Source: Candidatus Odinarchaeia archaeon
Lineage (GTDB): Archaea > Asgardarchaeota > Odinarchaeia > Odinarchaeales > Odinarchaeaceae
Reading direction: 5' to 3'
Length of the DNA stretch: 18,129 nucleotides
Assembly: GCA_029856525.1 (NCBI GenBank)
Contig: JAHQXC010000022.1
Coordinates: forward strand, 1-18,129
Part shown: one piece after another, positions 1 to 18,129 of the stretch
Numbering within the stretch: position 1 is the first letter of the stretch
Layout of the letters: every line of letters begins with the position of its first letter
Made by a program: the position numbers and the translations under genes
Notes under the pieces: model-generated
The model's input: the letters and a program-made list of their open reading frames with translations, nothing else
The model's database searches: none
What the model was told of the DNA's origin: nothing

Positions 1-333
1 CAAAAAATAAAGGAGCTTCAAGATAAACTGAACCAGGAGTATGAGAAAATAAGAGGGGGTCAATTAAACTCTGACAGGGAGAGAATTGAAGAATTAACCC
101 GTCAGCTTGAAGATACTAAAAGCAAATACTTGGAGCGTATAAGTCAATTAGTTGAAGAACGGAATGTTTGGCGTTCGCGCGCGCTTCAAACCACGGTTAT
201 GAGCGTGGATGAAGCTTTAGCGCTGTTAAAAAACCAGATAATTGAATTTGAAAAACAGAATAGAACGCTGCTGGATGAAAATGAAGCTTTGCGACGGGAA
301 ATCCAATCGTTAAAGGAATCTTCTTCTAGGTAA
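1..333 (+). CDS. C-terminal part of a coiled-coil protein, 5'-truncated by the window edge
   Basis: Frame 1 is open from base 1 (QKIKELQDKLNQEYEKIRGGQLNSDRERIEELTRQLEDTKSKYLERISQL...), so the track start at 130 is internal. The sequence is E/K/R/L-rich and heptad-like. Its TAA overlaps the convergent moaC stop over 8 nt. Confidence 0.75.
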   Translation, partial: QKIKELQDKLNQEYEKIRGGQLNSDRERIEELTRQLEDTKSKYLERISQLVEERNVWRSRALQTTVMSVDEALALLKNQIIEFEKQNRTLLDENEALRREIQSLKESSSR

Positions 334-787
334 CTTTAAGCTTCTCTTTTCTAATCACTTTAACCCCTTTTATCTCTGTTTCAGTATATTGGCCTTTATC
401 ATCTTTTTCAAGATATTTGCACATATCCCATATTGAAAGTAAACCTATCATCACACCGTTTAAAGCCTCAAGCTCAACCCCTGTTTTACCTATCGATTTC
501 ACAGTAACCTGTAAGCTTATCTCGCATTTCTCATCGTTAATATCAAACTCGACGTCGACATTAGTTATCGGGATAGGATGCGCTAGGAAGATTAGAGAGG
601 AAGTGTGTTTAACAGCGTTAATAGCCGCGTATCTAGCGTTAACTAAAGGGTCGCCTTTCTTAACCTCTCCTCTTCTAATAGCTTCAATGGTTTGTTTTCT
701 AAGCTTAATGGTTCCAATAGCGGTTGCAACTCTTAGAACATCCTCTTTACCTGTAACGTCAACCATACTAATTTTACTGTCTTTCAA
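326..787 (-). CDS. moaC: Cyclic pyranopterin monophosphate synthase (Mo/W cofactor biosynthesis protein C)
   Basis: Motifs MVDVTGK, KKGDPL, HPIPIT, KTGVELEAL and WDMCK match archaeal MoaC. Start is TTG at 787 or ATG at 766. Confidence 0.93.
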   Translation of the reverse strand: MKDSKISMVDVTGKEDVLRVATAIGTIKLRKQTIEAIRRGEVKKGDPLVNARYAAINAVKHTSSLIFLAHPIPITNVDVEFDINDEKCEISLQVTVKSIGKTGVELEALNGVMIGLLSIWDMCKYLEKDDKGQYTETEIKGVKVIRKEKLKVT

Positions 788-945
788 CTTAATTCACTGC
801 CTTAAACTTTAATTTTAAATATGTTAAAAGTTAATTAAGTTAAATACATTAATAATTTTTAGGCCGGTAATCAAAAAACATAAATGAGTATATATATTAT
901 TGTAAATTTACTATTTTATCAGCGAGTTTAATTTAGGCGGTTGAA

Positions 946-1467
946 ATGAATATTCCAGCTGAGCATAAGCAGGGGGCGCCTTCTAAAATATCTTTTGCAA
1001 TAGTTATCGTAAGCGATAGTAGGTATACGCAGTATATAAACGGTGAGCTGATAAACGATGAGACAACTCCTATAATAAAGGATATCTTGCATAAAAACGG
1101 TTTTACCATTCACTCAACACACTATATTCCTGATGAGCGCTCTGAGATAACCAAGCAATTAGTCCAGTTACTGTCTTCAAACGTGGATGTTATACTTTTC
1201 AGCGGCGGAACCGGGTTAGCTAAGCGGGATGTAACTGTTGAAACACTAGAACCTCTCTTTGAGAAAAAAATTCCAGGTTTCGGTGAGCTTTTAAGAAATT
1301 TAAGCTATGAGAAGATAAGCTCAGCGGCGATGCTTACACGTTCAACTGCGGGGACATTAAAAGATAAGATTATATTCTGTCTACCGGGATCCCCTGACGC
1401 TGTGCGATTAGCCTTAGAGAAGCTGATAATCCCTGAATGCGGGCATATACTAAAACATTTGAAATAA
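946..1467 (+). CDS. moaB: Molybdopterin adenylyltransferase, MoaB/MogA family
   Basis: Motifs IVIVSDSR, SGGTGLAKRDVT, IPGFGELLR, AMLTRSTAG and FCLPGSP. Divergent from moaC. Confidence 0.92.
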   Translation: MNIPAEHKQGAPSKISFAIVIVSDSRYTQYINGELINDETTPIIKDILHKNGFTIHSTHYIPDERSEITKQLVQLLSSNVDVILFSGGTGLAKRDVTVETLEPLFEKKIPGFGELLRNLSYEKISSAAMLTRSTAGTLKDKIIFCLPGSPDAVRLALEKLIIPECGHILKHLK

Positions 1468-1479
1468 ACGTGTCTGATA

Positions 1480-2292
1480 ATGAGATATGCTTTAAAACTA
1501 TTCTACGACGGCGCCGGCTATCATGGTTTTCAGATACAACCAGGGTTGGCTACAATAGAAGCTACTATTTTAGAAGCTCTTAAAAAAGCATCTTATATCA
1601 CTGATATCAAGGGTTCCGCGTTCTCATATGCGAGTAGAACAGATGCAGGTGTATCTGCTTTAAGCCAGGTGATAGCTTTTAATTCACCTGTCCCCCCTAA
1701 TATAAGATTAATTAACTCTCTTCTACCTGAAGGTTTAATTTTCTGGGCTCAATCTGAGGTTTCAGATGATTTTAATCCGAGAAAACACGCATTATTTAAA
1801 ATTTATAGATATTACTCTCCTTACGAAGGCGAAGACATTGAAATTATTAAAAAATGTGTTAAGAAACTTGAAGGCGCACATGATTTTAGAAAGCTGTCTA
1901 AACCGGATGAGTCGAGGAGCACCTATAGCTCAATCGATAGCATAGACGTTAAACTAGATTGCAATGTACTGCTCTACGAGTTTAAAGCGAAATCCTTTTT
2001 ATGGAAGCTTGTTCGTAAAACAGTTACTTTATTGAAGTTAATCGGGCTCAGAGTATTAGACCCGGATATCATAGACCGGGTTTTAGATCCTTCGGATAGC
2101 TTTGACCCTAAGCTTCAACCAGCTCCGGCTGAAGGTTTAATTTTATATGATATCAAATACTCTTTCGATTTTAACATAGATTATTATAGTGTAAGCAGGT
2201 TAACAGAATACTTAACCAGGTTTGAGAAATATCACCGTGTGAAGCAGCAGCTGAATAATGGTTTACTAAATTATCTAGGTAAGCTTCTATAA
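1480..2292 (+). CDS. truA: tRNA pseudouridine(38-40) synthase, TruA family
   Basis: Motifs YDGAGYHGFQIQP, SRTDAGVSA (catalytic Asp), GAHDFRKL, AKSFLWKLVR and PAPAEGLILYDIKY. Confidence 0.93.
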   Translation: MRYALKLFYDGAGYHGFQIQPGLATIEATILEALKKASYITDIKGSAFSYASRTDAGVSALSQVIAFNSPVPPNIRLINSLLPEGLIFWAQSEVSDDFNPRKHALFKIYRYYSPYEGEDIEIIKKCVKKLEGAHDFRKLSKPDESRSTYSSIDSIDVKLDCNVLLYEFKAKSFLWKLVRKTVTLLKLIGLRVLDPDIIDRVLDPSDSFDPKLQPAPAEGLILYDIKYSFDFNIDYYSVSRLTEYLTRFEKYHRVKQQLNNGLLNYLGKLL

Positions 2293-2345
2293 TTTCTCAT
2301 CAAATATGATCGGATCTCTAATCATTTCGAATACTGTTAAACTCT

Positions 2346-3317
2346 TTATTTTTGCTGACCGCCTATGTATACTAGTTTTGCCAGCAGTGCGGTTAATTGA
2401 ATATCTTCACTGGCTCCTTGTGTAACCCTATATTCAGCTTCACCTACACTCTCCGTTATCTGAATTTTAAGCTTCTCATCTATAGGAAGCTTTAAAGCCT
2501 CGTTAAAAATCTGTTTAAGAATCTCATCCCCGGAAAGCCCGTAATCTATTAGAAGAGTTCTTAATTTCGAACGGCTCTCAGCAAACTTTCCTTTAAAAGC
2601 TAAGTCGATCATCTCCCTCACCTCTTCAGGTCGAGCCATCCCTGTAACCTGGTAGATTACGTCAGGTGTTATTTTAGTGTTAAGTGAAGCTGCAGCTTCT
2701 AATACGTTAATAGCTTTTCTCATATCCCCTTCTGAAACATAATATATCGCATCTAATCCTTCCTGCGTGATCTCAACGTTTTCATTCTCGCAGATTTTTT
2801 TCAAATAACTTATAAGATCCTCTTTAAGAAGAGGTTTAAATCTGAAGATCGCGCATCTTGACTGAATAGGCTCTATGATTCTACTACTATAATTGCAGTC
2901 TAGTATAAATCTAGTATTCCTACTATACCTTTCCATAGTTCTCCTTAAAGCCTGCTGCGCATCAGCGGTCATATTATCCGCTTCATCTAATATTAAAAGT
3001 TTAAACGGTACATCTCCTAAAACAGAGCTTCTAGCAAAATCTTTAACCCTTGTTCTAATAGTTTCAATACCGCGTTCATCGCTCGCGTTAAGCTCTAATA
3101 TATTCCCTTGCAGATCATCTCCATATAATCCTCTGGCAAGAGCATAAGCGCATGTAGTTTTACCTGTGCCAGCTGGACCAGAGAATATTAGATTAGGCAT
3201 TGATTTTTTAGCTACAAAGGCCTTCAACCGGTTTACAATATCTTTCTGGTTAACAATCTCGTCTAATGTTTTAGGCCGATATTTTTCAACCCAAATCACT
3301 TCTTTTTCATCAGCCAT
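2346..3317 (-). CDS. rfcS: Replication factor C small subunit (clamp loader), no intein
   Basis: Motifs WVEKYRP, Walker A GPAGTGKT, ELNASDERG, Walker B ILDEAD and SRC. ATG at 3317 is preferred over the GTG at 3326. Confidence 0.96.
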   Translation of the reverse strand: MADEKEVIWVEKYRPKTLDEIVNQKDIVNRLKAFVAKKSMPNLIFSGPAGTGKTTCAYALARGLYGDDLQGNILELNASDERGIETIRTRVKDFARSSVLGDVPFKLLILDEADNMTADAQQALRRTMERYSRNTRFILDCNYSSRIIEPIQSRCAIFRFKPLLKEDLISYLKKICENENVEITQEGLDAIYYVSEGDMRKAINVLEAAASLNTKITPDVIYQVTGMARPEEVREMIDLAFKGKFAESRSKLRTLLIDYGLSGDEILKQIFNEALKLPIDEKLKIQITESVGEAEYRVTQGASEDIQLTALLAKLVYIGGQQK

Positions 3318-3414
3318 TATAACCACTACTTTACTCGAATTCAGTTTAACTGTATTTTTAAGTTATTTTTATAATCTAAATATTTAAAACGTTTCTTTTA
3401 ATTAAAGTAAAATC

Positions 3415-3894
3415 GTGAAAATATCTTTTAAAACAAGATTACACGTGAATAAAGCTGTTAAAATCTTAGAGAAAATAGTATACTTGCAGATACCTGTTTT
3501 TTTAAGATTCGAGATTTTCGATTATAATATGAGGTGTTTATTATCCAATTATAAGCTTTGGCTTGAAACCTGGAACTCGGTCTCCCCCTCCATCAACAAA
3601 TTATTTAAAATATTTCAAGCTTCAACTCAATTTAAAGATTTTAACCGTCGTTTTAATATTTTGAAAACAGTAATATTCTCTCTAACTATTATAGTAGCCG
3701 CGCTTGGATTCTACACCCTTATAGCTTTACTAACACTCCCGGTTATGTTACTTTTATCAGCTCTCATCTATTATTTACGGGCTATTCTAGCTGAGAAATA
3801 CCTGGTTGAATCGAATAAGAAGAGCATTGAGCGGGTGGTTAAACCTAAGCGGAGAGCTATTATAAAATTAATTAATTTTTTAAAATCATTGTAG
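3415..3894 (+). CDS. Hypothetical membrane protein with about 2 hydrophobic helices
   Basis: 159-codon ORF filling the gap between rfcS and tRNA-Pro, with hydrophobic stretch VIFSLTIIVAALGFYTLIALLTLPVMLLLSALIYYL. Start uncertain and no family recognised. Confidence 0.55.
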   Translation: MKISFKTRLHVNKAVKILEKIVYLQIPVFLRFEIFDYNMRCLLSNYKLWLETWNSVSPSINKLFKIFQASTQFKDFNRRFNILKTVIFSLTIIVAALGFYTLIALLTLPVMLLLSALIYYLRAILAEKYLVESNKKSIERVVKPKRRAIIKLINFLKSL

Positions 3895-3934
3895 AATCTA
3901 TCGGAGCTGAATATTAGTGGTGGGGCGGACCGGA

Positions 3935-3960
3935 ATTTCAGATTAGTTTTAAACTAATCT
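3935..3960 (-). other. 26-nt BHB intron at position 59/60 (T-loop) of tRNA-Pro
   Basis: Full BHB: exon stem CCGG/CCGG, central helix UUCA/UGAA, bulges AA|A and AU|U, intron stem GAUUAGUU/AACUAAUC. Confidence 0.92.
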
Positions 3961-3974
3961 TTTGAACCGGTGAT

Positions 3975-4002
3975 CTCCAGTCTGCTCGCTTAAACTGCAA
4001 AT
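3975..4002 (-). other. 28-nt BHB-like intron at position 45/46 (variable region) of tRNA-Pro
   Basis: Central helix CCAG/CUGG, bulges AG|A and AG|A, intron stem UUUGC/GCAGA. The exon-side helix is imperfect (relaxed motif). Excision restores variable region AGAUC. Confidence 0.85.
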
Positions 4003-4091
4003 CTCTGGATCCCAAATCCAGAATCATACCAAGCTAGACTACCGCCCCTTTCTTAGTTGTTTGGAGGCTCGGGGGGGATTTGAACCCCCGA

Positions 4092-4121
4092 TTCGCCAAT
4101 AGGTCTATTCGACGACTATTT
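4092..4121 (-). other. 30-nt BHB-like intron at position 46/47 of tRNA-Thr
   Basis: Central helix CGUC/GGCG, bulges GG|A and AA|U, intron stem AAUAG/CUAUU. Excision gives variable region CGGUC. Confidence 0.85.
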
Positions 4122-4130
4122 CCGACGGAT

Positions 4131-4148
4131 CTCTCGGCTTCAACCGCT
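4131..4148 (-). other. 18-nt canonical 37/38 intron of tRNA-Thr
   Basis: Central helix CUUG/CGAG, bulges UA|A and AG|A, with the anticodon stem as exon helix. Confidence 0.92.
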
Positions 4149-4301
4149 TACAAGTCCGTTGCTCTAGCCGGGCTGAGCCACCGAGCCGTTAATTATTCAT
4201 AATCTATATTCTATTTTGTTATTTTTCAAAAATCAAATATAAAAACTTAATACCGGTTTTATAGATGCGGGTTGAATGTCTTCAAGCAGTTCATCGAGTT
4301 G

Positions 4302-4322
4302 AAGAGTTAAAGCTTAACTCTT
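4302..4322. terminator. Perfect 9-bp inverted repeat just downstream of the pgk stop; possible terminator or processing hairpin
   Basis: AAGAGTTAA-AGC-TTAACTCTT, 7 nt past the pgk stop. The function is inferred from position only. Confidence 0.35.
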
Positions 4323-4329
4323 AGACGGC

Positions 4330-5568
4330 TTAAAAATTCTCTACTCCCAGTTTCTTCTTAAATTTTTTCGCAGACTCCTCTAAGGCTTTTATCACTGGAA
4401 GCTCTTCACCGGATAGTAAAGCTAATGTAGCACCTCCACCTGTGCTCAAATGCTTTATTCTACTGCTGATACCAAGAATCTCAGCATACGCGCCAAGTTC
4501 CCCGCCGCCGACGACTGTGAAATATTTACAACGAGCCATCGCATCCAGTACCTCTCTTGTCCCTAAAGCAAACTCTTCTTTTTCGAAAACTCCTAGAGGA
4601 CCGTTAGCTACAACTGTTTTACTGTTTACTATTATATTAGAATATTTTACAATAGTATCTAAACCTATGTCCAGTATTCTACTCTCCCCATTCAGTTCAT
4701 CGCATGAAACTTCATATCTCTTCCCCTCTTTCTCTATCGCAACGTCGACAGGGAGCTCGATTTTATCCCCATGCTCTTTTAATATAGTCTTAGCCTCATC
4801 GACGTAGGAGTCGAATTTTTCAATGCAACTCTTATTTAACTCTCCGATCTTGTAGCCTTTAGCCTCTAGGAAGACGTTTACTAAAAGCCCGCCTAAAAGT
4901 ATTTTATCCGCTTTACCGTTTTTTAAAATATTTTTAAGTATTCCAAGCTTAGTGTCAACTTTCGCGCCGCCTATAATAAAAACAGCGGGTCTCTCAGGGT
5001 CGAATATCTTATTTAAAACCGTCAGCTCCTTCTCCATTACTTTACCGGCTACAGTTGGAAGCGTGTAGGTGAAACCTATAAGTGAAGGCTGAGCTCTATG
5101 CGCTGCCGCGAAAGCGTCGTTAACGAATAAATCGAAAAGAGGGGTCAGCTTTCTAACCATTATAGTTTGAGCTTGTTTTTCAGGAGGTATATCCTCCGCG
5201 ACCTCCTCTGAATAAAAGCGAACATTCTCTAGTAACAGTATCTCCCCGTTTTTTAACTCTTTAATCGCGTTCCGTGCGGCTGTGCCGAATATGTCATCGA
5301 TAAATTTGACGGGTCTATCCACCAGGCTTTTTAAAACTTCAGCGTGGGTTTCTAGACTTGTAAAATCTTTTTTTCCAGGTCTACTCTGATGCGCTAATAA
5401 AACTGTTTTAGAATCCTTTAACATTTCAAGCGTTGGTAGAATAGATCTTATTCTAGTAGTTTCAAGTATCGTTGAATTATTAGCGATAGGAGAGTTTATA
5501 TCAACTCTTACTAAAACTCTTTTATTTAGTAATGAAACGTCGTCGAGAGTGAGAAATTTAAATTTCAT
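4330..5568 (-). CDS. pgk: Phosphoglycerate kinase (archaeal type)
   Basis: Motifs VLVRVDINSP, LAHQSRPG, LLENVRF, FVNDAFAAAHRAQPS, GGAKV, NGPLGVFE and STGGGA. Confidence 0.97.
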   Translation of the reverse strand: MKFKFLTLDDVSLLNKRVLVRVDINSPIANNSTILETTRIRSILPTLEMLKDSKTVLLAHQSRPGKKDFTSLETHAEVLKSLVDRPVKFIDDIFGTAARNAIKELKNGEILLLENVRFYSEEVAEDIPPEKQAQTIMVRKLTPLFDLFVNDAFAAAHRAQPSLIGFTYTLPTVAGKVMEKELTVLNKIFDPERPAVFIIGGAKVDTKLGILKNILKNGKADKILLGGLLVNVFLEAKGYKIGELNKSCIEKFDSYVDEAKTILKEHGDKIELPVDVAIEKEGKRYEVSCDELNGESRILDIGLDTIVKYSNIIVNSKTVVANGPLGVFEKEEFALGTREVLDAMARCKYFTVVGGGELGAYAEILGISSRIKHLSTGGGATLALLSGEELPVIKALEESAKKFKKKLGVENF

Positions 5569-5729
5569 TTCAACCCCTCTGATCTCTTCTCGGTATTCTA
5601 TAAGTATTTTAGAAGTATAAAATATTTTTCTAATTTAACATCTACGCTTAATCTTAAATTCTAAAACCGTAACCTTATAATAGTTTAATAAATCACTGTT
5701 AGTTATTGAATTCGAAGTTGATAAAGGGG

Positions 5730-6062
5730 GTGTTTAAAATTATAGAGTTCTCAGATTTTAAGAAAATAAAATTAAAGGTAGGTGAAGTTTTAACCGCGGA
5801 AAACATAAAAGGATCGAATAAGCTTCTGAAACTTAGCGTTAACGTAGGGGAGCCTTCCCCTAGAACACTTGTCGCGGGGTTAGCTAACATATATAAGCCG
5901 GAGGAGCTGGTGGGTAAAAAAATAATCGTTGTAACTAATATGAAGCCGGCTAAAATATTCGGTGTTGAAAGTAATGGAATGCTTTTAGCGGCTGTGAATA
6001 AAGATAAAGTAGCTGTTTTAACAGTTGACTCAGATATTGAAGTCGGCAGTGAAGTTGAATAG
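5730..6062 (+). CDS. Stand-alone tRNA-binding OB-fold protein (Trbp111 / MetRS C-terminal domain family)
   Basis: Motifs FSDFKKIKLKVG, KLLKLSVNVG, LVAGL, VVTNMKPAKIFGVESNGMLLAA. GTG at 5730 is preferred over the TTG at 5706. Confidence 0.9.
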   Translation: MFKIIEFSDFKKIKLKVGEVLTAENIKGSNKLLKLSVNVGEPSPRTLVAGLANIYKPEELVGKKIIVVTNMKPAKIFGVESNGMLLAAVNKDKVAVLTVDSDIEVGSEVE

Positions 6063-6500
6063 GTGGCTTACTTGAGTAAAGGATACAGGGAGCTACCGCA
6101 TACAGCTGACGTTTACCTTGAAGTTTACGCGCCTACTTTAAATGAGGCTTTCGAACAAGCAGGTGTCGCATTATTCGAGGTGATGACCGATATTTCACGC
6201 GTGGATACACGGCTCTCTATGAGCTTCAAAATTGAAGCCGAAGATTTATACTCACTGCTCTTCGAATATATCCGTGAACTTCTATTTTTAGTTGACACCG
6301 AGGAGTGTCTTTTCAGGGATTTCAGGGTTGAAATTAAAAGTGAAAATGAGAAATATATATTAAATGCGACTATAGCCGGGGAGAAAATAGATTTTAATAA
6401 ACACCGGCTTAAAACAGAGATTAAAGCTCCTACATATGCTCAAATGGAAATCATCACATCTGAGAAAGAGGTTATATTAAGATTCGTTGTAGATATATAG
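6063..6500 (+). CDS. Archease (cofactor of RtcB-type tRNA-splicing ligase)
   Basis: N-terminal HTAD, EAFEQAGVALFEVM, EIKAPTY and C-terminal VVDI. Directly abuts the upstream stop; the true start may be the TTG at 6072. Confidence 0.92.
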   Translation: MAYLSKGYRELPHTADVYLEVYAPTLNEAFEQAGVALFEVMTDISRVDTRLSMSFKIEAEDLYSLLFEYIRELLFLVDTEECLFRDFRVEIKSENEKYILNATIAGEKIDFNKHRLKTEIKAPTYAQMEIITSEKEVILRFVVDI

Positions 6501-6574
6501 TTAACTGTAAATTAGATATTAGACACCTAACAGTTATTAACCATTCCCCGAACTTATTATAATGGGGTTTTATA

Positions 6575-8641
6575 ATGTCTCTGAGCGTTGATGAGGTTAT
6601 AAACAAGATTAGCGCGAAAGTGAAGATATCTAGACAGGATCTTTTAGATAAGATTAGAGCTAAGAAGAACGAGCTAGGCGGTTTAATAACAGATGAAGGC
6701 GCCGCTTATATCATCGCGAAAGAACTCGGCGTTAACGTGTTCGAAGATCAAACTAGAATAGAACATAAATTGAGAATAGCCGATCTCATACCTGGAATGA
6801 ACAGTGTCTCCGTAACCGGGGTTGTAAAGGATCTTACACCTGTGAAAGTTTTTGATAGAGGCGGCGGTCGTAAAGGAGCTGTCGCTAGCGGTAGAATCAT
6901 GGATAATTCAGGTGAAGTCCGTATAGTTTTCTGGGATGAGAAGACGTCGAGTATTAAACAGGGGCTTGTAAGAGACGGTAGAGTTATAAAAGTTATAAGA
7001 GGGTATGTTAAAGAAGGCAGGGACGGTGAGCCTGAACTTAACGTGGGGGTTAGGTCGGAGATACTTTATCCAACTGACACGGGACTTGAACGATTATATT
7101 CAAAGCCATCCGTTATAACCGATTTCTCCGAGCTAGAGCCTGGTAGAACAGGGTTAAGCGCGGCGGGTGTTATTACAAGACTCTTCACACCTTCAACATT
7201 TACCAGAGCTGATGGCAGTGAAGGGCAGGTTATGAGTTTTATTCTCCAGGGTACCAAGGGTTCTTGTAGAGTAGTTGTTTGGGGGGATAACATCCAACTA
7301 TTCGACGGGTTGAAAGAAGGACAGTTGATTTACATTAAAAATCTGAGCAGCCGTGAAAACAGAAACGGTGAAGTTGAGCTTCACGCCTCCGGCACCGTGG
7401 AATTAGAGGTTAACCCTGATCTTAAAATAGACTTCTCGAATATTTCTCCTAATAAACCTCTTCGAATAGGTGAAATAACAGGTCGCTATTTCGACATAGA
7501 TGTTATAGGTAAAGTCTCCTCGATATTCGAAGTGAAAGAGTTTAATAGATCAGACGGTTCTCCGGGTAGAGTTCAATCAATTATTATAAGTGATAGCACA
7601 GGTTCCGTTAGAGTATCTTTCTGGGATGATAAAATTAATGATATAACAGGTTTAAAAATAGGCGATATAATAAAAATAAGCCACGCTTACACAAAGGTTG
7701 ACGACTTCGGTGTCACCGTTAACGCTGGAGCTAACAGTGTTATTGAAATAAACCCTGCCGGTGTTCTAATACCTTCAGAGTCTGAGAGTGAAAATAAGCG
7801 GATCTCAGAGATTACAACCGAATCGTTTAACATTTCAGTTATAGGTAAAGTTGTTCAAATATATGATTTAAAAGAGTTTAATAGATCTGACGGTTCAACC
7901 GGTAAAGTTTTAAGCATGATAATCGCTGATGAAACCGGCTTTATAAGAACTGTTGCATGGGGTAAATCAGCTGAATTTCTAGCAGGTTTAAAGATAGGGG
8001 ATATAATTCAAGTTAAAGGCGGTTATACTAAAACAGGTTTAAACAACAGTCTCGAATTACATTTAGGGGAGTCGACAGTAATCTCTATAAACCCGCCTGG
8101 AGTTGAAATATCTCCTATAAGCTTTGATAAACCTGCTAGCAGCGTGACAGTTTTTCAGAGAAAGAAAATCTCTGAGCTTCAACCCATGGATAAAGTTGAG
8201 GTTATAGGCACAATCGTATATGTTTTCGGAAAAAATATAGTTTACCCTGCATGCCCATCATGTTTTAGGAAGGCGGCTAAAACTGATACAGGTTGGGTTT
8301 GCGATAATTGCGGTGGAATAAGCGAAGTGAATTACCGTATAGTTTTAAGTGTGACATTAGATGACGGTTCAGGTACGATTAGAGCTAATCTAATCGGCAG
8401 CTCAGCTGAAACTATTCTAGGCGTCTCCGCGGCTGCTCTTCAAAATTTAATAGAGGAGGGTAAAGAAGCTGAAGTCAACGCGCTCACTCAATCACTTATA
8501 GCTAAAACATATGTTTTCGGAGGTAAAGTTATTTTCAGCGATTTCTCCCAGGATAATGAGTTGAATGTAACTTATATACGCCCTGTTGAACCTGAAAAAG
8601 AGGTTAAAGACCTGTTAGGATACTTTAACGGTAGAGAATGA
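6575..8641 (+). CDS. rpa: Replication protein A (ssDNA-binding): N-terminal helical domain, five OB folds, C4 zinc ribbon in the last fold
   Basis: Repeated OB motifs (VxGxV...F.RxDG..G.V...i.DxTG.iRv..W) and CPSC...CDNC within the C-terminal OB fold. Confidence 0.9.
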   Translation: MSLSVDEVINKISAKVKISRQDLLDKIRAKKNELGGLITDEGAAYIIAKELGVNVFEDQTRIEHKLRIADLIPGMNSVSVTGVVKDLTPVKVFDRGGGRKGAVASGRIMDNSGEVRIVFWDEKTSSIKQGLVRDGRVIKVIRGYVKEGRDGEPELNVGVRSEILYPTDTGLERLYSKPSVITDFSELEPGRTGLSAAGVITRLFTPSTFTRADGSEGQVMSFILQGTKGSCRVVVWGDNIQLFDGLKEGQLIYIKNLSSRENRNGEVELHASGTVELEVNPDLKIDFSNISPNKPLRIGEITGRYFDIDVIGKVSSIFEVKEFNRSDGSPGRVQSIIISDSTGSVRVSFWDDKINDITGLKIGDIIKISHAYTKVDDFGVTVNAGANSVIEINPAGVLIPSESESENKRISEITTESFNISVIGKVVQIYDLKEFNRSDGSTGKVLSMIIADETGFIRTVAWGKSAEFLAGLKIGDIIQVKGGYTKTGLNNSLELHLGESTVISINPPGVEISPISFDKPASSVTVFQRKKISELQPMDKVEVIGTIVYVFGKNIVYPACPSCFRKAAKTDTGWVCDNCGGISEVNYRIVLSVTLDDGSGTIRANLIGSSAETILGVSAAALQNLIEEGKEAEVNALTQSLIAKTYVFGGKVIFSDFSQDNELNVTYIRPVEPEKEVKDLLGYFNGRE
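7502..7896 (+). repeat. Internal 336-nt-period duplication in rpa (OB folds 3 and 4)
   Basis: 7502-7515 equals 7838-7851 (14/14) and 7535-7560 matches 7871-7896 (25/26). A further similar block lies at 7649 vs 7985. All offsets are 336 nt. Confidence 0.85.
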
Positions 8642-8650
8642 TTTAAAATT

Positions 8651-9946
8651 TTAAGATGCAAGCTGCTTGAGAGCCTCTACCGCTGTATCTATCTCGTCGA
8701 AGGTATTATAGTAGTGAAATGAAATCCTAACATTCCCATTATAAGCATCATCTATTCCAAGCCATCGCAAAGCAGGTATCGCGCAATGATATCCGGCTCT
8801 CGTCAGTATCCTCCATTTTTCATCTAAAGCCAGTGATAGGTCGTGTGAACTCCAGCCTTTTAAGTTAAACGTCACCACTCCTGTTTTCAAATCATCCTCC
8901 ATAGGGCCGTATACTTCTAAACCTTTAATTTTACTCATCTCGTTAAGCAGGTATCCTGTTAGCTTCCTCTCAGTTTCATGAATTCTTTTCAAACCTATTC
9001 TAGAAATATATCGAGCAGCCTCCCCTAAACCGATTAAACCTAAAATATTCGGTGAACCTGCATCGAATCTTTTAGAAGGATAATCGCGTCTAAGCTCGTA
9101 ATAATCTTCAGTCACATTTACGATTATCCCCCCTCCTATTTCAATAGGTTCAAGCTCTTCGATAATATCTTTTCTAACATATAATCCTCCAGTACCCGCC
9201 GGTCCTAGAGGTCCTTTATGCCCTGAAAACCCGTAGAAGTCGCATCCTATATCCTCCACGTCTACAGGCATGTGACCTGGGCCTTGAGAGCCGTCTATGT
9301 AGATTAAACACTCAGGGTTGACTTCTCTAACAGCTTTAACTATAGATTTAACATCGTTAACTGTTCCGAAGACATTAGACGCGTGTTGAAACGCTAAAAC
9401 ACGCGTCTTCGACGTGATATTATCTAAAACAGCCTCGGTTGTTATCAAACCGGTTTTAGGGAGATTTTTAATAATTTTGAAAACAGCTTTCTTATAGTAA
9501 GCTAACCTCATCCAAGGTAGTATGTTACTATGATGCTCCACTATCGTTGTCACTATTTCATCCCCTTTCCTCCAATTTATTAAAGGCTTTTTACTTGTCA
9601 ACCTGTGGTTTTCAACTGTTAAAGCAGGGTTTCCTAAAGCGTAAGCTACTATATTCGTTGCCTGTGTGAGATTCCTAGTAAAGATTAGATTTCTCGGATC
9701 GCAGTTAAGTAGTATTCTTGCAACATCACTTCTAGCCTTATCCCACTCATCTGTCACCCGGTTAGCTATAGAATAAGCCCCTCGCTCAATATTCGCGCAA
9801 TACTCTCTAAGATACTCCTCCATTTTCCGGATAACTGGAAGCGGTACAGGTGTAGTAGCAGCGTTATCAAAATAAATATACTCTTTCGTTAAAGGTATAT
9901 CCGCTCTCACCTGCTCAACTGAAAGATAACCGCCGCTCTCATCCAT
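8651..9946 (-). CDS. sufS: Cysteine desulfurase, SufS/CsdA-like (class V PLP enzyme)
   Basis: Motifs YFDNAATT, EHHSNILPW, DGSQGPGH, FSGHKG (PLP lysine) and RAGYHCA (persulfide Cys). Confidence 0.9.
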   Translation of the reverse strand: MDESGGYLSVEQVRADIPLTKEYIYFDNAATTPVPLPVIRKMEEYLREYCANIERGAYSIANRVTDEWDKARSDVARILLNCDPRNLIFTRNLTQATNIVAYALGNPALTVENHRLTSKKPLINWRKGDEIVTTIVEHHSNILPWMRLAYYKKAVFKIIKNLPKTGLITTEAVLDNITSKTRVLAFQHASNVFGTVNDVKSIVKAVREVNPECLIYIDGSQGPGHMPVDVEDIGCDFYGFSGHKGPLGPAGTGGLYVRKDIIEELEPIEIGGGIIVNVTEDYYELRRDYPSKRFDAGSPNILGLIGLGEAARYISRIGLKRIHETERKLTGYLLNEMSKIKGLEVYGPMEDDLKTGVVTFNLKGWSSHDLSLALDEKWRILTRAGYHCAIPALRWLGIDDAYNGNVRISFHYYNTFDEIDTAVEALKQLAS

Positions 9947-10004
9947 AATTTAATCTCATAACTTTTATTACTTATAAAATATTTTAAAAAATGATGGGGA
10001 TTAA

Positions 10005-10223
10005 ATGAGCGAAAGCGACGTTGATATTGTAGCTATTAAAATAATAGAGTTGTTAAAAAAAGCAGGCCGCCCTTTAACAACAAGGCAAATAGAAGAGGAG
10101 ATAAATAAACTAGGTTTAAAATGCCCTGACACCCCTGCCAGATATCTCAACCAGCTTCGTTTAAAAGGAGTGATTAAAGGCGAACTCTCGGTAGGTGAGA
10201 AAAGCTGGATTTGGTTTATATAA
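10005..10223 (+). CDS. Small winged helix-turn-helix-like protein
   Basis: IIELLKKAGRPLTTRQI...CPD..ARYLNQLRLKGVIKG pattern with a C-terminal beta-hairpin (SWIW); GGGA Shine-Dalgarno-like sequence upstream. Confidence 0.7.
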   Translation: MSESDVDIVAIKIIELLKKAGRPLTTRQIEEEINKLGLKCPDTPARYLNQLRLKGVIKGELSVGEKSWIWFI

Positions 10224-10435
10224 ATCCGCTGCCAGAGTGAAGCTTGAACCCCTCCGGCGCAGTCTCATATTACAGTAAGCGATCCTAGGTTTAATTTTAC
10301 AGGTAAACATGTTTTAAATCATTCTTCTAATATTTTCAACACTTCTTAAACTTCTAAGCGTGCTCCTACCAGGCTTCGTCTCCAGGGTTTTAAATTCAGC
10401 TTATCTCATGTCTACTCAAAAATATTATAAGAGAA

Positions 10436-10451
10436 AAGAGTATATACTCTT
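10436..10451. other. Perfect 16-nt palindrome AAGAGTATATACTCTT; on the minus strand it is the intron-side stem of a BHB-like motif
   Basis: Seen directly. Its function (protein-binding site or RNA hairpin) is unresolved. Confidence 0.5.
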
Positions 10452-10544
10452 ATCATCTCTCATCCCCTCCCTATCGAAGAGAATTCTCGCTAGCGGAGTT
10501 AAAAATATTAGAGTATTTAACTATAGTTTATAGGGGGAATATTA

Positions 10545-10808
10545 TTGGGTCGCCGTAAAACTAAGAAGATTGTTGTAAGACCTAAACCGAAAGTACCGAC
10601 TGTATTCAACTGTCCGGCGTGCGGTAAGAAAGCTGTTAAAGTAGAGATATCTAAGACTGAGAAGACTGCTACTGTTAAATGCGGTGCATGTAAAATGGAG
10701 TTAACTATTCCAGCTCACGCGCTTATGGAGCCTGTTGACGCTTACGGAGAGTTCGTCGACGCTTTTAAAAGAGCTGAGATTAAACCTGAAATATCCGCTG
10801 AAGAATAG
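10545..10808 (+). CDS. elf1: Transcription elongation factor Elf1 homolog
   Basis: MGRRK N-terminus, FNCPACG...VKCGAC zinc ribbon and EPVDAYGEFVD; TTG start with a GGGGG Shine-Dalgarno-like sequence. Confidence 0.92.
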   Translation: MGRRKTKKIVVRPKPKVPTVFNCPACGKKAVKVEISKTEKTATVKCGACKMELTIPAHALMEPVDAYGEFVDAFKRAEIKPEISAEE

Positions 10809-10811
10809 CGC

Positions 10812-11312
10812 TTACAGATTCCTCTTCCTCATATTTTTTGAAGCTGTTGAAGCGATTCTGCTTATATTAGGCCACATTCTCCCTTTCCAGAAAACTTTAT
10901 TACATTTATGACAATACCAGAAGTTTCTATTACCACGTCTAAGAAGGGGTGGTATAAGCGCCCGGACACTATCTATATTGGAAACCTTCACTAATCTACT
11001 GTTACATACCGAACATCTTGAATTATCAGGGTCTAATTTAAGATTTAAATTCAATTTTTTACCTATATAAGCGAGCTGTCGGATTATATTCTCGTAAGGT
11101 ATTAGAATAGATTTTAAACCCGCTTCAACGACACGTGTATAAAGCTGTCTATCTCTTGTGAGCAGAATTCTAATCTTACAATCGGCGAGTAAATTAATAA
11201 TCTCCTCGTCTTCTATATCCCTCTGGTAGAGTGTATCATACCCTAATACTCTAAGCCATCTGCTTAAACGCCCTAGCATGCTATCGCATATGAATGAAGG
11301 CTTCTCATCCAT
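10812..11312 (-). CDS. Mut7-C RNase domain protein (PIN-like fold plus Zn ribbon, DUF82)
   Basis: Motifs FICDSMLGRLSRWLRVLGYDT, LLTRD, RCSVCN and CHKCNKVFWKG. Confidence 0.9.
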   Translation of the reverse strand: MDEKPSFICDSMLGRLSRWLRVLGYDTLYQRDIEDEEIINLLADCKIRILLTRDRQLYTRVVEAGLKSILIPYENIIRQLAYIGKKLNLNLKLDPDNSRCSVCNSRLVKVSNIDSVRALIPPLLRRGNRNFWYCHKCNKVFWKGRMWPNISRIASTASKNMRKRNL

Positions 11313-11396
11313 TTCAAAACCTTTCGAATAGTTTATTTAATATAATATCTATAACTATACTCGTAAAATATAATAATATTATGTGACGGTGATTGC

Positions 11397-12041
11397 TTGT
11401 CGTTAACCCTGGATGAAGGCCGTTTTCTAATAAGACTAGCCAGAGATGCTATAAAAGAGTACGTCTCTAATAAAAAAGAGTTGAAACCCCCTCATCAGTT
11501 ATCTAAAACTTTAACTGAGAAAAGAGGAGTTTTCGTTACCCTTTACAATATTTCAACCGGTGAAAAACAACTAAGAGGATGCATCGGTTTCCCTTACCCT
11601 CATCTGCCTTTAGTGGAGGCTACTATTAAAGCAGCGATAAGCGCGGCTACTAAAGATTATCGTTTCTACCCGCCTTACGGTCCAGGCCCTGTTACCCTCA
11701 AAGAGCTCTCTGAGATAATTATAGAAGTTAGTGTTTTAACTAAACCGGAGCTTTTAACAGTTAAAACACCGCGTGAATACCCTAAGCTAATCACTATAGG
11801 AAGAGACGGGTTAATAGTTGAAGCTGGAATGTTTTCCGGTTTACTTTTACCCCAGGTAGCCGTCGAATACGGTTGGAGTTCAGAGGAATTTCTATCCCAC
11901 TGCTGTCAGAAGGCGGGGCTACTAGCCGACTGCTGGCTTGACGAGAAGACTAAAATCTACAAGTTTCAAGCGCAAATATTCTCTGAGAGAAAACCTGGCG
12001 GTGAAGATGTGGCTGAGGAATCACACTCAGCTTGCAGTTGA
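11397..12041 (+). CDS. AMMECR1-domain protein
   Basis: Motifs RGVFVTL, LRGCIG, EVSVLT, GRDGLIV and GLLLPQVAVEYGW...KAGL; GGTGA Shine-Dalgarno before the TTG. Confidence 0.92.
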   Translation: MSLTLDEGRFLIRLARDAIKEYVSNKKELKPPHQLSKTLTEKRGVFVTLYNISTGEKQLRGCIGFPYPHLPLVEATIKAAISAATKDYRFYPPYGPGPVTLKELSEIIIEVSVLTKPELLTVKTPREYPKLITIGRDGLIVEAGMFSGLLLPQVAVEYGWSSEEFLSHCCQKAGLLADCWLDEKTKIYKFQAQIFSERKPGGEDVAEESHSACS

Positions 12042-12065
12042 AAGCTATGTTAAACCACCGGCAGC

Positions 12066-13256
12066 TTATTTAGCATACTGGTCAATTCTCTCTATAATCG
12101 TATTCACGGCGTTGAATTTTGAAACAGCTTTTTGAATAACCGCTATTCTCTTATTAATACGGGAACTGTTTAAAACATTCTCGATAGCGTTGAGAAGCGT
12201 TTTATAATTCACTTCATTTTGCTGGAGGACGCACGCAGCCCCCATCTGCATCACGGATTTAGCGTTACCTTGATGCTCAGTGTGAGCTGGTGTTGGTATG
12301 AGTATCATAGGTTTACCGTAATAGAAGCACTCAGCTATCGTGTTATGACCGGCTCTCGATATTACAAGATCAGCTGATTTAAGAATACTATACCTGTCGC
12401 TTACCCAATTGTAAATTTTAATATTCCCGCTTTCATATACAGGTTTATCCGCTTCCCCGGGGATGCCTTTAGTAAATATAACCTGGTATTTATCAGGTAA
12501 TTTCACTAAAATATCTTCGAGAATTCTTATAAGATTCATTCGCTCAATTAATGTACCCGCTACACCCGCGTAAATTAGAGGTCTATCATCTAAACCTAGT
12601 TCTCTTCTAATCTCCTCTTTTTCAGGCAACTCCTCCGGTCTCCTACTTATCACTTGACCTATAAACTCGACTTTTCGAAGCATTTTACCAGGTACATTCA
12701 AATTATCTTTCGCTATCGTATAAGGAAACGGGAAGTCCGGTGCGAGAATACGATTACTAGCACTCCAGAAAATATTCGTATCATACATTATTATATCTTC
12801 ACCGAACTTCTTCAATTTTCTTTGAAAAGGTGTAAGCTCTTTTCTATGAGGTATAAGCATTCTTATCTGGTGTAGTAGTAGAAGTCTAGGGATGTCTAGG
12901 AGCGCTCCCGCGAATAAGGGTGAAAGCCTAGAATCTGATATTATGATGTCTGGTTTAAATTTTTTCAGATTAACTATTTCACTTTTAACTTGTTTTAGAA
13001 AGGTTGCGATATGCAACGGCCATTTTAAACTTGTTTGAAGCATTGCAACGCTTCCATCCTCGGTTTCCTCGAATTTAAGCGGCGGCGTTTTCAAAACTTT
13101 GAACCCGGCTGATTGAATGAATCCGACAGCGTCACCGTAAGTTGAAAAAACCACTTTGTCCCCTCTTTCTAGAAGTTTTCTAGCCGCTGGAATACATCTA
13201 CCAGCATGCCCTAAAGCTATGCCATTAGGAGTGAAGTAAACTCTGCGCGAAGTCAT
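12066..13256 (-). CDS. GT-B glycosyltransferase, MurG/GT28-like
   Basis: Motifs GIALGHAGRC, DIIISDS, VISRAGHNTIAE, GKPMILIP and EHQGNA. Confidence 0.82.
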   Translation of the reverse strand: MTSRRVYFTPNGIALGHAGRCIPAARKLLERGDKVVFSTYGDAVGFIQSAGFKVLKTPPLKFEETEDGSVAMLQTSLKWPLHIATFLKQVKSEIVNLKKFKPDIIISDSRLSPLFAGALLDIPRLLLLHQIRMLIPHRKELTPFQRKLKKFGEDIIMYDTNIFWSASNRILAPDFPFPYTIAKDNLNVPGKMLRKVEFIGQVISRRPEELPEKEEIRRELGLDDRPLIYAGVAGTLIERMNLIRILEDILVKLPDKYQVIFTKGIPGEADKPVYESGNIKIYNWVSDRYSILKSADLVISRAGHNTIAECFYYGKPMILIPTPAHTEHQGNAKSVMQMGAACVLQQNEVNYKTLLNAIENVLNSSRINKRIAVIQKAVSKFNAVNTIIERIDQYAK

Positions 13257-13379
13257 TGGAATCCACCGGTTAGTAATCTGGTTCCCTGGAATATTTAATC
13301 TTATAGAGTAAAAATATATTAGGTTGATTGAATATTTGATAGTGTCCTATAAAAGTTTACTCTCAGATATAGCTGAACG

Positions 13380-14525
13380 GTGGTTTTAATGTCACAGCGG
13401 TTTCAAGTTACACCCTGGGAGGTAACAGGGGTTGTAGACTATGATAAACTGGTAGAAGATTTCGGAACGGAGAGGATTACACCTCAACTTTTAAAAGAAA
13501 TAGAAAATATTACAGGGGAGCTTCACCCGCTGCTTAGAAGAGGCTTCTTCTTCTCTCACAGAGATCTCCCCCAGGTTTTAGAAGCTTATAGGAAGGGTGA
13601 AGGCTTCTTCTTATACACTGGTAGAGGTCCAACAGGTCATATGCATCTCGGCCACTTAATCCCGTTTCTATTCGTTAAATGGCTTCAAGATAAGTTTAAA
13701 GTACCAGTTATAATCCAGATAACAGATGACGAGAAATTTTTATATAGAGAAGAGTTCACTCTCGAAACAACACGTAAGTACGCGATGGAAAATATTTACG
13801 ATATCATCGCCTGCGGTTTCAACCCTGATTTAACTTTCATCTTTCAAGACAGTGAATACACTAATTTTTACCCTCTCGCTGTTAAAATAGCTAAAAAAAT
13901 AACTTTCTCGACTGTTAAAGCGGTTTTCGGCTTTAAAAATGAAACAAACATAGGGCTGATATTTTTCCCAGCTATTCAAGCGATGCCTTGCTTTCTACTA
14001 GAGAAACAGTGCCTTATTCCAGCCGCTATAGATCAGGACCCTTATTGGCGTGTTCAACGAGACATAGCGCCTAAACTCGGGTACCCGAAAACCGCAGCCA
14101 TACACAGCAAGTTTCTACCAGGACTTGAGGGTCCGGCTGGTAAAATGAGCGCTTCTAAAGAGCAGACAGCTATATATTTAACAGACAACCCTGAGACTGT
14201 TCGGAGAAAAATAATTAAATACGCTTTCACCGGAGGCCAACCCTCGATAGCAGAGCAACGGGAGAAAGGCGGTAACCCTGATGTGTGTACCGTATTTCAA
14301 TGGTTGAAGACTCTTCTAGAACCAGATGATAATAGTGTTAGAAAAAGAGAGAGTATGTGTCTATCAGGTCAACTGATCTGCGGTGAGTGTAAGAATTATC
14401 TTTCAGATAAGTTAATTGAGTTTCTCTCCGATCATCAGCAGAGAAGGCTTGAAGCTAAAAAACAGGTTGATCTATTCAAATACACTGGTGCTTTAGCGAG
14501 AGAATTATGGAGTAAAAAATGGTAG
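13380..14525 (+). CDS. trpS: Tryptophanyl-tRNA synthetase (archaeal/eukaryote-like)
   Basis: Motifs VTPWEV, YTGRGP, HLGH (HIGH), AIDQDPYWR and KMSAS (KMSKS). Start is GTG at 13380 or ATG at 13389. Confidence 0.96.
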   Translation: MVLMSQRFQVTPWEVTGVVDYDKLVEDFGTERITPQLLKEIENITGELHPLLRRGFFFSHRDLPQVLEAYRKGEGFFLYTGRGPTGHMHLGHLIPFLFVKWLQDKFKVPVIIQITDDEKFLYREEFTLETTRKYAMENIYDIIACGFNPDLTFIFQDSEYTNFYPLAVKIAKKITFSTVKAVFGFKNETNIGLIFFPAIQAMPCFLLEKQCLIPAAIDQDPYWRVQRDIAPKLGYPKTAAIHSKFLPGLEGPAGKMSASKEQTAIYLTDNPETVRRKIIKYAFTGGQPSIAEQREKGGNPDVCTVFQWLKTLLEPDDNSVRKRESMCLSGQLICGECKNYLSDKLIEFLSDHQQRRLEAKKQVDLFKYTGALARELWSKKW

Positions 14526-14547
14526 TTTTTAAACAGGTCACTGTGAA

Positions 14548-15192
14548 TTATATACTTAACGCGATTATCTCACTTGTTTCAGGAAGCGTCTCCTTACTGA
14601 TCTCTAAGAAGTTAACTCCGAGACGCCGCGCCTCAGCTTTACCGGCTAAAAACGTGTCAACTGAGGTTAAAGGGAGATTCAACCCGCTTATTTTATAATG
14701 CATGGGTATAGCTATCTTCGGTTTAATATCATTATAAATTTTAGTCGCGCCTGAATGATCTAAAGTATAAGTGCCGCCTACTGGAACGAATAATACGTCA
14801 ACAGGCTTCACAGCTTCCACTAAATCCGAGCCTAAAACATGGCCTAAATCCCCTAAATGAAGAAATCTCACACCATCTATTACGAAAAGATATATAACAT
14901 TAACACCCCGCTGAGCGCCTTTACTAGTATCGTGAAATGTCCTGATACCTTTCACTTGAACGCCTTTAACGTTTTTGTCGCCTACAAACTCTTTAAGAAC
15001 TATCGTATCATCTTTACGGACAAGCGGCAGACCGTCTGCGTGATCGTAATGACTGTGCGTTATTAACACTATATCAGCTTTAGATTGAGGAGGCTTAATC
15101 CCTAAGCTTACACCATCGTGAGGATCAGTTACCACCGTTACACTACTTTTAATTTCAAAACACGCATGCCCCAGCCATTTAACCGTGACCAT
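14548..15192 (-). CDS. Metallo-beta-lactamase-fold hydrolase
   Basis: Motifs WLGHACF, THSHYDH, HLGDLG, VPVGG and IPMHY. Confidence 0.9.
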   Translation of the reverse strand: MVTVKWLGHACFEIKSSVTVVTDPHDGVSLGIKPPQSKADIVLITHSHYDHADGLPLVRKDDTIVLKEFVGDKNVKGVQVKGIRTFHDTSKGAQRGVNVIYLFVIDGVRFLHLGDLGHVLGSDLVEAVKPVDVLFVPVGGTYTLDHSGATKIYNDIKPKIAIPMHYKISGLNLPLTSVDTFLAGKAEARRLGVNFLEISKETLPETSEIIALSI

Positions 15193-15367
15193 TTAAACCA
15201 CCAATAATAATATGAGCTGTACACCTAATAAAACATACGCTTCAACTAATCATTAATAATTTCAGCCCGCATGAAACATAAATTATTTAGCGTAAAGTTA
15301 ATTAACTTATTAAAGTAAAAATTCAAACATTAAACGCCGAGGTGGCTCAGCCTGGTTAGAGCGCCGG

Positions 15368-15382
15368 TTCAGATGAGGCGAA
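15368..15382 (+). other. 15-nt BHB intron at position 30/31 of tRNA-Met
   Basis: Central helix CGCC/GGCG (perfect), bulges GG|U and AA|A, exon helix GAG/CUC, short intron stem UC/GA. Confidence 0.88.
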
Positions 15383-15389
15383 ACTCATA

Positions 15390-15425
15390 ATCTATCTGGT
15401 AAAAAAGGGGTCAGATAGATAGGAT
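15390..15425 (+). other. 36-nt canonical 37/38 intron of tRNA-Met
   Basis: Central helix CUCA/UAGG (one C-A mismatch), bulges UA|A and AU|A, 8-bp intron stem UCUAUCUG/CAGAUAGA. Confidence 0.88.
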
Positions 15426-15432
15426 ATCCGGA

Positions 15433-15455
15433 AACAGGATTCATAAACTGACGGA
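15433..15455 (+). other. About 23-nt intron in the 40/41-44/45 region of tRNA-Met; exact register uncertain
   Basis: A 23-nt excision is required to give a standard AGGUC variable region. The best central helix (UCCG/CGGA) instead predicts 15433-15457. Confidence 0.65.
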
Positions 15456-15470
15456 GGTCGCGGGTTCAAA

Positions 15471-15500
15471 ACCTGAAAGGTGCTCGCCGTCGGGAGGAAA
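15471..15500 (+). other. 30-nt BHB-like intron at position 59/60 of tRNA-Met
   Basis: T stem GCGGG/CCCGC as exon helix, central helix UUCA/AGGA (one A-A mismatch), bulges AA|A and AA|U, intron stem CCUGA/UCGGG. Confidence 0.85.
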
Positions 15501-15573
15501 TCCCGCCCTCGGCACCATTTATAAGCTTTTTCTCCTCTACTCTCTAAAGTTGAAAGGAGTTTACTAAAATCTC

Positions 15574-15840
15574 TTATAATAGGCTCCAATCCCATGCTTT
15601 ATGGCTTCTCTCATAATAGTTTCTCGACTTTTCTTCTTCTCCTTTAAGATGGTATACGTCGCCTAATAGTTTTAGAATAGCTGATATCTCCTTCTTAAAT
15701 TGATTTCTTCCTTTTCTAGCTGTCTCATAATATTTTAAAGCGTCTAGCAGCGCTTTCTCAGCTTCATCCAGTTTTTTAGTAGCATATAGAAGGCAAGCGT
15801 TATCATAGCATTCTTTAGCTGTTTTAACAACATCCTCCAT
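15574..15840 (-). CDS. Small tetratricopeptide-repeat-like protein
   Basis: Helical repeats ACLLYATKKLDEAEKALLDAL and LGDVYHLKGEEEKSRNYYERS. AGGTGA Shine-Dalgarno precedes the ATG at 15840 (track start is GTG 15849). Confidence 0.7.
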   Translation of the reverse strand: MEDVVKTAKECYDNACLLYATKKLDEAEKALLDALKYYETARKGRNQFKKEISAILKLLGDVYHLKGEEEKSRNYYERSHKAWDWSLL

Positions 15841-15922
15841 GCGCGTCACCTGTAGGAGTTAACCTTCTCTTGAAGCAAAGCTTCTAAAAAATTATATTTA
15901 AGTTTTATTCTTTTTTATGATT

Positions 15923-17092
15923 TTAAGGGCATCTCACGATATCCCTACTCCAAAGGCATTCAGCGCAGGACGGCGTGTTACCGTAACAGTCCACTTCATT
16001 CGTGTTAGCGTAGGAGCATCCTTCTCTAGTCGGGCAGTCTATGCATGAGGGGAAATTGAAATCCGCTACTTTATTACGGAATCTCACATATTCCTCCTTC
16101 ATCCAGATGTCTTTCAACCTTTCATTTTTTATGTTTCCATAACTATACTTGTATATTATTTTCTCATGTCCGTTTATATAAGAACGGTATGTGTGAGCGA
16201 AATTATAGCATGGTGTAACATCCCCGTTTACGGTTATCACACACGCCTTATTTTTGATAAAAGCGCAGCTTCTCTCAGTGCGGATTTGAGTATCCGCTAC
16301 ATTAATTTGAATATAGTTTTTAAGGTCAGGTCCAACTGGAACCCATTTATAGATTTCCGCAGGGTCTGCTTGAGGATATAAGCTCTCCCCCATCATATCC
16401 TGAGTGTAAGGTAGCATGTTAGTGATCATGATTCTCTTTATCTGAAGGTCTTTAGCTATCGCTAATAGTTTAGGCAGCTCCTCTATATTCTGCCGCATAG
16501 CCACGAACTCCGCCCAAATCCAGGGCGTGTATTTTCTGATTTTATCCCGGTATTCTGCGAATGATCTTAAATTATTTATAACTTTACTCGCCTGAGGCCC
16601 TCTTATACCTTTGAAAACATCTTCGTTAACAGCGTCTATTGAAACAATCATATAGTCGAAGTTATCTATTATAAGGTCTTGGAATTTATCTATAGTCGTT
16701 CCGTTTGTAGTCAGTATTAACTCTATATTCGGCAGCTTACTTTTAGTAGCTTCAACTATCTCTCTAAACTTCGGATGGATTGTAGGCTCGCCGAGCCCTC
16801 CGAAAACAATTGTTTTAAGTTCAGGTAATTCAGTTAACTGGTCTAATAAGTTTAAGTAATCTTCGAAGAGCATCTCCTCCAGTGACTCCAACCATGATCT
16901 TCTAATACACATTTGACAGTTTAAATTACATTTATTAGTTAACTCCACGTAGACTTTTCGAATATCAGGTTTAGGCGGTATGATTAAAATATGGTCGACT
17001 TCATCTATGATCACTATTTTACCAAGAGGGCTTTGAGCAATCTTCTCTTTTACTTTCTCGATCAACTTCTGTAATTCTGCTTCCATAGTCAT
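15923..17092 (-). CDS. Radical SAM/SPASM protein resembling the tungsten-cofactor oxidoreductase maturase family
   Basis: CNLNCQMC (CxxxCxxC), GGLGEP, LTTNG, and a Cys-rich C-terminus PSCIDCP...C...DCYGNTPSCAECLWSRDIVRCP that I recognise as typical of that family. Confidence 0.82.
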   Translation of the reverse strand: MTMEAELQKLIEKVKEKIAQSPLGKIVIIDEVDHILIIPPKPDIRKVYVELTNKCNLNCQMCIRRSWLESLEEMLFEDYLNLLDQLTELPELKTIVFGGLGEPTIHPKFREIVEATKSKLPNIELILTTNGTTIDKFQDLIIDNFDYMIVSIDAVNEDVFKGIRGPQASKVINNLRSFAEYRDKIRKYTPWIWAEFVAMRQNIEELPKLLAIAKDLQIKRIMITNMLPYTQDMMGESLYPQADPAEIYKWVPVGPDLKNYIQINVADTQIRTERSCAFIKNKACVITVNGDVTPCYNFAHTYRSYINGHEKIIYKYSYGNIKNERLKDIWMKEEYVRFRNKVADFNFPSCIDCPTREGCSYANTNEVDCYGNTPSCAECLWSRDIVRCP

Positions 17093-17186
17093 AGCGACAC
17101 CGGCTCTAATTTAGATGTCATGTTTATGAATAATCTTTAAATGTTAAATATCTATTCAATAATACATTGGAAACTGAGACTATTTA

Positions 17187-17194
17187 TTATATAA
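17187..17194 (+). promoter_or_regulatory. Putative TATA box for the UPF0147 gene
   Basis: TTATATAA about 42-49 nt upstream of the ATG at 17236, with a GGAGGT Shine-Dalgarno at 17223-17228. Confidence 0.45.
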
Positions 17195-17235
17195 GTATAG
17201 AGGTATTTTCTAAAAAATGAGTGGAGGTTTTTAAA

Positions 17236-17526
17236 ATGTCTACGGCTGAGGAGAAAGCTAAGCAAGCCATACAAGTTTTAACTATGATTAGCGAAGACAC
17301 CTCTGTGCCCAGGAATATAAGGAGGGCTGCAAGCGAATCCATCGCGGCTTTAACTGATAGTAGAGTTGAAGGGATGGCGGTTCGAGCTTCAAACGCTATA
17401 TCAATACTGGATGAAATCTCCCAGGATCCGAATTGCCCGCTCCACGCTCGCACAAAGCAGTCCTTTTAAAGGCTGCGTGTAAAAATCTGGAACGCGGTAA
17501 GCATCCTGGAGACTATAAGCGATTAA
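17236..17526 (+). CDS. UPF0147 family protein split by a 27-nt intron: join(17236..17455,17483..17526), 87 aa
   Basis: Family motifs [33 protein letters not shown]. The expected terminal helix [13 protein letters not shown] lies in the same frame after the in-insert TAA at 17467-17469. Confidence 0.88.
17456..17482 (+). other. Candidate BHB/BHL-type mRNA intron (27 nt, contains an in-frame TAA)
   Basis: Central helix GCAC/GUGU, bulges AA|A and AA|A, intron stem GCAG(U)CCUU/AAGGCUGC, distal exon pairing UCCA/UGGA and CCGC/GCGG. Confidence 0.82.
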
Positions 17527-17558
17527 CCTATTTTTACAATTTTTAGCGGGGATTTTTC

Positions 17559-18129
17559 ATGGTTAAAAATAATCTTAGACCGCTTCCTCTTTTACTCCCT
17601 TTTAGCACGGTGTTTATATGGGGGAGTATTCTCACCGCAGCCTTCTTGCATAGCGGTTTTAACTGGCCTGACAGTCTTCTAAGCGATTTAGGCGTCTGCG
17701 AGGTTAGCTATATATTCACGACAGGTTTAGTCGGAGGAGGTGTTCTAGGCTTAGTTTTCACAGTTTTCTATCTCAGCTATTATAGAAGCGATTTCACGCA
17801 TCTCATTAACGGTATTCTCCTCTTACCTACAAATATCTCTTATATTCTAGCAGGGTTGATCCCTATTAGCGCCGGTTTCCCTCATTATTTCTTCGCTTTC
17901 CTAGCGTTCGCATTATCGATTTTCATCTGCGGTCTTTCCAGTATACTTTTTATAGTTTGGAAAAAGTATTTTAAACTCGGAGTCTACGGTTTAACCGTTC
18001 TTTTAATAAGTCTGCTAATATGGGTTTTCATCAGGCTGCCGGGGTTAGCTATCACTGAAACCGCTGTAGGTTTGATGATTTCAAGCTGGTTTTCAGCTTT
18101 AGGAGTCAATCTCTATAAAAATGGGAGGC
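17559..18129 (+). CDS. DUF998-like multi-pass membrane protein, 3'-truncated by the window edge; absent from the ORF track
   Basis: Open frame from the ATG at 17559 to the window end, with FNW...LSDLG, GLIP...H..FA and PGLAITE motifs and several hydrophobic helices. Confidence 0.8.
   Translation, partial: MVKNNLRPLPLLLPFSTVFIWGSILTAAFLHSGFNWPDSLLSDLGVCEVSYIFTTGLVGGGVLGLVFTVFYLSYYRSDFTHLINGILLLPTNISYILAGLIPISAGFPHYFFAFLAFALSIFICGLSSILFIVWKKYFKLGVYGLTVLLISLLIWVFIRLPGLAITETAVGLMISSWFSALGVNLYKNGR

Follow-up and report, generated by a model that had tools for sequence, protein, structure and literature searches.

The window analysed here is a stretch of 18,129 nt, and it contains an elongator tRNA-Met(CAU) gene at 15336-15517 on the forward strand. 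As read from the window sequence, the gene spans 182 nt, and it is interrupted by four inserts of 15, 36, 23, and 30 nt. The host genome (1.32 Mb) is 93% complete and is in 127 contigs.

Exon 1 (15336-15367, 32 nt) covers tRNA positions 1-30: it supplies the 5' strand of the acceptor stem and the D arm, and it ends 4 nt into the anticodon stem. Intron 1 (15368-15382, 15 nt) follows at site 30/31 and has a canonical BHB. Exon 2 (15383-15389) has just 7 nt, ACUCAUA, and it supplies positions 31-37, including the CAU anticodon. Intron 2 (15390-15425, 36 nt) lies at the canonical 37/38 site and is followed by exon 3 (15426-15433, 8 nt, AUCCGGAA), which covers positions 38-45. Intron 3 (15434-15456, 23 nt), whose BHB is relaxed, interrupts the variable loop at 45/46. 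Exon 4 (15457-15470, 14 nt) corresponds to positions 46-59, that is, what remains of the variable loop, then the T stem's 5' strand and UUCAAA of the T loop. Intron 4 (15471-15500, 30 nt) interrupts the T loop at 59/60. Finally, exon 5 (15501-15517, 17 nt) contains U60, the 3' strands of the T stem and the acceptor stem, A73, and an encoded CCA.

Joining the five exons removes 104 nt and leaves a tRNA of 78 nt that includes the CCA. All of its stems are filled with standard pairs (acceptor 7/7, D 4/4, anticodon 5/5, and T 5/5), so the arithmetic of the first-pass annotation, which had 104 of 182 nt removed to give a fully paired cloverleaf of 78 nt, was borne out when we re-joined the exons. 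The conserved bases are also present: U8, A14, G18G19, the GTTCAAATC T loop, A73, and the CCA. ARAGORN identifies the joined exons as tRNA-Met(cat). When we ran it on splice variants that were generated by brute force, it accepted hundreds of them, many of them sloppy, so the ARAGORN call does not discriminate and is weak support alone. In the unspliced gene, ARAGORN finds no tRNA, and the Rfam tRNA model has no match even at E values of up to 10.

The locus is intergenic; the ORFs on either side of it, 14548-15192 and 15574-15849, are both on the minus strand. Another ORF on the minus strand (15392-15595, 67 codons) covers most of the tRNA gene. This ORF is probably spurious; a gene caller that overlooks the tRNA could annotate it as a gene. 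Upstream, a TATA-like box, TTATTAAA, lies at 15307-15314 (+), and its center is about 26 nt before tRNA position 1. It might be an archaeal promoter, a reading that has to stay conditional because the entire spacer is AT-rich. Downstream, a run of five T at 15527-15531 (+), which is 10 nt behind the CCA, might be an archaeal oligo-T terminator. Both of these elements were read from the sequence.

To compare this gene to its relatives, we used four Odinarchaeum genomes (this one and three congeners, G001-G003, of which G002 is closed, in one contig) and a genome from the sister family (G005). The gene is found in all three congeners at 89-94% identity over its full length. In G005 it is 187 nt long and has all four inserts. 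With the third insert placed at 45/46, none of the 78 exon positions vary among the four Odinarchaeum genomes, while the introns have 11-21 changes in roughly 104-108 columns (11-19% divergence). In other words, the substitutions among these genomes are all inside the proposed introns, which supports the layout independently of any motif. Between G005 and Odinarchaeum, the introns have diverged by about 45% and the exons differ by a single change (A58G); exon 1 is unchanged across all five genomes, and the short exon 2 is invariant as well.

To score BHB motifs, we considered the 3-nt bulges that hold the cuts, the central helix of 4 bp, and the flanking helices, and we compared each score to those of random sites of the same length from the genome. 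The BHB of intron 1 has a perfect central helix, in which exon CGCC pairs with intron GGCG (4/4), as well as 2 inner pairs and 3 outer pairs, and its score is equalled at 1.4e-4 of random sites. Intron 2 has one mismatch in its central helix (3/4; C34 faces A), a hairpin of 9 bp within the intron, and the anticodon stem as the outer helix; its score is equalled at less than 1e-5 of random sites. In G005, the central helix of intron 2 is a perfect 4/4, and in the congener G003, intron 2 has one compensatory change, from A-T to G-C. Intron 4 also has one mismatch in the central helix (3/4), along with 5 inner base pairs and 5 outer base pairs (the T stem), and its score is equalled at 1e-5 of random sites. 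In G005, we found no convincing BHB for intron 4 in any register that yields a T loop of 7 nt. The earlier statement that three of the four introns have clear BHB-type motifs thus holds for introns 1, 2, and 4, whose scores are each equalled at no more than 1e-3 of random sites.

We also compared each intron, with its flanks, to the whole genome using BLAST. This gave only chance-level matches of 11-15 nt, so there is no sign that introns were copied between tRNA genes. We scanned metagenomes for the signature of intron 2, exon 3, and intron 3, and among the matches listed, no locus that we fetched had a tRNA context. We noticed that 15359-15365 in exon 1 (GAGCGCC) can pair with 15479-15485 in the loop of intron 4 (GGUGCUC), which gives 7 bp with one G-U. 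This helix is part of the predicted minimum free energy (MFE) structure of the precursor and is kept in the four congeners; complementarity of such a size is expected by chance about once per ten such genes.

We propose that 15336-15517 is, very probably, a single-copy functional elongator tRNA-Met(CAU) gene with four BHB introns at 30/31, 37/38, 45/46, and 59/60. We infer that it is transcribed, that it is cleaved at exactly these phosphates, and that the introns leave in the order that we describe below.

In the 45/46 register, the relaxed BHB of intron 3 has a central helix of 3/4, 3 inner base pairs (CAG/CUG), no outer helix, and the bulges AA|A and AG|G. Among random sites, 0.8% score this well, and 4% do if a window of ±2 nt is allowed; by itself, the motif is therefore weak and close to chance. 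The first-pass annotation placed all four sites and got 30/31, 37/38, and 59/60 right; for the remaining site, which it placed at about 44/45, 45/46 fits better (it gives the relaxed BHB and identical exons). Similarly, of its two 7-nt exons, ACUCAUA with the anticodon remains, and the other one has 7 nt in the 44/45 register and 8 nt in the 45/46 register. We tried two other registers. At 44/45 there is no BHB (the central helix is 1/4). Cuts at 15432|15433 and 15457|15458 give a perfect 4-bp helix, yet leave a variable loop of 3 nt, and we rejected them by comparison to compact orthologues. In the four congeners, the bases that form the helices of intron 3 are invariant and the loop varies, and with the 45/46 register the mature sequences are identical. 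Furthermore, in G005, a very different sequence gives a central helix of 3/4 and inner pairing of 7/8 in this same register. From these comparisons, intron 3 appears to be better placed at 45/46 than at 44/45.

It could be argued that there are just three true introns, and that the insert of 23 nt in the variable loop stays in the mature tRNA-Met as an enlarged variable arm. This would explain why intron 3 has the weakest BHB of the four, with its imperfect central helix, its missing outer helix, and a score that about 4% of random sites reach within ±2 nt. The motif is also absent from the MFE fold of the partly spliced intermediate. However, the variable loop of compact orthologues is 5 nt. 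The insert ranges from 22 to 31 nt and its loop sequence changes, yet its BHB-helix bases are kept in the four congeners, and the sister-family insert forms a BHB-like fold from a very different sequence. We also know of no class II variable arm that resembles a 3-bp stem with a 10-nt loop, which counts against a retained insert. We consider it very unlikely that the insert is retained.

The spliced tRNA has G1:C72 and an anticodon stem of CCGGA/UCCGG. Archaeal initiator tRNAs are marked by A1:U72 and by three G-C pairs at 29-31:39-41. Given G1:C72 and the CCGGA strand, this is not the initiator.

A CAU anticodon by itself cannot separate Met from Ile2, so we also considered that the gene might encode a tRNA-Ile2(CAU), which would read AUA by means of agmatidine. 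There is a precedent for such a gene with four introns: an Ile2(CAT) gene of Freyarchaeia is tabulated in PMC11291895. But the TiaS family (PF08489) is absent from all six genomes that we searched, which are the four Odinarchaeum genomes (G000-G003, with G002 closed), G005, and the closed genome of Atabeyarchaeia-2; the same search was positive in 4/4 archaeal control genomes. Also, the host genome has a tRNA-Ile(UAU) gene (at about 6163-6310 on the minus strand of contig C78 of G000), with three inserts of its own, in the D loop, at 37/38, and in the variable loop. Since TiaS is absent and AUA is covered by this tRNA-Ile(UAU), the gene in the window, on this indirect evidence, reads Met rather than Ile. 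Throughout the searched Odinarchaeales and Atabeyarchaeia-2, AUA seems to be read by a UAU tRNA and not by an agmatidine-modified tRNA-Ile2, and a CAU tRNA-Ile2 is not expected in the Odinarchaeum host. Furthermore, the spliced sequence is identical at 72 of 78 positions to the Atabeyarchaeia genes that are typed as Met, while it has 62-63 matches in 80-82 aligned columns with the host's own Ile tRNAs. These orthologues were typed as Met by tRNAscan-SE in a published table (PMC11291895). And if this gene did not encode elongator tRNA-Met, the genome would be left with none. Together with the G1:C72 pair and the CCGGA strand, these results agree with the initial identification as elongator Met, and we view the Ile2 reading as highly improbable.

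We looked for a second elongator tRNA-Met, as the first-pass annotation had suggested, and found none. There is no other CAU tRNA among the 30 Rfam tRNA hits in the host genome or among the 30 hits (of 34) that were read in the closed congener G002. Whole-genome structural scans for CAU tRNAs found just this gene and the initiator. As the host genome is 93% complete, an absence from it would be weak alone; the closed congener covers this point.

Could the gene be a decaying relic from which a working tRNA is no longer made? This might account for why standard finders (ARAGORN and the Rfam tRNA model) miss it and why the central helix has a mismatch in three of the four introns. However, a pseudogene is not expected to have zero exon substitutions across four species while its inserts diverge by 11-19%. 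The CCA and every stem are intact, and this is the only elongator Met gene that was found, which also argue against a pseudogene. We see scarcely any chance that the gene is a relic. Another concern is that the assembly could have fused several tRNA genes into a chimera. The window is part of a MAG in 127 contigs, and tRNA-Met-like contigs of other organisms are present in the same metagenomes. But in the likely source sample, a Logan contig of 3288 nt crosses the entire gene, and four other assemblies (one of them a single contig) have the same four-insert architecture, so misassembly, which the first-pass annotation had raised, is ruled out for all practical purposes. The Logan contig (from run X1) has one difference from the window, in a homopolymer: at 15401, within the run of A in the loop of intron 2, it is one A shorter. 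Either the length of the homopolymer is uncertain or the strains differ here.

Having argued that this is a functional tRNA-Met gene with four introns, we consider where the introns came from. Within Odinarchaeales, we found the gene in 5/7 genomes of our collection, and the two genomes without it are 78-82% complete. Outside Odinarchaeales, genome G009 has one insert, at 37/38. The orthologues from Atabeyarchaeia-2 and Baldrarchaeum yapensis have two inserts, at 30/31 and 37/38, and those from Atabeyarchaeia-1 and other Baldrarchaeota have a third, in the T loop. The variable-loop insert is confined to Odinarchaeales: it is missing from the orthologues in Atabeyarchaeia, Baldrarchaeota, and other groups. 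In published tables from tRNAscan-SE, the genes from Atabeyarchaeia-1 and -2 are Met CAT with 3 and 2 introns (PMC11291895), and our counts for these genes agree. Judging from these sequences, three of the introns are common to other Asgard and TACK lineages, and the variable-loop intron is a gain in the lineage of Odinarchaeales. This clean series of one, two, three, and four introns in a single tRNA gene across Asgard lineages should be useful for dating intron gains.

The 30/31 intron is also found farther away. Introns at this site with a GGCGAA-like end that pairs with exon CGCC are present in MAGs that are labelled as Aenigmatarchaeota, Bathyarchaeia, Thermoproteota, and Nitrososphaerota (loci L023-L025 and L040), and two of these loci have the three-site layout of 30/31, 37/38, and T loop. 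The 30/31 site would then be either old or repeatedly reused across archaeal superphyla.

The host genome encodes enzymes that could process this precursor. It has two genes of the EndA family (PF01974), both on the minus strand, at 1429-1995 of contig C56 and at 6774-7337 of contig C61. One paralogue (188 amino acids) is most similar to the EndA chains 3P1Z_B and 3AJV_B (E = 6e-44), from structures of the Aeropyrum pernix heterotetramer. The other (187 amino acids) aligns to the first half of models for fused EndA and weakly to models for the beta subunit. Kaneta et al. 2018 reported that Asgard archaea have an (alpha-beta)2 EndA with an L1 loop, which is linked to the cleavage of non-canonical introns (PMC5829648), and the two paralogues appear to fit this description. 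RtcB is encoded as well. We propose that transcription would give a precursor of about 182 nt, that the two-paralogue EndA would cut out the four introns, and that RtcB would rejoin the exons.

The BHB motifs compete for shared exon bases. GAG of the D stem pairs with C32-C34 to form the outer helix of BHB1, but in BHB2 the bases C32-A35 are needed for the central helix, where they pair with the end of intron 2, so these two helices are mutually exclusive. For its own central helix, BHB3 takes positions 40-43, the 3' strand of the anticodon stem, and this strand is at the same time the outer helix of BHB2. BHB4 is independent of the other motifs. Because of this competition, the introns are probably removed stepwise: introns 1, 3, and 4 would leave first, the anticodon stem would form next, and the 37/38 intron would most likely be last. 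According to ViennaRNA, a precursor fold with BHB1, BHB3, and BHB4 has an energy of -59.4 kcal/mol, versus -68.5 kcal/mol for the MFE structure. As the enforced fold is 9 kcal/mol above the MFE, thermodynamics neither supports nor excludes a fold that is competent for splicing. For the intermediate that retains just intron 2, the MFE structure has the anticodon stem and the intron hairpin. All of these folds are predictions and not evidence for the pathway.

We also speculate, quite tentatively, that the precursor cannot fold as a cloverleaf and that the introns enforce an obligatory order of folding and splicing, through intermediates with exons of 7-8 nt. In the anticodon stem, ACGG from intron 3 would take the place of the 5' strand, and the 3' strand of the D stem would be captured by intron 1. 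These two substitutions would put the primary transcript in an alternative architecture that presents BHB1, BHB3, and BHB4, and the anticodon arm and the 37/38 motif would form only after introns 1, 3, and 4 had been removed. The 45/46 layer would have been added in the ancestor of Odinarchaeales. We think that this stronger idea is more likely to be wrong than right. Regardless, the competing motifs and the exons of 7-8 nt should make this precursor a good in vitro substrate for studying the order of splicing and the specificity of EndA.

The first-pass annotation suggested that four introns would be at or beyond the described maximum for one tRNA gene, which is outdated. As of 2015, up to three introns per archaeal tRNA gene were known (PMC4390854). 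Valentin-Alvarado et al. 2024 included fourth-intron columns in their Supplementary Data 4, and four introns are tabulated for Arg-TCT, Ile2-CAT, and Leu-GAG of Freyarchaeia and for Trp-CCA of Atabeyarchaeia-2 (PMC11291895). A preprint by Goswami et al. 2026 reports up to five introns in one gene and states that tRNAscan-SE misses about 30% of such inserts; its main text has no mentions of Odinarchaeia (10.64898/2026.10.13.758758). So, our gene does not change the known maximum. It resembles these Asgard genes in its phylum, in having short EndA-type introns at both canonical and non-canonical sites, in the count of four, and in that such inserts tend to escape standard annotators. It differs in its class, Odinarchaeia, and in its isoacceptor, as elongator Met has at most three introns in those tables. 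Heavily interrupted Asgard tRNA genes now extend to Odinarchaeia. Furthermore, neither ARAGORN nor the Rfam tRNA model sees the only elongator tRNA-Met that we found in Odinarchaeia, so automatic annotation of these genomes may seem to show that they lack tRNA-Met.

Close comparisons include the orthologous tRNA-Met genes of Atabeyarchaeia-1 (CP147779, 810394-810565, 3 introns) and Atabeyarchaeia-2 (CP147780, 792623-792753, 2 introns). The former shares the sites 30/31, 37/38, and 59/60 with our gene and the latter shares 30/31 and 37/38; unlike our gene, neither has an intron at 45/46. The sequences of their introns are unrelated to those in our gene, except for bases that are forced by pairing with the exons. 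Among Thermoproteales, genes with three introns include tRNA-Glu(UUC) of Pyrobaculum calidifontis and tRNA-Pro(UGG) of P. islandicum (Sugahara et al. 2007; reviewed in PMC4390854). Those genes also have several BHB introns at non-canonical positions and depend on a broad-specificity (alpha-beta)2 EndA, but they are from another phylum, have a maximum of three introns, and encode other tRNA species. In the red alga Cyanidioschyzon merolae, the nuclear tRNA-Ile(UAU) has three introns that interrupt the D region, the 37/38 site, and the T loop (Soma et al. 2013), and RT-PCR showed that the flanking introns are removed before the 37/38 intron (PMC3728597). This matches the order that we would expect from the competing motifs, although the C. 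merolae gene is eukaryotic, has three introns, and had its order of splicing shown by experiment.

Other tRNA genes in this genome are interrupted as well. The initiator tRNA-Met gene lies outside the window, at 9853-10080 (+) of contig C11 of G000, and is 228 nt long (its orthologues are L074-L078). By comparison to the initiator of Atabeyarchaeia-2, it appears to have about five inserts. The D loop would contain two of them, the 37/38 site and the variable loop would have one each, and another, of 60 nt, would lie in or behind the 3' strand of the acceptor stem. The insert of 60 nt is flanked by a CCCCGC repeat, and we found no BHB for it. In the sister family (G004 and G005), the initiator gene is 265 nt and has a further insert in the T loop, for six in all. 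Within the window, tRNA-Pro(UGG) (3918-4048, minus strand) is interrupted in both the variable loop and the T loop, with the T-loop insert at 59/60 as in tRNA-Met; the Rfam model matches just the 5' part of this gene, at 22.5 bits, which is below the cut-off. A tRNA-Thr(UGU) gene (4061-4187, minus strand) has two inserts; the one behind the anticodon has about 20 nt and the one in the variable region about 30 nt. Of the tRNAs in the window, this one alone scores above the Rfam cut-off, at 46.8 bits.

Follow-up and report, generated by a model that had tools for sequence, protein, structure and literature searches.

The cbf5 pre-mRNA intron of Crenarchaeota was reportedly described by Watanabe in 2002. 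Within the literature that can be searched, crenarchaeal cbf5 is the only confirmed case of coding-sequence splicing in archaea, alongside one confirmed case in a 5' UTR and a few others that are predicted (PMC2738675, PMC7714728). The cbf5 pre-mRNA introns are found in Desulfurococcales and Sulfolobales (Yokobori 2009, PMC2738675), and in Haloferax volcanii a 46-nt BHB intron in the 5' UTR of HVO_1309 has been confirmed in vitro and by circRNA-seq, a method that samples short circles poorly (Schwarz 2020, PMC7714728). Asgard tRNA genes carry non-canonical and multiple introns (Valentin-Alvarado 2024, PMC11291895; bioRxiv 10.64898/2026.10.13.758758), and neither these papers nor the one on the closed Odinarchaeum genome (PMC9246712) mentions introns in protein genes. 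Our literature search found no paper that links UPF0147 with introns, in agreement with an earlier reading of the present locus (the sequence-only reading), which knew of no intron in this family.

Here we analyse an 18,129-nt stretch of DNA from Candidatus Odinarchaeia archaeon (GCA_029856525.1, contig JAHQXC010000022.1; the window), in which a UPF0147 gene is interrupted by a 27-nt insert that is probably a BHB-type intron. It resembles the cbf5 intron in being short and of BHB type with an often relaxed motif, in lying within a protein-coding sequence, in having a host with a heteromeric broad-specificity endonuclease, in that its removal would restore a conserved protein, and in its lineage-specific gain and loss. 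It differs in its gene (UPF0147) and its phylum (Asgardarchaeota), in that UPF0147 is interrupted at two sites in different lineages and at least four other genes of the genome are interrupted as well, and in that cbf5 splicing has been experimentally demonstrated whereas UPF0147 splicing is inferred from sequence. This genome has no cbf5 intron of its own, its cbf5 gene on contig C91 being an uninterrupted 331-codon frame. The UPF0147 intron would work like that of cbf5 but is a separate intron. Like the HVO_1309 intron, it would be a target of the archaeal splicing endonuclease that lies in mRNA and not in tRNA or rRNA, but the HVO_1309 intron is in a UTR, leaves the reading frame uninterrupted and has a euryarchaeal host. 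With Asgard tRNA introns it shares the phylum, the presumed enzymes and the BHB boundaries, and its mini-intron size is similar, although the papers that describe them (PMC11291895; bioRxiv 10.64898/2026.10.13.758758) concern tRNA genes only.

The UPF0147 ORF (plus strand, 17236-17526) starts at an ATG at 17236 and meets an in-frame TAA at 17467-17469, after HARTKQSF; past this early stop, 18 more codons in the same frame lead to a TAA at 17524-17526, and the last helix of the UPF0147 family lies in this downstream segment with the frame unchanged. In a Pfam search, the 81 positions of PF03685 are covered from 2 to 81 only when the stop is read through, in a full-length match of 102.7 bits (gathering cut-off, 23.6 bits) with the insert looped out; the 77-aa ORF scores 95 bits, its coverage ending at profile position 70. 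Exon 1 alone matches profile positions 2-70 (2e-27), and exon 2, which aligns with the last helix of the solved structure 2qzg, is needed to recover positions 71-81. Alignment with 12 uninterrupted Asgard homologues shows a clean 9-codon gap between HART and K/R-IW, and 2qzg, its last helix included, shows the identical 9-residue gap; the insert (17456-17482) is absent from every uninterrupted homologue examined. Two claims of the sequence-only reading are thereby borne out: that the frame stops early with the family's last helix following in frame, which the sequence, PF03685, the homologues and 2qzg all confirm, and that the interruption consists of the 27 nt around the TAA, which match the 9-codon gap against the 12 homologues exactly.

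UPF0147 is present as a single copy in this 1.32-Mb, 93%-complete genome. The predicted splice would remove 17456-17482 and join CGC ACA A to AA AUC UGG, so that CGCACAA directly precedes AAATCTGG at the spliced junction and the product reads HARTK/IW over a full length of 87 aa. The unspliced mRNA encodes 77 aa without the last helix, the form in which the gene-called product is present in public collections, and full readthrough would encode 96 aa. The parts of the gene are as follows:

17224 to 17229, plus strand: putative Shine-Dalgarno-like GGAGGT, 6 nt upstream of the ATG
17236 to 17455, plus strand: predicted exon 1, with codons 1-73 and the first base of Lys74, ending in the bulge bases AA
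17456 to 17482, plus strand: predicted 27-nt BHB-type intron, present in 4/4 species of the genus and absent from the uninterrupted homologues examined
17467 to 17469, plus strand: in-frame TAA stop inside the intron loop; one of the four species has TGA here, the other three TAA
17483 to 17526, plus strand: predicted exon 2, with the last two bases of Lys74, 13 residues and the TAA

The gene is flanked by genes for a radical SAM/SPASM protein (15923-17092, minus strand) and a DUF998 membrane protein (17559-18128, plus strand), and this order of neighbours is repeated in same-genus contigs of other runs.

In the BHB layout, as in pre-tRNA, each cut site is on the 3' side of its strand of the central helix, and we read the insert likewise. 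The MFE fold of 17436-17502 pairs GCAC (17450-17453) with GUGU (17477-17480), leaves AAA (17454-17456) bulged and forms a hairpin at 17457-17476, with these elements:

17437 to 17444, plus strand: 5' strand of the distal exon-exon helix, paired with 17488-17491 and 17494-17497 in MFE folds
17450 to 17453, plus strand: exonic 5' strand (GCAC) of the central BHB helix, paired with GUGU at 17477-17480
17454 to 17456, plus strand: 5' bulge AAA, unpaired in the MFE fold, predicted cut after 17455
17457 to 17476, plus strand: intron hairpin in the MFE fold, inner helix h' of 8 positions with an A/U-rich loop
17477 to 17480, plus strand: intronic 3' strand (GUGU) of the central BHB helix
17481 to 17483, plus strand: 3' cut-site triplet AAA within a larger internal loop, predicted cut after 17482

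The central helix is exactly 4 bp long (GCAC/GUGU, invariant in four species), the 3-nt AAA bulge at 17454-17456 separates it from h', and canonical cuts are predicted to yield a functional product. At the 3' cut site no outer-helix pair abuts 17484, and the site belongs instead to an internal loop, 5x7 here and 3x5 in G003, that precedes the distal 8-bp helix (17437-17444/17488-17497). The motif is therefore a relaxed BHB (HBh') and not a strict hBHBh', and its cleavage would depend on a broad-specificity enzyme, since no outer helix abuts the 3' site. The endonuclease substrate geometry claimed in the sequence-only reading thus holds for the 4-bp helix and the 5' AAA bulge and fails for the 3' AAA, which is not a closed bulge; the 8-bp intron stem with one bulged U that it also claimed stands as one of two readings, the alternative to 4+4 bp and a bulged U17461 being 8 positions that include one U-G pair and one C.A mismatch. 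The 4-bp helix, the 3-nt bulge and the abutting hairpin appear in the MFE fold of the window's copy and of 6 of 7 relatives.

How readily would such a motif arise by chance? Counted as a 4-bp helix with 3-nt bulges and no fewer than 6 abutting stem pairs, it occurs at 3.2e-3 of positions in the genome for introns of 17-67 nt and at 1.3e-3 for introns of 20-40 nt. A lone motif is unremarkable; that one should by chance coincide exactly with both ends of an insert whose limits the protein sets is unlikely, and that this should happen at three distinct inserts is very unlikely. An Rfam gathering search of the whole window gave no family match at the insert and found only a tRNA at 4065-4187. At 27 nt the insert is far below the size of a ribozyme (group I or group II intron). 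A repeat or mobile element was considered and rejected, as blastn-short of the motif against the genome returned the self-match only, with no second copy of the insert.

The class Odinarchaeia is represented by only 7 species genomes in the collection searched. Within the genus, the 27-nt insert occupies one and the same position in all four species genomes and has the stop in its loop. The alignment of orthologs answers a question raised in the sequence-only reading, whether the insert varies in sequence and keeps its BHB and its position: it does so in 4/4 species. Across these four species 97.5% of structure cells form pairs, a share that drops to 20-49% once the partners are slid, and the figure for the intron hairpin is 93.8%; one stem pair appears as U-A, U-G and C-G across the genus, and the central helix is invariant. 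In a shuffle control for genus covariation the result was not significant (282/500), there being four closely related sequences and one compensatory pair, and we therefore regard the covariation within the genus as supportive and not decisive. The distal helix keeps 8/8 pairs in the four species, one of them via a C-G to U-G change, but this conservation is weak evidence because the helix lies wholly in coding sequence. Contigs of extra strains with the 77-aa product carry an intron identical to that of G001 and so give no added covariation.

Is the insert constrained as RNA or as protein? Five of its codons vary among the four species, two of them synonymously only and three with a changed amino acid (Q/L, S/P and F/C/Y), and base pairing is retained throughout these changes; in exon 1, 44 codons vary, 39 synonymously only and 5 with a changed amino acid. 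The constraint on the insert is thus at the level of RNA and not of protein. This pattern speaks against programmed stop-codon readthrough, in which the TAA or TGA would be translated and the 96-aa product would have 9 extra residues ahead of the last helix, and which we consider highly improbable. Readthrough accords with an insert of 27 nt, which is in frame, and with an exon 2 that is clearly translated, and for this genus alone the case from sequence against the 96-aa product is one of probability; a C-terminal tryptic peptide could not separate readthrough from splicing, because Lys precedes the peptide in both products. Yet the insert codons drift at the protein level while pairing is kept, the stop alternates between TAA and TGA, and two further groups of inserts, one in homologues and one elsewhere in this genome, are of lengths that three does not divide.

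The first of these groups lies in the sister family, G004-G006, and in G012, a member of the Asgard phylum from outside the class Odinarchaeia. In these genomes UPF0147 gives split Pfam matches, with 31- and 29-nt inserts between QDP and NCP (loci L033-L036), a site 27 nt upstream of the RTK/IW site in the mature mRNA. Readthrough cannot rescue these copies, because 31 and 29 nt shift the frame, and their RNA geometry is like that of the genus insert: AUCC/GGAU or ACCC/GGGU, a 3-nt bulge, a 9-bp hairpin and a 3-nt triplet. This BHB layout is the MFE structure in 3/4 of the inserts, 100% of the counted cells are paired, and three pairs are changed on both sides; one of these compensatory pairs is in the central helix, where the exon has a synonymous GAU/GAC change and the intron the matching one. 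In G006 the bulges are AAU and AUA, and the invariant Asn codon (Asn66) is restored only by a cut after the second base; since these bulges, not being homopolymers, allow only that cut, the canonical cut positions are fixed independently. The cut after the second bulge base that had been proposed for the window, giving HARTK/IW and 87 aa, gains support from this Asn codon.

The G012 protein is closest to uninterrupted Baldrarchaeota copies (85%, against 75% to the sister family), and its insert-bearing gene is accordingly not a recent transfer from the sister family. Both UPF0147 sites are phase 1, and the 5' exon ends in CAA at both; site preference, intron sliding or chance are candidate reasons for this likeness. 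A survey of 400 genomes of the phylum found no interrupted UPF0147 beyond the genus, G004-G006 and G012. Among the best 80 loci in a scan of species-genome contigs (Asgard and Thermoproteota), only Odinarchaeia loci were interrupted, and the best 80 loci in a metagenome scan with exon 1 were all uninterrupted, none closer than 77%, with no Odinarchaeia variants. Five genomes with two UPF0147 matches (G102, G187, G201, G210 and G232) were considered as carriers of split genes and hold full-length duplicates instead.

The second group comes from a genome-wide BHB scan with an ORF-repair filter, the strict rules of which miss relaxed motifs. It gave 345 candidates, mostly chance joins at gene boundaries, and recovered the UPF0147 intron. 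Four candidates with BHB inserts of 29-32 nt were examined with Pfam:

Contig C23, 3669 to 3697, minus strand (L211): 29-nt insert in a gatA-like Amidase gene, Pfam Amidase exons 2-153 and 156-445
Contig C123, 4019 to 4047, plus strand (L213): 29-nt insert in gcvPA, GDC-P profile 9-99 and 101-426
Contig C27, 13284 to 13315, minus strand (L214): 32-nt insert in kae1, TsaD profile 7-61 and 64-264
Contig C124, 8175 to 8203, minus strand (L212): 29-nt insert in a PflX-like radical SAM gene, the predicted splice restoring the Cys motif

In gatA, gcvPA and kae1 the Pfam profile coordinates of the two flanking exons are contiguous, and the gatA-like insert falls inside the GSDTGG/S/VRQPA motif. None of the four inserts, at 29 or 32 nt, is divisible by three, which again argues against readthrough. 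At least four further protein genes of the genome thus carry BHB inserts.

ARAGORN with intron search found only 19 tRNAs in the 93%-complete genome and called 14 of them with introns, although some of these calls are plainly spurious. Non-canonical or multiple introns probably conceal most of the tRNA genes, and these figures fit a lineage rich in tRNA introns. The tRNA that Rfam finds in the window (4065-4187, minus strand, 123 nt, 46.8 bits) is missed by ARAGORN and therefore very probably holds at least one intron.

Beyond the early stop, 7 of the 14 codons of exon 2 vary among the four species, and all seven vary synonymously, with no amino acid changed, so exon 2 is translated in that frame and is under purifying selection beyond the stop. 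These codons bear on a second alternative, to which we give a slightly smaller chance again, that the truncated 77-aa protein is the real product and the 14 downstream codons are untranslated. The 77-aa product appears as called in public collections, and the truncated ORF still reaches 95 bits against PF03685. Besides its 7/7 synonymous codons, however, the downstream segment has a conserved terminal stop, and it is the family's last helix, seen in the solved structure 2qzg and present in every uninterrupted homologue examined.

A decaying pseudogene, or an assembly or sequencing artefact, is a slimmer prospect still. Either would typically show itself in a MAG by an in-frame stop, but here the gene is the sole UPF0147 copy in the genome, strong purifying selection acts on both exons, and the insert recurs in four species genomes, one of which is a closed chromosome of 1.418 Mb (1,418,269 bases, single contig). 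Searches of public runs listed one DNA run with this stretch and no RNA run. This DNA run is the likely source and may be the source sample; a separate contig assembly of it covers the gene without differences, and at least two further public runs have contigs with the G001 version of the insert; the insert is therefore not an assembly artefact. Translational bypassing (ribosome hopping), which has a precedent in phage T4 gene 60 and would here take the ribosome from Lys AAG across the hairpin to Lys AAA, is scarcely credible: a hairpin with a stop codon does lie between two Lys codons 27 nt apart, but the stop is four codons beyond the would-be take-off codon and not adjacent to it, take-off and landing codons that match are absent at QDP/NCP in G004-G006 and G012, and the endonuclease motif geometry is matched base for base in all three insert types.

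Splicing of the insert as a BHB intron calls for an endonuclease and a ligase, and the genome encodes both. Two EndA paralogues (PF01974) of 188 and 187 aa lie on contigs C56 and C61; by our reading, the catalytic Tyr/His/Lys pattern is complete in one and without its His in the other, which would make an (alpha-beta)2 arrangement. Asgard archaea have an (alpha-beta)2 EndA in which a loop confers broad specificity for relaxed motifs (Kaneta et al. 2018, PMC5829648), and the insert fits the relaxed HBh' class that such loop-bearing (alpha-beta)2 enzymes cut (PMC5829648). The RtcB ligase gene (contig C95, 1-1311, minus strand, locus L049) runs off the contig end. An apparent intein lies in it directly after the GYDINC motif.

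We propose that in the pre-mRNA the exonic GCAC would pair with the intronic GUGU, the AAA bulge and the 8-bp intron hairpin completing the relaxed HBh'; that the heteromeric (alpha-beta)2 tRNA-splicing endonuclease would cut after the second base of each AAA; and that RtcB would ligate the exons across CGC ACA A and AA AUC UGG, giving the full-length 87-aa protein. We infer the splicing itself, and put the probability that EndA cleaves and RtcB ligates the UPF0147 pre-mRNA at about 0.88. The BHB-type intron first suggested by the sequence-only reading is supported by conservation in the genus, selection on exon 2, the second site, the EndA and RtcB genes and the sibling introns. Its further idea that the UPF0147 gene 'reports' splicing activity is speculation.

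The UPF0147 intron would add a new gene family and a new phylum to the archaeal coding-sequence BHB introns, and it is probably one of several mRNA mini-introns that this genome carries. Asgard archaea are the closest known relatives of eukaryotes, and the genes interrupted in them include the widely conserved UPF0147 and the core genes kae1 and gatA. Any bearing on the origins of eukaryotic introns would be only indirect, because these introns are not spliceosomal. A bolder and rather unlikely reading is that BHB mini-introns are actively spreading in Odinarchaeia and neighbouring Asgard lineages, repeatedly inserting into protein genes; it draws on the two sites 27 nt apart in the 87-codon UPF0147, together with gatA, gcvPA, kae1, the radical SAM gene and others, and it needs a route such as reverse splicing followed by retro-insertion. 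Were such spread real, in-frame stops would tie the production of several core proteins to tRNA-splicing capacity. If the introns are as we read them, gene callers would truncate or split such genes, as with the 77-aa product in public collections, EndA and RtcB would mature mRNAs in this lineage as a matter of routine and not as a curiosity, and the lineage would offer a natural system for studying the gain of protein-spliced introns.
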